In this document: one piece after another, positions 1-64,000 of the stretch | Numbering within the stretch: position 1 is the first letter of the stretch | Layout: every line of letters begins with the position of its first letter | Assembly: GCA_965248925.1 (NCBI GenBank) | Contig: CBDFLE010000005.1 | Span: 224,001-288,000, forward strand | DNA length: 64,000 nt | From: Candidatus Multivoradales bacterium | Lineage (GTDB): Bacteria; Acidobacteriota; Thermoanaerobaculia; Multivoradales; J023 | Reading direction: 5' to 3' | Made by a program: the position numbers and the translations under genes | Notes under the pieces: model-generated | Databases searched by the model: none | Told to the model about the DNA's origin: nothing | The model's input: the letters and a program-made list of their open reading frames with translations, nothing else

Positions 1-1
1 T

Positions 2-3000
2 ATCACCTTCTTCAGCCGGGTTTGGTACGTCGACAACACGGCGGCGGCGGCGGGCCTGGGCCGCTCGGCCGATCCCTTTGACACCCTGGTAGAGGCTGAA
101 ACCGCGCACGGCGCCAACGACATGATCTGCGTCCGCACCGGCGATGGCACTACCACCGGCCACGATGCCGGTATCGAGATCAGCTTCTCGGGCGTGTTGC
201 TGCACGGCGAGCACCATGGCTGCGAGCCCAATGTTGGGCTCAACAGCAACGCCGCTCCCACTTCGCTAGTGCCGCCGAGCGTCGGCAATCATCCGCTGAT
301 CGATCATTCCGCGGGTGGTGTCGGTGTTCAGGTAAGTGCCGACACCGGCGACCTCACCGGCATCTTCATCCGTGGTCTCAACCTCGATGGTGATGACAAC
401 GCTGTCGACATCGAGGCCAGCGGCGCCAATCAAGTCGATGTCGGAGTGCAGAACAACACCCTTCGCGGCGCAGGCGGCGACGGCATCGACGTCAACCACA
501 GCAGTAGCGCCGGCGACAGCCGCGTGAGGATTCTCAACAACGTCCTGGCAGCCACTGGCAATGGTGCCGATATTCGCACTACCGCTGGCGGCCTGGACGT
601 GGTGTTCAACAACAACAGCGACATCACCGGCGCCAAGGGGGTGTTCTTCGATGGCTCGGGCGGCGGTACCCTGACGGTCAGCGGCTTCTCCGGCAACTCG
701 GTCCATCAGGACACCAGCGGCAACGGTATCGAGATGGACACCGTGGTGTTCGATGCCGACGCCGGTACCAACGGCGGCGGCGATGCTGACTTCACCGGCG
801 ATACGGTGGCCGGCGGTGACACTTCTGTCGGTACTGCCGGCGATGGCGTTGGCGGCGCGGGGATCCTCTTGGCCGGGGTTACCGGCGATCTCAGCTTCGG
901 TGATCTCGACGTGGAGGCCGATGGCGGTGTCGGTCTGCAAGCGATGGCCGCGGCACCGCTCAACGCCGCGGCTGGCACCGGCTTCCGCCTGACCACCGGC
1001 GCGGGAACCAGCTTGACCGCTACTGGCGGGCCGGCCCTCGACCTCGATCCGCTCACCGCCGCGCTGACGATCAGCGCGCTGACCTCGACCAACAGCGCTA
1101 CCCAAGGCGTCTCACTTAACGATGTCAGCGGCTCGGTGACAATTACCGGCGGTTCGATCGTCAACGCGGCCGCCATTGCCTTCTTGGTCGACGGCGCCGC
1201 GCCGACGGTGAGCTACGGTGGTTCGATGACCCTCGGCGACACCACCGCCGTGTCGGTGACCAACACCACCGGTGGCTCGGTGACCGTCGACAATGGCATT
1301 TTGAGTACCGATGGTGGCAACTTCGCCGCCATCCAGGCCACCAATACTGATGGCGCGGTCAACGTCACCAACATGGGCGTCAGCCACTCGAATGGCCGGG
1401 TGATCGTGTTCGACGATGTTGATGGCGGTGCCAGCTTCAGCGGTACGACGATCTCGACCACCAACCACCACGGGGTCAGCGTGCAGAACAGCGCCGGCGC
1501 CCTGACTTTCCCCAACATAGTGATCGCCGTCGGCACCCCGGCGCCGGTCGATGCGGTCTTCCTCAACGCCAACGGCACGGCGACGATCAACTTCTCACGA
1601 ATCGCGGTCAACACTAACGGCGCTGGCGTGCGCGGCCTGGTGGCGACCAGTTCGGGTACCGTCAACGTCACCGACAACACCAGCTTGATTGCCGCAACCG
1701 GCGGTCCGGCGGTGGTGATCAATCCGACTACCGTGGGTATGGTCTTCGCCAGCGTCAGCTCAAGCAACAGCAATGGGGTCGGCGCGAGCTTCGTCGGCGT
1801 GAGCGGCAGCTTTGTCGCCAGCGGTGGCTCGATCAATGGCGCTGCTGGCACAGCTTTCGAGGTCGGTAACGGGACCGCCAACTCGGGTAGCAACGGCACC
1901 ATCACCTACGCCGGAGGGATCACCAACGCCGCCGGGCGGGCAGCAGTGGTGCAGGATCGCACGGGCGGAACGGTGACCATTTCTGGCGCTGTTGTCGACA
2001 CTGGGGCCACCAACAGCGGTATCTTGGTCGACGATAACAATTCCGGCAACCCGCTGGTGCGTTTCACCGGCACGGTTGATATCACCAACACTTCCGGCAG
2101 CGCGCTGACGGTGAGCGACAACACCGGCGGCCGGGTGCAGTTCGCGGATCTCGACATCGTCAACGACACGGCGGATCAGGTAGGCCTGTCGGCCACCAAC
2201 AATGGGAGCGGGGGGCGCCTCGATGTCGATACCGGCACTGTCGATAGCGGCTCTGCTACTGCCATCGACATCGACAACACGGTGCTCGGTAACAGCGGTA
2301 ACACGACCGCTGGACTGACCCTGGTCAGGGTCACCTCAGACGAGGCCAGTGCCAACGAAGGGATCAACTTGGCCTTCACTACCGGCGCCTTGACGGTGAT
2401 CGGAGACGGTGCAGCGGGTGCTGGATTGGCGGCCAACAACGGCTCTGGCGGGACGATCAGCAATAAAACCGGCGATTCAGTGGTGCTGAACTCGGTCACC
2501 AACGTGTCGCTGAACTACATGAACATCACCAACGGGCTGGGTCATGGCATCAACGGCACCGCCGTCAACGGTTTTGTCCTAACCCGCAGTAACGTCACTA
2601 ACCATGCCGACACCAATGGCGAAGCGCCACTGTTCTTCCGCGGCTTGACCGGCACGGCGGCAGCCAATCCGGAGTTGGAGGGGGGCAGCAACCAGACATT
2701 GATCGCCAACTCGCTGATCGCCGAGGGCGACGAGGACAACATCCAGATCAAGAATGAGACCGGCACCCTGGCCCGGCTGGTGGTCCGCGACAGCACCATC
2801 GGCAGTACGACCTTCGGCGATCGCAACGAGAACGATGGCATCAACTTTGAGGGCCTCAGCTCCGGCGGGGGTAACGCGGTGATGAATCTGCGGGTGGAGA
2901 ATTGCAACTTCATCGGCAACGCTGGCGACCACATCAACCCGTTCCACAACGGCGCCAGCGGTTCGATGGACATCGACATATTTGGCAGCGATTTCCGTGG

Positions 3001-3760
3001 CAGCGCGTCGCACGGGTCCGGTGTCGGTGGCGGCATCACCATCGCCGCCAACGATGCCTCGGTCGGTTCGGGCAACAATGTCACCTATGTGGTCGACAAC
3101 AACGATTTCCGCGATGTCGTGCTGGTGGCCATCGACACCAACCTGGTGATCTCCAGCGGTACCATGGCGATGTCGGGGACCATCAACAACAACCGCATCG
3201 GTACTAGCGGCGTGTTCGGCTCAGGGTCTTCGACCGGTGTCGGCATTCGGGCGCGGTCGAATAGGGCGGGTACTCACACCGTGGCGATCACCAATAACAC
3301 CATTCGCAACTGGGTCAACGGTGGCGGCATCACGATCCAGCAGCGCGACGGCAACGGCACCCTCAATGCTACCGTGACCGGCAACACTGAGGTACACGAC
3401 GCGGGTGGGTTCCCCTTCGGCAGCGGTCTGCAAGTCGAGTCTGGAGCGGTGGCTGCCGACATGGGCACCGTGTGCATCGATATCGGGGGTGCCGGCGGGC
3501 TGGCCAACACCTTGACGGAGCCGAATGCATTCGACCCGGCCATTCTGGTGTTGCAGAACTTCGCGACCACGATGAGATTCCCGGCCTACGCCGGAGCCGC
3601 GACCAACCCGGCCGCGCACACCGACCTCAATACCTTCCTTGGCGGTCGCAATACATTGAGCGCCAATGGAGTAGCGGCGGATGCGGTGGCACCCACTTTC
3701 CAGGGCGCCATCGCATCCGGAGTCTCGGGCGGCATGCCGAATACCTGTCCACAGCCTTGA
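2..3760 (+). CDS. Large Gly/Asn/Thr-rich right-handed beta-helix surface or secreted protein (5' truncated by window edge)
   Basis: Frame is open from base 2 (ITFFSRVWYVDNTAAAAGLGRSADPFDTL, a WYVD..G.G...PF.TL beta-helix cap motif). Over 1200 aa of beta-strand repeats; ends CPQP. Confidence 0.8.
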   Translation: MTFFSRVWYVDNTAAAAGLGRSADPFDTLVEAETAHGANDMICVRTGDGTTTGHDAGIEISFSGVLLHGEHHGCEPNVGLNSNAAPTSLVPPSVGNHPLIDHSAGGVGVQVSADTGDLTGIFIRGLNLDGDDNAVDIEASGANQVDVGVQNNTLRGAGGDGIDVNHSSSAGDSRVRILNNVLAATGNGADIRTTAGGLDVVFNNNSDITGAKGVFFDGSGGGTLTVSGFSGNSVHQDTSGNGIEMDTVVFDADAGTNGGGDADFTGDTVAGGDTSVGTAGDGVGGAGILLAGVTGDLSFGDLDVEADGGVGLQAMAAAPLNAAAGTGFRLTTGAGTSLTATGGPALDLDPLTAALTISALTSTNSATQGVSLNDVSGSVTITGGSIVNAAAIAFLVDGAAPTVSYGGSMTLGDTTAVSVTNTTGGSVTVDNGILSTDGGNFAAIQATNTDGAVNVTNMGVSHSNGRVIVFDDVDGGASFSGTTISTTNHHGVSVQNSAGALTFPNIVIAVGTPAPVDAVFLNANGTATINFSRIAVNTNGAGVRGLVATSSGTVNVTDNTSLIAATGGPAVVINPTTVGMVFASVSSSNSNGVGASFVGVSGSFVASGGSINGAAGTAFEVGNGTANSGSNGTITYAGGITNAAGRAAVVQDRTGGTVTISGAVVDTGATNSGILVDDNNSGNPLVRFTGTVDITNTSGSALTVSDNTGGRVQFADLDIVNDTADQVGLSATNNGSGGRLDVDTGTVDSGSATAIDIDNTVLGNSGNTTAGLTLVRVTSDEASANEGINLAFTTGALTVIGDGAAGAGLAANNGSGGTISNKTGDSVVLNSVTNVSLNYMNITNGLGHGINGTAVNGFVLTRSNVTNHADTNGEAPLFFRGLTGTAAANPELEGGSNQTLIANSLIAEGDEDNIQIKNETGTLARLVVRDSTIGSTTFGDRNENDGINFEGLSSGGGNAVMNLRVENCNFIGNAGDHINPFHNGASGSMDIDIFGSDFRGSASHGSGVGGGITIAANDASVGSGNNVTYVVDNNDFRDVVLVAIDTNLVISSGTMAMSGTINNNRIGTSGVFGSGSSTGVGIRARSNRAGTHTVAITNNTIRNWVNGGGITIQQRDGNGTLNATVTGNTEVHDAGGFPFGSGLQVESGAVAADMGTVCIDIGGAGGLANTLTEPNAFDPAILVLQNFATTMRFPAYAGAATNPAAHTDLNTFLGGRNTLSANGVAADAVAPTFQGAIASGVSGGMPNTCPQP

Positions 3761-3810
3761 TTGAGAGAGCTAGCAGGGACCTTGTAGACAACTTAACGGA
3801 AGGAGGCACA

Positions 3811-4323
3811 ATGTCAGAACCTTTCCTCGCCGAAGTTCGTATCGTCGGCTTCAATTTCGCGCCCCGTGGCTGGGCGTTCTGTGATGGGCAGATCTTGCCC
3901 ATCAACCAGAACCAGAGTCTGTATTCGCTCCTCGGCACGACCTATGGCGGTGACGGACGTACCAGCTTCGCGCTGCCCGACCTGCGGGGACGGACGCCGA
4001 TTCACGTCGGCCGTAGCAATGGTGGCGACTCTCATCGACTCGGCCAGAAGAGCGGTGAGGAGACCCACACGCTGAGTGCCGCGGAGATGCCGCAGCACAA
4101 GCACGTTGCGAGAGCTAATGACACCGCGGGGGATAACCCAATCCCGACCACCCATTCACTGGCCCGGGCCAACAACCTCTACCGGGATGCCAGTAACTTG
4201 ACCGAGCTGCGTTCCGGCACTGTCACCAACGTTGGTGGCAGCCAGGCGCACGACAACATGCAGCCGTACATCGCGGTGAACTTCTGTATCGCACTACAGG
4301 GCCTGTTCCCGTCGCGGAACTAA
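3811..4323 (+). CDS. Phage tail collar domain protein (MdpB/microcystin-dependent-like), copy 1
   Basis: SD AGGAGG then ATG at 3811; MSEPFLAEVRIVGFNFAPRGWAFCDGQILPI...LLGTTYGGDG; C-terminal H.NMQPY...FCIAL.G.FPSR. Confidence 0.9.
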   Translation: MSEPFLAEVRIVGFNFAPRGWAFCDGQILPINQNQSLYSLLGTTYGGDGRTSFALPDLRGRTPIHVGRSNGGDSHRLGQKSGEETHTLSAAEMPQHKHVARANDTAGDNPIPTTHSLARANNLYRDASNLTELRSGTVTNVGGSQAHDNMQPYIAVNFCIALQGLFPSRN

Positions 4324-4338
4324 GGAAAAGGAGACACG

Positions 4339-4857
4339 ATGTCCGAACCTTTTGTAGGTGAGATCCGCATGTTCGCGGGCAACTTCGCGCCCCGCGGCTG
4401 GGCTTTTTGCGACGGTCAGCTGCTGGCGGTGTCCCAGAACGATGCCTTGTTCAGCCTGCTCGGAACGATTTACGGCGGCGACGGCCGGACGACTTTTGGC
4501 TTACCTGAGATGCGCGGCCGGATCCCTATCCATGCCGGCTCTGGTCCGGGCTTGAGTCCACGGCGACTCGGAGCCAAGAGCGGTGTGGAGAAGGTCACCT
4601 TGACCGTCAACCAGCTGCCCTCTCATACCCACCCACTCAATGTGTCTCAGGACCTGGCCGATCAGGCCAGTCCCAGCGGCCGGCTGCCGGGCAATTCGCC
4701 CTCGATCGACCTGTACCGCGAAGAAGCGTCGACCCAGGATATCAACTCGGGCTCGGTACAGAACATAGGCGGCAGCCGCAGCCACAGCAATTTCATGCCC
4801 TACCTCTGTATCCACTTCATCATCGCTCTGTTCGGGATCTACCCGTCGCGGCACTAG
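4339..4857 (+). CDS. Phage tail collar domain protein, copy 2
   Basis: MSEPFVGEIRMFAGNFAPRGWAFCDGQLL; SD AGGAG; paralog of both neighbours. Confidence 0.9.
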   Translation: MSEPFVGEIRMFAGNFAPRGWAFCDGQLLAVSQNDALFSLLGTIYGGDGRTTFGLPEMRGRIPIHAGSGPGLSPRRLGAKSGVEKVTLTVNQLPSHTHPLNVSQDLADQASPSGRLPGNSPSIDLYREEASTQDINSGSVQNIGGSRSHSNFMPYLCIHFIIALFGIYPSRH

Positions 4858-4866
4858 GAGACCATC

Positions 4867-5388
4867 ATGTCGGAACCTTTCGTCGCGGAAATTCGCATTT
4901 TCGCCGGTAACTTCGCTCCCCGTGGCTGGGCCTTCTGCGACGGTCAGCTGCTGCCCGCCGCTCAGAACACGGCGTTGTTCAGCTTGATCGGAACCACCTA
5001 TGGCGGCGATGGGCGGACCACAACCGCGTTGCCCAATCTGAAAGGGCGAGCACCCATGCATCCCGGCCGTGGTCCTGGGCTGACCAGCAAGCGTCTGGGC
5101 CAGCGGGGAGGGACCGAGATGGTCACCCTGTCCGAAGCACAGATGCCACAGCACGACCACACCATCAAAGCGACGGCCAATCCTGGAAATCTGGGGATCC
5201 CGAGCAATCAACGGTCACTCGCCCGTACCCAGCCCGGATTTGCTTGGCAGACAGCGAACCCGGACGTCGATCTTGCGGCAGCGGCACTGCCCAATGCCGG
5301 TGGCAGCCAACCGCACAACAACCTGCAGCCCTTCCTGACGATGAACTTCATCATCGCCCTGGTCGGTCTGTATCCGTCGCGCGGCTGA
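4867..5388 (+). CDS. Phage tail collar domain protein, copy 3
   Basis: MSEPFVAEIRIFAGNFAPRGWAFCDGQLL...HNNLQPFL.MNFIIAL.G.YPSR. Confidence 0.9.
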   Translation: MSEPFVAEIRIFAGNFAPRGWAFCDGQLLPAAQNTALFSLIGTTYGGDGRTTTALPNLKGRAPMHPGRGPGLTSKRLGQRGGTEMVTLSEAQMPQHDHTIKATANPGNLGIPSNQRSLARTQPGFAWQTANPDVDLAAAALPNAGGSQPHNNLQPFLTMNFIIALVGLYPSRG

Positions 5389-5461
5389 GCATTGCTCCGC
5401 GGCCTGGTTCCAACTACGGGACCGGGCCGTGTAGCGCTACCTACTTAATAAGGGAAGAAGC

Positions 5462-5971
5462 ATGCCGCCCGCCGGGTTCAGCTTACGTCCGATCAGCGAC
5501 GCCGACCAGGACTTCCTCCACCGACTCTATGCCAGCACCCGCGAGGAGGAGTTGGCGGCGGTGCCTTGGACGAAGGAATACAAAAAGGACTTCCTGCGCG
5601 GTCAATTCGAAGCCCAGCACCAGCACTACATGAGCTACTTCACCGACGCCTCCTTCGATTTGGTGTTGGCGGGTGAAGAACCCGTCGGTCGGCTCTACTT
5701 GGAGGAGCGTCTTGCCGAGATCCGCATCATCGACATCGCCTTGCTGCCGGAGCATCGACAGCGGGGCTTGGGGCGAGTGTTGTTGGTGGAGGTGCTGGAG
5801 CGCGGAGCCACGGCTGGCAAGGCGGTGCGCATCCACGTCGAAACCAACAACCCGGCGATGCGGCTCTATTTGCGGCTCGGCTTTAGTCGGATCGAGGACC
5901 AGGGGCCGTACCACCTGATGGAATGGACGCCTACCGCTAGCGGGGTCAAAGCCGCGGCGGGGGCGGATTAG
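5462..5971 (+). CDS. GNAT family N-acetyltransferase
   Basis: DIALLPEHRQRGLG acetyl-CoA motif; NPAMRLYLRLGF. Confidence 0.9.
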   Translation: MPPAGFSLRPISDADQDFLHRLYASTREEELAAVPWTKEYKKDFLRGQFEAQHQHYMSYFTDASFDLVLAGEEPVGRLYLEERLAEIRIIDIALLPEHRQRGLGRVLLVEVLERGATAGKAVRIHVETNNPAMRLYLRLGFSRIEDQGPYHLMEWTPTASGVKAAAGAD

Positions 5972-5974
5972 AGA

Positions 5975-6280
5975 ATGATCGACAAGCTGAACAAGGAAGA
6001 TTTCGAGGCCCATCTCAAGAGCCGCGTGACGGTGCGGTTGGAAGATCGTGGTAGCTGTGAGCTGCTTCTGGTGGAAGTGATTCACATCGGCGCCAAGCAA
6101 GCGCGGGGAGCTGCTCGCCACGCTTTTTCGGTACTCTTCAGCGGCGCTGAGGATTTTCATCTAGAGCAAATGATCTACCGTGTCGAGCATGGAGAGCTAG
6201 GCGAGATGGACCTGTTTCTGGTACCCCTGGGACCTGACCCTGCAACCGGCAAGCTGCTTTTCGAGGCGGTTTTCACCTGA
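5975..6280 (+). CDS. DUF6916-like small protein
   Basis: FSVLFSG...LEQMIYRVEH.ELG.MDLFLVPLG...FEAVF pattern, as seen in genes beside tail-collar triplets. Confidence 0.75.
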   Translation: MIDKLNKEDFEAHLKSRVTVRLEDRGSCELLLVEVIHIGAKQARGAARHAFSVLFSGAEDFHLEQMIYRVEHGELGEMDLFLVPLGPDPATGKLLFEAVFT

Positions 6281-6317
6281 TCGAGATCACCTCATAGAAC
6301 AAAGAAGGGAATCAAGA

Positions 6318-6782
6318 ATGAGTGACGAAACCCAAGAGCCCAAGGGAGAAAACGTCAGCTTGGAGGCCTGTGCCGCGGCTTGTGACGAGGCTGCCAAAGC
6401 CGCCGACGAGCGCGAGGAAGAGACCGTCGAGTGGGCTGAGCTGATCGAGAGTCCGATCGCCGAGATGACCCTCGACACTTTCAAGGGCCGGATCGGTGAG
6501 AAATTCTCAATCCAGATTTCTAGCAAGAAGCTGGAATTGGAGCTGGTCGAAGCGCACTCAATGGCGCCGACGGCAGACCTTGGCAAGAGTGCTCCGAAGG
6601 GCCGTGAGCATTTTGCGATCACCTTTCAGGAGCGCGACCCGACGATCTCTCTGTCCGCCGGCATCTACCGGTTGGAGCATGAAGAACTCGATGCGTTCGA
6701 ACTCTACCTCGAAGAGATCACGGCTCCTAATGCCGATGGCAGTGAGGCGGAGGATCAGCGTTACGAGGCGGTGTTCTCCTAA
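6318..6782 (+). CDS. DUF6916-like protein with acidic N-terminal extension
   Basis: FAITF...GIYRLEHEEL..FELYL...YEAVFS; visibly paralogous to the upstream gene. Confidence 0.7.
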   Translation: MSDETQEPKGENVSLEACAAACDEAAKAADEREEETVEWAELIESPIAEMTLDTFKGRIGEKFSIQISSKKLELELVEAHSMAPTADLGKSAPKGREHFAITFQERDPTISLSAGIYRLEHEELDAFELYLEEITAPNADGSEAEDQRYEAVFS

Positions 6783-6804
6783 GATTCACTACCCATTGAA
6801 TTGC

Positions 6805-7260
6805 CTAGCGGCCGGGGGTGGCGCCCGACCAAGAAGTGATGTCGCCGGACTCGAAACCATCGGTGAAGATCGCCAGCTGCGGGTTGGCGCCACCGATGTG
6901 GTCGAGCGCGACCCCCTCCCAGACACTTGGCAGGGTATCGCCGATCCCTAGAACCCAGTTGGGGGAGGTGCCGGTGAGCCTGGCTGCTACCCAGTCTTCG
7001 GCGGCCGAGCCGGTGAGGAGCCCGGAGCCGCGGATCTTGCCAGGTGAGTTGGTGTCGCCGGTGATCCAAATCAGATGGGTTCCTGGGCCGACAGTGCTGC
7101 CGGGGGTGCCGCGTAGTTCGAGGTATTCGTGCAGTTGGCCGCCGCCGAGTGGGGTAAAGGGCAGCTCGTTGATGTAAATCTGCGATTGCACCGGTTGGCT
7201 GACGAGAGCCAAGAGGTGCAACAGGACTAGAGGTAGGAGGTGCTTGATTTTTTCTCGCAT
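6805..7260 (-). CDS. Exported protein, lamin-tail-like N-terminus and C-terminal IFxDGFESGD tag
   Basis: Signal peptide; IYINE...EYLELRG; C-terminal AIFTDGFESGDITSWS; SD GAGG. Confidence 0.65.
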   Translation of the reverse strand: MREKIKHLLPLVLLHLLALVSQPVQSQIYINELPFTPLGGGQLHEYLELRGTPGSTVGPGTHLIWITGDTNSPGKIRGSGLLTGSAAEDWVAARLTGTSPNWVLGIGDTLPSVWEGVALDHIGGANPQLAIFTDGFESGDITSWSGATPGR

Positions 7261-7330
7261 GGATCTGCCTCGCTGAGATTTGAACGGTGGCCGGAAAAGG
7301 TGTTCTTCTGACCTGTAAAGCGAGAACTAT

Positions 7331-8200
7331 TTGGCCGACCCCCTCATCAGAGGCGACGAAGTTGCGGAGATTCCTCCGTTGATCGCGTACTACCGCCTGT
7401 CGGGCGGCGGCAACGACTTTCTGGCCCTGGTTGAGCCGGAGGTGCTGCCCGCAAAGTGCGATATTGCCGCCTGGTGCCGACGGGGACTGTCATTGGGCGC
7501 CGACGGCGTCTTGGTGCTCGATCGACGGGGCGAGGTGCTGCGGGTGCGCCATTTCAATGCTGACGGTGGAGCGGCGGGCCTGTGTCTGAACGGCACTCGC
7601 TGTGCCGCCCGTTTGGCGTTGGAGTTGGGATGGGCTCCCGAGAATGCTGCCTTTCCCATCACCACCGCGGTGGGCGTGCTCAGCGCTGCCTCGGTGGGCC
7701 AGGACATGATGCAGATCGAGCTGCCGGTTGCCGATCGGCCGCCGCAGCGGTGCTCGCTGGAAGTCCGAGGAGTCGTGCATGCTGGCTGGGAGGTTCTGGT
7801 TGGCGTGCCGCATCTGCTGCTGTGGGTCGAGGGCGGGCTGGCCGCTCTGGAGCTGAGGGAGTTGGGGCCGGCCTTGCGCTATCATCCGCACTTTCCAGAT
7901 GGCACCAATGTCAATTGGTTAGAGGGATGGCCGGGCGGCTTCGCTATCCGCACCTGGGAGCGCGGGGTCGAGGCCGAGACCCTGGCCTGTGGCACTGGAG
8001 TTCTCGCGGCCACGGCCGCCGGTATTGCCGCGGGGCGGTTTGATTTCCCTCTGCGGGTCGATACCCGAGGTGGCTTTGTATTCTCGGTGCAAGGAGAGAG
8101 CAGCGGAGGTAGGGTTCGCGCTTGGTCCTTGACCGGTGATGCCAGAATCGTTGCCCGCGGCGAGATTCTGGCGGGTGCTCTTGCTCAGCCAGGCATTTGA
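7331..8200 (+). CDS. dapF: Diaminopimelate epimerase (start may be TTG near 7378)
   Basis: GGGNDF, GADG, FNADG...LCLNGTRC, GVPH, GTNVN, RTWERGVEAETLACGTG. Confidence 0.9.
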   Translation: MADPLIRGDEVAEIPPLIAYYRLSGGGNDFLALVEPEVLPAKCDIAAWCRRGLSLGADGVLVLDRRGEVLRVRHFNADGGAAGLCLNGTRCAARLALELGWAPENAAFPITTAVGVLSAASVGQDMMQIELPVADRPPQRCSLEVRGVVHAGWEVLVGVPHLLLWVEGGLAALELRELGPALRYHPHFPDGTNVNWLEGWPGGFAIRTWERGVEAETLACGTGVLAATAAGIAAGRFDFPLRVDTRGGFVFSVQGESSGGRVRAWSLTGDARIVARGEILAGALAQPGI

Positions 8201-8208
8201 TCGCTGAA

Positions 8209-9342
8209 CTAGCAAGGTGAAAACGTGCCAGCTGTGACGGCTTGTCCTACGACCGTCAGCACTTCATCGACCTCTGCGGTGGTGATGTAGTTGAAGAGGG
8301 GCAGGTTGATCACCCCGCGACACAGGCGATCGGCTTCTTCGCCACCCCTTTGACCGGCGATCCAAGGTGCGGCCCCTGGCTGCTTGGACATGGCTCCAGG
8401 GTAGACTGTGCCGTAGCCGATTTCGGCGTCGCGCAAGGCGGAAGCGAGTCCCTCTCGCTCGGCCGGGTCGAGGCGCAGGACACTCAAATAGCCGTTGTCG
8501 ACGTAGCCTGCGGGGGCTTCGATGGTGTTCAAGCCGAATTCGGCCAAGCGTTGCCGATAAAGCTGCTTGGCTCGGCGGCGGCTCTCAAGACGGTTGTCGA
8601 GATAGTCCAGGCAGAGGTCTAGATAGGCTGCGTCGAGTCCCGCCATGCGGCTGTTCCAGCCCACTAGGCCGTGTTCGTAGTGGCTGCTGCGGCCGTGGTT
8701 GCCCAGGCAACGCACGGTCTCGGCAAGTTCTGGTGAAGAGCACAGCACGGCGCCAGCGTCGCCTGCCGCGCCGAGCACCTTGGCGGGATAGAAAGACACC
8801 GTCGCGATCAGTGCGTCTCTGTAGATCGACTTTCCTTGCCACCGGGTGCCGTAGGACTGGGCTCCATCTTCGATCAGGGCTACGCCACGCCGGCGGCAGA
8901 GGGCGCGGAAATCGTCCAACCGCGCTGAACCCCAGCCGTAGAGGTGGACCAAGATTGCTGCTTTTGGCTGGTGCTCGTCGAGGGCTTGGCGGAAGAGTTC
9001 AAAATCCATCTCCAGATCGGCTGGGTCGACATCCACCGTCACCGGCCGTGCGCCGACGTTGACCACCGCTTCGAAGGTGGCCCAGAAGGTGGCGTCTGGC
9101 AGCACCACGGTGTCTCCTGGGCCAACCTCGAGCGCTCGCAGTGCGAGTTGCAGGGCATCCGTGCCGTTGGCGCAGCCCACCACCGCCGAGCAGCCGGTCT
9201 CGGTGGCCATGCGCTGCTCCAGGCGAGTCACCCAGGGACCGCCGACGAACGCGGTGGCCTCGCTGACTTGCCGGCATCGTTCAAGCCAGCGATCCATGAA
9301 ATCGGTCTCGAAGCGGCGCAGATCAATGAAGGGAACGGCCAT
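8209..9342 (-). CDS. DegT/DnrJ/EryC1/StrS family PLP-dependent aminotransferase
   Basis: MAVPFIDL, ANGTDAL, VHLYG, IEDGAQ, SFYPAKVLG (PLP lysine). Confidence 0.9.
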   Translation of the reverse strand: MAVPFIDLRRFETDFMDRWLERCRQVSEATAFVGGPWVTRLEQRMATETGCSAVVGCANGTDALQLALRALEVGPGDTVVLPDATFWATFEAVVNVGARPVTVDVDPADLEMDFELFRQALDEHQPKAAILVHLYGWGSARLDDFRALCRRRGVALIEDGAQSYGTRWQGKSIYRDALIATVSFYPAKVLGAAGDAGAVLCSSPELAETVRCLGNHGRSSHYEHGLVGWNSRMAGLDAAYLDLCLDYLDNRLESRRRAKQLYRQRLAEFGLNTIEAPAGYVDNGYLSVLRLDPAEREGLASALRDAEIGYGTVYPGAMSKQPGAAPWIAGQRGGEEADRLCRGVINLPLFNYITTAEVDEVLTVVGQAVTAGTFSPC

Positions 9343-9634
9343 GGGATCAACAACTCCAATCTCGAGAACTCTCGCCTCGGGCTCTGTTCGATGCCTCGTG
9401 CGTGCCAGGCCGCGCATCAAGATGTAGTCTTGGCTTGACGAGGGTGGGTTGCAAGCCACCTGCGCGGCTCGCGGCGGTAGGCTACCAGATCGGCACCCTA
9501 TGATACCGGGCCCAATTTCCGTCTCAGGTCTCTTTGTAGTAAGATCAAACTTGATGGATTCGCCGGAAGCCTAGCCCGGCCAGGGTAGGTGAGTGCAGGC
9601 AGAAAGCGTCAGGAGGTCAACCCTGACGCAGGAT

Positions 9635-9663
9635 TTGCTCTCTTTGGAGAAGTTGCGTATAAT
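9635..9663 (+). promoter_or_regulatory. Sigma70-type promoter
   Basis: TTGCTC, 17 nt spacer, TATAAT, about 90 nt upstream of the ATG at 9753. Confidence 0.6.
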
Positions 9664-9752
9664 TCATGCAACTGAGACCCGCCTACTGGCAAAGACATAG
9701 GTCCGAGTTGCTAGGCAGATATACGGACTTGTCGATACGAGGAGACGGAAAT

Positions 9753-10670
9753 ATGCGGCTATCCAAGGGTGGGTTCGTCTCGGTGTTAATTTTTCTTCTA
9801 GCAGTTCCAGTGTTTGGCGCCGAGATCAGCGTGACGGTCGATGAAGTGGCGTGTTTGCCAATCGACAACAATGGCATCGGCTGGGCGACGGTCGAGAACA
9901 ACATTCCCGAGACTTCTGTGCGGTTCTTCTTCCGCCGTTTGCACGAAGAGGTCGAAGATTTTTACTACGTGGAAATGAACCCGATGGGCGAAGGGCGCTA
10001 TTGGGGGATTTTCCCGCATCCCGAGGACGAGCAGCTCGACCGCTTCAATCTGCGCGACGATGAGCTTCTACAGCAGTTTCGCGACAGCGACCCAGGCGAC
10101 GATGAGGATTACCTCTGGGCTTGGTGGTGGCGGGCCAAGGAAGCCTCCGCTGACCGTGACCCGGACGACAACTTAGATACAGACCGGATTCGCGAGCAGG
10201 CCAGTGTCGGCAAGAGCGAGCCTCGTCATTGGCTGGAGCAGCTTGACGATCCCACGTTCCAGGAATGGCTGGAAGCTCTCGAGAACGAGCCTGCCGAGTT
10301 TTTCGCGGCTGTGTACGATGTCGAGGGCCGGCGTATTGCCCGGTCGAAAACCCGTGTCACCTTGGTGCAAGAGAAGTGTGATGTCGAGCTGACGCCAAAA
10401 CAGGATGGCGAGTCCGAGAACCTCACCATTGGCGAGACCGCCAACTGGCAGAAGGGAGAGAACGTCTTCCACTGGTTATGTGACGGCATCGTTTCGCGGC
10501 TCGATCCTTACGATGTGCTGCGCGAGGATGAGCAGTGTCGCGCTTGCGTCATTGCCTGGTGGAGACGGCCTGGTTTGATCGTGGCGTTGCCGACGGTGGC
10601 TTGTGTTGGCCTCTGTGACGGCATCTTCGATGACGATCCGGGTCTGCCGATCTCCCCTTCGGCACCGTAA
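9753..10670 (+). CDS. Hypothetical exported acidic protein
   Basis: SD GAGGAG; signal peptide MRLSKGGFVSVLIFLLAVPVFG; Cys-containing C-terminus with hydrophobic stretch and SPSAP end. Confidence 0.7.
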   Translation: MRLSKGGFVSVLIFLLAVPVFGAEISVTVDEVACLPIDNNGIGWATVENNIPETSVRFFFRRLHEEVEDFYYVEMNPMGEGRYWGIFPHPEDEQLDRFNLRDDELLQQFRDSDPGDDEDYLWAWWWRAKEASADRDPDDNLDTDRIREQASVGKSEPRHWLEQLDDPTFQEWLEALENEPAEFFAAVYDVEGRRIARSKTRVTLVQEKCDVELTPKQDGESENLTIGETANWQKGENVFHWLCDGIVSRLDPYDVLREDEQCRACVIAWWRRPGLIVALPTVACVGLCDGIFDDDPGLPISPSAP

Positions 10671-10691
10671 TTGGGGCTATGGGTTTGTAGA

Positions 10692-10716
10692 CGAGGGGTT
10701 GAATGAAACCCCTCGC
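10692..10716 (+). terminator. Hairpin, probable terminator
   Basis: CGAGGGGTT-GAATGA-AACCCCTCG inverted repeat just after the stop; no clear U-tract. Confidence 0.5.
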
Positions 10717-11071
10717 TAAGCTATGACGTCCCTGCGGGACGAGGAGATAGGCGCCCAAGTGCTGGGCGCTTTTTCTGTTTTGGTGGCGATTAGGCGGCTT
10801 CGGTGGGCGCAGGTCTTGGGTTTGGTTGCCTTCCTCGACCGGCAGGGCTGCTGCCGCCTTATCGACTTCGAGAGCTGTGCTGTAGCGATCGTCCGGCCGC
10901 TTGGCTAGCAAGCGTTCAACGAAGGCATTCCGGCGGCTCCTTTGAATTCTTGCAGAGTCTCTAGACAATACCGCGGTGACCCGCGGTTGATGGAGTATGG
11001 CAGATCCTCTCGTTGGGCTGTGCTGCGCGTCTGGATTTGACCAGGCCGGCACGATCCGCGAAACTGTCGCC

Positions 11072-12427
11072 ATGGAACAGCTCGACAGCCTTCTCGCCGC
11101 CGCCGTGGATCTGGCTTGGGGGCCGCCCCTGGTGATCTTGTTGATCGGCGGTGGCCTCTACTTGACCGTACGCTCACGCTTGCTGCCTTTCTTCGGCGCT
11201 GCTCACGGCTTGGCGATTCTCACCGGGCGCTATGATTCTAAGGCTGATCCCGGCCAGCTGAGCCACTTTCAGGCTCTTTCTACCGCGCTGGCTTCGACCA
11301 TTGGTCTGGGCAACATCGGCGGGGTAGCCATCGCTATTACCCAGGGTGGCCCCGGGGCGGTGTTCTGGATGTGGTTGGCGGCTCTCCTCGGCATGGCGAC
11401 CAAGTTCTTCACTTGCACCCTGGCGGTGATGTATCGCGGCCGGGATAGCCAGGGCGTGCTACAGGGCGGGCCGATGTACACAATTGAAGTGGGCCTGGGC
11501 AAGCGGTTCAAACCGCTGGCGATGCTCTTCGCCGCCTGCGGCATGGTCGGGTGCCTAAGTATTTTTCAGAGCAACCAGGTGGCTGAGATCTTGGAGACTA
11601 CCTATCAGCTGCCGCGGTGGGGGACCGGGATCGTCTGCGTCGCTCTGGTCACGGCGGTCACTTTTGGCGGCGTGGCACGGCTCGGCATGGTCGCCAGCCG
11701 CTTAGTGCCTTCGATGTGCGTGCTCTACTTGCTCGGGGCGTTGGCCATCATGGTGCGCAACTTCGAGCTGGTGCCGCAGGTCTTCGGCCAGATTTTCCAC
11801 GACGCCTTCCAGGGCTCGGCGTTGGTCGGCGGCGGCACTGGAGTAGCCTTTGCCCAAGTGGTGAAGATCGGTGTCAAGCGAGCAGCCTTCTCCAATGAGG
11901 CAGGAATTGGTACGGCACCGCTGGCCCACGGGGCGGCCAGGACCAGCGAACCGGTGCGTGAAGGGTTGGTGGCCATGTTGGGCCCCTTCATTGACACGAT
12001 CTTGGTGTGTTCTCTGACCGCCTTCGTGATCCTCTCGACCGGCCTTTGGCAGGGCGAAGCTGGGATCGAGGGAGTTGCTTTGACGGTGCGCGCTTTCGAG
12101 CAGGGCCTGGGAGCTCCGGGAAAGATGTTGTTGGTGCTAGTGGCCTCTATGTTTGGATTCAGCACAATGATTGGTTATGCCTACTACGGCCGCAAGTGCT
12201 TTGCCTATCTATTTGGCGCTGAGTGGGCGCGGATCTACGACCTGTTTTATCTCGTCATGCTCTTTCTCGGCGCACTCTGGAGCATTCGGGTGGTCATCAA
12301 CTTGATGGACACCGCTTTTGCTCTGATGGCGGTGCCAAACATGATCGCCACCCTGATCTTGGCGCCGAAGGTGGTGGCGGCGACTCGCGATTACTTCCGT
12401 CGCCGGCAGGAGAATGCCGTGGGTTGA
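11072..12427 (+). CDS. Alanine/glycine:cation symporter (AGCS family)
   Basis: FQALSTALASTIGLGNIGGVA, GGPGAVFWMW, GGPMY, FSNEAGIG.AP, PFIDT. Confidence 0.92.
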   Translation: MEQLDSLLAAAVDLAWGPPLVILLIGGGLYLTVRSRLLPFFGAAHGLAILTGRYDSKADPGQLSHFQALSTALASTIGLGNIGGVAIAITQGGPGAVFWMWLAALLGMATKFFTCTLAVMYRGRDSQGVLQGGPMYTIEVGLGKRFKPLAMLFAACGMVGCLSIFQSNQVAEILETTYQLPRWGTGIVCVALVTAVTFGGVARLGMVASRLVPSMCVLYLLGALAIMVRNFELVPQVFGQIFHDAFQGSALVGGGTGVAFAQVVKIGVKRAAFSNEAGIGTAPLAHGAARTSEPVREGLVAMLGPFIDTILVCSLTAFVILSTGLWQGEAGIEGVALTVRAFEQGLGAPGKMLLVLVASMFGFSTMIGYAYYGRKCFAYLFGAEWARIYDLFYLVMLFLGALWSIRVVINLMDTAFALMAVPNMIATLILAPKVVAATRDYFRRRQENAVG

Positions 12428-12450
12428 GCCGGCCACCGCTCGGTGGACGC

Positions 12451-13584
12451 TCAGCGCGGGTTGGAGAGGAAGCGCCGAGCTGCTCCCAGCGCCTCGCGAA
12501 AGTCCTCGCGAGCCCCGCCTTGGACCGCGTCGACCAGTTCGCTGAGGGCATCGCGAGTGGCTTCGTAGACCTCGCCGCGGTGGGGATTGAGGCTTTGGAT
12601 ATCGAAGTAGAGGTCGGGATCTTCGAGCAGCACCGAAAGCGCCGTCGAAGCCTGCCGATTGTAGGTCGTCGAAGCACAGGTGGCGAGCAGTTCGGCGCCC
12701 AGTCCGGAGCGCGTCAGGGCACAGCCAAAGAGCATGCCCGAAAGATGGCCGAGGCCAAGTAGCCAGCCCATGAGGCGGTCATGATGGTCGAAGGGGACCG
12801 GCACCAGGTGGGTGTAGGGATGCTGCAACCAACGCTCGATGCGCTGGCGTTCTAGCAGCGGATCTTGACGACAGGCGAGGACGAAGGTCAGGGGTTCGTA
12901 TGGGGATTTCCCAGGTCCGAACATTGGGTGCAGCGAAGCCAGCTCGACCCCCTGCTCGGTGGCGGCGGCGAAGGAGGGTTCTAGATGGTCTTTGATCGAC
13001 GCAATCTCGATCACCAAGCCGCGCGGCCGGCGAGCGATGACCGCCGCCAGAGCGTCATTCATCTTGCCCAAAGGAACAGAGACCAGAATGGCGTCGTAGA
13101 CGTCCAAGTCGTCGATTTGCTGCAGCGTGGCGAAACGCCCAGGCTGGTGCGGTAGGGGCGCCATCGCCGGGTCGACGATCTCCGAGCTGTGGCCGAGCAG
13201 ACCGCTGAAGCGGTGAAACCACTCGCCCATGTTGCCGGCACCGCCGAGGATTAGCAGGCGATGGCCGCCGGCGGCGCGGAGTTCGATGCCCACCCGATGC
13301 TGACGCTCGATCGAACCGCGCATCACGGCATCGAAAATCGACTCCATCACGTCTTCGGAAATGCCACAGGCTTCGGCGTGCTGCCGCGCTCGCGTGAGCA
13401 CCCGGTCACCAGCCTTTTGGACGACGATCGGGCGCTTGGCGGAGGCTTTTAGGCGGCCCACGTCGCCGGCTAATTCCATCCGCCGACGGATCAACTCGAG
13501 CAGCGAGCGGTCGACTTCGGCAATCTTCTCACGCAGCTTGGCAAGAGGCTGATCCGCGCCGCCTTGTTGGGAGTCTTCTTGCAC
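12451..13584 (-). CDS. tyrA: Bifunctional chorismate mutase/prephenate dehydrogenase
   Basis: CM domain (LREKIAEVDRSLLELIRRR) plus ILGGAGNMG, IASIK, SLHPMFGP, HDRLM. GTG start inferred at 13584. Confidence 0.88.
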   Translation of the reverse strand: MQEDSQQGGADQPLAKLREKIAEVDRSLLELIRRRMELAGDVGRLKASAKRPIVVQKAGDRVLTRARQHAEACGISEDVMESIFDAVMRGSIERQHRVGIELRAAGGHRLLILGGAGNMGEWFHRFSGLLGHSSEIVDPAMAPLPHQPGRFATLQQIDDLDVYDAILVSVPLGKMNDALAAVIARRPRGLVIEIASIKDHLEPSFAAATEQGVELASLHPMFGPGKSPYEPLTFVLACRQDPLLERQRIERWLQHPYTHLVPVPFDHHDRLMGWLLGLGHLSGMLFGCALTRSGLGAELLATCASTTYNRQASTALSVLLEDPDLYFDIQSLNPHRGEVYEATRDALSELVDAVQGGAREDFREALGAARRFLSNPR

Positions 13585-13594
13585 GGTAGAGATC

Positions 13595-14620
13595 CTAGTG
13601 AGCCAACTTCTCCCAGTCGCTTTCGGCGGCGTCCTGAGCCAGGGATAGACCGCCGTCGGAACCGACAAAAACCGGGTCTTTGACCATTCTTACCTTGCCA
13701 CCACCGAGGTTCGATAGGCGATCCTGGAGAGCGGCGCGTAGGCCCGAGATCATCGATGAACCCCCCGACAGGATGACGTTCTGACGTACCTTGGCCTGGT
13801 ACTCGGGCTCGACTCTGGGCAGCAGGTCGAGCATCGCTTCGGCGACCGGCTGCAACAAGCTCTCGCAAGCCGCCCGCATTTCTTTGGTGATGTCGAGCTT
13901 GGTGGGTTTGCCATCGAACGGCGCGGTCACCACCACTTTGGCTTGAGGGGCGCCGACGAAGCCGTGTTGCTCCTTCCAGGTGCGCACCATGTGGATCGAG
14001 AACTGCGCTTTTGGATAACGTTCGGCGATCAAAGTAGCAAGGTACTGGTCTATGGAATCACCGGCAATGGTCAGGGTGCGCTGATCTTCGTCTCCCGGGA
14101 AGTGGCCCATCATGATGCAGAAGTCACTGGTGCCGGCACCGATGTCGATGATCATGGTGTGCAGCAGGGCGTCGAGGCCGTAGGCCACGGCGAAGGGCTC
14201 GGAGACGATCATCAAGCCATCGACCACTCCTTTAAGGGCGCGGCGAATGGGCTCTTGGTTGACCCGCATGGCCTCTGCCGGGACGCCGACCACGGCGCGT
14301 ACCGGCGTTTCTTTGCCGTTGCCTACTCCGGCGAGATCCAGCAGATGGACGAGAATCTCGCGTACCGCCCGCAGGTCCTTCTCTGAGGCCTCCTTGATCA
14401 GGCCGCGCTCCAGGGGCCGGTGCAAGTCAAGCATGGTGCGGTTCTCGAGCGCCTCGGATCCCACCAAAACATCGCGCTTGAGCACTTTGCGCGACACCAT
14501 GTCAACCGGCCAACCGACGTAGCTCTGGACCACATGCCGCTGGCCGTTGGAGGCGGAGATCGAGCTACGCGAGGTGCCGAGGTCGATGCCGACAGTGATT
14601 GGTTCCGTTTTCTTACCCAT
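13595..14620 (-). CDS. MamK-like actin-family ATPase
   Basis: Actin motifs GIDLGTS, IIDIGAGT, SGGSS, plus MamK-type segments SEPFAVAYGL, EDQRTL..AG, ACESL, PEYQ..V.QN, VKDPVF.G, W..L end. Confidence 0.85.
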   Translation of the reverse strand: MGKKTEPITVGIDLGTSRSSISASNGQRHVVQSYVGWPVDMVSRKVLKRDVLVGSEALENRTMLDLHRPLERGLIKEASEKDLRAVREILVHLLDLAGVGNGKETPVRAVVGVPAEAMRVNQEPIRRALKGVVDGLMIVSEPFAVAYGLDALLHTMIIDIGAGTSDFCIMMGHFPGDEDQRTLTIAGDSIDQYLATLIAERYPKAQFSIHMVRTWKEQHGFVGAPQAKVVVTAPFDGKPTKLDITKEMRAACESLLQPVAEAMLDLLPRVEPEYQAKVRQNVILSGGSSMISGLRAALQDRLSNLGGGKVRMVKDPVFVGSDGGLSLAQDAAESDWEKLAH

Positions 14621-14668
14621 AGCAGGTTCCTCATCAGGCGGGCGGCGGATTGCTTACCCGGAGCCGGC

Positions 14669-15670
14669 TTAGCCGGCCTGGTTGACTTTGTGGGCGTAGG
14701 ACTCGATGCCCTTGAAAAGAGCTTCGGCGATGTGCTCCCGGTAACGAGGGCGGCCCAGCAATTCGACTTCGTGGGCATTCGACAGGCACGACACCTCGGC
14801 CAGGATGGCGGGCATCTCGGTTGCTACCAAAACGATGAAAGGGGCGGTCTTGACCCCCCGATTGCGCACTCCGGGTTGGAATTCGTCGATCGAGCGAAAT
14901 AGCGCCTGCTGCACGCTCTCGGCGAGGCCTCGCGATTGGTTCTGGCGGACATCGGCGTAGATTCCCTCCAGCAAGCGCCGCATGTCGGTCAGGGTATAGC
15001 CGGACGCTCGGTTCTCTTGCTGGGCCAGGTGACTGAGCGCTGGGTCGCTGGTGGGGCCGAGAAAGTAGGTCTCGACACCGCGGACGTCGCGGGTCTCGAT
15101 CCAGTTCAGATGGATGGAGACGAAGATGTCGGCGTGCTGCTGGTTGGCCAGGTCGACCCGTTCTTTGAGTGATACCGAGTGGTCTTGGTCGCGGGTCAGC
15201 AGGACTTCGTACTTGGCCTCAAGTAGCCTGCGCTGCAACCGCTGAGCGATGTCCAGCGCGACGTCCTTTTCGATCAAGGGGCCACCGATGCCAGCTCCGT
15301 GGTCGTCGCCACCGTGCCCCGGGTCAAGCACGATGCGGCGAATTGCCAGCGGCAGCACCTTGGGGTCGATCGGCCGCGGAGCCGAGAACGTGGGCTGCTG
15401 CAACGGCATTTCGATCGCCACAGCATTGGCGGTCGACGGAGGCCGGCCAGCGAGTGCCCCCGAGGTGTCCGCCGGAGTGCTCGGCAACAGCAGCTGAGCG
15501 ACCGAAATACCAGCGAAGGGCAAGGCAAAGACGAACGCCGCGCCCAGCCGCCGGCTGGAGCGGCGAGCGGTCTTGCGCAGTAACCGTTGGCGGCGCTCAT
15601 CGGCGCTCTCTAGATTGCTAACTACCGCCTGGGCGAGAAGCTTGCGCTTGATCTCTCGGTCTCTACTCAT
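14669..15670 (-). CDS. N-acetylmuramoyl-L-alanine amidase (Amidase_3), N-terminal membrane anchor
   Basis: VLDPGHGG, EKD, LTRD, FVSIHLN, PAILAEV; basic N-terminus followed by a hydrophobic segment. Confidence 0.92.
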   Translation of the reverse strand: MSRDREIKRKLLAQAVVSNLESADERRQRLLRKTARRSSRRLGAAFVFALPFAGISVAQLLLPSTPADTSGALAGRPPSTANAVAIEMPLQQPTFSAPRPIDPKVLPLAIRRIVLDPGHGGDDHGAGIGGPLIEKDVALDIAQRLQRRLLEAKYEVLLTRDQDHSVSLKERVDLANQQHADIFVSIHLNWIETRDVRGVETYFLGPTSDPALSHLAQQENRASGYTLTDMRRLLEGIYADVRQNQSRGLAESVQQALFRSIDEFQPGVRNRGVKTAPFIVLVATEMPAILAEVSCLSNAHEVELLGRPRYREHIAEALFKGIESYAHKVNQAG

Positions 15671-15795
15671 CCTTTGCTCACCGCTGGGGCTACGACTCGA
15701 ACAATCTCAATGGGTTTTTCGGCGCCCACTTATTCCCCTACCGTCGGGGCGCACATTACCCCTTGTCGATATGGGCGAAAGAGCATGCTAACAGA

Positions 15796-15915
15796 AAACC
15801 GCTGCGGAAACCGCTGCGGCTGAAACGGTGTCTTGATCGCAATTTACGGCCCAAGGCGAGGGCGGGGATAATCTGACAAGCGACTCGACAGCGGGACTCA
15901 ACGGCGGGACTCAAC
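15796..15915. repeat. Short intergenic tandem repeats
   Basis: AAACCGCTGCGG twice (15796-15819) and GCGGGACTCAAC twice (15891-15915). Confidence 0.6.
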
Positions 15916-15981
15916 GCAGAACAGCCCGCCGACTTGCGGGCTGTTGTCGGGGTGTTTGAAAGACTCGTTCCAGCAGCCGTC

Positions 15982-16596
15982 CTAGGCGGCGGTCTCAAGG
16001 GTGGCTTCAACGGCGGTTTCGACGCTACTGCGGCGTCGTAGCAGCCTGCTGGCGACGAAGTAGATCAGGGCCAGAGCGGCGACTAGCGCCACCAACGGTA
16101 CGAACACCGCCAGCAGCGAGAAGAGCACCGAGGCGGCAGCTTCGCCAGTGGATACCAGCGGGTTGCCGAAGCCGCCGGTGGTCAAGGCCGAAGCGTGACG
16201 GGTCAAGCTGGTCATTCCCTGGATGGAAGCTGCCAGACCGCCGCCGCCGATGATCGCCATCGACCAGCCGAGCATCGGATTCAGCTCGCCGACCTGGGAA
16301 GCGGTGGCTACCACTCCGGCGACCACCGCGGCGGGAGTCGCCACGGTGTCCAGGAGATTGTCGATCAGCGGCAAGTAGTAAGCACCGATCTCTAGAGCGG
16401 TGGCGCTAGCCAGGGCGATCAGGGCCGGGGTCGAGCCGATCCACTCGAAGCTGCTAGCCAGCGACAGGTAGCCGGCTTTCGTAGCGATGCTCATCACCAG
16501 CATCGGTACGAAGATCCGAAATCCGCAAGCGGCGCTCAAGCCGAGGCCGACGGCGACGCTGAGCAGGGTTCCCATGAGTTCAGGCTGAGTGTCCAT
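15982..16596 (-). CDS. DUF4126 family membrane protein
   Basis: GLGLSAACGFRIFVP, EIGAYY.P..DN.LD, TTGG.GNP.VSTGE; SD AGGAGG. Confidence 0.85.
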   Translation of the reverse strand: MDTQPELMGTLLSVAVGLGLSAACGFRIFVPMLVMSIATKAGYLSLASSFEWIGSTPALIALASATALEIGAYYLPLIDNLLDTVATPAAVVAGVVATASQVGELNPMLGWSMAIIGGGGLAASIQGMTSLTRHASALTTGGFGNPLVSTGEAAASVLFSLLAVFVPLVALVAALALIYFVASRLLRRRSSVETAVEATLETAA

Positions 16597-16755
16597 CAAA
16601 AACCTCCTGGACTTGCCGCGGGCCGATACGACCTCGCATATGCCATTATACGCGGCTGGATTCGCTACTATTCGCTCGCCGGAGCATGATTCTTCGCCTC
16701 ACAGTCTGTTGGCAACATCCGTCAATCCCAGCCCTGGACCCGCGGAGACACCGAT

Positions 16756-17301
16756 TTGCGCTTCTTATTGAGAATTTCACGCGCCATCGACCGGCTCAAT
16801 GAGCGCCTCGGCCGGGCGGTGAGCTGGCTGCTGCTGGCGATGGTGCTGATCGGCGCCTACAATGCGGCGGTGCGCTATTTGGGGCGCTTCATGGGCTGGA
16901 ATTTGAGCTCCAACCTCTACCTTGAGTTGCAATGGTATCTGTTTGCCATGGTCTTCTTGCTCGGTGCCTCCTACACCCTGCGCGGTGGTGGGCATGTACG
17001 GGTGGATGTGCTCTACGCTCGATTGTCGCGCCGCGCACAGGCCTGGATCAACATCCTCGGTAGTGTGTTCTTGCTGCTACCGTTCACCGCTTTCACGTTT
17101 TTCTTGTCGCTGCCCTCGGTGCGCAATTCGTGGCGGGTTCTGGAGGGCTCCCCGGATCCGGGAGGCTTGCCGCGGTATCCGATCAAATCGATGCTGCTGG
17201 TGGGGCTCGGGTTGCTCTTCTTGCAGGGCCTGTCGGAACTGTTCAAGGAGGTGGTGGTGCTGCGCGGCCACCCGCTCGGGGACGGGGAGGTTGGCGAGTG
17301 A
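16756..17301 (+). CDS. dctQ: TRAP transporter small permease
   Basis: Four TM segments, ELQWYLF, HVRVDVLY; TTG start; overlaps next gene (GTGA). Confidence 0.88.
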   Translation: MRFLLRISRAIDRLNERLGRAVSWLLLAMVLIGAYNAAVRYLGRFMGWNLSSNLYLELQWYLFAMVFLLGASYTLRGGGHVRVDVLYARLSRRAQAWINILGSVFLLLPFTAFTFFLSLPSVRNSWRVLEGSPDPGGLPRYPIKSMLLVGLGLLFLQGLSELFKEVVVLRGHPLGDGEVGE

Positions 17302-18617
17302 GTGGCGAGTGGCTCGGTCCCTTGATGTTCCTCTGTGTTCTGCTGCTGATCTTCAGCGGCTATCCGGTGGCCTTTGCTCTGGGTGGCACGGCTTTGCTCT
17401 TCGCCGCCCTCGGGGTGGCGGCGGGGTTCTTCGATTGGGCACTTATGTTCGCCTTGCCGGAGCGGATTTTCGGCATCATGGCCAATCAGGTGTTATTGGC
17501 GGTGCCATTTTTCATTTTCATGGGCACCCTGCTCGAGAAAGCCAAGTTGGCGGAGGATTTGCTAACCACCATCGGCAAACTCTTTGGACCGTTACGTGGT
17601 GGTTTGGCTTTGGCGGTGGTGGTGGTGGGGGCGCTTCTGGCCGCCGCTACCGGCGTGGTGGGTGCTTCGGTGGTGGCCATGGGAGTGATTTCGCTGCCGG
17701 TAATGCTGCGCTATGGGTACTCGACCGAACTGGCCACCGGCGTGGTCACTGCAGCTGGCACTTTGGGGCAGATCATTCCGCCCTCGGTGGTCTTGGTGGT
17801 GCTGGCTGATCAGCTCGGCATCAGCGTTGGTGATCTCTTTGTCGGCTCGCTGTTGCCGGGTCTGATGCTAACCGGGATGTATTGTCTGTATGTGCTGGGG
17901 GTAGCGATCTTTCGGCCGCAGGCGGCGCCGGCGTTGCCGGCGGCGGTAAGGACCGACAGCGCCCCGCAATTGGCTCGGCAGGTAGTCTTGGTGATGGTGC
18001 CGCCGCTGTGCTTGATCTTGGTGGTGCTGGGATCGATCTTCGCCGGCATTGCCACCCCCACCGAGGCCGGTGCCCTGGGAGCGGTAGGGGCCATGCTGTT
18101 GGCGGCTTGCCATCGGCGGCTCAACCTCAAGGCGCTGCGGGCGTCCCTTGACGCGACCACAAAGCTGACCTCGATGGTGATGGTTTTGCTCATCGGTTCG
18201 ACGGCATTTGCGCTGGTGTTCCGCGGTCTCGAGGGTGACTTGTGGATCGAGGGCCTGCTAACCGATCTGCCGGGAGGGGCGGTGGGCTTGCTGGTGGTGG
18301 CCAATCTGGCGATCTTCGTGCTTGGTTTCTTTATCGATTTCTTCGAGATCGCCTTTATCGTTGTTCCCTTGGTGGCTCCGGCAGCCTCGCTGCTGGGCAT
18401 CGACATGGTGTGGTTCGGGGTGATGATCGGCCTCAACTTGCAGACCTCGTTCCTGACCCCGCCCTTCGGCTTCGCGCTGTTCTATTTGCGTGGGGTGGCG
18501 CCGCCAGGGGTTACCACCGGCCAGATCTACCGCGGCGTGCTGCCGTTTATCGCCATCCAGCTGCTGGCGTTGGTTTTGCTGATTCTGTTCCCGGGACTGG
18601 TGCGGGCGCTGTTGTAG
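17298..18617 (+). CDS. dctM: TRAP transporter large permease
   Basis: GYPVAF.LGG, LLAVPFFIFMG, GTLGQIIPPS, ATPTEA, QTSFLTPPFG. Confidence 0.92.
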   Translation: MSGEWLGPLMFLCVLLLIFSGYPVAFALGGTALLFAALGVAAGFFDWALMFALPERIFGIMANQVLLAVPFFIFMGTLLEKAKLAEDLLTTIGKLFGPLRGGLALAVVVVGALLAAATGVVGASVVAMGVISLPVMLRYGYSTELATGVVTAAGTLGQIIPPSVVLVVLADQLGISVGDLFVGSLLPGLMLTGMYCLYVLGVAIFRPQAAPALPAAVRTDSAPQLARQVVLVMVPPLCLILVVLGSIFAGIATPTEAGALGAVGAMLLAACHRRLNLKALRASLDATTKLTSMVMVLLIGSTAFALVFRGLEGDLWIEGLLTDLPGGAVGLLVVANLAIFVLGFFIDFFEIAFIVVPLVAPAASLLGIDMVWFGVMIGLNLQTSFLTPPFGFALFYLRGVAPPGVTTGQIYRGVLPFIAIQLLALVLLILFPGLVRALL

Positions 18618-18695
18618 GCCGGGGCTGCCGCCGGTCTACCCTCCTCGCGTGCCTTGCGGTGGGTCTACTGCCCTCGCCGTGCCCTGGCCAGGGTC

Positions 18696-18728
18696 TATGT
18701 ACGGGCGCACGGCGTGTGCCCGTACATA
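18696..18728. repeat. REP-like palindrome between convergent genes
   Basis: TATGTACGGGCGCAC-GGC-GTGTGCCCGTACATA, 15-bp arms with one G:T pair. Confidence 0.65.
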
Positions 18729-18742
18729 AGTGTACGCGGCGG

Positions 18743-19603
18743 TCAAGCGCGCTGGATGATCTCGATGTCAGTGGCCTGCAAGCCGTCGCCGCGCTCGGAG
18801 GGGCCAACTTCGAATTCGAAGACGTAATCGCGATTTGGTAGATTCGCCGGTCGCACGTCGCTGGGCAGCAGAGAAGCGTGGAAGAACGCCGTTTCGAAAG
18901 GTGATTCCGGATGCCGCGCGTCGGTGAACCACAAGCCAGGAGCGATCTTGGTGAGAAAGCGCATGTAGCCGAAACCACGTTCGGACTCGTACCAGTAGCA
19001 CCAACCGCGGACCCGCGAGCCCTCTTCACCCCAGATCGGTCGCTGGGTGTTGGGGGGCGGCGTGACAGTGCCGCTGCGCAACATGGGGATCATGTTGGGA
19101 ATGCAGAAGCCGGAGAAGAACATATCGGCCTCACTCTGCAAGGTGCGCGAGCTGTTGTTAAGGCCAACGATCTCGACCCGCAGCCCCTTGTTTTGGAGCG
19201 CTCTGATGACGTTGGCGAAGTCGCCGTCGCCGGTGGCGATCAGCACCTTGTCGAGGTTTTCCGACTGCAGCAGTGCGTCGACTGCCAGGTCAAGATCGGC
19301 GTCAGCCTTGCCGTAGTGGTTGCCAGCTTCGTCGCGATACCAGTTGATTTCCTTGACCACCACTCTGTAGCCGTAGTCCCGGAGCTTGGAGTGGAAGCTG
19401 GTGGCGCCGTCACGGTAGGTGTGATCGCGCTTGGCGCGCTCTGCGTCGAAGGTCACGTAGGCGTTGAGTCGTAAGGGATCTGCCTGATCACGACAGGCAA
19501 ACTCTCGTAGCACGTCGTACTGCAAACGCTGACCGCCGTTGCGGTACATATTGGCGACATCGGCGTAGACCCCGACCTTCGATCTCGACTTGGGAATAGT
19601 CAT
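18743..19603 (-). CDS. NYN (LabA/DUF88) domain protein with C-terminal cold-shock-like OB domain
   Basis: VYADVAN, KADADLDLAVD, ATGDGDF, L...AD.F; then G..YWY..ERGFG...FFHAS...FEFEV...G.QA.DI. Confidence 0.85.
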   Translation of the reverse strand: MTIPKSRSKVGVYADVANMYRNGGQRLQYDVLREFACRDQADPLRLNAYVTFDAERAKRDHTYRDGATSFHSKLRDYGYRVVVKEINWYRDEAGNHYGKADADLDLAVDALLQSENLDKVLIATGDGDFANVIRALQNKGLRVEIVGLNNSSRTLQSEADMFFSGFCIPNMIPMLRSGTVTPPPNTQRPIWGEEGSRVRGWCYWYESERGFGYMRFLTKIAPGLWFTDARHPESPFETAFFHASLLPSDVRPANLPNRDYVFEFEVGPSERGDGLQATDIEIIQRA

Positions 19604-19835
19604 CTTTCTTTCTCCAGATTTCTAGTCGTCGATCACCCGCGAAGCCCGAGCCCCGAGCTGTGTACCGCGAGGATCCACGACACCCCGACCACCGGCCGGA
19701 GTAAAGCGACTTAGAAATTAATCGCAGAGTAAATGTCCGACCTCTCTAGCTGGCCGGATCGCGAAGTATAGACGGCGGAGGAGCCAGGGTCACCCGAGTT
19801 CACGACACTTTCTCTGGAGCATTCCACATGTTCTC

Positions 19836-20951
19836 TCAGATGGTTGAAAAAGCAAATTCAGAATAGGCCAATTCGGCGGTGGCAAACCACTGGTATGCCT
19901 CCTTTCGTACTTTGCTCCAGGCCTCGTAGACCTTGCGATAGCTGGCGTCCGCCGCCGCCTGATCGGCGAGCATTTCCAAAGAGGTACGGCGGGCCGCCTC
20001 TAGTAGATCGTTGGAGAAGCGGCGTATCTTCACCCCATCGGCGATCAAGCGGCCGAGGGCCGCCGGGTTGAGCTGGTCGTAGCGCGCCTGCATGGTAACC
20101 GCCGACTCGCTGGCCGCGCTGATGAAGATGTCGCGAAAAATCGCTGGCAGCTGGTCCCAGGCACGACGATTCACCAAGTAAGACAGGGAGGGGCCTGGCT
20201 CCCACCAACCTGGGTAGTAGTAGTTGCGCGCTACCTTGTGGAAGCCGAGCTTCTCGTCGTCATAGGGCCCAACCCATTCGGTGGCATCAATCGCCCCGCG
20301 CTCGAGAGCGGGGAAGATCTCACCGCCGGGTAGCACCTGCACCGTCGCGCCGAGCCGGTTCATTACTTCGCCGCCGAGTCCGGGGATGCGTATCTTGAGG
20401 CCGCGCAGGTCGGTGGCTCTGTCGACTGGTTGTTTGAACCAACCGCCCATCTGGGCGCCGGTATTACCGGCCGGAAAATTGATGATGCCGAAATCGGCAA
20501 AGAGCTGCTGCATCAGCTCAAGGCCGCCTCCCTGGCTCAGCCAGGCCGTCTGCTGGCGGGAAGTCAAGCCGAAGGGTACACAGCAATCAAAGGCCAGTGC
20601 CGGATTCTTACCGGTGAAGTAGTAGCTCGCCGTATGCCCGATCTGTACCGTGTTCTGCTGCACGGCGTCCATCACTTGCAGGCCGGGCACCAGCTCACCT
20701 GCGGGATGAACGCGAATACGAAAATCCCCGTCTGACAGAGCCTCGACCCGTTGCGCCAGAACTTCAGCGGCGCCGAAGATGGTGTCCAGGGCGCGGGGAA
20801 AGCTCGACGCCAGCCGCCACCTCACCGCGGTGCGAGTGTGAACCTCCGGAGCGCCATCCTGAGAGCCGCCGCTATCGCTGGCGCAAGCGCCAGCTAGGCC
20901 GGCCCCGGCCGCCCCGAGCAGAGCCCGGGAGAGGAAATCTCTACGTTGCAT
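19836..20951 (-). CDS. dctP: TRAP transporter substrate-binding protein, Tat-exported
   Basis: MQRRDFL Tat signal; WRLASSFP, GNTGAQMGGWF, GLKIRIPGLGG, DATEWVGPYDD, YYPGWWEP. Confidence 0.92.
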   Translation of the reverse strand: MQRRDFLSRALLGAAGAGLAGACASDSGGSQDGAPEVHTRTAVRWRLASSFPRALDTIFGAAEVLAQRVEALSDGDFRIRVHPAGELVPGLQVMDAVQQNTVQIGHTASYYFTGKNPALAFDCCVPFGLTSRQQTAWLSQGGGLELMQQLFADFGIINFPAGNTGAQMGGWFKQPVDRATDLRGLKIRIPGLGGEVMNRLGATVQVLPGGEIFPALERGAIDATEWVGPYDDEKLGFHKVARNYYYPGWWEPGPSLSYLVNRRAWDQLPAIFRDIFISAASESAVTMQARYDQLNPAALGRLIADGVKIRRFSNDLLEAARRTSLEMLADQAAADASYRKVYEAWSKVRKEAYQWFATAELAYSEFAFSTI

Positions 20952-21116
20952 TGCCTGCCCCTCTGGCCGCCCACCGCGGGTCTCGCGCAGCTGCTCTAAC
21001 TGGCTGCCCTCGGCCAGCGGAGAGTCGATGAGTGGGTGAAAGAAAGTCCAGCTGAAGTGTAGCACCGCGCCGTGGGCACCCTTGCAGAGCGCTAGTTCTA
21101 GCCTCTGGGCCGCGGG

Positions 21117-21656
21117 CTACTTGCGGCGGCGCATGCGCTGCATCACCGATCGCTGGTCGGAGTAACCAGAGCGGAGGCGCCGAAAATCATTGTCGCTGAA
21201 GCCCAGCTCTTCGGAAATCATGCGGATCTGAGCTTCTTCGACCCCGGAGATCGATCCGTCTGCGGCACCGACTGCAAACAGACAATCGAGCAACTGCTCT
21301 CGCTGTTCGCGATCGGCAAGGTTGGCGAACTGCCGCGTTACCTGATAGTTCTCGGTGCCGCCCATCAGCCGATTCTGCGCTTTGGCAATCTCCACCACCA
21401 TCACCGCCTGCTCTTCCGGCAGGCCGCCGAGGCCGCTGACGATTTGCTCCATCTCGAGGCTTTCTTGCTCGCTGATGTCGAGATCGGCGTTGGCCACTCG
21501 ACCGAGGATGTAGGCGAAAGCAGCGATGAAACGCGCTTGTTGCGGCTCCAGCGCATCAAGTTGGCGGACGATCTTGCGCACCGTGGCGGTGTCAGCCTGA
21601 TGATCGGCAGTGGAGTCGCCACGGCCGAGGCCGAGGAAATCGAGTAGAGACTTCAT
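21117..21656 (-). CDS. TerB-like domain protein
   Basis: AYILGRVANADLDIS..E, LLDCLFAV.AADG.I...E. Confidence 0.8.
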   Translation of the reverse strand: MKSLLDFLGLGRGDSTADHQADTATVRKIVRQLDALEPQQARFIAAFAYILGRVANADLDISEQESLEMEQIVSGLGGLPEEQAVMVVEIAKAQNRLMGGTENYQVTRQFANLADREQREQLLDCLFAVGAADGSISGVEEAQIRMISEELGFSDNDFRRLRSGYSDQRSVMQRMRRRK

Positions 21657-21724
21657 CGGCCGCTGAGGACAATCCGGCAATCGGGGTGGGCGGTAGCCGG
21701 CTTTAGGAGCGGCGCGACGGGCAC

Positions 21725-22273
21725 TTACCCTGCCTGCGAGATGGGATTGAGGATCATGATCATCTGCCGCCCTTCGAGGCGACTGCGATGCTCGACAACT
21801 GCGATGTCGGTGGTGCGCTCGGTGACCTGGTCGAGGATGGCGACGCCGAGTTCCGGTCGACGCAGCTGCCTATAGCGGAAAAAGACGGTGATTTTGACCT
21901 TCTTGCCTTTCTTCAGGAAGCGAATTCCACGCTGTAGCTTGATCTCGAAGTCGTGCTGGTCGATGGTCGGCCGGAATTTAACTTCCTTGACCTCGATCGT
22001 CACGGCCTTCTTCTTCGACTCGCGAGCTTTCTTGTCGCGCTCGAACTTGACTTTGCCCCAGTCCATGATCTTGCACACCGGCGGATCTGCGGTGGCGCCG
22101 ACCTCGACCAGATCCAAACCCTGGTCTCGGGCACGAGTCTTGGCGTCCTCTAGCGCCACGATGCCGAGCTGGGTGCCGTCGTGGTCGATCAGGCGAACCG
22201 GGCTCTTGCGGATCTGATTGTTGGTTCTGGGCCCGGCTTGGACTCGAGGTCCGAAATACCTTGGTCTACGAAT
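21725..22273 (-). CDS. infC: Translation initiation factor IF-3, ATT start codon
   Basis: AGGAGG-AAGTA-ATT at 22273 is in frame; N.QIR...VRLID.DG.QLGI, LDLVEV...PPVCKIMD.GK, KEVKFRP.ID.HD. Confidence 0.93.
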   Translation of the reverse strand: MRRPRYFGPRVQAGPRTNNQIRKSPVRLIDHDGTQLGIVALEDAKTRARDQGLDLVEVGATADPPVCKIMDWGKVKFERDKKARESKKKAVTIEVKEVKFRPTIDQHDFEIKLQRGIRFLKKGKKVKITVFFRYRQLRRPELGVAILDQVTERTTDIAVVEHRSRLEGRQMIMILNPISQAG

Positions 22274-22587
22274 TACTTCCTCCTTGGGCTTAACGCCACT
22301 TCGGTCTGCTGTGGGAGCGGGCGATCCGCTCTAGTTGCTCGGTATCCATACCAGCAACAAAACCGGCAGGGAAACGGCGCGGCCGATCATACTACCAACG
22401 GCCCTCTGACGTGCCACTGTTAGGCACAGCTTTTTGGACTCTATTCTGAGCGCTCCTCCCGCTCTCTCCGGGTCAGAGGTTGGGTCGCCCAGTGCTTTCG
22501 GTTGTAGAGCACTCGCCGGTGCGGGCTCTCGCAGTCAGCCGTATCTCGGTGCCGTAGCCAGCGTCAGGTTGAGATAGGCTTCGCACC

Positions 22588-24375
22588 ATGTTCGACATCG
22601 TACTGGTCTGCACCATCATTGTTGCCGCCTTCGCCCTCTTCGCCTCCGAGAAGATGCGGGTCGATCTGGTGGCGCTATTAATCCTCGCCTCTTTGGCCCT
22701 GATCGGGCAACTGCGACCCGGCTTCCTGTCGGTCGAGGAAGCCATTTCCGGGTTTAGCGACAAGGCGACGGTCACCATCGGCGCGATGTTCATTCTCAGC
22801 AGTGCGCTGACCAAGACTGGGGCGCTCGGCTGGATCAGTCGCAAGATGTCGGAGCTCGCCCATGGCAGCGAACTTCGACTGACGATCATTCTGATGACCA
22901 TCGTCGGGGTCGCTTCGGCCTTCATCAATAACGCCGCGGCGGTGGCGATCTTCCTGCCGATCACCGTCTCCCTGGCTAAGGACAATGGCATCAGCCCCTC
23001 GAAGCTCCTGATGCCCCTCTCCTTTGCCTCTATCGCTGGTGGCACCTGCACCTTGCTCGGCACTTCGACCAACATCCTGGTGAGCTCGCTTGCCGCCAGT
23101 CGCGGCCAGCCCGAGTTCTCGATGTTTGAGATGACCAAGCTCGGCGTCGTCTTCTTGGTCGTCGGTTTGGCCTACCTGGCACTGATCGGCCGCAAGTTGC
23201 TGCCTGATCGCGACGCCAGCAGCCTGACCCGCAAATACAAGCTGGCCCGTTATTTGACCGGACTGGTTGTTCTGGACGATTCCAAACTGATCGGCAAGAG
23301 CCTCTCAGATGTGAAGCTCGGCGAACTTTACGATGTCACGGTGCTTGAGATCATCCGTGGAGAGAAGCGCATCTGGTCGGGTTTGGGGACCGCCAGGCTC
23401 CAGGTCGGCGACCATTTGCTGGTGCGCGGTGCTCTGGACGGCATCCTTGAGATGAAAAGAGTGGAAAGCGTCGCCATTCGCTCGGAGGTCAAGTACGCGG
23501 ACCAGGCACTGACCTCCGAGGACACGGTGTTGATCGAGGGCATCGTCTCGCCTTCCTCGTCCCTGGTCGGTCAGAGCCTCAAGGAAGCCAACTTCCGCCA
23601 CCGTAGCGGTGTCTTTGCGTTGGCTATCCGCAAGCACGGCGAGACCATCAGGGATCTTGTTGGCAAGATCACCCTCGAGATCGGCGACACTCTGCTGCTC
23701 CAGGGCCGGCGCGGCTCGGTCGAGCATCTGGCGGACAAACCCTATTCGCTGGTTCTGCAGCAGCTTGAGCTGCCGGAAATGAGCACCAGAAAGGCCATCT
23801 ATGCCGGTTCGATTATTGCCGCGGTGGTGGTTCTCGCGGCCACCGGAGCCTTGCCGATTCTGGTGGCGGCGATCTTGGGCTGCGTCATGGTGGTGCTGAC
23901 TCGCTGCATCTCTTTGCAGGACGCCTACGACTCCATCGACTGGTTCGTGATATTTCTGCTGGCAGGAATGATTCCTCTCGGACTCGCCATGGAGAACACG
24001 GGCGCCGCGGCGGTCATAGCTTCGGGCATTCTCGATCTCACCAGCTCTTGGGGGCCAACGATTTTACTGTCGGCCTTCTATCTGCTGACCACCCTCTTCT
24101 CATCAGTCATGTCGCACAACGCCGCGGCGGTCGTCCTTGTGCCCATCGGCATGGCCACGGCACAGGAGCTGGGTCTGGATCCGCGACCCTTCCTGATTGC
24201 GATCACTTTTGCCGCCTCCTCTTCCCTGGCAACCCCCTTCGGTTATCACACCAATCTGATGGTCTATGCTCCGGGCGGCTACCGCTTTTCTGACTACCTG
24301 AAAGTCGGGATCCCGCTCAATCTTCTGTTCTGGCTGATCGCCTCGATCCTGATTCCGATCTTCTGGCCCCTGTAG
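22588..24375 (+). CDS. SLC13/CitMHS-type anion transporter with TrkA-C domains
   Basis: SAFINN, SPSKLLMPLSFAS..GG.CTL.GTSTN, two TrkA-C repeats, TPFGYHTNLMV..PGGY.F.D. Confidence 0.9.
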   Translation: MFDIVLVCTIIVAAFALFASEKMRVDLVALLILASLALIGQLRPGFLSVEEAISGFSDKATVTIGAMFILSSALTKTGALGWISRKMSELAHGSELRLTIILMTIVGVASAFINNAAAVAIFLPITVSLAKDNGISPSKLLMPLSFASIAGGTCTLLGTSTNILVSSLAASRGQPEFSMFEMTKLGVVFLVVGLAYLALIGRKLLPDRDASSLTRKYKLARYLTGLVVLDDSKLIGKSLSDVKLGELYDVTVLEIIRGEKRIWSGLGTARLQVGDHLLVRGALDGILEMKRVESVAIRSEVKYADQALTSEDTVLIEGIVSPSSSLVGQSLKEANFRHRSGVFALAIRKHGETIRDLVGKITLEIGDTLLLQGRRGSVEHLADKPYSLVLQQLELPEMSTRKAIYAGSIIAAVVVLAATGALPILVAAILGCVMVVLTRCISLQDAYDSIDWFVIFLLAGMIPLGLAMENTGAAAVIASGILDLTSSWGPTILLSAFYLLTTLFSSVMSHNAAAVVLVPIGMATAQELGLDPRPFLIAITFAASSSLATPFGYHTNLMVYAPGGYRFSDYLKVGIPLNLLFWLIASILIPIFWPL

Positions 24376-24424
24376 CAGCGACCCAAGGCGGTCGCTTGAG
24401 CCAGGACAACGCCTGGGCTTCGCC

Positions 24425-27064
24425 CTAGAGCGCACCTGGATGTGGTGGCCAGAGGTGGCGCTCGAAGAGGGCGAAGATTCGCCGGTACTCGTTCAGCCAA
24501 CTGGCCGGACGACGAAAGCCGTGCCGTTCTTGAGGATAGATGGCGACTTCCCAATTCTCTTTCTCGAGCTCGATTAACCGTTGCGCGAGGCGGACGGTGT
24601 CCAAGAACAACACGTTGTCGTCGAGCATGCCATGGCAGATCAGCAGCGGTTTGGTCAGTCCCTCGGCGAACTCGATCGGCGAGCTGCGGGCATACGCCTC
24701 GGGATCGATCTCCGGGGTGTTGAGAATGGCCGAAGTGTAGCCGTGGTTGTAGTGTGCCCAATCAGTCACTGGTCGCAGGGAGGCGCCGGCGGCGAATAGC
24801 TCGGGGGTCTTGAACAGGGCCATGAAGGTCATGAAACCACCGTAAGAGCCACCGTAAATGCCAATCCGCCCCGGGTCGACAGCGTGGTTGTCGATCAGCC
24901 AGCTACGGCCATCGACATAGTCTTCGAGTTCCGGGGTGCCCATCTGGCGGTAGATGGCGGTGCGCCAATCGCGGCCATAGCCCCGCGAGGCCCGATAGTC
25001 GAGATCGAGCACCAAGTAGCCGTGGTGGGCGAGTAGGGAGTGGAACATGAATTCACGGAAATAGCCCGACCAGCCCTGATGAGCGTTCTGCAGGTAGCCG
25101 GCGCCATGGACGAACATCACCGCCGGGCGTGGCCCATCGCCGACGGCTGTCCGAGCTTCGGCCGGCGGCAGATACAGGCGGCCGTAGATCGGTCGTGACT
25201 GGTGACTCGAGGGCACCTTGACGAAGATCGGCTCGACCCACGGCAAGCTCTCGAACTCTTCGCTGACGGTGTGGGTGAGGCGCCGCGTCGGGGCGCCGGG
25301 GCGGGCGTCTTGGACGAAGAGTTCGGGCGGCCTGCCGGCGCTCGACTGGCGGATCAGCAAGCGCTCGCCGTCCGGCGACAGCCAGGACCGCGAGGTGCCA
25401 CCCAATTCGGTCAACTGTTCCGGCTCGCCGCCTTCGACGGCAACCCGATACGTCTCGTAGATGCCCGGATGGTGGAGATTGGAGCGATAGTAGAGCCGCC
25501 TACTGTCGGCGCTGGCCTGGGGATACTCAACCACCTGCTGGCCGTCGGTGAGCTGGCGTAGCTCTTTGGCCTCTAGGTCATAGAGGTAGAGCTGGGAATA
25601 ACCGGTGGCTTCTGAGAGCAAGAAGAAGCCGCTCGAGTCTGGCAACCAGCCGAGCTCGTTGTGGTGCCAGTTGATCCACCCTTCATCACTCAGTCGGTGG
25701 ATTACCCGCAGGGGTTGCTCGGCGGCCGGAGTGACCAGCAGAGTCCAGCGGTCTTTGTTGTCTGCCGACAAGGCGTGGAGCACCGCATGACGGCCGTCCG
25801 GACTCCAGCTCAGACCCTCGAAGGTCACCGCACGCTGTTCCGGCTCGTCTTCGTCCTGCTCGCTGGCCTGTTCGCTGGCCTGCTGTGCCGCCGCTCGTCG
25901 GGCTGCCTTTTTTTGCCGTCGGCTCTGACGGTCAGACGGACCGCCGTCAGCAGGCTTTCCAACAAGATCGCTGTCAACAGGGTCGGCCGCGGTTTCGGCG
26001 TTGGCATTGGCGTCCTCGGCTTCTTGGCGACGTTGCGCGGCGGCATGGCGCAATTCTGCCAAAGGGTCCTGACGGATGCCTTCGAGCAGATCCAGGTCGA
26101 GATCGTGGCGCTGATGCTGGACCAGATCAAGGAGTACCAGCTGGGTAGCAATCGGCTCGCCGCTACCGACTTTGGGTCGCACTTCCTCGATATCGACGTA
26201 GCCATCCTCGGTGACGAAGACCGGCAGGTTGTCGCGCTCACCCAGTTGTGCGGCGGCGGGTTGCAGGGTGATCAGCATGGCTTCTGTCGAGGGCGACAGA
26301 GCGGCCGCCGTGACCTCGATCTCCTCACCCAGATACCAGGGCTCGGGACCCAAGCTGGCGTCGGCTGCTCGTTGTTGATGTTGGCGCTGTCGGTGAGCTT
26401 GGCGTTTGGCCTTGTCACGGCGCAGGGAGTCGAAAAGGTCGAGCTGCTGCTGCCCTAGATAGTCCGCCGGTTCGTCGTCTTCGTCCTCGGGTGCCGCTTC
26501 GTTGCGCAGGTCGGCAGCTTGGTGTTCGAGGCCGCTGGCCAGGTCGCGCACCAGCACGACTTGTTGCCGGCTGAAGATCACCCCGCGTCCATCGGCGGTG
26601 AACAGTGCGGCGGATTCCTCATCGGCGGTGCGGGTGAGTTGGATGACCTGGCCACTGGCGAGATGGCGGACGAAGACATCACCATGGCGCTGGTAGACCT
26701 TGTGTTGCCGGTCCGCGCTCCAGACTCCGCCCGCCGTGTCGGCAGTGGCGAGGGCCGCCAGATCCACCGCTTGCGGGTCGCCACCGACGAGTTTGATGGC
26801 GACTAGTTCGCGGTCGTCTTGGTCTTGGAGGTTGCGGAAGAAATAAACTGTCTCGCTATCGGCGGACCAGTAGGGGGCGAGGGGAGTGTCGGCGATCCAC
26901 AGCGGATCGGCCATGATGCGTTCCAGGGTGATGGGACCCTGGCCAGGGACGGCGAAGCTGGTGCCGGCGATCGCCAGAAGCACCAGCAGCATCAGACTGC
27001 GAGGCAGCCGTAGCCCGTGGGCAAGCGAATCTTGGTGCGCCAATCCTCGGTGGTCAGCAGCCAT
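24425..27064 (-). CDS. S9 family (DPP IV-like) peptidase, exported
   Basis: Beta-propeller region; VHGAGYLQN, GIYGGSYGG, HGMLDDNV, ERHGF catalytic triad. Confidence 0.92.
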   Translation of the reverse strand: MAADHRGLAHQDSLAHGLRLPRSLMLLVLLAIAGTSFAVPGQGPITLERIMADPLWIADTPLAPYWSADSETVYFFRNLQDQDDRELVAIKLVGGDPQAVDLAALATADTAGGVWSADRQHKVYQRHGDVFVRHLASGQVIQLTRTADEESAALFTADGRGVIFSRQQVVLVRDLASGLEHQAADLRNEAAPEDEDDEPADYLGQQQLDLFDSLRRDKAKRQAHRQRQHQQRAADASLGPEPWYLGEEIEVTAAALSPSTEAMLITLQPAAAQLGERDNLPVFVTEDGYVDIEEVRPKVGSGEPIATQLVLLDLVQHQRHDLDLDLLEGIRQDPLAELRHAAAQRRQEAEDANANAETAADPVDSDLVGKPADGGPSDRQSRRQKKAARRAAAQQASEQASEQDEDEPEQRAVTFEGLSWSPDGRHAVLHALSADNKDRWTLLVTPAAEQPLRVIHRLSDEGWINWHHNELGWLPDSSGFFLLSEATGYSQLYLYDLEAKELRQLTDGQQVVEYPQASADSRRLYYRSNLHHPGIYETYRVAVEGGEPEQLTELGGTSRSWLSPDGERLLIRQSSAGRPPELFVQDARPGAPTRRLTHTVSEEFESLPWVEPIFVKVPSSHQSRPIYGRLYLPPAEARTAVGDGPRPAVMFVHGAGYLQNAHQGWSGYFREFMFHSLLAHHGYLVLDLDYRASRGYGRDWRTAIYRQMGTPELEDYVDGRSWLIDNHAVDPGRIGIYGGSYGGFMTFMALFKTPELFAAGASLRPVTDWAHYNHGYTSAILNTPEIDPEAYARSSPIEFAEGLTKPLLICHGMLDDNVLFLDTVRLAQRLIELEKENWEVAIYPQERHGFRRPASWLNEYRRIFALFERHLWPPHPGAL

Positions 27065-27723
27065 TACGGCTGCTCGACGCTGCGTAACATGGCTGAGAAG
27101 GCATCGTGCTCGGCAGCCAGAGTTGCCGCCGGTCCGACCACCTTGAAGAACCAGGGACCGCTCGTGCCTTCGACCACCGCGCCGAGCAAGCCGCTGTCGG
27201 GCTGTGGGGTGGTGGGGCCGGTCCCCATCATGCTGGGTTTGAGAGTGCCGTCGACGGCGATGGTGTGGACTTTGAAGGCGCCGACCTCGAAGTCACCTCG
27301 TTGCTCGGGCGAGGTGGCCTCGATCTGACCGGCCCAACGGTTGAGATTGTCCGTCACGCCACCGCCACCGCCGGGGCCAAAGTAGAAGACGGTGAGCTGA
27401 GCTTCGCCAGCGCTGCCAGGAATCCGCGCTTGCGCCAGCCGCATGGTCTGGGCCGGAGCCTCCCGCTGCCAGTTCTCAGGCAAGGTGAAGAGGGCGCCGG
27501 GGGCCACCAGCACGCGACCCTCGGCGGCTGGAAGCTGTGCCGTGGACCCGCTTGGGGACGAACCGTGGCGTGAAGAGATAGGTTCGATCGGGCTCGGATC
27601 GCTAGTCTCGGCAGGCGTACGCGGCGGCGCTGAGGTGTCGGCATTCGGCGTCGGTTGCTCGGCCGTGCAGGCCACCAGCAACCACGAGATGAGAAGGGCG
27701 CAAATAACGCTCAATAGGCGCAT
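27064..27723 (-). CDS. Conserved hypothetical lipoprotein
   Basis: Lipobox LLVAC; GGGV..N..RW.GQ and GPWFFK..GP motifs; stop overlaps the peptidase start. Confidence 0.75.
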   Translation of the reverse strand: MRLLSVICALLISWLLVACTAEQPTPNADTSAPPRTPAETSDPSPIEPISSRHGSSPSGSTAQLPAAEGRVLVAPGALFTLPENWQREAPAQTMRLAQARIPGSAGEAQLTVFYFGPGGGGGVTDNLNRWAGQIEATSPEQRGDFEVGAFKVHTIAVDGTLKPSMMGTGPTTPQPDSGLLGAVVEGTSGPWFFKVVGPAATLAAEHDAFSAMLRSVEQP

Positions 27724-27898
27724 GCTCGAGTCTCCTGAGGTTGGTCGAAGGAATAGGCTCTATTCTAGGTCGGCCGATGGTATGGGCACCAGGACTTATT
27801 GATCTGTGGCATGATTCAGAGCCCGAAGAGCAGCACCGCTGCGCGGCCGACGACTGATTCCAATTCGCCGGAGAAAGACTGGCAAAAGAGCTGATGTG

Positions 27899-28246
27899 AT
27901 GAGCGAACTACACAAACTGACTTCCGTCGATCAAGTCGAGCCTCTGCTAGAGCAGTCTCGCCAGCAGGCGGTGCTGATCTTCAAGCACAGCCTTACCTGC
28001 CCGATCTCCAATGCCGCTTTCAAACGCTACCAGAGCTACCTCGGCAGCCTCGCCGAGGACGACTCAACCCATCACTCTCTGGTCGAGATCCAGCGCGTTC
28101 GCGAAGTGTCCAAAGAAGTGGCGCGGGCGGTCGAGATCAAACACGAGTCGCCGCAAGCTATCTTGCTCCGCGATGGCGTAGTTGCCTGGCACGCCAGCCA
28201 TTGGGAAATTACCGAAGAGACCCTGCGCGACGCGATCGACGGCTGA
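27899..28246 (+). CDS. YtxJ/BrxC-like monothiol thioredoxin-fold protein (DUF2847)
   Basis: IFKHSLTCPIS, IKHESPQ, WHASH. Confidence 0.88.
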   Translation: MSELHKLTSVDQVEPLLEQSRQQAVLIFKHSLTCPISNAAFKRYQSYLGSLAEDDSTHHSLVEIQRVREVSKEVARAVEIKHESPQAILLRDGVVAWHASHWEITEETLRDAIDG

Positions 28247-28277
28247 AAACCGCCCCGAGAAGCGCTTGGAGCCCTTT

Positions 28278-28320
28278 TAACCATGTAATTTGTAAGGTAG
28301 ACTTACGAAATGCATGGTTA
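28278..28320. promoter_or_regulatory. Palindromic operator-like site over the ATPase start codon
   Basis: TAACCATGTAATTTGTAAG-GTAGA-CTTACGAAATGCATGGTTA; 16 of 19 arm positions match. Confidence 0.6.
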
Positions 28321-29500
28321 CATCCAGCGCAGCGCGGCGGTAGCTATTCTGCGGGACCTCGACGAATCACCCGCGGTGGCGCTGCTTGGACCGCGTCAAT
28401 GTGGCAAGACCACGCTGGCCCTGGAGATTGTTCGCCAACATCCGTCGGCGGTATACCTCGACTTGGAGCTGCCCTCGGATCTGCGAAAACTGGCGGATCC
28501 CGAGCTCTACTTCGGCACCCAGCGAGGTCTCGGGCGAGCGACCTTGTTCTGTCTCGACGAGATTCAGCGTCTGCCCGATCTCTTTCCCACTCTGCGCAGC
28601 TTGATCGATCAAGCAGGGCACGCTGGACAGTTTCTATTCCTCGGCTCGGCGTCCCCAGGTTTGCTGCGGCAGACCTCCGAGAGCCTCGCAGGTAGAATTC
28701 TCTACTTGGAATTGACTCCGCTGCTGTTCTCCGAATTGGGAGTGTCGAGCCTCGCCGAGTCGAGCCGGCGTTGGTCTCGCGGTGGCTTTCCCCGCAGCTA
28801 TTTAGCCACCAACGATGCCAGCAGCCTGCGCTGGCGGGAAAGCTTAGTCCAGACTTTTCTCGAACGAGAAATCCCCGAAATGGGTCTCGAGTTGTCTGCC
28901 GAGCAGCTGCGCCGGCTGTGGCGGATGCTCGCCCACCACCACGGCCAGTTGCTCAACAGCTCCCGCCTCGGCGGCTCATTGGGTCTCAGTCACAATACGG
29001 TGCGCTCTCACATCGAGCTGCTGCGAGGAACCTTCATGGTGCGCTTGCTGGAGCCGCTCGAAACCAATCTGAAGAAGCGCCTGGTCAAATCGCCTAAGGT
29101 CTACATCCGCGACAGCGGGATCCTGCACGCTCTGTTGGAGATCGCCGACGCTGACGCGCTGCTCGGACATCCGGTCTGCGGCCCCTCATGGGAGGGATTG
29201 GTGATCGAAGAGATTATTGCCGCCTTGCCCGAATGGCGCCCGAGCTTCTACCGCACCAGCAACGGCGCCGAGATCGACCTGGTGATGTCCCGCGGCCAGC
29301 GCCACCTGGCATTCGAGTGCAAAGCCTCGACCGCGCCGCGGCCCAACCGCGGTTTCTGGACCGCTTTCGCTGACATCGGCGCCGAACGAGGGTGGATCGT
29401 GGCGCCAGTGAATGAAGCCTATCCGCTACGCGAGAAGGTCGAAGTCACGCCGCTGGTGACACTAGTAGAGCAACTCCGGCAACTGGTGCCGCAGGTTTGA
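28310..29500 (+). CDS. AAA+ ATPase (AAA_14) with DUF4143 domain
   Basis: GPRQCGKTT, LDEIQ, LGSAS, ESLAGR, RGGFP, KSPKVY.RDSG, EIDL...FECK. Confidence 0.9.
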   Translation: MHGYIQRSAAVAILRDLDESPAVALLGPRQCGKTTLALEIVRQHPSAVYLDLELPSDLRKLADPELYFGTQRGLGRATLFCLDEIQRLPDLFPTLRSLIDQAGHAGQFLFLGSASPGLLRQTSESLAGRILYLELTPLLFSELGVSSLAESSRRWSRGGFPRSYLATNDASSLRWRESLVQTFLEREIPEMGLELSAEQLRRLWRMLAHHHGQLLNSSRLGGSLGLSHNTVRSHIELLRGTFMVRLLEPLETNLKKRLVKSPKVYIRDSGILHALLEIADADALLGHPVCGPSWEGLVIEEIIAALPEWRPSFYRTSNGAEIDLVMSRGQRHLAFECKASTAPRPNRGFWTAFADIGAERGWIVAPVNEAYPLREKVEVTPLVTLVEQLRQLVPQV

Positions 29501-29514
29501 CCGTCGCCAACTGC

Positions 29515-30525
29515 TCAAGGCCGCAGCTCGTACCTGGCGAGAGCCCTGGCCGCCTGGCGGAGGTTTCTCTGCACTTCGGTCAGCTGCCGATCAACCTGGT
29601 CGAAGCGGCCGACTACGCATTGGCCGGCGAGTAGTTTGAGGTCGGCGTAGGAGCGACGTAGGGAACGGTTGACGGCTGGATCGATGGAGCGGAACAGGCG
29701 CTCGTTGTCGAGCACTTTCAACACTTCTGCCGACAGGGTGCGGCAAGCGGCGGCAATGGCTTTTGGATTTCCTTGCTGGCGGCCACGGAGGAAGCTGCCT
29801 AGAGCCTGCTTGGCCGGCGCCACAGCGGGGGCGTAGGTCTTGTACCAAACTCGCATCAAGTCTGTGACGGTACGCGGTTTGGGTTTCGGAGTGTTGCGGT
29901 CGATGTAGTCGGCGTACTCGCCCTCGGCTTCGATTCCGGCCAGTTGAATCGGCAGCAGGAAGGCGTCGAGCAACTGTTCTAGCTGTTCTGGATCGGTCAC
30001 CAGGTGCAGGCCGAGTTCCTGTTCTTCGAGCTGGATGGATCGGCCGAGACGATCGATGGTGGCGGCGAAGTCGTGGCGCGGAGCGCGGGGAAAAGCTACG
30101 GTGTCGCAGAGTTCGATCTGGAGTTCGTAGAGCTTTCTCAAGGAACCGCTGATGGTGGCTCCGGCTTCGACGCGAGTCCCTTTCTCGAAACGGTGGATCA
30201 AATCGCCGGCGGCGCGTGCCGCTGCCAAGTCGGAGCCGCCATCCCGGAGAGCGAAGTCGCGAATCTTCTGCTCCTCGCCGGCGGGTAGCTGCTGCCAGTA
30301 GTTCAGCACGTCGGCGGCGATGTCCTGGCAAATCTGGCGGTTGAAGCGCAGCAAGGCTAGCGAACTGCGCGCCCATTGGTCGGTTTCGGGCTCGGGAGCA
30401 GACACCGCAGCGGTGGCCGAAGTCGGACTCAAGCCGAGCAGCGCAACAAAGAAAAAAGCGCGAAGTAGGCCGAGTGGCCGCGCGGCCACGGCTCTGATGG
30501 TGCTGATGGATCGAATCGTCTTCAT
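29515..30525 (-). CDS. Hypothetical exported helical protein
   Basis: Signal-peptide-like N-terminus, SD-like GAGGGG, long ORF directly downstream of the TPR gene. Confidence 0.6.
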   Translation of the reverse strand: MKTIRSISTIRAVAARPLGLLRAFFFVALLGLSPTSATAAVSAPEPETDQWARSSLALLRFNRQICQDIAADVLNYWQQLPAGEEQKIRDFALRDGGSDLAAARAAGDLIHRFEKGTRVEAGATISGSLRKLYELQIELCDTVAFPRAPRHDFAATIDRLGRSIQLEEQELGLHLVTDPEQLEQLLDAFLLPIQLAGIEAEGEYADYIDRNTPKPKPRTVTDLMRVWYKTYAPAVAPAKQALGSFLRGRQQGNPKAIAAACRTLSAEVLKVLDNERLFRSIDPAVNRSLRRSYADLKLLAGQCVVGRFDQVDRQLTEVQRNLRQAARALARYELRP

Positions 30526-30585
30526 GGCCAAAGTCCCCTCGCGGATCATACCGCTGACTCGGGAGTCTGCGCCTGGTCGGCTCGC

Positions 30586-33297
30586 TCAACCATTCTTCGA
30601 GCGATCCTCCAGGCTGTTGGCCAAGGCGGTCTTGCCTTGGGCTCGGGCCTGGGTCGCTGCTCGCTTGGCAACTCGGCGCGCCTCGCCGTGGTGGCCGTTG
30701 GCGGTCAGGGCGGCGCTGAGGGTCTCGAGAATCTCGGGTGCTTGATGCTGGGTGAGGTCGGCGGCTTGCTGGGCTAGCCGCAGTGCCTCGGCCGGATCCG
30801 CCAACTCTTCCGCGGAAGTAGAGACGAGCAGCCAAGCGAGGTTGTTCAACGCGCCGACATGTTTGGGATCAGCTGCCATTAGCCGCCGTAGCTCGACCGC
30901 TGAAGCCGCGGGCTCGCCCGCCAATTGTAGCGCCGCGGCCAGGTTGTAGCGCCCCTGATGGTTGGCGGGGTCAAGTTCCAGGCCGCGGCTGTAGGGCTCG
31001 ACGGCGGCCGTAGCGCGGGAATTCGAAAGCAGCAGGTCGCCAAGATTAAACCAGGCTAATCGAAAGCTTGGGTCGACTTCCAGGGCGTCGCCGTAGGCTT
31101 GTTCGGCGGCGGCGGCGTGGCCTTGTTCGGCGAGGGCGAAACCGAGACTGTTGTGCGCCAGAGCTAGGTCTGGACGCAGTTCGATGGCGCGACGATATGC
31201 TTCGATGGCTGCTGCCTGGCGGCCCAATTGGCTGAGTGCCGCGCCGAGATTGAGCTGGCCGCGGGCGTGGCTCGGATCGCGTTCGATCAACCGGCGTAGG
31301 GCTAGTCGTGCTGCCTCGCCGTCGCCTCGCTCAAGGTAGGCGGTGCCCAAGTTGAAGAGCACGGTGCTGCTGGCGGACTCGCCGTTGGCGGCTTGTTGGA
31401 GTTCTTCGAGGGCGCCGTCGCGGTTGCCTTGGCGAGCTAGCAACTCGGCGCGGACGGCAGCTAGGGGAGTCTTGCCGGCTCCCCGTCGCGCCACCTCCGC
31501 AAACTCAGCCAAGGCTGCTTCAGGGTGGCCAGCATCGGCCAGGGCATAGGCCAGGCTGCTGCGCCAGCCGGACATGGCCGGCAGCCGATCGATCAGCGGT
31601 CGCCAGATGTCGGCGGCGGCGGTGGGCTGCTGGCTGGCCGCGAGCAAGAGGGCATAGCGATTGGCCAGTAGCAAGTCGTCAGGGTGTTTGGTGAAGGCTT
31701 GATGGTAGGCGCGGCGGGCCTCCGCCAAGCTGTTGGCATCGAGCTGTAGGGCAAGCTCGGCGACCCGGCGGCCGGCGCGCCGCTGGCGCTGGGCGAAACC
31801 CAGCTGGCCAGTAAAAGGAGGACGGCCGGTCAATTCCAGCATTTCGCTGTTCAGCGAATGGCGATCAAAGAGAGTCCAGGGCAGTTGGTCGGCCAAATCC
31901 GGGATCCCTTGGCGAGGGTCTGCAACGGGCGGGCCTAGGCGCTCGACCAGGCGCTGGAGGAATGCCTCGGCCAGCAGGAGGTTGCCGGCGAAACGCAGAT
32001 GCACATGCTCGTAGAACAGGCCGCTGCCGGCAATGCCGACCGCGGCGGGGTCCGCGGCATCAAAAAGTACGGCGGCATCCACCAGCCCGATTCCGTTGCC
32101 GGCGCCGTTCTCGCTGGCACCGTTCTCGCTGGAGAAGTTGCGGAGGATGGTGTTGATCCGGCTGTCGGCACGAAACCGTAGGGCATCGAGGTCGCGGGCC
32201 ATATCGAGGGAGCTGGCGGCTGCTGGATCGCCGGCTTGTAACTCGGCCAGTCCCAGGCGGTAGTGCAGCTCGGCGTGGCGATCGTCGATCTGCCGAGCGC
32301 CGCGGAAAAGCCCGATTGCTGAGTGAATGTCACCCTGCTGGAGTTGGTGGGTCGCGGCATCGACCTGCTCCTGCCACTGCTTGAGGTCCCCGGTGCTCAG
32401 ACCCGCGCGGTGCAGCGAAGCGAAGGGTGGACTGTCGAGACGATTGCTGGCAACGGTCGATAGAATCACCTCGGCGCCGCTATGATCGGCCAGCCTGAGC
32501 AAGTCTTCGAGATTGGCTTGCAGATGCTCGTAGACCTTCTGCAAGCGGTCGTCGTCGGCCGCCAGCTGTTGCTCTAGGAACATCTCCATGCCGCGCCATT
32601 CGCCTGCCGGATCATGGTTCGGGCCGAGGATTCTTGCGGTGAGCTGGCCGAGGCGAAACTCCTGGACCTTCGAGCTGGCGCGAATCGCTCTCAGGCTGGG
32701 GGAGAAGGGGCTGAAGACGGTGGCGGCGCCGTAGGGGCCCACCACTTCGTTATTGCCCATGTAGACGAGGAAGAAGTCGGGCTGAAAGCGGCTGCAATCC
32801 TTGGCGATCTGCAACACAACGTGAGAGTTGATGGCCGCCATGGCGGCGTTGTGAACTTCGAAATGGCGCTCCGGGTAACGCTGGCGCAAGAGGTGTTCGA
32901 GTAGCCGAGCGAGTCCGAAAGCGGGTTCCGGAGTGCCCATCGCCGCCGAGCCTCCGAGAACGAAGATTCGCACTGTGTCGGCGGGCTTGGGCTGCTTGAT
33001 CTCCAGCGGTACCGGAGTGCGAGCGAGGGCTGGCGGGAAGTAGCGCCAAGCAAATCGGGGATTGCTGGCCCAAATACCGGGCCGCCCTTCGACCGGCACC
33101 AGAAAACGGCTGTCCCAGCCCATCCCGGCGATTCGCAGCACCCCTTCGCTAGCGACCAAGGCCAAGACAGCCAGGAAAAGTGCCAAGAAGCGGAACCCCC
33201 ACAGGCGTGCTTTGCCGGGTGGCGCGCTCGAGATGCCGCCAGCCGATGCGGAGCTTGGAGGCGCGGCAGTTGCGGCGGGGTGGGTTGATTGGGCCAT
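30586..33297 (-). CDS. Membrane-anchored SGNH-like domain plus TPR repeat protein
   Basis: TM segment; FVLGGSAAMG, YMGNNEV.G, FYEHVH; many TPRs in the C-terminal half. Confidence 0.8.
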   Translation of the reverse strand: MAQSTHPAATAAPPSSASAGGISSAPPGKARLWGFRFLALFLAVLALVASEGVLRIAGMGWDSRFLVPVEGRPGIWASNPRFAWRYFPPALARTPVPLEIKQPKPADTVRIFVLGGSAAMGTPEPAFGLARLLEHLLRQRYPERHFEVHNAAMAAINSHVVLQIAKDCSRFQPDFFLVYMGNNEVVGPYGAATVFSPFSPSLRAIRASSKVQEFRLGQLTARILGPNHDPAGEWRGMEMFLEQQLAADDDRLQKVYEHLQANLEDLLRLADHSGAEVILSTVASNRLDSPPFASLHRAGLSTGDLKQWQEQVDAATHQLQQGDIHSAIGLFRGARQIDDRHAELHYRLGLAELQAGDPAAASSLDMARDLDALRFRADSRINTILRNFSSENGASENGAGNGIGLVDAAVLFDAADPAAVGIAGSGLFYEHVHLRFAGNLLLAEAFLQRLVERLGPPVADPRQGIPDLADQLPWTLFDRHSLNSEMLELTGRPPFTGQLGFAQRQRRAGRRVAELALQLDANSLAEARRAYHQAFTKHPDDLLLANRYALLLAASQQPTAAADIWRPLIDRLPAMSGWRSSLAYALADAGHPEAALAEFAEVARRGAGKTPLAAVRAELLARQGNRDGALEELQQAANGESASSTVLFNLGTAYLERGDGEAARLALRRLIERDPSHARGQLNLGAALSQLGRQAAAIEAYRRAIELRPDLALAHNSLGFALAEQGHAAAAEQAYGDALEVDPSFRLAWFNLGDLLLSNSRATAAVEPYSRGLELDPANHQGRYNLAAALQLAGEPAASAVELRRLMAADPKHVGALNNLAWLLVSTSAEELADPAEALRLAQQAADLTQHQAPEILETLSAALTANGHHGEARRVAKRAATQARAQGKTALANSLEDRSKNG

Positions 33298-33327
33298 GGT
33301 GTAGTGCGGTTGAGGTATGGGTGAAGG

Positions 33328-34878
33328 GTGTTGACAATGGGTTGGCATGTTATCTTCTCAGTCCTACTGGCGAAAGCTGAAGTGCTGACCTGGCGGTCGT
33401 TGAATCCCAATATCTTGTCGAACTTGCGCCCCCGATCGGGACCCATCCTCGAAGCCTTCTTCGCTACCTGCGCGCGGCGCGGTGAGGATCTGGCTGTGCT
33501 TTCTCGCGGTGAGGCCCGGAGCACTAGCTTTGTGGGTCTTGCCGAGCAGGTCGAGCAGTGGGCTGAAGGTTTGCAGGCCATGCTGGCTGTCTCGAGTTCT
33601 GCCGGGCCGAGACCCGTGGCGCTAGCGGTGGGCAACCGGGGAGCTTTCATCGAGTTGTTCTTTGCCCTGCGCCGGCTGGGACGAGCGGTGGTGATTGTCG
33701 ATGCGGCAGCTTCTGCCGACTGCCGTTTGGAGATCTGCCGGCGCTTCGGTGTGGGGGACTTGATCGAGACTGCAGCAGAGCAAGCCGGGGAGGCGCTCGG
33801 CCAAGGTCTGTGGCTGCGCCGATTGACGGTTGTCGCGCCGGTCGAGTTGCCGCCGGCAACGGCGCTGGTCAAGCTGACCTCGGGTAGCACGGGTGAACCG
33901 GTCGGAGCGTGTTTCGATGAAGCGGCCCTGCGGGCGGGTATCGAGCAGATTGCCGCCGCGATGGAGCTGCAAGCCGGCGACCGGGCGTTGATCACCATTC
34001 CTTTGTCGCACTCCTATGGTTTTGACAACGCGGTGTTATCGCTGGCGGTAGTGGGTACCAGCTTGCTGCTGGAGCCTTCTTTCTTTCCCCACGCTTTGCT
34101 GCGAGCAGCGAGAGACAGCGAAGCCACTTTTTTGCCGCTGGTGCCGCCCTTGGTGCGGTCTTTGGCGCAGGCGGATTGGCCGGCGGGGCTGCGGTTGCGG
34201 CGGGTGATCTGTGCCGGCGCGCCACTCGACGAAGAAGTGGCCGCCGCCTTTTATCGGGTCAGTGGGTTGGCGGTGCATAATTTCTACGGCTCGTCGGAGA
34301 CTGGCGGTATTTGTTTTGAGCGGCAGCCGCTGGATCCCGCTGCGCCGGGCACCGTCGGTGAGCCGCTGCCAGGAGTGCAGGTCGAGCTCGATGATGGCCG
34401 GGTGACGGTTCTCTCGGCGGCCAATTCGATCGGCACTCCGGGGCGTCCTGGTCGGGCTCCGGCCGCTGCTATCGTTACCGGTGACACCGGCGTTTGGGAT
34501 GAAGGTGGGCGGTTGAGATTGACCGGTCGAAGCGCCGATATTCTCAATATCGGTGGCCGCAAAGTGGCGATAGCGAGGATCGAGCAAGCGCTGCTGCAAC
34601 TCGCTGGGGTGCACCAAGCAGCCGTGGTGGGCGTCGCTGACCGCAGCCGTGGAGATTTATCAATGGCGTTCTTGGTGGCCGATCGGTGGCCGATAGATAC
34701 CCGTGGTCTGGCTGCCGGCCTGGTGCCGCGCCGGCTGAGCCGAATCGATCAGCTGCCCTACAATAGCCGTGGCAAGCTCGACCGCGCTCTTCTACGCCGT
34801 CGAGCGGCGGCGAATGTGGCGGCTGATTCGCCGTCGACCGCCGCCAGTCCAATGAAGACTCCAGCAGATAAGAGCTGA
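33328..34878 (+). CDS. AMP-dependent acyl ligase (ANL superfamily); true start probably further downstream
   Basis: LTSGSTGEP.G, PLSHSYG, NFYGSSETG, TGDTG, GR..D...GG.K, LP.NSRGKLDR. Confidence 0.85.
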   Translation: MLTMGWHVIFSVLLAKAEVLTWRSLNPNILSNLRPRSGPILEAFFATCARRGEDLAVLSRGEARSTSFVGLAEQVEQWAEGLQAMLAVSSSAGPRPVALAVGNRGAFIELFFALRRLGRAVVIVDAAASADCRLEICRRFGVGDLIETAAEQAGEALGQGLWLRRLTVVAPVELPPATALVKLTSGSTGEPVGACFDEAALRAGIEQIAAAMELQAGDRALITIPLSHSYGFDNAVLSLAVVGTSLLLEPSFFPHALLRAARDSEATFLPLVPPLVRSLAQADWPAGLRLRRVICAGAPLDEEVAAAFYRVSGLAVHNFYGSSETGGICFERQPLDPAAPGTVGEPLPGVQVELDDGRVTVLSAANSIGTPGRPGRAPAAAIVTGDTGVWDEGGRLRLTGRSADILNIGGRKVAIARIEQALLQLAGVHQAAVVGVADRSRGDLSMAFLVADRWPIDTRGLAAGLVPRRLSRIDQLPYNSRGKLDRALLRRRAAANVAADSPSTAASPMKTPADKS

Positions 34879-34882
34879 ACGG

Positions 34883-36130
34883 ATGAGCATCGAGACCAAC
34901 AACAGCAGCAGCGGGCGGGTGGCGATTGTCGGCATGGGAGCGGTGACTGGTTGGGGATGGGGCGTTGAGCCGCTGTGGCAAGGGCTGTTGGCGGGGGTGA
35001 GTGGGATTCGCCCCTTCGATCGTTTCGACCCCACTCCTCACCGCACATCTCTAGCTTGCCAGGTGCCGCCGCCCAAGACTCGACCGCGGCAGGACCGGCG
35101 CTTGTCGCAAGCCGATGGATATGCCTTGGCCGCTGCTGAGGAGGCCATGCAGCAAGCTGGCGACCTTCACCAGCCGACGCTGTGCGGGGTGTACTTCGCC
35201 AGTAGCACCGGAGGTATGTGGGAGACCGAGAGTTTCTACTCTTGGCTGATCGGTACCAGCGATCGACGTTTCAGCGTCGCGCAGTTGAGTTCGCAGGAGT
35301 ACAACGGGCCGGGAGATACGGTGGCTCGCCGGCTGCGAACTTCTAGCGGCCAAGCCATCACCGGTCCGGTCGAGAGCATTTCCTCGGCCTGTGCTTCCGG
35401 CGGTTTGGCCATCGGGGCGGCGGTGGAGGCGCTGCGCGAGGGAGAGGTTGACCTGGCGATAGCCGGCGGCGCGGACTCTCTCTGTCAGCTCACTTACGCC
35501 GGTTTCAACGGTCTTCGGGCGGTGGATGCTGGTCCCTGTCGGCCGTTTCGTGAAGATCGCAACGGCATGTCGCTGGGCGAGGGGGCAGCGGTGCTGGTGC
35601 TCGAACGCGAGTCATCGGCCCGCCGCCGCGGGGTGCGGGTCTTGGGCTGGGTGGTGGGTGCTGGAGCGTCCTGCGATGCCAATCATATGACCGCACCCCA
35701 GGCCAACGGCGAGGGTCCCGCGCTGGCTATTGCCGCTGCCTTGCGCGATGCAGGGGTGGCGGCGGACGAGATCGACTTCGTCAATACCCACGGTACCGGC
35801 ACCAAGCAGAATGACGGGGCCGAGAGTCGCGCCCTGCAACGTATCTTCGGCGACCGCGCCGCGCGTCTGCCGCTAACTTCCACCAAGGGCAGCATCGGTC
35901 ATCTGCTGGGCTGCGCTGGCACGGTCGAAGCGGTGGCGACGGTGCTTTGTCTGGCTGCTGGCCAAGTGCACCCGACCCCCGGTGGGGGCACGGCCGACCC
36001 GCGGCTCGGCGTAACCTTGGTTCTCGACCAACCTCTGGAACTTCCCCAAGCACGCCTGGCGTTGTCCACCAGCCTCGCTTTCGGCGGTTCCAATGCCTCC
36101 TTGATCTTCGGCCGGGGTGACGCCCGTTGA
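34883..36130 (+). CDS. Beta-ketoacyl-ACP synthase (FabF-like KS)
   Basis: SSACASG (Cys), NTHGTGT, KGSIGHLLG, SLAFGG.N; triad intact. Confidence 0.9.
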   Translation: MSIETNNSSSGRVAIVGMGAVTGWGWGVEPLWQGLLAGVSGIRPFDRFDPTPHRTSLACQVPPPKTRPRQDRRLSQADGYALAAAEEAMQQAGDLHQPTLCGVYFASSTGGMWETESFYSWLIGTSDRRFSVAQLSSQEYNGPGDTVARRLRTSSGQAITGPVESISSACASGGLAIGAAVEALREGEVDLAIAGGADSLCQLTYAGFNGLRAVDAGPCRPFREDRNGMSLGEGAAVLVLERESSARRRGVRVLGWVVGAGASCDANHMTAPQANGEGPALAIAAALRDAGVAADEIDFVNTHGTGTKQNDGAESRALQRIFGDRAARLPLTSTKGSIGHLLGCAGTVEAVATVLCLAAGQVHPTPGGGTADPRLGVTLVLDQPLELPQARLALSTSLAFGGSNASLIFGRGDAR

Positions 36131-37356
36131 GCGCGCGGCAGCCAGCCGTGGCGATCACTGGGCTCGGTACTGTGGGGGCGTTTGGGGTTGGCGCCGAGGC
36201 CCTCGCCCGAGGACTCGAAGGAGGGGTGGCGCGAGTAAGCGAGATCGATCGCAGCGCTGGCTTCCACCGGCCGCGAGGGTCCACTCACGCGGTACTCGCA
36301 GAGCGGCCGGCGGTGCTCGATATGATCCCTCCTCGCTTGGCTCGGCGAATGAGCTGGTTGTCGAGATTCGGCGTCGCCGCCGCCGGTCTAGCGCTCGACG
36401 ACGCTGGCTTGAGCGATCAGCAGCCCCTCGGCGAGCGGGCGGCGGTGATCAGTGCGACTAGTTTTGGCTCACCAGAAGTCACTCAGCAGCTGCTGCAAGC
36501 GATTCTTACCGCGGGACCGCAGGCCGCCTCGCCCTTTCTTTTTCCCGAATCGGTGGCTAACGCTCCGGCGGCTCAGATCGCTATTGCTTGTGGCGCTCGT
36601 GGGGTCAATCTGACCCTCAGCCAGCGCGAAGCGGGCAGCCTCCGAGCGCTCTCGAGAGCGGCTCTTGAGATTCGCCGGGGTCGGGCAGATATCGTGCTAG
36701 TGGCAGTAATGGACGAGATGCATCCGCTGCTGCACGCGGTGATAGACCGCTTTCGAGCCTTGGTTGGCAACGATGCCGAGAGCAGCATTGCCCGTCCTTT
36801 TGACCGGTGGCGAAGCGGCTTCCTGCTGGCCGAAGGGGCGACTGTGGTGGTCCTCGAATCGGTGATTTCCGCCGCTGGCCGTGGGGCCAAGATACGTGGT
36901 TATGTAGGCGCTTCTGGAGGTGGTTTCGACGCCAGCTCGCCGCCTTTCTCGTGGGGGACGGGTGAAGTGGTGCTGGGCACTGCTCTCACCCGTTGCCTGA
37001 GTCGGGGGGGAAGCGGCCTCGAGGGGATCGACCGAGTGGTGTCTGCGGCCAGCGGCTCGCGACGCGGCGACCGTCTCGAGGCGGCCGTCTTAGCTCGGGT
37101 TTGGGGGCAACGAGAGCTACCGCCGATCCTGGCCCCGTTGGGGGTAACCGGTGCCTACGGCGGCGGCCTGCTGGCCAGCGCGGTGCTGGCGCTGGATAGT
37201 GCCGCGGCCTGGCCTACAGCGGGCTTTGCCGAGCCCGACCCGGAGATTGATCTGGTGCCTCACGACGGCTCACCTCTCGAACCTCCGCGGCGTCTGCTGA
37301 TCAGTGCGCTGGCGGCGGGCGGAGCGGCGGCATGGACGCTCCTCGAAACGCCGTGA
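36127..37356 (+). CDS. Catalytically inactive KS homolog (chain-length-factor-like)
   Basis: KS fold (ASPFLFPESVANAPA, RPFD..RSG...AEGA); Cys site reads QREAG, HGTGT reads AASGS, second His absent. Confidence 0.8.
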   Translation: MSARQPAVAITGLGTVGAFGVGAEALARGLEGGVARVSEIDRSAGFHRPRGSTHAVLAERPAVLDMIPPRLARRMSWLSRFGVAAAGLALDDAGLSDQQPLGERAAVISATSFGSPEVTQQLLQAILTAGPQAASPFLFPESVANAPAAQIAIACGARGVNLTLSQREAGSLRALSRAALEIRRGRADIVLVAVMDEMHPLLHAVIDRFRALVGNDAESSIARPFDRWRSGFLLAEGATVVVLESVISAAGRGAKIRGYVGASGGGFDASSPPFSWGTGEVVLGTALTRCLSRGGSGLEGIDRVVSAASGSRRGDRLEAAVLARVWGQRELPPILAPLGVTGAYGGGLLASAVLALDSAAAWPTAGFAEPDPEIDLVPHDGSPLEPPRRLLISALAAGGAAAWTLLETP

Positions 37357-37465
37357 TCGACAACCTCAGGCGTCTGCCTGCGTATCTAGTTTCAGACCTT
37401 CACCCGCCAGCGTGCGGTCGCGCTATGATCGAGTCAGGTTGCCGAACTCCAAACCCCGAGAAAGA

Positions 37466-39973
37466 GTGAAATCGCTGCGCTTCAACCCCGCGTTGCCCCT
37501 GCTGGCCTTCGGCCTGCTGGTGTTCGGGCTGGCTGGATTGTCGATCGCTGACATGTTCATCGCTCGGCCTTTCGACGGCATCGTGCTGCAGCGAGATTCG
37601 TTGTTGATCGGTGAAGTGATCAAGGGCTCCGGCGCGCAGCGGGCCGGCATCCGACCTGCCGACCGGCTCATCGGTATCGGCCGCGAGGCGCTGACGGTGC
37701 CGGCCGATGCTGGCCGTACTCGGATCAAGTTTCGCATCGGCGAGACGGTGCCTTACTTGATTGAGACTCCCACCGAGGGAGTGCGTGAGGTCGCGGTCGA
37801 GCTGGGCCGCTTCCGCCTCGGAGATGGCACCTACATCTATGCGTCGGCGCTCGGCTTCGCTTTCTTTTTCTTCGGCCTCTTCGTCCTTCTGCGGCGACCG
37901 GCGTTGCGCGCTAGCCAGGTCTTCTTCCTGCTCTGCGGCCTGTTCCTGCTATTCCTGGTCTGCCGGTTGCGTCCACCCTCCTACGCCGGCATCGACACTT
38001 GGGTTCTGGGTATCGGCACGGTCGCGTTTCTGCTGCTACCGGCAGCTTTTCTACATTTCTATTTGATCTTTCCGCGACCGGCGCTGTTGCGATCGTGGGA
38101 GAAGGGGCGGTGGCGTGCGCTGGTGCAGCTCTGGCGAGCGGCCTGGCCGGCGATCTATCTGGTGCCGCCGGCGGTGTTCCTGCTGACTCGGGGAGGCCGT
38201 CAGATCAGCGGTCTGCCAGTGGCCAGTTGGTGGTTGCTGGCCCTCTACTTGATCGTCGGTCTGGCGGCGCTGGGAGGCAACTCTCGACGCTTGAAGAGTC
38301 AGCGCGAGAGGCAGGGGGTCGCCATGGTGCTGGCGGGCTCGGTGTTTGGCCTCTTTCCCTTCCTGGTGGCGACGCTGTGGTTCGGCGACATGGTGCGCGG
38401 CGCGGTGTACTTCGTGGTGGCGATCATGCCCTTGGCTTTGGTGCCGCTCACTTTCACTTATGCCATCGTGCGCTTCCAGCTGCTCGATATTCAGGTGATC
38501 TTGCGCCGCAGCCTGCTCTACACCTTGACCACCGCTCTGGTGACCGGCCTCTATGCCGGGGCGATCGCTGGCTTCAGCACCTTCTTTCGAGGGACTCGGG
38601 TAGCCGCTTCGCCTTACTCACCACTGATCCTGGCGCTGGTGATCGTGCTGCTTTTCGAGCCTCTTCGGCGACTGATTCAGGGGCCTGTGGACCGTTTTTT
38701 CTTCGCCGGCCGCTCGCGCCTACAGCGGGCCATGGTAGAGCTTGGCGAGGCGCTGTCAGATCAGTTGGAACCGCAGCGGGTGGTGGAGGAGCTGGTCGAA
38801 CGCTTGCCGCAGCTGCTGGATCTGGAGTTCGCCGCGCTTTATTTGCTGCGTGATTACCGGCTGGTACGCCAAGCGGGACCTACTGACTTGCCCGCTGATC
38901 TGCCGGTGGTAGCTGATCTCCAGGGGCTGCTGCGGCGACGGGCCAGTATTACCCGGTTGAGTCAGATAGGCACCTTGGCGTTACGTTCGCAACCGGTCCA
39001 TCAGATTCTCGCCCAGCTCGAAGATTCCGGCGTCGTGGCGGTGGCCGACTTGGCGACCCGGCGGCGGCACATTGGTATGGTGTTGTTGTCTGGTAAGCGG
39101 GATCGGTTGGCGCTGGAGCGAGAGGAGCTTGATTTGGTGCAGAGCTTAATGCATCAAGCGTCGTTGGCTTTGGAAACCAGCCTGCTGCTTGCTGAGCGGA
39201 CTCAACAAGCCGAGCTGGAACGGGAGATGGAAATCGCCGCCACCGTGCAGAAGCAGGTTCTGCCGCAACATTTAGAACTTGGGGCGGGTTGGCATGTGGC
39301 CGCGGTCTGTCGGCCGGCGCGGGTTGTCGGGGGCGATTTTTATGCCCAGATTCCCGGCGAACGAAGCGCTCGGCCGGCGATTGTTTTTGGTGACGTGTCG
39401 GGCAAGTCGGTGTCGGGGGCCTTGATGATGATGGCCGCCCACGAGGCTTTGCACGCCCTGGCAATGACCCAGCCGCGACCGGACGAGCTCTTTACCTTGG
39501 CTAATCGAAGGCTTTACTCCCTGGGTCGCCGCAGCTTTGTCGCCTTGGGCTACTTTGCGGTCTGCTGCGATGGCCATGGGGAAAGCGATGATAGCTGGCT
39601 ACGCTATCTGGTGGCTGGCCAACCTGCTCCAATACTGTGTCGGGCGAATAGCCTGGTAGAGGAACTACCGCTGCCTGAAGAGCGCACACCGCTGGGAGCT
39701 TTCAACGGTACTCAATACAGCTCATTGGAGGCTCAGATTGCCCCCGGCGAGGTGGTGCTGGGATATTCCGACGGGGTGACCGACGCCCGCTCACCCAGCG
39801 GTGAGTTCTTCGGCGTCGAGCGCCTGCTGGAGGTGCTGAGCGGGGCGCCGGCTGATGCCGACGAGTTGGTTGCCGATGTTTTGGCGGCGATCGATGATTT
39901 TACTCGCGGCGGCCCTCGATATGACGATGTCACCTTGGTAGCGATCGGACGGATGCTGGAGGTATCGAAGTGA
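37466..39973 (+). CDS. Membrane SpoIIE/PP2C-type phosphatase with PDZ-like, multi-TM and GAF-like regions
   Basis: GS.A.RAGI...D PDZ-like segment; several TMs; EMEIA..VQ, VGGDFY, GDVSGK, YSDGVTD, DDVT. Confidence 0.88.
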   Translation: MKSLRFNPALPLLAFGLLVFGLAGLSIADMFIARPFDGIVLQRDSLLIGEVIKGSGAQRAGIRPADRLIGIGREALTVPADAGRTRIKFRIGETVPYLIETPTEGVREVAVELGRFRLGDGTYIYASALGFAFFFFGLFVLLRRPALRASQVFFLLCGLFLLFLVCRLRPPSYAGIDTWVLGIGTVAFLLLPAAFLHFYLIFPRPALLRSWEKGRWRALVQLWRAAWPAIYLVPPAVFLLTRGGRQISGLPVASWWLLALYLIVGLAALGGNSRRLKSQRERQGVAMVLAGSVFGLFPFLVATLWFGDMVRGAVYFVVAIMPLALVPLTFTYAIVRFQLLDIQVILRRSLLYTLTTALVTGLYAGAIAGFSTFFRGTRVAASPYSPLILALVIVLLFEPLRRLIQGPVDRFFFAGRSRLQRAMVELGEALSDQLEPQRVVEELVERLPQLLDLEFAALYLLRDYRLVRQAGPTDLPADLPVVADLQGLLRRRASITRLSQIGTLALRSQPVHQILAQLEDSGVVAVADLATRRRHIGMVLLSGKRDRLALEREELDLVQSLMHQASLALETSLLLAERTQQAELEREMEIAATVQKQVLPQHLELGAGWHVAAVCRPARVVGGDFYAQIPGERSARPAIVFGDVSGKSVSGALMMMAAHEALHALAMTQPRPDELFTLANRRLYSLGRRSFVALGYFAVCCDGHGESDDSWLRYLVAGQPAPILCRANSLVEELPLPEERTPLGAFNGTQYSSLEAQIAPGEVVLGYSDGVTDARSPSGEFFGVERLLEVLSGAPADADELVADVLAAIDDFTRGGPRYDDVTLVAIGRMLEVSK

Positions 39974-41319
39974 AGAATCTTGTGCTCTTGCTGCTCACCC
40001 TGATCCTGGGTGCCACGGCCCTCCTCGGCACCGCTCGTTGGTTGTTTGGGCGCGACGGAGAAGAGGTGGTTTGGACCACCCGGTCGCCGCAGGCGAGAGA
40101 GGAGTTCGAGGCCGCTCTGGCCGATTTTCGGCGCTACTATTGGGACGATGCCAAGGAGCATCTGGAGAGGGCTCTCGAACTCGATCCGGATTTCACTATT
40201 GCCAAGCTCTACCTGGTTAATGTTCGCTCTGGCTGGCCCAACAAGCAGCTGATTGAAGAGCTGCAGGCGGCCGACACCACCCCCTTGTCGGGTCGCGAGC
40301 AGTTGTTGCTCAAATATCGTGGTTTGCGTCACCAAGACCAGAGCGAACAGGCGGCTAGCCTACTCGCTGACTACCTGCAGCAGACCCCCGACGATCCTTA
40401 CGCCTTGAGCCTGCGTTGCGAAGAGTTGTGGGTGGTTGAAGAGTCAACCGGTGCGGCGGCGGTTTGCTACCGAGAGATGGCCGAGCTCCATCCCAATTGG
40501 GTGCTGGCCCACAACCGATTGGGGTACCTGGAGATGGCGCAAGCTCGCTTCGCTTCGGCGGAAAATGAATTCTGCACCTATCGCTACATCGCACCTGACC
40601 AGGCAAATCCTCATGATTCGTTGGGTGAGCTGCTGACTTTGGTAGGCCGCTACGAGGAGGCCGAAAAAGCGCTGTTGGCGGCCTTGTCGATCAAGAGCAA
40701 CTTCTGCAGCGCGCAGTTTCATCTCGGTTCGCTCTACTTGCTCTGGGGACGATCCGGTGAAATCGAGCAACGCTTGGCCAGCAGCGGTGCTGACGACACT
40801 TGCAGCGAGGGTCCGGAAATGGCAGCCCTGGCTTGCCAAGCGAGGCTCTACCCGCACTACCTAGCCGGCGAGCTGGAGCAGGCTTGGCAAGCGCTCGAGG
40901 AGTGTGACGCCGCCTCGGGGTTGTTCATCTGGCGCTTCCGTCTAGCACTGGCCACTGGCCGACCTGAGGCTGCGGACGAGGTCGAGGAGGCGCTCCTCGT
41001 GCGCCGGCGCCTACATCCCAGCAGCACCTTGGACGGTATCGTGCTGCATCTGGAAGGCTTGCGGCGGATGCACGCTGGCGAGCCGGCGCAGGCGGCAGAA
41101 CTCTTTGCCCTCGCTGACCAAGTGAAGACCTACAGAACCAGCGAAAGTGGCCGCTCAAAACTATTCAATCTTCTGCATTGGTCGACCGCTCTTGAGGCGG
41201 CTGGCGATAGTGCGGCGGCGGCCGAGGTTCAGCAGCGGCTGGCGGCGGTTAATCCGCGCTATCTGGAGAGCGTGAGGATTACCGATCTGCCATCGTTCGC
41301 GGCCGCACTAGAGAACTGA
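39970..41319 (+). CDS. TPR repeat protein, N-terminal anchor or signal peptide
   Basis: ALELDPDF, AHNRLGY, NPHDSLGE; GTGA overlap with the upstream gene. Confidence 0.8.
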   Translation: MKNLVLLLLTLILGATALLGTARWLFGRDGEEVVWTTRSPQAREEFEAALADFRRYYWDDAKEHLERALELDPDFTIAKLYLVNVRSGWPNKQLIEELQAADTTPLSGREQLLLKYRGLRHQDQSEQAASLLADYLQQTPDDPYALSLRCEELWVVEESTGAAAVCYREMAELHPNWVLAHNRLGYLEMAQARFASAENEFCTYRYIAPDQANPHDSLGELLTLVGRYEEAEKALLAALSIKSNFCSAQFHLGSLYLLWGRSGEIEQRLASSGADDTCSEGPEMAALACQARLYPHYLAGELEQAWQALEECDAASGLFIWRFRLALATGRPEAADEVEEALLVRRRLHPSSTLDGIVLHLEGLRRMHAGEPAQAAELFALADQVKTYRTSESGRSKLFNLLHWSTALEAAGDSAAAAEVQQRLAAVNPRYLESVRITDLPSFAAALEN

Positions 41320-41344
41320 GGCTTTCAGTCCCCCCTGCCCGGTA

Positions 41345-41378
41345 GCGAAGAAAAGCCCCAACACTTGGGGTTTTTCGC
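41345..41378 (+). terminator. Intrinsic terminator-like hairpin
   Basis: AAAAGCCCCAA-CAC-TTGGGGTTTTT. Confidence 0.6.
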
Positions 41379-41459
41379 CAACAGAATACGCTGGTGCCAG
41401 ACAGGGCCGCCGTAGGTGGCGGCAAATTTGTGCATTATTGAGACAGGAAGATGGAGAAA

Positions 41460-41487
41460 TTGACATTCTAGTGATAGGGGTTATGCT
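41460..41487 (+). promoter_or_regulatory. Possible sigma70 promoter
   Basis: TTGACA, 16 nt spacer, TATGCT. Confidence 0.45.
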
Positions 41488-41702
41488 TTTGCTGCCAACG
41501 CACAGGAAGAGGTGGAAAGCTGCTGTTCTTGCCACCACTCAACTCCAATCTTGAAACGCTCTGGGGTGGGGGGATCGGCAGACCGAGAGCAAGTCGGATA
41601 CTCATCTTGTGAGCCTAGTCAGAGCCGAGTCTCGGAGTGGGTACTGGCAATTTAACGCCCCGATGCACCGCGCATCAGGCTATTTTTGGGAGGTTACCTA
41701 GC

Positions 41703-42194
41703 ATGCAACTGACCCGGTATACGGACTATTCTCTGCGTCTCTTAATGCTCCTCGGACTGCGCTCGGGCAAGCTGATGACTATCCAGCGAGTCAGTGACGC
41801 CTACGGCATTTCGCGAAATCACTTGGTCAAGATTGTCAATCACCTGTCCGGCTTGGGCATGGTAGAAACTAATCGTGGTCGCAAGGGCGGTATTCGCTTG
41901 GCGTTGGATCCCAAAGAGATCGTTGTCGGCGAGCTGATTCGTGAGTTGGAGCCGACCTTGCGGATCGCTGAGTGTTTTGACGAGAAGAGCAACAGCTGCG
42001 TGATTTCGACGGCCTGCATGCTCAAGCCGGCGCTGAGTCTGGCACTCAAGGAGTTCTTCAGGGTGTTGGATAAGTACACCCTGGCCGATCTGCTTGAGAG
42101 CCGCAAAGAACTTGGCATACCGCTTGGCATCGGCACTCCGCCGGTGGCTCTGCGGGAACCTCGGTCGGGAATGTTGGTCAACTTAGGGAGCTAG
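41703..42194 (+). CDS. nsrR: Rrf2 family regulator, NsrR-like
   Basis: MQLTRYTDYSLR, ISRNHLVKIV, RGRKGG, three Cys (EC...C.I...C.L). Confidence 0.8.
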   Translation: MQLTRYTDYSLRLLMLLGLRSGKLMTIQRVSDAYGISRNHLVKIVNHLSGLGMVETNRGRKGGIRLALDPKEIVVGELIRELEPTLRIAECFDEKSNSCVISTACMLKPALSLALKEFFRVLDKYTLADLLESRKELGIPLGIGTPPVALREPRSGMLVNLGS

Positions 42195-42215
42195 CTAGCA
42201 GGCAGCGGCTGTCGC

Positions 42216-42893
42216 TCAGGGCGCCAAGCGCTCGATGCTCCAACCGGTGCCTCGGCCCGCCGCCGAATAGCGAAAGCGGTCGTGGAGCCGGTTGCTGCGG
42301 CCCTGCCAGAACTCCACCTCGTCCGGCACCAGCAGGTAGCCGCCCCAGAAGGGAGGAGGGGCGATGGGCCGGTCGGCGAATCTCTCCTCGACCTCGGCAA
42401 TCTGTACTTCCAGCCGTTGCCGATTGTCGATCGGCCGACTCTGTGCCGAACTCCAGGCGCCAATCCTACTGCCTCGCGGTCGACTGCCGAAGTACTCCTC
42501 AGTTTGGCGGCGCGAGACCTTACGGACTTTGCCGGCGAGCCTTACCTGGCGCGACAGGGGTTGCCAGAAAAAGCACACTGCGGCGTTGGGATTGGCCGCC
42601 AACTCCGCGCCCTTGCGACTCTCGTAGTTGGTGTAGAACACCAATCCCCGCTCCTCGAGTCCCTTGAGCAGGACTACCCGCGCGGAGGGACGCCCGCTGC
42701 CATCGACGGTGGCCAAGACCATCGCCGTTGGTTCGGGTGCCGCGGCGGCGATGGCCTGTTCCAGCCATTTGCCGAGCAAAGTTAAAGGTTCAGCTTCGAG
42801 GTCCTTGCGGAGCAGCGGTTGACCCCGGTAGTCATCGCGTAAAGCGGCGAGATCCACCGCGGTGAGGGTTGGCGGTTGTTTCGCATCAGGCAT
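42216..42893 (-). CDS. pdxH: Pyridoxamine 5'-phosphate oxidase
   Basis: PSARVVLLK, FYTNYESRKG, RQVR, YF.SRP, EFWQGR.NRLHDR, LAP end. Confidence 0.95.
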   Translation of the reverse strand: MPDAKQPPTLTAVDLAALRDDYRGQPLLRKDLEAEPLTLLGKWLEQAIAAAAPEPTAMVLATVDGSGRPSARVVLLKGLEERGLVFYTNYESRKGAELAANPNAAVCFFWQPLSRQVRLAGKVRKVSRRQTEEYFGSRPRGSRIGAWSSAQSRPIDNRQRLEVQIAEVEERFADRPIAPPPFWGGYLLVPDEVEFWQGRSNRLHDRFRYSAAGRGTGWSIERLAP

Positions 42894-43854
42894 CGCTGGT
42901 TGCTCCTTGCGGCTCCATGGCGTCTCGGGCAACCCCCGCCGCGGGTGGGGTGTACCAGCAGGCATCGGCGAGCAACACCAGCGCGATCCACACCAGGTCG
43001 GCTAGCAGCAGATGGACCAACTGCATCCACACTGGAGCGAGCAGAAGGATATTGACCGCACCGACCAGCAGCTGGGTGATCACCAGCAGGCTGAGTTGGG
43101 TTGCCCTTCGCTTGACCGCTCGGTCGCGGCGGTGGAATCGACGCGCCCGGCCTGCCAGGTGGATCAGCAGCAAAGCCACGGCGACGGCCATCAGCGGATG
43201 AAGTACGCGCAGCTGAATGAGCACGCTCGAAGTCGGCGACAGGTCCTGCCGAAGTGCTTCGGCCAACGAGCTAGCCGGGTGGAGAGTGTCGCCCAAGGCG
43301 GTGACCGCGCCACTGATACCGAGCAGAATGCTGGCGCCCAACGCACCGTACAACCCGCGGCGCAGGGGTCCGGGAGCGTCGCCGCGAGGGTATTCCTCAG
43401 CACTCCAATGGGCGGTCAAGGTCAGGGCGGCGAGCAGCAGGAAGGTGTTGGCCATATGGGTGGACATGAACAGGGCTCTGGCCACCGACTCATTCTCGGC
43501 CACCAGCTTGAAAAGTACCAACCCAGCGCCGATTGCGGCTTCGCTGAGCATCAAGGCCAGGGAAGCGGCCGCTGCCCGGCGAGTCCGGTGGCGGCGGGGG
43601 AAAAGGCGGCAAGCCAACACCAGCATCACCACCACCAGGATCAGAGCGATACCACTGGTCAGGCGGTGGGAGAATTCGATCAGGGTCTTGAGAGCGGGTG
43701 CGCGGGGCACCACTTGGCCATTGCACAGCGGCCAATTGTTGCCGCAACCGGCTCCCGAGCCAGTGGCGCGGACGAGAGCTCCCCAAACAATCACGCCGAG
43801 GTTGGCGAGCAGCACGGCCCAGGCGAAACGGCGAAAGCGTTGTCGTCGACTCAT
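42886..43854 (-). CDS. ctaA: Heme A synthase (COX15/CtaA family)
   Basis: GALVRATGSGAGC..WPLC.G, IEFSHR, conserved His residues in TM helices. Confidence 0.85.
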   Translation of the reverse strand: MSRRQRFRRFAWAVLLANLGVIVWGALVRATGSGAGCGNNWPLCNGQVVPRAPALKTLIEFSHRLTSGIALILVVVMLVLACRLFPRRHRTRRAAAASLALMLSEAAIGAGLVLFKLVAENESVARALFMSTHMANTFLLLAALTLTAHWSAEEYPRGDAPGPLRRGLYGALGASILLGISGAVTALGDTLHPASSLAEALRQDLSPTSSVLIQLRVLHPLMAVAVALLLIHLAGRARRFHRRDRAVKRRATQLSLLVITQLLVGAVNILLLAPVWMQLVHLLLADLVWIALVLLADACWYTPPAAGVARDAMEPQGATSDA

Positions 43855-43866
43855 CGCAGAGAGCTG

Positions 43867-45354
43867 CTAGCGCTCGACCCAATAGTTCGGCGCTTCTTTG
43901 GTGATCACCACATCGTGGGCGTGACTCTCTCTGAGGCCGGCGCCGGAGATGCGCACGAAGGTGGTCTTGGTGCGTAGCTCATGGATGTCAGCGGCACCGG
44001 ACAGGCCCATGCCGGAACGCAGGCCGCCGGTGAGCTGTTGGATGGTCTGATGCACGCTGCCCTTGAAAGGCACCATGCCTTCGATGCCCTCGGGAACCAT
44101 CTTTGACAGCGGCTGGCTGTCGTCTTGGAAATAGCGCTCGGCGCTGCCGCGGCGCATCGCCGACAGCGAGCCCATGCCGCGGTAGGCCTTGTAGGTGCGC
44201 CCCTGGTAGAGGATGGTCTCCCCAGGGCTCTCTTCGGTGCCTGCGAAGATCGAACCGATCATCACCGTGGAGGCCCCGGCGGCGATCGCCTTGGTCAGAT
44301 CGCCCGAGAATTTGATCCCGCCATCGGCGATCACCGGCACCCCGTGCTCGGCGGCGATGGCGGCGCAATCGTTGATCGCCGTCACCTGCGGCATGCCGGC
44401 GCCAGTGACGATGCGGGTGGTGCAGATGCTGCCCGGGCCGATGCCTACCTTGATGGCGTCGGCACCGCGCTCGATCAGATCGCGGGTGCCGGCAGCGGTA
44501 GCCACGTTGCCGACGATCAATGGCACCTCGGGCAGCCGATCGCGCAGGGTGGCAACGGCATCCAGCACGCCGTCGCTGTGGGCGTGGGAAGAATCGACCA
44601 CCAACAGGTCGGCCTTGGCGTCGAGCAAGGCGCTGGCACGCTGCAGATAGTCGCCGCCGGTGCCGATCGCGGCCCCCACTCGCAGGCGACCCAAGTGGTC
44701 CTTGCAGGCATGGGGATAGGTCGACATCTTTTGGATGTCCTTGACCGTGATCAGGCCGGTCAGATTGCCATCGTCGTCGACCACAAGCAGCTTCTCAATA
44801 CGGTGCTTGTGCAGTAGCGCTTTGGCTTCTTCGAGGGTTGTGCCCTGGGCGACGGTCACCAGATTCTTATGGGTCATCAAGTCGCTGATCGGGCGTTCGT
44901 GGTTAGCCTCAAAGCGTAGGTCGCGGTTGGTCAGGATGCCGACCAGGCGACCGTCGGAATCGGTCACCGGCAGACCGGAGATCTTATAGCGGGCCATCAC
45001 TTCCAGGGCCTCGCGGATCTTCTCCTGCGGCTGCATGGTCACCGGGTCGACGATCATACCCGCCTCGCTGCGTTTCACTTTGTCGACTTCACCGGCTTGG
45101 TCGTCGATGGATAGATTCTTGTGCACTATCCCGAGACCGCCTTCTTGGGCCAAAGCGATTGCCAGAGTGGACTCGGTGACGGTGTCCATCGCCGCGGAGA
45201 TCAAGGGAATGTTGAGTTCGATACCCCGGCACAGGCGGGTGCGCAAGTCGACGAGATTGGGATGCACCGCCGAGCGCCCTGGCTGGAGCAGCACGTCGTC
45301 GAAAGTCAGTGCGAGACGGGAGGCAACGGCAGATGATGAATTCTCGGAAGACAT
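43867..45354 (-). CDS. guaB: IMP dehydrogenase
   Basis: [19 protein letters not shown] pair, [30 protein letters not shown]. Confidence 0.97.
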
Positions 45355-45525
45355 CGGCACGGTACTCCGCAATGTTCTGGGGGCCAGTAGGTGGTTCGAC
45401 TGGGGCTATTCGTCGGGCTATCTGTCGGCACCTAGCGGTCGGGCGCCAACAGTGGGCAGGGTACCATGTCTGTTTTGGTCGGCAGCTATTCAAACCCATT
45501 TTCACCCCTCGGCGTCTCAAGGTAG

Positions 45526-46104
45526 ATGATGAGCACCTGCTACGATCTCGCGGTCGCAAACCCCCGTCCGGAGTCAACCTCGTTGTCCGATCTACAACAG
45601 CTGGTGGAACGTGCCCAGGCTGGTGAGCGTGGCGCTTTTGACCAACTCTATGAGCGCCATGTCGGCCGGATTTTCGCCCTCTGCCTGCGCATGTCGGGCA
45701 ATCGCGACGACGCCACCGAGCTTACCCAGCAGGCTTTCGTGCGCGCCTGGGACAAGCTCGGTAGTTTTGGCGGCCACAGCGCCTTTGGCTCTTGGCTGCA
45801 TCGGCTGGCGGTCAATGTAGTGCTCGGCGAGTGGCGGCGGCGGGGGCGGCAGCGAGATCGGCTGAAGGCTTTTGCCGACCGGTTGACGGAAGATGCCGGC
45901 ACAGTGCGGGAGAAACCACGTCTAACCGTCGATCTCGAACGGGCCATTCGGCGATTGCCCAAAGGTGCGCGAACGGTATTCGTACTGCACGACGTTGAGG
46001 GCTATCGCCACCGCGAGGTTGCTGAGCTCACCGGCTTGGCGATCGGCACTTCGAAAGCGCAGTTGCACCGTGCCCGGCGCCTACTGCGGGAGATTTTGCG
46101 ATGA
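45526..46104 (+). CDS. ECF RNA polymerase sigma factor
   Basis: AF..LY, F.SWLHRLAVN, LP...R.VFVLHDVEGY...E.A, SK.QLHRAR. Confidence 0.92.
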   Translation: MMSTCYDLAVANPRPESTSLSDLQQLVERAQAGERGAFDQLYERHVGRIFALCLRMSGNRDDATELTQQAFVRAWDKLGSFGGHSAFGSWLHRLAVNVVLGEWRRRGRQRDRLKAFADRLTEDAGTVREKPRLTVDLERAIRRLPKGARTVFVLHDVEGYRHREVAELTGLAIGTSKAQLHRARRLLREILR

Positions 46105-46784
46105 ATCACCCAAGCGAACCCCAGAACCATGGCTGCCAGTTCTGCGAGGCGTTGATCGATGACTACGTCGACGGCGAGCTCGACGGTGGCCGCATTGCCA
46201 AAATCGAAAAACATCTGAGCCAGTGCGCCGCTTGCCGCAGCTTGCTGGACCAAACTCGCCGCCTGCTCGAAGCGGCGGCGTCCCTACCGCGCAGTCTGCC
46301 GCCACCGGCCGATCTACTGCCAGAGATCCATCGCCAGATGGCGGCCCTGGCAGCGCCGCGCCGCAACTTGGCGAGTTGGACCTGGCAAGCGCTGGCGGCA
46401 ATTCTGCTGATCGGCTTCGGTGCCTTCCTGGCGCGGGTTTTCTGGTTGCCTGTAGCCAGCCACGACAGTCTTGAAAGACTTGAAGAATCGCTGGCCTTTG
46501 CCGATAGCGGTCCCACTAGTACTTTCGTTAGCGCCGAGGCGCAGCTGGTGGGAGCGCAGCAGAACCTGCGTCGGCTGATCGACCTTCGGCGCAAGGATCT
46601 GTCGCCAAAAACCCTGCGCGTGGTGGAGCGCAATCTAAGAATTATCGATGAAGCCACCGCCGAACTCCATCGGGCGCTGGAGTTGGAACCCGGCAATCCG
46701 CAAATCGAGGCGCGCTTGTTGGCTCAGCATCAAATGCAGATCTCGCTGTTGCGGCGCTTGACTTCGCCCCGGGAGTTGTCGTGA
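46101..46784 (+). CDS. Anti-sigma factor with zf-HC2 zinc finger
   Basis: C...IDDYVDGEL...HL..C..C, then a TM segment; ATGA overlap. Confidence 0.88.
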   Translation: MNHPSEPQNHGCQFCEALIDDYVDGELDGGRIAKIEKHLSQCAACRSLLDQTRRLLEAAASLPRSLPPPADLLPEIHRQMAALAAPRRNLASWTWQALAAILLIGFGAFLARVFWLPVASHDSLERLEESLAFADSGPTSTFVSAEAQLVGAQQNLRRLIDLRRKDLSPKTLRVVERNLRIIDEATAELHRALELEPGNPQIEARLLAQHQMQISLLRRLTSPRELS

Positions 46785-47683
46785 GGGGCGTCCGCCGCGC
46801 CGGCAAGGTGTTGACCACCTCGTTGATTGGTTGGCTGCTGTGGGTGACGCCAATCTTGGCTGCGTCGGAGGTCCGTCGCGTCGACCGTAGTCTCGCCGCC
46901 GTGGTGGGCGGCACCGTGGAGGTGGAAGTAATCGCTGGCAAGATCGAGGTGGATTGCTGGCAGCAATCCGAGGTCCGCTTGCAGGGCACTCTCGATCAGC
47001 GGGCCAAGCTGACCTTCGAGCGGCGTGGTGAGCGGGTTTTGGTACGGGTCGAACCGCCTGCGGACGGCAAGAGCCCAGCGGCCGACCTGCGGTTGCAAAC
47101 TCCTTGCGGGGGTTTGCTTCTCGTTACTACCATCAGCGCCGATATATCGGTCGCCGGCGATCGCGAAGAAGTTGAAATCTCGACTGTCAGCGGCGATCTT
47201 GAGCTGCGCTTGGCGGCCCCCACCATCACTCTGCAGACGGTGACCGGCAGAATTGACTTTCGCGGCCGGGCCAGCACTCTGCAAGCCGAGGTGGTCAGTG
47301 GGTCACTGGAGATTGCGGGCGAGGTCGAGGAGATCGAGGCCAACGCCATCAGTGGCCGAATCCTCATAGAAGTCGCCGGGCTGCGGAGCATGCACGGCAG
47401 CAGTGTTTCGGGATCGATCGCGCTGAGCGCGGTGCTGCGGGCCAGTGCCGAAGTCGAACTCGAAAGCCACAGCGGCTCGATCGAGGCGCGTCTGCCGCGA
47501 TCTACTTCGGCCCTGCTGTCGGCACGCACTTGGAGCGGCCCGATAGACAACCGCCTGGACCCCGACATCCGAACGAACCCCAGTGGTCACGGCGGCGAGA
47601 GCTTGGAGCTGCATCTTGGCGCGGGGGAGGCTAGCATCGACCTTGAGACCTTCAGCGGCGAGATCCGCCTGCGCCGCCGCTAA
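46781..47683 (+). CDS. DUF4097 beta-strand repeat protein
   Basis: Signal peptide; repeated T.SG.I units; usual third gene of such ECF operons. Confidence 0.8.
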   Translation: MRGVRRAGKVLTTSLIGWLLWVTPILAASEVRRVDRSLAAVVGGTVEVEVIAGKIEVDCWQQSEVRLQGTLDQRAKLTFERRGERVLVRVEPPADGKSPAADLRLQTPCGGLLLVTTISADISVAGDREEVEISTVSGDLELRLAAPTITLQTVTGRIDFRGRASTLQAEVVSGSLEIAGEVEEIEANAISGRILIEVAGLRSMHGSSVSGSIALSAVLRASAEVELESHSGSIEARLPRSTSALLSARTWSGPIDNRLDPDIRTNPSGHGGESLELHLGAGEASIDLETFSGEIRLRRR

Positions 47684-47893
47684 ATCAACCAGCTCAGCGT
47701 TCGCGGATCAGGGCCGTAGGCGGAGCTTGGGCGACCGGCGGCTGCGGAATCAGGTGCCAGCCTCTTGGCTTCCTTCGCTTCGTCGGGAGAAGTGACGAGC
47801 ACCACATCCGCTGCCAGCGCCAGCTGGGCTCTGCTTCCCTCGTAGCGTCCGCGCAGGGTGCCGTCAGTACCCAGCAGAGGCCGGATATGCCAT

Positions 47894-48619
47894 CTAATAA
47901 GCCCTGCGCCGCTTCAGCGAGACCCAGCGCCCAGTCTTGCCGAGAATGATGTGATCGACCAAGGTTATTCCCAATAGCTCACCTCCCCTGGCCAACTCGT
48001 GAGTGAACAGCAGATCGTGATCGCTGGGCGAAAGGTCGCCGCTGGGGTGGGTGTGATACGCGATCAAGGAGGCGGCATTGTGCTGTATCGCGGCACGCAG
48101 GATCGGCCCCGGCGCGGCGGCTGTTTGGCGCGCTGTGCCGCGAAAGATCTCGCACTTGGCGATCAGTCTGTGTCTCATATCGAGCAGTAGCACACCAAGA
48201 ACCTCTTGCTCGTAGTTGCTATCCAAGGCCAGGAACTCAGCGACTACCGCGGGCTGGTCGAGCAGCCGGCGATGGCTGATCTTGGCTGCCGCCAGCCGCC
48301 GCATCAGCTCTCCCGCCGCCATCAGAACAGCCGCTCGCCCCGCGCTGGCACCGCTGCGCACCAATGCCACTCGCTCGGCGCAGAACAGCTCCCAGAGCCC
48401 GCCAATGGTTGGCAGCAGGCCAACTGCCACATCCTCCACCGAGGGGTAACGCAGCAGCACCGCTATTAGCTCGGTATCCGTCAACCCAGCCGCCCCGTGC
48501 CGCAGCAGCCGATCCTTGGGCTTCAATCCACTCGTCGACCGCTGAGCGGACTGGTCAGCTGCGGCGCCGGCCATCCCGCCCGTGCTCATGGCACAAGGAA
48601 ATATTGCCAAGCCGTTCAA
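47894..48619 (-). CDS. radC: RadC family JAB/MPN domain protein (alternative ATG at 48589)
   Basis: P..RL...G...L.D.ELIA.LL N-terminus; QEVL, HTHPSGD..PS..D, DHII.G. Confidence 0.88.
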   Translation of the reverse strand: MNGLAIFPCAMSTGGMAGAAADQSAQRSTSGLKPKDRLLRHGAAGLTDTELIAVLLRYPSVEDVAVGLLPTIGGLWELFCAERVALVRSGASAGRAAVLMAAGELMRRLAAAKISHRRLLDQPAVVAEFLALDSNYEQEVLGVLLLDMRHRLIAKCEIFRGTARQTAAAPGPILRAAIQHNAASLIAYHTHPSGDLSPSDHDLLFTHELARGGELLGITLVDHIILGKTGRWVSLKRRRAY

Positions 48620-49608
48620 GGCGTCTCCTCGGACCGCGTGCCCTGGTCGGACAAGGCGGCCAGGCTTTCGACCCCTCGGGCCAGTAACAGATGGCCTTCC
48701 CTGAGCTTCTCGCGAGTTGCCGGCAGAATCAGGGTGAGACTAAGGCCGCGCAGGTTGACATCGAGGTCGACGCTCAAGTTCCGCGCCATCTTCAGCATTG
48801 TCTTCAAGAAATCCTGCGCTGCCTGCTGATCGTCAAATTGCAGTGAGCAAACAAACGTTGCTGAGTCGCCCTCCTGCCGCCAATGAGAAAGATCTTTCAT
48901 GCCGAGTTGAATGCGCTCTGGTTTCATTGTTGAGTCCTGCCTACAAGCGGTTGAAAAAGGACCCGGTTCGGGGGCCATGGTAGCAACCCCCGAACCGGGT
49001 TTGAAGGGCGCAGCGCCGCGGGGTGCGGCGCAATCGCCAAGGCTCGCAACGCCTGTGCAGTCGCTCAGGGCGCTGGTTGAAATGGGTTCTTGGGGTGCGC
49101 GGGCAAAGAGCAGCAACTCGGTAATCAGATCCCGCACGCTGACCAGTAGTTCGGCGGGCGCTGAGCCGTCGCAAGCATTCAGCATCAGCCGCCAGGTTTT
49201 GATCAGCTGGGCGACGGCACCGAGGGAGGTTTGCCGCCGCAGGTCGTGCTCACGGGTCACCAACCACACTTCCGGTCCGGTCTTACGGTGCCAGTTGGGC
49301 AGACATTGGCTATCGGCGGCGTGGGTATCCCACTGCTCCCACAAATCCGCATCCGACGCGGCCATGTAGCCCAGCAGGGCATCGCTGTCTTGGCGTAGAT
49401 CGGCGATCAGGTTGCCCCATCTGCCCAGTGGGTAGAACTGCGGCGCCGGGTCTTCGTCGCCTTGCCAGCGGGCACCGGCTGGGATCGGCGCCAGCAGGGC
49501 GCTGGGCCAGGATTCCATCAATGCCCGTTCGGCGAGGATCTGGTGCTCGGCGGCCAGCAGGCCGGCGCGGCGCAGATCCGCCAGTTGAATGGGGGATTGG
49601 TGGATCAC
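48616..49608 (-). CDS. Hypothetical ORF; the last 104 codons (48616-48927) may be a separate PCD-fold-like gene
   Basis: GTGA coupling upstream; internal AGGA plus ATG at 48927 (MKPERIQ...W...F.D...A..F). Confidence 0.5.
   Translation of the reverse strand: MIHQSPIQLADLRRAGLLAAEHQILAERALMESWPSALLAPIPAGARWQGDEDPAPQFYPLGRWGNLIADLRQDSDALLGYMAASDADLWEQWDTHAADSQCLPNWHRKTGPEVWLVTREHDLRRQTSLGAVAQLIKTWRLMLNACDGSAPAELLVSVRDLITELLLFARAPQEPISTSALSDCTGVASLGDCAAPRGAAPFKPGSGVATMAPEPGPFSTACRQDSTMKPERIQLGMKDLSHWRQEGDSATFVCSLQFDDQQAAQDFLKTMLKMARNLSVDLDVNLRGLSLTLILPATREKLREGHLLLARGVESLAALSDQGTRSEETP
48955..49000 (-). terminator. Strong hairpin with U-tract (terminator or attenuator) inside the ORF
   Basis: 14-bp perfect stem ACCCGGTTCGGGGG/CCCCCGAACCGGGT, followed on the minus strand by CCTTTTT. 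Confidence 0.6.
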
Positions 49609-49964
49609 GACGATTCTCCATCGCCGCCCGGCGGAACGGCTGCTGCCGCCTGGCTGGCCGGTCCCCGGCCATGGATAGTATTCCCCCCGGTCTTCCGCGC
49701 CGAGTCGCGCAGTAGCTCGGCCACGGCGTCGAGCACGGCCATGGAATACCCCAGAACCTGGAACTGAGCAGCGACTCTGGGAGTGCCGTCGGAGTTGGTG
49801 GCTTCGCCATCTAGTAGTTGGCGGTTGTTCTTCAAAGCGGAGCCGAGCAATTTGCCGAGTCGCTGGTGTTCTTTCTTGACCCTGAAACTAGCTTCTAGCA
49901 GGTCGCGCCAGAAGGTGTCTTCGAAGGATGGGGCATCGCGCTCGGGTTTTGTTTCGTCGGACAT
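49605..49964 (-). CDS. Hypothetical protein, first gene of the RadC operon
   Basis: SD GAGGAGG, ATG at 49964; stop overlaps next start. Confidence 0.65.
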   Translation of the reverse strand: MSDETKPERDAPSFEDTFWRDLLEASFRVKKEHQRLGKLLGSALKNNRQLLDGEATNSDGTPRVAAQFQVLGYSMAVLDAVAELLRDSARKTGGNTIHGRGPASQAAAAVPPGGDGESS

Positions 49965-50201
49965 GGTGGCCTCCTCTTGACCTGCGTTGTGGTCGGAAGC
50001 TTCGGCGAATCGTGAGAACAGAGGCAAGAGGAACGGTCTAAGTCGCGATTCTGGCCAAGAAAAGGAGCTGCGAACGCCATCAGCAGGGGCGATATCGACC
50101 CATTCGGCCAACCGTTGGCCGGGCGAACGGTGATGGTGGTGAGAGAAGAATCGAACGTCTATACTTCTGCACGTTCTGAAATAACCGGGGAGGAAGAAAC
50201 C

Positions 50202-51671
50202 GTGAGGCAGAAGAATTCCACTTCTGAGCTTATTTACCGCCAGCTAGAGCGGGTCCTGAAGAGAAATCGTGGCCGCGTCCAACAAGTACAGACGAAGCTC
50301 AAGATGGGCGAGGGCGGGCGACTCACCAGGATGATGAAGAGCAAGCGAGGCATGCCCCTCGATACTCTAGGAGAGGTACTCATCGAATTTGGCGAGCTGC
50401 CGGAGGACTTTTTCCGCGAGGCCTTTGGCCTGCAACGACCGCCACCGCCAGAGCCGCCCGCCGTCGGTTCTGGCCGCTGGCTACTCGAAGTCTTGCATCT
50501 GGACCAACAGCAGGAGCCGCCATTAATCCAACAGCTGCGCGAGGTTGCTGAGAGCTTGCCCAGCACGGAACCGAAGGACTCGCCGCCAGCCAGTCCCGCG
50601 GTTAGCCGGATCACGCGCGAGATGCTATTCGCCGAGATGTCGACTGGCTCGCTCGCACAGCGTTACGGGTACCTCGAACACGATTTTTGCCAACGCAGCA
50701 ATTTTGTCCACCTGGCGGCCGAGGTGCTGGATGATTTGCGCTACTCCAAGCCCCAAGACGCCGCCTCTCTGGCACACAATATGGCGGTATCCGTTTGCCC
50801 AGAGCTGCTCGCCACTGAAGCCGGCGATGCCTTTGCCAGTAGTACCGGCGTCTTCGCTTCCGCCCGGCGGCTCGCTGGCTCGATAGAGACAGCAGCTCAC
50901 GCGCTGGCGTTGGTCTGTGACACTGCCTCGCCAGCTGTGCGCGGCGACCTTTTGCAGCGGATGTCAACCCTACTCCAGTCGTACGCTCGATATCCTGAAA
51001 CTCTGAGTGTCAACGCCGAAGCGCTGCGTATCTTCCAAGAACAAGCAACTCCCCACAAGCTAGGTCAGGCCTACATTGATCGGGGTGTCGCCTTGGTGCT
51101 GGCAGAAGATCTGGAGAAGGCCCGGTCGAACTTCCAAACGGGGGTAGCGCTGCTTTGCCCCTCCGACCATCGCAATCACGCTGCCGCTCGGCAGGGGTTC
51201 GCACATGTGGCGCTATCTCAAGAACGCCCTGTGGAAGCGCTGGAGTATCTCGCCGAGGCTGAGACGTTCATAGCCGCCAGCGACCTCTACAGTCATGGCA
51301 CCATGAGCTGGTTTCGTGGCGCGATCCAGCACAAGCTGGGCAATCTTGTCTCAGCTGAGGCCCTCTTACGTGAGGCGCAGGAGCTACTCTGGCCGCTCAA
51401 CGTCTTCGACTGGTCACTGGTAACCCTCGACCTGCTATCCGTATTGCTGGAGCGCGGCCAGGTAGCGGCCGCCCACGAGGCTGCAAATCATGTAGGTCGC
51501 CTGCTGGAGCCACGCACGAGCAACCGCATAGCCGCCGCGGCATTGCACCAGCTGAGCATCGTCCAGCACTCCGCCGAGGGCCTGACAATCGTAGCGATCG
51601 AAACCGCCCGGACCGGACTCCGGCGGGGCCAGCGTTTGGGTCTGACGCCCTGTGGAGCGCGGTCCGTTTGA
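50202..51671 (+). CDS. N-terminal XRE-like HTH plus TPR-like repeat protein
   Basis: SD GGAGG, GTG; HTH-like segment (LKMGEGGRLTRMM.....MPLDTL..VL...G..PEDFF); helical repeats (GQAYIDRG, EALEYL.EA, AEALLREA). Confidence 0.65.
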   Translation: MRQKNSTSELIYRQLERVLKRNRGRVQQVQTKLKMGEGGRLTRMMKSKRGMPLDTLGEVLIEFGELPEDFFREAFGLQRPPPPEPPAVGSGRWLLEVLHLDQQQEPPLIQQLREVAESLPSTEPKDSPPASPAVSRITREMLFAEMSTGSLAQRYGYLEHDFCQRSNFVHLAAEVLDDLRYSKPQDAASLAHNMAVSVCPELLATEAGDAFASSTGVFASARRLAGSIETAAHALALVCDTASPAVRGDLLQRMSTLLQSYARYPETLSVNAEALRIFQEQATPHKLGQAYIDRGVALVLAEDLEKARSNFQTGVALLCPSDHRNHAAARQGFAHVALSQERPVEALEYLAEAETFIAASDLYSHGTMSWFRGAIQHKLGNLVSAEALLREAQELLWPLNVFDWSLVTLDLLSVLLERGQVAAAHEAANHVGRLLEPRTSNRIAAAALHQLSIVQHSAEGLTIVAIETARTGLRRGQRLGLTPCGARSV

Positions 51672-52234
51672 GGCGTTAACCGTTCGGGTGAATGATCATG
51701 CCGTACGGCGACTGCCCATCCAAGAGGCCTGCTATCTCTGTGCCAGTAGCACTCATCGGGTACTCCTTCCCCCACCGGAGCGCCCGGCACTCCGAGAGGT
51801 GTTGGCCACCAGCGTAGAGATGCCGGCAGCGGGTTCTTGGGCGATCCTCCCGGACTTGTTGGAAGGGGGATCGTGACCTCAGCCTACGGCAGGGCGAAGG
51901 GTCAGCCAGCCGCTGTGCAGCCGCACATCCAGAGATCAGCCGCTGGCCGTGGTCAAACGCCAGCAAGCGGCGAACCGCGAGCGAGCAAGAGATGCAGCTA
52001 CTAGAAATGTTGATCACAGAAGCATCCTTAGAAAGTGTAATCTCTGTATTTAGTGTATTCTGAGAGAAATGCCCAACCATAGGATGAGCCCCTGGTTGCG
52101 AACCAGAGAGCCAGCGCAGTCGCCAATCGGCGAATCTTGAGAGGACAGGTATGGCAGAGAAAGGCACAGAAACTGAGAAGGGAAGCTAGTTAGAAATCTG
52201 AGAGTGGAGCCAAACCAGCAAGGGGAATATCCAG

Positions 52235-55200
52235 ATGCAGCTCAGAAGTCCGATCTTGAATATCGCTATCGCCCTCATCGCTTTCAACGCCCACGCCGCC
52301 CAAGCCGGCACCGCCTGCAGCGGCGTCCTCACTTACCTCGAACAAGGATTCTTCGCTGACCAACCCTCGAACTGCTCCACCGGCGCCCGCTGCTACACGC
52401 CGGTCATCTCCGGCGCCACCTTCACCCCCGAGGCTGGCTGCGACCCGGCGATCGAATCCTGCGCCATCACCATCGAAGTGCCGATCGACTTTTCCGGCAA
52501 CCACCAAAACGACCCCAGCGCGTCGGGCTTCCTCTACAGCTTCGCCACCGTCACGGTGACCCCCAGCGGCGGTGGCACCCTGGGCACCTGCGGTCTCTCG
52601 GGCGCGGTGATCGAGGAAGATCACGGCACCTTAAGCTGGGGCATCACCAGCTCGTGCAGCGACCTGATGGCCAGCTACACGATCACCGCCACCGCCTGCC
52701 CCTGCGTCGGCTTCTTGTGCCCCCATTGCCCGAAAGAAACGACCCGCGTCGTCGACTTCAGCCTGTCGCCCCTCTGCCCACCCCCACCCCCGCCCAGCGG
52801 CTGCCCGGAAGATGAATCGTGCCCCTCGTGCGTCGGTGGTGGCAGCGGAATAGGCGGCAGCGCCGGTGGTGGAGGCGGCGGCGCCTCGCCGCCGCAGAGC
52901 GGCCCCGGCGCCCTACTGCGCTACCACGCTGGCGGCGTCGGCCACCCGACCTACCCCGGCTCGGCCGGCATCACTGCGGAGCTGGGGCGCTATTGGGCCC
53001 ACGACTACGCCGAAAGAATCGCTCGCGACCCCGATGACAGCAACGTCTGGCTGCTCACTCGCTACGCCACCTTCCGCCGCTTTACCGGCCTAAACATGGA
53101 CGGGGACTACGACCGCACCATTCCCAGCGACGAATACCGCACTCTGACCAAGACCCCGACCGGCTGGACCCTGCTCGATCTAGACGGCACCCTGATGCAA
53201 TTCGACGACACCGGCCTATGGTCCTCGACCACCGACCGCAACGGCAACGCCAAGACCGCCACCCGCGATGGCACCGGCCGGCTGACCGCCGTCAGTTTCC
53301 CCGATGGCCGCTCGGAGACCTTCACCTACTCGGCGGGCGGCAGGCTGGACTCGATTACAGAAGTCGGCAGCGACGGAATCACCAGCCGCACCTGGGGTTA
53401 CACCTTCACCGGTCAAGACCTCACCCGCATCGACCGACCCGACGGCACCGCCTGGGTTTTCCTCTACGATGACCCAACCTTGCCGGGCTACATGACCCGA
53501 ATGAGTCTGGCGGGTATAGACGCTAGCGAGCGGATCGCGGGCTCCTGGGCCTATGATCCCTTCGGCAATGTAGTGCAAATGTGGAAAGGCGCAGCCAACT
53601 TCAACGATGCCGGCGCCGTCGATCGCTGGTCGATGAGCTTCGACGATCCCCAGCTGCCGATGGTCACCACGGTGACTGACCCAATGGGTGAGATCTCCAC
53701 CTACACCTTGGGCCGCGACTCCGAGAGCCGCAAGCCTCGTCTGGAGCAGCTCGAAGGCTCTTGCCCGAGCTGCGGCACCGGCCCCAACAGCCGGCTGTTC
53801 TATGAAGATCCGGCCCACCCCCTGCGCCCCACTCGCCAGATCGACGGCGGCGGCACCACGACGCTCACCACCTACGACGCCAACGGCCAAGCAATCTCCC
53901 GTGTCGAAGCTCTAGGCACGGCGGAGGAGCGCGAGACCACTTGGCAGCGCGACCTCACCTACCCGGCCCTGATAACCGAGATCGAGCGCCCCTCGACCAC
54001 TGGCAGCCCTCTCGATTTCCGCCGTACCACCTTCACCCTCAGTGGCCGAGGCAACGCCACCGACCGCATCGACGAAGGGGTAGAAGACGGCCAAGCCTTC
54101 AGCTACACCACCACGACCACCTACACCGCCGAGGGCCAGCCAGAAGATCGCGATCAACCCGGCTATGGCACCGCCGATGTCACCACCAGCGCCTGGGACG
54201 CTGCCCGTGGCGGCCTGGTGCTGGCCAGCCGCACCGATCCGCTGATCGGCAGCACCCTGTTCGGCTATGACCCATTCAACCGCCGAACTTCAGTCACCGA
54301 CCCCAACGGCGTAGCCAGCGAAACGCAGTACGACCCGCTCAATCGCGTTCTGTTCAGCCTCCAGAAAGGTGCGGTACCGGCCGAGGATTTGATCACCGAG
54401 CAGCGCTACACGGTCTTTGGCGACCTCTTCCAAACCGTACTGCCGCGCGGCAACGTGCTGGAGTATGCCTACGACCCCACAGGCCGCTTAGTGTCCATCG
54501 AACGCAAGCCCGATGACTTGCCGGGGAGCCACATCGAGCGCACCTTCTACACCCTCGATGGCTTTGGCCACCGGGTGCGCGAAGAGCTGCAAAGCTGGGA
54601 CGGCGCGAGCTGGACGAGTGCGTCGACTACCGACTACCTGTACTCGACCCGCTGCCATCTCGACCAGATGATCGAAGGCGCGGGCAGCCCCGAGCAGGCG
54701 ATCACCGAGTACGCCTACAACTGCGATGGCGACCTCGAACGCTTGTGGGACGCGAACCATCCATCGGCGGGCCAGACTGCTGCAGCCAGCACGGTCTACG
54801 GCTACGATCCACTCGACCGATTGACCACGGTCAGCCAGCCATTCGGTGGTGCGGCTGGAGGGCAGGCTGTGACGACCTACGGTTTTGACGTTCAGGATCA
54901 TCTGACCGCAGTCTCTGATGCCGAAGGCACAGTCACCAGCTATCTCTACAGCGATCGAGATCTGCTGACCGGCGAGACCTCCGAGGTATCTGGCGTGACA
55001 AGCCATTTGTACAATGAGCACGGCCGACTCACCCAGACCATCGACGCTCGCAGCATTGCCACTCAGCGCACTCTCGATGAGCTAGATCGGGTCACCCTGG
55101 TCGACTACCCCGACGACACCCTCGACGTGACCTACACCTACGATGATCCGCAGGTGCCCTTCAGTCTGGGCCGACTCACCCAGATCGAACGTGATGGCCA

Positions 55201-56965
55201 GCCGATCGACTACCAATTTGATCGCTTCGGCCGCATGACTCAAGACGGCGAGCTGACCTACGCCTTCGACGCCAACGGCAACCAGAGCGAGATCCTGTAT
55301 CCTGGTGGCGTGAGGGCTATCTACACATTCGATCACGCTGACCGTCACCTGACCCTCGATGCCGAGGTGCCAGGCCAAGGCATCCAATCGATTGTCACGG
55401 GAGCCTTCTACCAACCGATTGGCCCACTGCGCCAGCTGACGCGCGGCAATGGTGTCACCGAAAGCCGCCAGCACGATAGCCGTTACCGGCCCGCCAGCAT
55501 CACAGCGGTCGGCCCTGGCGGCACTTTGCTCGACTGGGACTACACCACCGATGGGGTCGGCAACATCACAGCCATCGGTGATCTGCTCGACCTGCTGAAC
55601 GACCGCACCTACGCCTACCAGGACTTCCAGTATGTCCTCACACAGGGCGACGGTCCGTGGGGCGCTCTGGCCTGGGACTACGACAAAATCGGTAATAGGC
55701 TCAGCGAAACCCGCGACGGCGCCACCGACATCTACCAGTACCTTGCCAACGCTGCCGCGGGCGGCAATACCGCGAAACTCGATCAGATTGCACTCGGTGC
55801 GGGTGGCAGTCGCGTCTACACCTTCGACTCAGCCGGCAACCAGACCGGCGTCGACGAGAATGGCGATCCGGTAGTGTACACCTATAATGATGCTGGGCGC
55901 CTCTCGGCACTCGACCATACTTCGGCGCAGGCTAGCTCCAGCCTACTCTATGATGGCCGCAGTTACCTTCGCATGGCAATAGGACGCGAGCGGGACTCTT
56001 CTGGAGATGCCCTGTTCTGCGATGGCTTTGAAACTGGCGACATCAGTGCCTGGGGCGATCCGGGAGCTAGCGACTGCGTCGCCCAGGCTGTGACTCAGGT
56101 CACCTACAGTTCTGGAGGTTTACTCCAGCGGCGGGTTGATGTCAGCGGCGCTGCCGAGATTCACTATTTCTCCGGACGTCCCGTGCTGCAGACTAGCGCT
56201 GGTGACCAGTCGCACCTCACCGTAGACCATCTGGGCACGCCAGTGCTGGCTTCGGGAGCCACAGGGTTGGCGATCTGGGGAGGTGGGTTCGAACCATTTG
56301 GCAATGACTACGCTGGCGCTGGAAGCCAAGGTGTTTTTCTGCGCTTGCCTGGTCAATGGCAGGATGCGGCTTGGGCAGTTGGTGAAGCTATTTTCTACAA
56401 CGCTTTTCGTTGGTATTCACCAGCAGGCGGTAGATACTCAAGGCTAGATCCGCTGGGAATCCGTAGAAACTCGGAAGCCAACGGGTTCTGGTATGCGGAT
56501 GCGCGCCCGCTTTTACTTACAGACGGTTTGGGGTTGCTGGCAGGCAAGCCCTCCTCTGCGGGAAACTCCGTTCCTTGCCCGCCTGGCTCACCGCCACCAC
56601 CCTGCGCTGGCTCGTGCAGTCCCTCGGAAATATCCGGCGCTCTCCAAACATCCCGCCGGGTGGGAAAGCAATTCTGCGACTTCAGAAATGAGCCAGTCCT
56701 TCCGCCGTGGGTCGAGCAACAGATAAGAGACGGAAAACTCTCTCAGGCCGGGAATATCGTTGGCGGACCTCGGTTCGTACCGTCAGGCGACGAATGCGTC
56801 GACTACTGTGTTTGCCAACATGAGCGCAAGCATCAGATGCAGCTACGGGAGCCTCGAGTCGAGCGCATGCTCGAAGAAAAGGTTCCGACAACTCAGATTG
56901 TAAATCTTCTAGAGTGCGAGGCATACGGCGTCGGCTCGGACTGCCTCTCGAGTCTACTTCCATGA
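52235..56965 (+). CDS. RHS/YD-repeat polymorphic toxin with Sec signal peptide and HExxH C-terminal domain
   Basis: AxA signal peptide; YD repeats; DHLGTP, FEPFG, LPGQW.D, YN.FRWY.P..GRY...DPLG, PLLLTDGLGL; tip HERKH...ECEAY. Confidence 0.92.
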   Translation: MQLRSPILNIAIALIAFNAHAAQAGTACSGVLTYLEQGFFADQPSNCSTGARCYTPVISGATFTPEAGCDPAIESCAITIEVPIDFSGNHQNDPSASGFLYSFATVTVTPSGGGTLGTCGLSGAVIEEDHGTLSWGITSSCSDLMASYTITATACPCVGFLCPHCPKETTRVVDFSLSPLCPPPPPPSGCPEDESCPSCVGGGSGIGGSAGGGGGGASPPQSGPGALLRYHAGGVGHPTYPGSAGITAELGRYWAHDYAERIARDPDDSNVWLLTRYATFRRFTGLNMDGDYDRTIPSDEYRTLTKTPTGWTLLDLDGTLMQFDDTGLWSSTTDRNGNAKTATRDGTGRLTAVSFPDGRSETFTYSAGGRLDSITEVGSDGITSRTWGYTFTGQDLTRIDRPDGTAWVFLYDDPTLPGYMTRMSLAGIDASERIAGSWAYDPFGNVVQMWKGAANFNDAGAVDRWSMSFDDPQLPMVTTVTDPMGEISTYTLGRDSESRKPRLEQLEGSCPSCGTGPNSRLFYEDPAHPLRPTRQIDGGGTTTLTTYDANGQAISRVEALGTAEERETTWQRDLTYPALITEIERPSTTGSPLDFRRTTFTLSGRGNATDRIDEGVEDGQAFSYTTTTTYTAEGQPEDRDQPGYGTADVTTSAWDAARGGLVLASRTDPLIGSTLFGYDPFNRRTSVTDPNGVASETQYDPLNRVLFSLQKGAVPAEDLITEQRYTVFGDLFQTVLPRGNVLEYAYDPTGRLVSIERKPDDLPGSHIERTFYTLDGFGHRVREELQSWDGASWTSASTTDYLYSTRCHLDQMIEGAGSPEQAITEYAYNCDGDLERLWDANHPSAGQTAAASTVYGYDPLDRLTTVSQPFGGAAGGQAVTTYGFDVQDHLTAVSDAEGTVTSYLYSDRDLLTGETSEVSGVTSHLYNEHGRLTQTIDARSIATQRTLDELDRVTLVDYPDDTLDVTYTYDDPQVPFSLGRLTQIERDGQPIDYQFDRFGRMTQDGELTYAFDANGNQSEILYPGGVRAIYTFDHADRHLTLDAEVPGQGIQSIVTGAFYQPIGPLRQLTRGNGVTESRQHDSRYRPASITAVGPGGTLLDWDYTTDGVGNITAIGDLLDLLNDRTYAYQDFQYVLTQGDGPWGALAWDYDKIGNRLSETRDGATDIYQYLANAAAGGNTAKLDQIALGAGGSRVYTFDSAGNQTGVDENGDPVVYTYNDAGRLSALDHTSAQASSSLLYDGRSYLRMAIGRERDSSGDALFCDGFETGDISAWGDPGASDCVAQAVTQVTYSSGGLLQRRVDVSGAAEIHYFSGRPVLQTSAGDQSHLTVDHLGTPVLASGATGLAIWGGGFEPFGNDYAGAGSQGVFLRLPGQWQDAAWAVGEAIFYNAFRWYSPAGGRYSRLDPLGIRRNSEANGFWYADARPLLLTDGLGLLAGKPSSAGNSVPCPPGSPPPPCAGSCSPSEISGALQTSRRVGKQFCDFRNEPVLPPWVEQQIRDGKLSQAGNIVGGPRFVPSGDECVDYCVCQHERKHQMQLREPRVERMLEEKVPTTQIVNLLECEAYGVGSDCLSSLLP

Positions 56966-57402
56966 CCACTTACCCTGATGTCGTCCCGACCAGGCTCCTA
57001 GCACTCATTCTAATTTGCATGCTGTGCTGCGGGTGCAGAAGTCTTGATTCAACACAATCTGCCCAAGCTCCAGACGGCAACGAAGAGTCGCTTGTCCTTC
57101 CTGTGTCTGTATCCCCTTTAGTAATCAGCTTGACGCCTCTCGTTGATGTTTCATTCCGTGCATCCATAGGAGGGGAAAAGCAGAGATTATTAGATCTCTC
57201 AGAGCGAGACCTGGCGACCATCTCGCGCTTGATCGCTGAAGACGCTGCGGAGATTGGTCTTGGAATGTTTGTTGAGAACTATGTGAGTAGCCTTCAGGAG
57301 AGTATAGTGGACTCTATAAACCTCGAATTTGCCGAGGACGTTGTAGAGGACGTAATAATATATGAGGTGGCCTGGGTCGAGTATTACTTAGATCCCGATT
57401 GA
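56962..57402 (+). CDS. Putative immunity lipoprotein
   Basis: ATGA overlap with the toxin stop; hydrophobic N-terminus ending LCCGC; acidic; lower GC. Confidence 0.6.
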   Translation: MTTYPDVVPTRLLALILICMLCCGCRSLDSTQSAQAPDGNEESLVLPVSVSPLVISLTPLVDVSFRASIGGEKQRLLDLSERDLATISRLIAEDAAEIGLGMFVENYVSSLQESIVDSINLEFAEDVVEDVIIYEVAWVEYYLDPD

Positions 57403-57429
57403 ATCCCCAATCGTCATTGCTGGCAACTA

Positions 57430-58928
57430 GCAGCCCGTGGCAGAAGTCCGTTTCTACAAAATGTGGCCTAAATTGAGGCCAGCCGGCGCAGGTGGTCTGA
57501 TCGAAGATCTTAGTGGCCAATATCCGCTCTCGTGCGGCAGAAGCCAGCTCAGCAAGCTACATACGGCGCGAAAGCCCTGTTCGAGAGCCGAAAGAAAGCC
57601 CTGAAGGGCCCGTGGAGTGCCGGCTCCATACATTTGACGAAGCAGCAGCCCAAGATTGAATCCCGCGATGTGAATCAGCAACCTTTTGCGGATGTTGTCG
57701 TGACCTCGAAGGTGGGTCCTTCTCATACCGCCAGTCTCGTAGCAATGGGCAAAGGTGCGTTCTACTTTCTCTCCTCGACGCCGCGACAGCTCGCGGCCTC
57801 GACGACCCTTGATCCGTCGACGGTTGGCATACACCGCTTGCTTCTCCGCCTCTTTGCCGCACCAGTTGCGTCGGCCTCGATCCGGTTCCGAAATATAGGT
57901 TCGAATCTTCCCTTGACGCTGTGCCTTCATGACCGCGTTACTGTGATAGCCCTTGTCAGCCACCAGCTCTGAACGGACTTTCTCGCTCAAGTGATCGCCA
58001 GCCTCCGAATCCTCAACGACATCTTCCAGCACCGCAGCGACTTCATCCAACGTCCGCTCTAGGCTCGACGTGTCCCCTCGGTCTGCAGGTTGCACCGTCA
58101 CCGCCACAACCGCACCCGTCTCCATATCCACCGCATGCTCGGCTTTGTGCGCCAGATGCGTCCGCCCATCCTTCATTCGCGTGACTTTGGCGTCGGGATC
58201 GTGGGGGTTCTTCCAGTCGCCGTTCGACGTCTTTTTGTTCTTCCTTTGGCGGTCAAAACGCGCCAGATCCGCTCGCGTCGGGGTCTCCACACCCGAAGCC
58301 TCGGCCAGGCGCGTGAGAAACTCTTCGTAGCTCTCGCCCGAGTCTCGACGCACGATGCTGCGCATCGCCGCGTTCGCCTCGAGGGTCGTCGCATCGATGC
58401 CCAGCGTCTTTCCCCGGAGCAAGCCAGCCTTCGCCAGTACTTGCAAAGCCCAAGCAAACACCGCCTCATGGGTCTCGAGATCGATCAGGCGACGGGTCCG
58501 AGAGAGCGTCGAATGGTCCGGGGTCTGGTCCGAGAGTTCGAAGCCCAGAAAGTCGCGCAGAGTCATCGAATCCGCAAGCCGCCATGCGATACCTCGCTCA
58601 GAGTCGATACCCTCGAAGAAGCCGATCAACAGCAACCGAAAATACACCGCGGGCGCCAGCGAAGGCCGTCCCATCCTCGTAGCGTAAAACCTCGCGCACT
58701 GCTCCTCGATAAAGCGATCGAAACCGTGCTTGTCGAGAATCTTGGACAGACGCTCGTAGAAAGGATGTCCTGGGGACTTGGCCAGCGCCTGGGTTTCCAC
58801 CCAGAGCTGCCGCTGTCTTCGTTTGCTTCGCCTGCCCATCGCCATGGTCGCTACCTCCCTCGGGTGGAAAGATTCTACCAGGGAAGATCGCCAAGACGGC
58901 CGTAATCGGGACTTTCACCACGGGCTGC
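57430..58928 (-). mobile_element. Insertion sequence, IS1182/IS5-like
   Basis: Terminal IRs GCAGCCCGTGGCAGAAGTCC and GGACTTTCACCACGGGCTGC (3 mismatches), flanked by TA on both sides. Confidence 0.85.
57454..58845 (-). CDS. DDE transposase (DUF772 N-terminal domain)
   Basis: GRPS..P, SER, TPDHSTL.R.R, IDAT.LEANA, DPDA, ADKGY, VER.FA. Confidence 0.92.
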   Translation of the reverse strand: MAMGRRSKRRQRQLWVETQALAKSPGHPFYERLSKILDKHGFDRFIEEQCARFYATRMGRPSLAPAVYFRLLLIGFFEGIDSERGIAWRLADSMTLRDFLGFELSDQTPDHSTLSRTRRLIDLETHEAVFAWALQVLAKAGLLRGKTLGIDATTLEANAAMRSIVRRDSGESYEEFLTRLAEASGVETPTRADLARFDRQRKNKKTSNGDWKNPHDPDAKVTRMKDGRTHLAHKAEHAVDMETGAVVAVTVQPADRGDTSSLERTLDEVAAVLEDVVEDSEAGDHLSEKVRSELVADKGYHSNAVMKAQRQGKIRTYISEPDRGRRNWCGKEAEKQAVYANRRRIKGRRGRELSRRRGEKVERTFAHCYETGGMRRTHLRGHDNIRKRLLIHIAGFNLGLLLRQMYGAGTPRALQGFLSALEQGFRAVCSLLSWLLPHESGYWPLRSSIRPPAPAGLNLGHIL

Positions 58929-58930
58929 TA

Positions 58931-59335
58931 AGGCAAGAAGTTCCCACGAATGAAGTAATTGGCTACTTGGCACTCGTCATCTTCATATTTGGCCCTCCGT
59001 TCTTTCTACTTGAAGAAGACTCTAAAGAAGGAATGATGTTTCTGCTCGGTGATAACCCCTTGCGAAATTTTCATCTACTTTCAGCAGTTGGAGGTGCCAT
59101 ATGTGGCGTTTCTTTCGGAAGAGAAATGAAGTTCATGGGATTTGTCTCAGGGATTGTTTCGTCTCTCGGGGGGGCAGTGTTATTTTGGTATTATGCCTTT
59201 CATTCACCAGTTATAGAATTTCTTTTTCCGGCTGATATAGCGGTGCTGATAGGTCTCGGCAGTATACCAGGTTTTGCTCTCTATCTTGCAGCCACGGTGG
59301 CAAGAAGCCACTTTGCAAGACCAAGATCTCGCTAG
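58931..59335 (+). CDS. Low-GC membrane protein, possible orphan immunity gene; start unclear
   Basis: Open frame with about four hydrophobic segments directly after the IS end; AT-rich. Confidence 0.45.
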   Translation, partial: RQEVPTNEVIGYLALVIFIFGPPFFLLEEDSKEGMMFLLGDNPLRNFHLLSAVGGAICGVSFGREMKFMGFVSGIVSSLGGAVLFWYYAFHSPVIEFLFPADIAVLIGLGSIPGFALYLAATVARSHFARPRSR

Positions 59336-59421
59336 AAATCTCAATGAACGTAAGGCGGCAGCCTTCGTGGGTGTAGTTCATGAAGCAAGAAACTACAAAT
59401 CACGCACAGAGGGTCGCCGAT

Positions 59422-59980
59422 ATGACGCTTACCAGAGAACAGGTACAGTGCCGAACCAGAATTCTTGCCCTGCTTCAGTTCGCTGATCAGAAGCTCACCT
59501 CGTTCTCGGGATTCATTCTCTTTCAGGGCTTGTTTCAGAAGTTTTACCTCCGGAGTCGACTCCGCGCTTGTTTACGCCATGTCGAAGCGAAATCCACCTG
59601 CGATCGAGCTCCCTTGGTTCTTGGCCTGATCGTGCATTTTTGTTGAAATATAGGAAGTTGTGCGACATTGCCTTCTACCGTGAGGACCGCATGGTGCTTC
59701 GCTTGCTGGGGCTCAGCCGGTTGCCCGATGTTGCCACTCTCAGCAGTGCTCTGGCGCAGATTGATTCGCGGGCACTCGATCGCCTGCGTGAGCGGTCCCG
59801 AGATCTCGTCCAGCTACGCCTGGCTTGGCTGCTACCTCTCAGGATCACTTTGGACTTCGATGGCTCGGTTCAAGGAACCAGCCGCCACGCCAAAGGTGCG
59901 GCGGTCGGCTACAACCGCTGTAAGAAAGGCCAGAGAAGCTACTACCCGCTATTCTGCACTGTTGCCCAGACTGGCCAGGT
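59422..59980 (+). pseudogene. IS1380 family transposase remnant, frameshifted and truncated
   Basis: F.DQKLTSFSG in one frame; after about 59640, LPDVATLS, TLDFDGSV, VGYN..KKG.RSYYPL in another; ends abruptly. Confidence 0.75.
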
Positions 59981-60135
59981 TGAGGTGCTCCCCATGGTTG
60001 TACCACGGCCAATGAGAATTTTGACACACTCTCATTTCTTCCTTGGTCATTGCACCAGCGAACTCAGCCGGCGGTAGGTTCCCCAACGAACTGTGGGGAC
60101 GTACGTGGTTGTAGTCCAGTCGCCAGTGCTCGATC
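59981..60135 (-). mobile_element. IS3 family remnant (integrase C-terminus and right end)
   Basis: IEHWRLDYNHVRPHSSLGNLPPAEF, then a terminus ending ...GGGGAGCACCTCA on the minus strand. Confidence 0.75.
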
Positions 60136-60342
60136 TTGCGGGCGATCCGGTCTACTGCGCGGAGGAGAATCGAGTGCTCGCCATCAGCCCGAGCCTGGGT
60201 GAGAACCTCCAGACAAGCTGCGTTGATCGCCTTCAGCTGCTGCATGACGTCGATGGCATGGCGGTCCTTCTCGACCTCGCGCCCTTCCTGATGCAAGACC
60301 CTTTGAGTTGACTCCGGGATCCCTGGTCGGTCACTATCTGGC

Positions 60343-60762
60343 ATGACCTCACAATCTGCACCCCACCTTGCTCGAGAACGAGTCGCGAAACCAGCTATTC
60401 TCCTGATCGTTGTTAGCTCGCTTTTCCTACTCGTAGGCGGGGTGAGTCTTGTCTTCAGCGCTTGGTTGTTGCTCAGCGGGACCGCCTCACAGATGATTCA
60501 GCCCGCGCCCTTCAGCAAAGAATCGCAAATCGCAGTTCGGATGATCTGGACTCTACTGATGCTGGCTTCCAACGTCGTTATTCTGGTGGGCGCCTTTCGA
60601 ATGAGAAATCTGCAGAGTTGGCGACTTAGCAGAGTTTCCTGCGGACTGGCCTTGATTCCCTGTTTCGGACCTTGCTTCGTTCTAGGAATCCCATTTGGCA
60701 TCTGGGGGCTTGTGGTGCTGGCCGACCCCGATGTTCGTTCGGCTTTCGAGGCAGACCGGTAG
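60343..60762 (+). CDS. Small membrane protein
   Basis: Three hydrophobic segments; IPC..PC..LGIP.GIW.LVVL..P.V..AF. Confidence 0.7.
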   Translation: MTSQSAPHLARERVAKPAILLIVVSSLFLLVGGVSLVFSAWLLLSGTASQMIQPAPFSKESQIAVRMIWTLLMLASNVVILVGAFRMRNLQSWRLSRVSCGLALIPCFGPCFVLGIPFGIWGLVVLADPDVRSAFEADR

Positions 60763-60841
60763 TTGCGGGTTTGGCGAAACTGAGCCAACCGGGATCGGTA
60801 GCAACCTCGAATGGACCGCGCAATCTGGATGCGGTCGAAGG

Positions 60842-62005
60842 TCACTTGGCTAGCGAATTCACTAGCTTGGCCCCAATCGTCTCCGCTGCCCGCCGCACCG
60901 GATCATCCGCCAGATGCGCATAGCGCTGCGTGGTCAGGATCTTCCGATGCCCGAGCAGCTGACCGACCACCGCTAGAGTATGCCCGGTGTTGACGCCACA
61001 GCTCGCAAAAGTGTGCCGGAGATCGTGGATTCGAACATCCTCGATTCCGGCCTCTTTCCGAATCCGAATCCAGACGTTCTGCAGCGTGGCCCGGTGGCTG
61101 CCGGGTTTGCTGCCAGGGATGACGTGGGGATTGTCTGGCAGGCGCTCCAGACTCTGAAGAATCCCTAGAGCGCCCTCGTTGAGCACTACAGTACGCTTGC
61201 CGGTCTTCGAGTCGGCGAGGTGCAGGGAGCGGCGCTCGAAGTCGACCTCGGACCATCGGAGCGTCAGGATCTCGGCGCTTCGGCAGCCGGTGAGGATGAG
61301 GAGCCTGATGGCGGCGATGGCGTGGGGTGAGGTGCCCCAGGTTTCCTCGGCTTGTGCGAGCATTTTGCCGAGTCGGTGTAGTTCGGATTCGGACAGATAG
61401 CGCTCGCGCGACTCCTCCTTGTACCGCTTGACGTGCCGGCAAGGATTCGACCCGTCTGTCCGCCAGCCCCAGACTTCTGCGAGGTTGAATGCCTTCCCCA
61501 GGAGAGTACGAGCTTTGTTGGCCAGCGCTGGCGTCTCTGCCATGCCGGCGATCAGCTTCGAGATCTCCCCGCGAGTCACATCGGCGACCTTCCGTCGCCC
61601 GAGGTTGGGAAGGATGCGGCCTTCCCAGAGCTGTCGGTCTCTGAGGGCGCCTCTCGGTTTCTTGTGGATCGCCGCGTGCTCCTTGAGGTGCCTCTCGGCG
61701 AGATCGGTGACAGTCGGCGCGTGGCGATCCTCTCGACGACTCGTTGAAGGACCCTCGCCCTTCCGAACCTGTGCGAAGACCTGCTGAGCTTCGTCGCGAG
61801 CCTGCTGAACGGTCATCTGGCCGTAGCGGCCGAGGGTGAAGAATCGCCGCCGTCCCTTGCTCCAGTAGCTGACCACGAATGACTTGGCGCCGGTCGGGTA
61901 GATCCGCAGGCCGAAGGCTGGCATCAGATCATCCCAGAGGTAGCAGCCGCCGGGACCCTGGTAGGTGGCGAGATCGTCGGCCCGTTTGTTGATCCGGACC
62001 TTCAT
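60842..62005 (-). CDS. Tyrosine recombinase/integrase with arm-binding (DUF4102-like) domain
   Basis: SD GGAGG; WD....FGLRI...G.KSF...TLG.YG; catalytic TGCR..E, SKTG, HDLRH, LGH, TQRYAH. Confidence 0.93.
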   Translation of the reverse strand: MKVRINKRADDLATYQGPGGCYLWDDLMPAFGLRIYPTGAKSFVVSYWSKGRRRFFTLGRYGQMTVQQARDEAQQVFAQVRKGEGPSTSRREDRHAPTVTDLAERHLKEHAAIHKKPRGALRDRQLWEGRILPNLGRRKVADVTRGEISKLIAGMAETPALANKARTLLGKAFNLAEVWGWRTDGSNPCRHVKRYKEESRERYLSESELHRLGKMLAQAEETWGTSPHAIAAIRLLILTGCRSAEILTLRWSEVDFERRSLHLADSKTGKRTVVLNEGALGILQSLERLPDNPHVIPGSKPGSHRATLQNVWIRIRKEAGIEDVRIHDLRHTFASCGVNTGHTLAVVGQLLGHRKILTTQRYAHLADDPVRRAAETIGAKLVNSLAK

Positions 62006-62063
62006 GGCCGGCCTCCCAGGTGGCCCTTGCCAGGGCACCCACGTTTGGGTTCCCAGGGGCTTT

Positions 62064-62357
62064 GAGCAACCGTGGAGCAACCAACTGAACGAGTATTGTG
62101 GCGTAGACCAGCGTTCACCATGTACCTACCCTAAATGGGTAAGCCCTTGAATGTCAACGCTTTAGCGTAGTCTGGAGTGCAGCGGCGTAGGACCGCGTAA
62201 ACCAGCGGTGGTTCCGGGACAGGGACCTAAGCAGAGGAGAAGGTGTTTCTGTAACGTATTGATTTCAAATAGTTTATTTACCTCTCGGTAGTGAGCGCTT
62301 AAGTGTGAGCAACCCATGAGCAACCGGTTGAAAAAGCGCTGTAGCGTAGTACAGCGT
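62064..62357. repeat. att-like site: paired arm-type direct repeats upstream of the integrase
   Basis: GAGCAACC-N3-GAGCAACC at 62064-62082 and 62307-62325, within 51-bp degenerate direct repeats; two TAA-N4-TTGA-N11-TTA boxes between them. Confidence 0.7.
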
Positions 62358-62545
62358 AGGTGGAGTGCAAAGCTCATGGAATCAGCAGTTACGAGCTGCT
62401 CCTGTTGACATCCGGCTGCTCTCCTGGGTACTTACTCCTCTCACATTTCGGCTGGGCTGGCGTTCTTGAGCCTGCTCGCTGGGCCTCACTCGGTTGGTCG
62501 AGTTCGGTCCTGTGCCGAAGTAGATCTTCCGAGAGGAGAGGCACC

Positions 62546-62923
62546 ATGACAGCAGATCCGAAGACGACTTCCGCGGCAACCGAAACCGAGTACCTCTACA
62601 GCATCCGGGTTGCCGACGAGGCAGGGGAGGATTGCGCGATCTGTGAGGCTCCGACGGGGGCCGGGCCAGTCGGCTATCGGGACGACGATACCGTCTGCGA
62701 CATGTGCTTGCTCGATGCCTGCACCGACCTTGGGTTGGTCCTGGCGCTAATTGCTGTAACTCGGGCCTTCGGGGCTGTGCCTTGGAGGGACAGGGAATCA
62801 GGTCAAGAAGGACTCGCTCAGCTTGGGGCCTTCGCTCGGGTGTTCGAGCACATTTTGGCTAAGAAGTCGGAGCGGCGGGGGATGGATCTGCCGGAGAGGG
62901 ACGAGGCTCTGCGGGATCTGTAA
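62546..62923 (+). CDS. Hypothetical protein with two CxxC pairs
   Basis: SD GAGGAG; CAIC...CDMC. Confidence 0.65.
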   Translation: MTADPKTTSAATETEYLYSIRVADEAGEDCAICEAPTGAGPVGYRDDDTVCDMCLLDACTDLGLVLALIAVTRAFGAVPWRDRESGQEGLAQLGAFARVFEHILAKKSERRGMDLPERDEALRDL

Positions 62924-63075
62924 GCTCTGGCAAGTGATTGAAATGGTTGAAGTTCGAGCTTCTGCCCACGACAAGCTCCTGTGGGGACGAGCCCAAGCTC
63001 TACAGCTAAACTCCGACCTGCTAGAATCGGCGGCAATCGCAAACCTCACATACCTTCCAATGGAGGACACAAGCA

Positions 63076-63804
63076 ATGTCAACGACTTCACGCTGCGTCG
63101 TTTTTCTTGTGGTTTTTGGCGCTCTTGCCGGGGCGCTCTTCGCCAATGATGGCTACGATGGCTCTCATCTCACCCTTCGCGAGGAAGATCCAGGTATAGA
63201 CACATCTGGCTATTCCCTCAGCGACATAGACATCGACTCGGCGTTCGACCTCGATTTGGACTCCGATTCGGATCGCCCAACTGCCCCTGAGAGAGATCGC
63301 CCAACAGCCCAGAAGCGCAGCAGCAGATCAACACATAGCGCTCCGCCACCAATAGCACCGACGTACGATCCGAGAATCGACATCCCGCAAAGCAACTTTG
63401 ACATGCTCAGAAAGAAGGAGGCGCATCGGAAGCACAGCGACCGACTCCTCAATCGTCGCCAGAGAGCCCTGAATCGCGACGATCCGCGAGCCATCAACCG
63501 CGCTTACGAAGACATAGAGCGGTACAACAACGAGCAAGCGGAAGCGCTACAAAAGTGGCATCTCCAGGACCGACGTGTCCACCCCCCGGTGTCGATAGGA
63601 GAAGAGCCAGTTCGATGGGAAATTCAGACACCTGAAATAATAGCCGAGAGGAAAAAGCGCATAGAGCGCTACCGACTCGAGGAAGAGCAGCGACGCCGGC
63701 AATTATACCTACGAGAGAGGGATCGCCAGAAGAAGACACACAATCTCCACATCAACGATCCTAACGGCTCTACCTACCAGGATTTTCCCGATGTTGATGG
63801 GTAG
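63076..63804 (+). CDS. Hypothetical exported low-complexity protein
   Basis: SD GGAGG; signal peptide ending ALFA; charged helical C-terminal half. Confidence 0.6.
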   Translation: MSTTSRCVVFLVVFGALAGALFANDGYDGSHLTLREEDPGIDTSGYSLSDIDIDSAFDLDLDSDSDRPTAPERDRPTAQKRSSRSTHSAPPPIAPTYDPRIDIPQSNFDMLRKKEAHRKHSDRLLNRRQRALNRDDPRAINRAYEDIERYNNEQAEALQKWHLQDRRVHPPVSIGEEPVRWEIQTPEIIAERKKRIERYRLEEEQRRRQLYLRERDRQKKTHNLHINDPNGSTYQDFPDVDG

Positions 63805-64000
63805 GCACTCAAACAATTTTCTCGCGCTTCACCTAGTATTTCTGCTTACACCTGGAGTTCTACTCGCAAGCACAGAGGGAGACGAACCCTCCTGCGACCC
63901 TCCACCAGTATCCACGTGCGACTCAACCAAGAAGCCCACATGGAAGTACACATGCGAACCACCATACTGCGACACCGCAACAGATGAAGGTCGCTCCCAA
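63791..64000 (+). CDS. Exported Cys/Pro-rich protein (3' truncated by window edge)
   Basis: MLMGRHSNNFLALHLVFLLTPGVLLA signal, then SCDPPPVSTCD...TCEPPYCD; open to window end; overlaps previous stop. Confidence 0.55.
   Translation, partial: MLMGRHSNNFLALHLVFLLTPGVLLASTEGDEPSCDPPPVSTCDSTKKPTWKYTCEPPYCDTATDEGRSQ

Follow-up and report, generated by a model that had tools for sequence, protein, structure and literature searches.

A conserved pair of MamK-like actin and peptidoglycan amidase genes suggests an undescribed cytoskeleton-to-cell-wall module

Two adjacent genes on the reverse strand of the window (the whole 64,000-nt stretch of "Candidatus Multivoradales" DNA analyzed here) encode a peptidoglycan amidase and, directly downstream of it, an actin-like protein (Table 1). 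The ORF list agrees with the pair as described in the initial annotation, including the 48-nt gap between the amidase stop and the actin start. A scan of positions 12300 to 16800 for promoters and terminators gives no decisive signal, and none of the terminator-like sites that it lists falls inside the 48-nt spacer. We infer that the two genes are co-transcribed.

Table 1. Features of the amidase-actin locus, with positions in the window
Feature	Position	Strand	Basis
Amidase gene (putative bitopic N-acetylmuramoyl-L-alanine amidase), 333 aa, ATG start	14669..15670	(-)	ORF list
Amidase conserved N-terminal helix motif, residues 4-22	15605..15661	(-)	Alignment, predicted contacts, model
Amidase Arg/Lys-rich juxtamembrane stretch, residues 23-41	15548..15604	(-)	Sequence reading
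Amidase single hydrophobic segment, approximately residues 42-62, putative uncleaved signal-anchor/TM helix	15485..15547	(-)	Sequence reading
Amidase_3 catalytic domain, residues 113-323	14702..15334	(-)	PF01520
Amidase insertion of ~43 residues (205-247) at the position of the AmiA/B/C regulatory region	14930..15058	(-)	Structure alignments
Intergenic spacer, 48 nt	14621..14668	(-)	Between amidase stop and actin ATG
GAGGA Shine-Dalgarno-like site, 7 nt upstream of actin ATG	14628-14632	(-)	Spacer sequence
Actin gene, 341 aa, ATG start, MamK-family actin-like ATPase of the amidase-linked clade	13595..14620	(-)	ORF list, profiles, fold
Actin residues 122-153, first wall of predicted tail-binding cleft	14162..14257	(-)	Complex prediction
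Actin residues 327-339, C-terminal helix region, predicted second cleft wall	13604..13642	(-)	Complex prediction

The actin is MamK-like and is not an MreB. It matches positions 1 to 331 of the 335-position NCBIfam MamK model (NF040964) with 377.3 bits (377.6 bits in the genome-wide profile search), below the cut-off of 400, whereas the MreB models PRK13927 and TIGR00904 give 64.8 bits (cut-off, 293) and 46.7 bits (cut-off, 365.75), respectively. The BeeR model (NF053558) scores 222.8 bits against a cut-off of 530. MamK chains in the PDB match residues 7 to 339 with 271 to 274 bits, compared to about 38 to 40 bits for MreB chains. The AF2 model of the protein (pLDDT, 92.4) has its best fold match in the MamK filament subunit 5ljv (TMq 0.92, TMt 0.97, rmsd 1.4 Å, 40% identity in the structural alignment), followed by BeeR 8r2n (TMq 0.87). 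In this model, the first strand begins at residue 8, leaving only about 7 residues before it, and the secondary structure includes helix 115-129, strand 135-140, and helix 141-148. Profiles, PDB scores, fold, and tree all speak against a grouping with MreB and uphold the MamK-type assignment of the initial annotation. It is very improbable that the protein is a divergent MreB paralogue of the rod-shape elongasome: the database name "rod shape-determining protein" and a weak match to PF06723 (72 bits) point that way, but the MreB scores listed above do not, and the genome has a separate MreB-like gene, its only one, which lies on a different contig (C6, the window being on C5) and forms a long outgroup branch in the actin tree. 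Residues D13, G15, T16, E141, D159, G161, G163, and G286 are invariant in all 28 clade members compared; these are, we assume, the ATP-binding motifs of the actin fold. Because all of these motifs are kept and the fold is that of a MamK filament subunit, the protein presumably polymerizes, and from fold and motifs together we infer that filament formation would be ATP dependent.

The amidase matches the Pfam family Amidase_3 (PF01520) with 161.3 bits (gathering threshold, 27), and the matching domain spans 211 residues versus 173 Pfam model positions. Its best fold matches are Escherichia coli AmiA (8c2o; TMt 0.85 to 0.86), AmiB (3ne8), and AmiC (4bin). Residues 205 to 247 align without a break to all three, whereas Nostoc AmiC2 (5emi) skips them, splitting its alignment into two blocks. 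Residues H119, E134, H187, and E292 are invariant in all 28 aligned amidases that are encoded next to this type of actin (hereafter, linked amidases); they presumably correspond to the Zn ligands and the catalytic Glu of the family. Their invariance indicates that the enzymatic activity is under selection. The protein shares with AmiA, AmiB, and AmiC (8c2o, 8c0j, and 4bin; Bartonella AmiB, 3ne8) the catalytic fold and an insertion in the regulatory position. Those enzymes are soluble periplasmic proteins, whereas the protein studied here has a putative TM anchor and a conserved, apparently cytoplasmic peptide, lacks an AMIN domain in the Pfam scan, and scores far below the cut-offs of the AmiA, AmiB, and AmiC models (108 versus 400, 80 versus 532, and 100 versus 700 bits, respectively). 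The domain is best read as catalytically intact and of the regulated AmiA/B/C kind, and the retained regulatory insertion suggests that it would probably still be gated by a periplasmic activator.

The part of the protein that precedes the catalytic domain agrees with the basic N-terminal tail and TM anchor described previously, with a hydrophobic segment read at about residues 42 to 62. Alignment of the 28 linked amidases shows at residues 4 to 22 a motif of approximately 20 residues, consisting of basic residues followed by L/I-L/I-x-x-A/V-V/Y-x-E/D-N-L and located about 20 residues ahead of the hydrophobic segment. N19 hardly varies, and sequences with three phylum labels have the motif in common. 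The AlphaFold model represents residues 2 to 55 as one long helix. All 28 homologues have basic runs at the same juxtamembrane position and, also at a constant position, a hydrophobic run of 17 to 23 residues, a TM-like length; by the positive-inside rule, the N terminus would be cytoplasmic. A twin arginine (RR) just ahead of the hydrophobic segment is found in many acidobacterial copies but is not kept in those from Desulfobulbaceae and Nitrospirota, and this segment may be an export signal that is cleaved off. A loose pattern for the tail motif, searched near the ORF starts of the whole genome, retrieves the amidase itself as its sole match.

The pairing of the two genes is conserved in genomes whose records are labeled Acidobacteriota, Desulfobulbaceae/deltaproteobacteria, and Nitrospirota, i.e., across three phylum labels. 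Among 201 genomes sampled in the phylum Acidobacteriota, all 17 that carry this type of actin encode the amidase directly upstream on the same strand. A pattern scan of GTDB yielded at least 581 stretches, of which 380 were confirmed and 80 loci kept, making the carrier counts lower bounds; the amidase is directly upstream in 14 of these 80 loci, exactly those belonging to the same clade. A further survey covered 37 loci from 30 of 35 matching genomes (all but G203, G216, G238, G258, and G277) and found the upstream amidase in 6 loci, 4 of them in additional genomes. Among the matches listed, adjacency holds for 17/17, 14/14, and 6/6 in-clade loci in the three surveys and for 0/64 plus 0/31 (0/95) other MamK-like actin loci. 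In total, at least 35 genomes have this type of actin, with the amidase adjacent in 35 of the 35 found. Since all genomes found to carry this actin have the two genes in the same order and on the same strand, the pairing is more than chance. The gap between the two genes ranges from -32 to +102 nt in the homologues; the genes overlap by 4 nt in 7 of the 17 acidobacterial pairs and by 17 to 32 nt in 9 of the 11 pairs from other phyla. Comparing all ORFs that lie up to about 8 kb from the pair with one another, in 15 acidobacterial loci and the window, reveals no third conserved gene, nor is there one common to the amidase-linked loci within 4 kb among the 80 GTDB loci listed. Neither the DUF4126 gene upstream of the pair in the window nor the chorismate mutase/prephenate dehydrogenase gene downstream of it is a conserved neighbor.

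In the actin tree, the 31 linked actins included form a single clade (SH-aLRT, 100), so that the association with the amidase requires one change. The genome encodes four Amidase_3 proteins, including the linked one. An amidase tree with 11 paralogues from six genomes contains long branches and does not unite the linked amidases, requiring two changes. After removal of six long or partial paralogue rows (L122 and L133 to L137), the 28 linked amidases separate from the 5 remaining paralogues with support of 99/97; as these paralogues themselves make up one group, the test is weak.

The best explanation is that the pair is unconnected with magnetosomes. Whole-genome profile searches (the genome is 96.9% complete and not closed) show no match to MamB or MamQ and, for MamP, just two sub-threshold matches of 40 and 24 bits (cut-off, 300). 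MamI likewise has no match, but its control matched in no genome either, so that this search is uninformative. No full magnetosome cluster is found in these searches, and the flanking ORFs scanned with Pfam and NCBIfam (about 9 to 21 kb) are unrelated to mam genes, in line with the claim of the initial annotation that the window has no other mam genes. The MamK-like proteins L108 (470 bits with the MamK model), L101, L102, and P0144 (508 bits) all fall outside the amidase-linked clade. L108 is found in a FeoB-DtxR-x-MamK-coiled-coil-HEAT context, and the FeoB-containing contexts of L108, L101, and L102 are, judging by mad-gene layouts, presumably magnetosome clusters. The idea that the actin is a magnetosome MamK left behind or silenced, its cluster having been lost or not assembled, draws on its score near the MamK cut-off (377 versus 400) and on the unclosed genome, but it is extremely unlikely given the absence of MamB and MamQ matches, the weakness of the MamP matches, the location of the FeoB-context proteins elsewhere in the tree, and the membership of the actin in a separate, well-supported, amidase-defined clade from at least 35 genomes.

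Complex prediction for the actin and residues 1 to 44 of the amidase gives ipSAE values of 0.81, 0.72, and 0.81 in the runs, compared to 0.00 for the best control. These values reach the mark of the tool; so do 58 of 80 solved complexes and, among mismatched pairs, 2 of 110, proportions that apply only roughly here because our own alignments were used. The runs share at least 82% of the contacts, with a partner pLDDT of at least 63. In the predicted complex, the tail sits in the cleft that subdomains IA and IIA of the actin form. On the amidase side, the predicted contacts (residues 4, 7-16, 18-20, and 22) all lie within the conserved motif; on the actin side, they include residues 122-123, 126, 136-139, 143, 147, 150, and 152-153 of the first wall and 327, 330-331, 335, and 338-339 of the second. 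Of the 341 actin positions, 15 are specific to the linked clade, with conservation of 90% or more inside it and sharing of 20% or less beyond it, and 16 separate the two subclades. Each set includes 2 of the 21 interface residues, which is no enrichment (p = 0.23 and p = 0.26, respectively), so that neither comparison supports the interface. In the ParM-ParR complex and in those of actin with WH2/gelsolin-type ligands, a short helix of the partner occupies the IA/IIA (1 and 3) cleft. This is the same cleft as predicted here, whereas the partners in those complexes are adaptors for DNA segregation or regulators in the cytosol, not membrane enzymes. The score expresses how confident the model itself is and, since solved peptide-in-cleft complexes exist for the actin family (ParM-ParR and actin-WH2), part of it may reflect likeness to those. 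The same cleft serves subunit contacts in F-actin and ParM, so that the site may be open only at the filament end or on monomers, in which case the mechanism would become one of end-capping, end-tracking, or sequestering.

A preprint credits Lefevre (2013) with MamK "homologues in non-magnetotactic genomes." To our knowledge, none of the non-magnetotactic MamK-like actins, BeeR and Bbp among them, has an assigned function or partner, and no link between a MamK-like actin and an amidase was found in the literature searched, which included few subscription journals; the two papers there that contain both terms bear titles on unrelated subjects (B. subtilis nanotubes and locust immune responses). 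The actin described here resembles MamK (5ljv, 5ljw, and 5jyg) in its full-length homology, filament-conformation fold, and conserved ATP-binding motifs but differs from it in scoring below the family cut-off, forming a separate clade, and having an amidase partner and no mam or mad neighbor among the ORFs scanned. In MreB-RodZ and FtsA-FtsN, an actin binds the cytoplasmic N terminus of a bitopic protein whose periplasmic part takes part in peptidoglycan metabolism; RodZ and FtsN, however, are not hydrolases and bind subdomain IIA of MreB and 1C of FtsA, respectively, and both of these actins bind the membrane themselves.

BeeR is a MamK-related actin of non-magnetotactic Verrucomicrobiota that forms a three-stranded tubular filament, shows 25 to 30% identity to MamK, and carries a disordered N-terminal extension of 30 to 50 residues; the main text makes no mention of an amidase partner (PMC11929497). 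The actin studied here has no such extension, is 40% identical to MamK, and scores 223 bits with the BeeR model (cut-off, 530). Bbp ("big bacteria protein"), known from "Candidatus Electrothrix gigas," is described as a MamK-like actin outside magnetosome clusters with Desulfobulbales among its hosts. Its gene shares a three-gene cluster with those of a hypothetical protein and of one with a Kelch domain, and the main text does not use the word "amidase" (PMC10580974). In gene context, Bbp (Kelch cluster) thus differs from the actin studied here (amidase partner); no Kelch domain is found by Pfam in six ORFs scanned around the pair. The bactofilin-M23 peptidase module BacA-LmdC offers a parallel from outside the actin family: reportedly, the polymer gene is clustered with the hydrolase gene, the hydrolase binds the polymer directly, and recruitment of LmdC needs a conserved cytoplasmic motif of the hydrolase (PMC10945521). 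To that extent, the two systems share the clustering of a polymer gene with that of a bitopic wall hydrolase, which here extends to 35 of the 35 genomes found. The nucleotide-independent bactofilin, M23 endopeptidase, and beta-hairpin motif are replaced here by an actin ATPase, an Amidase_3 domain, and a helix, and the comparison is an analogy only, as there is no homology.

We assign a probability of roughly 0.6 to the reading that the two genes form an operon for a non-magnetosomal cytoskeleton-to-cell-wall module, in which a tail-in-cleft contact lets an actin filament position the amidase. The first gene product would be a bitopic inner-membrane protein with a cytoplasmic amphipathic helix, a basic stretch, a TM segment, a flexible linker, and a periplasmic Amidase_3 domain; the second would be a MamK-family actin-like ATPase, presumably polymerizing. 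The N-terminal helix of the amidase would insert into the hydrophobic IA/IIA cleft of the actin, and the filament would then set the membrane location of the amidase. In return, the filament, which is taken to lack a membrane anchor, would be tethered to the membrane by the amidase. The outcome would be a spatially confined cleavage of peptide stems from peptidoglycan, which might serve daughter-cell separation or local remodeling of wall or shape. The initial annotation proposed just such a module, with actin filaments placing the amidase through its tail; the predicted contact and the conserved pairing favor this proposal, while the positioning of the hydrolase by the filament and the cellular process served are what the module might do.

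Alternatively, the operon might merely combine two proteins in the service of the envelope or of division. There would be no contact between them, the tail being a Tat or Sec export signal or a signal anchor and the actin having some other cytoplasmic job. In E. coli, AmiA and AmiC are exported by way of Tat signals, the RR pair precedes the hydrophobic segment in many acidobacterial copies, and the clade-specific residues show no enrichment at the predicted interface. This reading is unlikely, as the tail motif with its near-invariant Asn is kept under three phylum labels and the RR is not, the hydrophobic run is TM-like in length, the pairing is strict in all 35 genomes found, and the predicted contacts fall on the motif with controls at 0.00.

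A bolder and rather doubtful version is a cytomotive, ParM-like machine, whose ATP-driven polymer dynamics in the cytoplasm would push, pull, or space the periplasmic hydrolase along the membrane. With the tail in the barbed-end cleft, filaments would grow or shrink at their amidase-bound ends. As a corollary, the MamK family would go back to a design in which a filament is paired with a cleft-binding adaptor encoded just upstream. Among the matches listed, the Planctomycetota MamK-like loci encode upstream coiled-coil proteins with GGDEF or PilZ domains; if the cytomotive reading is true, that clade would be a further instance, and the positioning of magnetosomes would be one late specialization of the adaptor-filament design.

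The contact might also be real with the roles reversed, the tail serving as an anchor, nucleator, or end-cap for a filament whose cargo is another membrane protein, an inclusion, or DNA, and the amidase activity fixing the anchor to the wall. Such an arrangement would suit an actin that, as we assume, lacks a membrane-binding element, and in other actins, ParM with ParR among them, this cleft is an end or contact site. Other MamK-family clades have quite different upstream partners, which suggests a family-wide "adaptor plus filament" design. It is nonetheless distinctly improbable, since no third conserved gene is found near the pair, the loose search of the genome does not find the tail motif elsewhere, and the catalytic residues of the amidase are invariant.

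Through the pairing, a whole actin clade gains a partner that is strictly conserved and whose biochemistry is known, and the predicted contact is concrete and testable, consisting of one short peptide and one cleft. If the reading of the pair as a cytoskeleton-to-cell-wall module is true, it would provide the first functional handle on non-magnetosome MamK-type filaments, an actin-based counterpart of the bactofilin-M23 peptidase module, and a new route for positioning a peptidoglycan amidase from the cytoplasm. Relatives in the amidase-linked clade straddle the MamK cut-off of 400 (P0121, 392.7 bits; P0125, 425.2 bits). Because clade members score around or above this cut-off, the use of mamK as a marker for magnetotactic bacteria can catch them. 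For one member of the cluster, the name in the deposited record is already "MamK family actin-like protein [Nitrospira sp.]".

The window encodes an actin of a new MamK-family clade together with a new, strictly conserved partner, an enzyme of the Amidase_3 family. The actin gene lies 48 nt downstream of the amidase gene on the same strand; the spacer carries a GAGGA ribosome-binding site 7 nt ahead of the actin ATG, and a promoter/terminator scan found no terminator-like site within it. The initial annotation had pointed out this pair and its spacing, and the ORF listing gives the same coordinates. A DUF4126 membrane protein (162 bits) is encoded 311 nt upstream of the amidase, also on the same strand; no such gene was found beside the pair in the other loci compared. 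If read from the first TTG, the ORF for a chorismate mutase / prephenate dehydrogenase begins within the actin gene and shares its final 74 nt. Since the CM_2 domain of this ORF begins only at residue 45, a later start codon is probably the true one. In the loci compared, the gene does not recur beside the pair. Two further ORFs of the window encode a 334-aa protein without a Pfam match, rich in acidic residues and with several Trp and Cys residues and a hydrophobic segment at its N terminus, and a 286-aa protein with an N-terminal NYN ribonuclease-type domain (residues 9 to 163, 83 bits), followed by about 120 C-terminal residues without a Pfam match.

Features of the window and of related loci and proteins discussed in the text
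Feature	Position or members	Strand	Source
Amidase gene, 333 aa	14669-15670	-	ORF listing
MamK-like actin gene, 341 aa	13595-14620	-	ORF listing
DUF4126 membrane protein	15982-16599	-	
Chorismate mutase / prephenate dehydrogenase ORF	12451-13668	-	
334-aa ORF	9666-10670	+	
286-aa NYN protein	18743-19603	-	
Desulfovibrionales bacterium strain Dsd-1 locus	L108:2473-12202		
Members of the 14-protein long MamK-like clade	P0133, P0135, P0137, P0139-P0143, P0145, P0148-P0151, P0153		database representatives

The actin matches the NCBIfam MamK model over its entire length with 377.3 bits, which is below the cut-off of 400, as against 222.8 bits for BeeR and 64.8 bits for MreB; its Pfam match is a weak one to MreB_Mbl (72 bits). 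Among PDB chains, three MamK entries score 271 to 274 bits (residues 7 to 339), BeeR 172 and MreB about 38 to 40. The AlphaFold model (pLDDT 92.4), built on an alignment of 28 clade members, is closest to the filament-state subunit of MamK, 5ljv (TMq 0.92, TMt 0.97, rmsd 1.4 Å, 40% identity), with BeeR in second place (TMq 0.87). The NCBIfam, PDB and fold scores thus favour MamK, and the assignment to MamK rather than MreB, originally made from sequence motifs, was right. The named homologues are proteins from Acidobacteria/Acidobacteriota MAGs, annotated as 'rod shape-determining protein'.

Despite this relationship, the actin is not a magnetosome gene. Six-frame profile searches of the whole host assembly (7.98 Mb in 6 contigs, 96.9% complete) show a single MamK-like gene, the one in the window, and an MreB-like gene on another contig, with no matches to MamB or MamQ. 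MamP gave only partial matches of 40 and 24 bits (cut-off 300), and its model also produced sub-cut-off matches in 10 of 14 control genomes; MamI was not detected in the host, but neither was it in the control genomes, so this negative carries no weight. The MamB, MamQ and MamP searches agree with the earlier view of a role outside magnetosomes.

Of 201 genomes drawn evenly from the host's phylum, 17 have the actin (called at E ≤ 1e-40); they span every family sampled in the host's order, part of those in its class, and two additional families. All 17 carry the amidase gene immediately upstream on the same strand, an arrangement referred to here as linked. Two related genomes (G186 and G196) are single-contig assemblies. 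GTDB species genomes were then scanned for a pattern taken from a diverse MamK-family alignment headed by a Planctomycetota-type row, which yielded at least 380 confirmed matches. Among the matches listed, 80 loci were analysed: an amidase is found upstream in 14, it is missing from 64 whose upstream sequence covers 1 kb or more, and 2 are too short upstream to score. The linked loci are labelled “Ca. Sulfobium,” Nitrospirae/Nitrospiraceae, Desulfobulbaceae/Desulfobulbus, 'Deltaproteobacteria'/'delta proteobacterium' MAGs, an 'uncultured bacterium', and Thermoanaerobaculia. The linked type occurs in 3 of 121 genomes of the order of a Desulfobulbus MAG, a count that leaves out five matching genomes that gave no locus, and in 3 of 151 genomes of the phylum of a “Ca. 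Sulfobium” MAG; in these two samples, the amidase is present at 6/6 linked-type loci and at 0/31 other MamK-like loci. All samples together contain 35 distinct genomes with the pair, and no clade member was seen to lack it, so that the adjacency first noticed in the window is indeed conserved. The spacing of the two genes varies from -32 to +102 nt, with a 4-nt overlap in 7 of the 17 acidobacterial pairs and a 17- to 32-nt overlap in 9 of the 11 pairs from other phyla. ORF comparisons of the acidobacterial and GTDB loci found no third gene common to the linked loci.

Linkage to the amidase coincides with a single clade of actins. In a maximum-likelihood tree of 168 rows (quick search, LG+G4, SH-aLRT support only, rooted on the host genome's own MreB), a branch with support 100 separates the 31 linked actins, joined by 3 database representatives placed by sequence alone, from 64/64 unlinked ones; amidase linkage therefore needs one change. 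The clade consists of two subclades, one acidobacterial and the other comprising Desulfobulbaceae, Nitrospirota and one genome of the host's phylum. The copy from the Thermoanaerobaculia MAG groups with actins from genomes of the host's own class, which makes the host itself probably a member of Thermoanaerobaculia. Database representative P0125, placed by the tree inside the linked clade, scores 425 bits, over the NCBIfam MamK cut-off, and one sequence in its cluster bears the database name 'MamK family actin-like protein [Nitrospira sp.]'. Surveys of magnetotactic bacteria that use mamK as a marker could therefore pick up and count such genes.

The partner contains an Amidase_3 domain (PF01520, residues 113 to 323, 161 bits). 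The host genome has four Amidase_3 genes, which marks this one as an extra, specialised copy. H119, E134, H187, and E292, which we take to be the zinc ligands and the catalytic glutamate, are invariant in 28/28 aligned partner amidases. The AlphaFold model (pLDDT 81) consists of a long helix (residues 2 to 55), a low-confidence linker (61 to 88), and a compact domain (112 to 332); its top structural matches are Escherichia coli AmiA (TMt 0.85 to 0.86), Bartonella AmiB, and E. coli AmiC. In sequence, residues 205 to 247 align unbroken with AmiB, AmiA, and AmiC, and Nostoc AmiC2 aligns in two blocks that leave out exactly these residues. This stretch lies where AmiA/B/C have their regulatory insertion, which keeps the active site closed off before a LytM-domain activator is bound, so the amidase is probably gated in the periplasm as well. 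A Pfam scan found no AMIN or other targeting domain. A basic run precedes a hydrophobic segment of transmembrane length, which, by the positive-inside rule, points to an N-in topology. The first 20 or so residues contain a motif, kept in all 28 partner amidases, of basic residues, L/I-L/I, two residues, A/V-V/Y, one residue, E/D, N, and L/I/V, with N19 nearly invariant; the acidobacterial and Desulfobulbaceae/Nitrospirota consensus sequences are clearly versions of one motif. Such a conserved, putatively cytoplasmic peptide on a periplasmic enzyme would call for a cytoplasmic partner.

Complex prediction from the actin alignment and amidase residues 1 to 44 gave ipSAE values of 0.81, 0.72, and 0.81, as against 0.00 for the best of three controls, in line with the tail-mediated positioning proposed initially. 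In a benchmark that is approximate here because the alignments were custom-built, 58 of 80 solved complexes and 2 of 110 mismatched pairs attained this ipSAE mark. Agreement between the runs is at least 82% of contacts, with a partner pLDDT of at least 63. Predicted contacts on the amidase (residues 4, 7-16, 18-20, and 22) coincide with the conserved motif; those on the actin (122-123, 126, 136-139, 143, 147, 150, 152-153, 172-174, 327, 330-331, 335, and 338-339) map to the helix that follows the catalytic Glu, the loop behind strand 165-171, and the helix at the C terminus. By correspondence with actin, we take this site to be the hydrophobic cleft that separates subdomain IA from IIA and serves actin for binding WH2 or gelsolin ligands and ParM for binding ParR. 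Solved structures of such peptide-cleft complexes exist, and similarity to them may account for part of the score. Neither clade-specific residues (at least 90% conserved in linked actins, at most 20% shared outside; 2/21, p = 0.23) nor subclade-separating ones (2/21, p = 0.26) are enriched at the predicted interface, and cleft residues F143, Y147, L152, G172, and D330 are conserved in linked as well as unlinked MamK-like sequences of the sample. Such conservation of the cleft fits a general partner site and does not single out the amidase as the partner.

The conserved pairing, the single clade, the lack of MamB and MamQ matches, and the predicted tail contact support, at the computational level, the reading of the pair as a non-magnetosome cytoskeletal module, and we put the probability that actin and amidase form a coupled module at about 60%. 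The filament (no membrane anchor was identified in the actin) and the bitopic amidase would hold each other via the tail-cleft contact, and the cytoplasmic polymer would thereby set where the periplasmic amidase acts, perhaps in cell separation or in the remodelling of poles or shape. In F-actin and ParM, the cleft is buried inside filaments; if it were buried here too, the amidase would sit at filament ends, which, by analogy, would open a ParM-like end-tracking variant.

MamK-like actins without magnetosomes include BeeR of Verrucomicrobiota, whose function is unknown (PMC11929497), and Bbp of giant bacteria, which has a Kelch-domain neighbour (PMC10580974); another paper makes a general remark to this effect, citing Lefevre 2013 (10.1101/682252). 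The nearest functional analogue is the bactofilin-M23 peptidase (LmdC) system, in which the genes are clustered and the hydrolase has been shown to bind the polymer directly and to possess a conserved cytoplasmic motif (PMC10945521), whereas binding is predicted here. The pair might work by analogy with such cytoskeleton-hydrolase modules. A literature search of incomplete coverage found no paper tying a MamK-like actin to an amidase.

Several other groups of MamK-like actins were encountered. GTDB loci L040 to L107, mostly labelled Planctomycetota, represent a large clade in which a different gene is conserved upstream of the actin in the same orientation; among the matches listed, 51 of the 80 loci have this gene, which encodes a coiled-coil-looking protein. 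Pfam scans of six copies detected GGDEF at the N terminus in two (61 and 47 bits) and a borderline match to PilZ in one (22 bits); the remaining copies matched no Pfam family. This may be a second pairing of an adaptor with a MamK-like filament, perhaps with a link to c-di-GMP. Another 14 MamK-like proteins, 523 to 1232 aa long, form a well-supported clade in which the actin domain is C-terminal; the N-terminal extension of about 200 to 900 residues had no Pfam match in the 9 proteins scanned. Loci L141 to L167 come from the order of sampled genome G201, Desulfobulbales by the label of locus L118. Other MamK-like actins, 37 to 45% identical to the window actin over full-length matches, are found in 32 of the 121 sampled genomes of this order, without an amidase at the loci examined. 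Fifteen of these genomes have two MamK-like matches each, and the 14 loci showing both copies have them 0.6 to 1 kb apart on the same strand. Locus L108 encodes a MamK scoring 470 bits, in the order FeoB, a DtxR-like regulator, a 216-aa ORF, MamK, 112-aa and 256-aa ORFs (neither with a family match), two coiled-coil proteins, and a HEAT-repeat protein, a layout that, in our estimation, resembles a deltaproteobacterial magnetosome (mad) cluster. An ORF of the size of the FeoB GTPase is also found upstream of MamK in locus L102 and downstream of it in locus L101.
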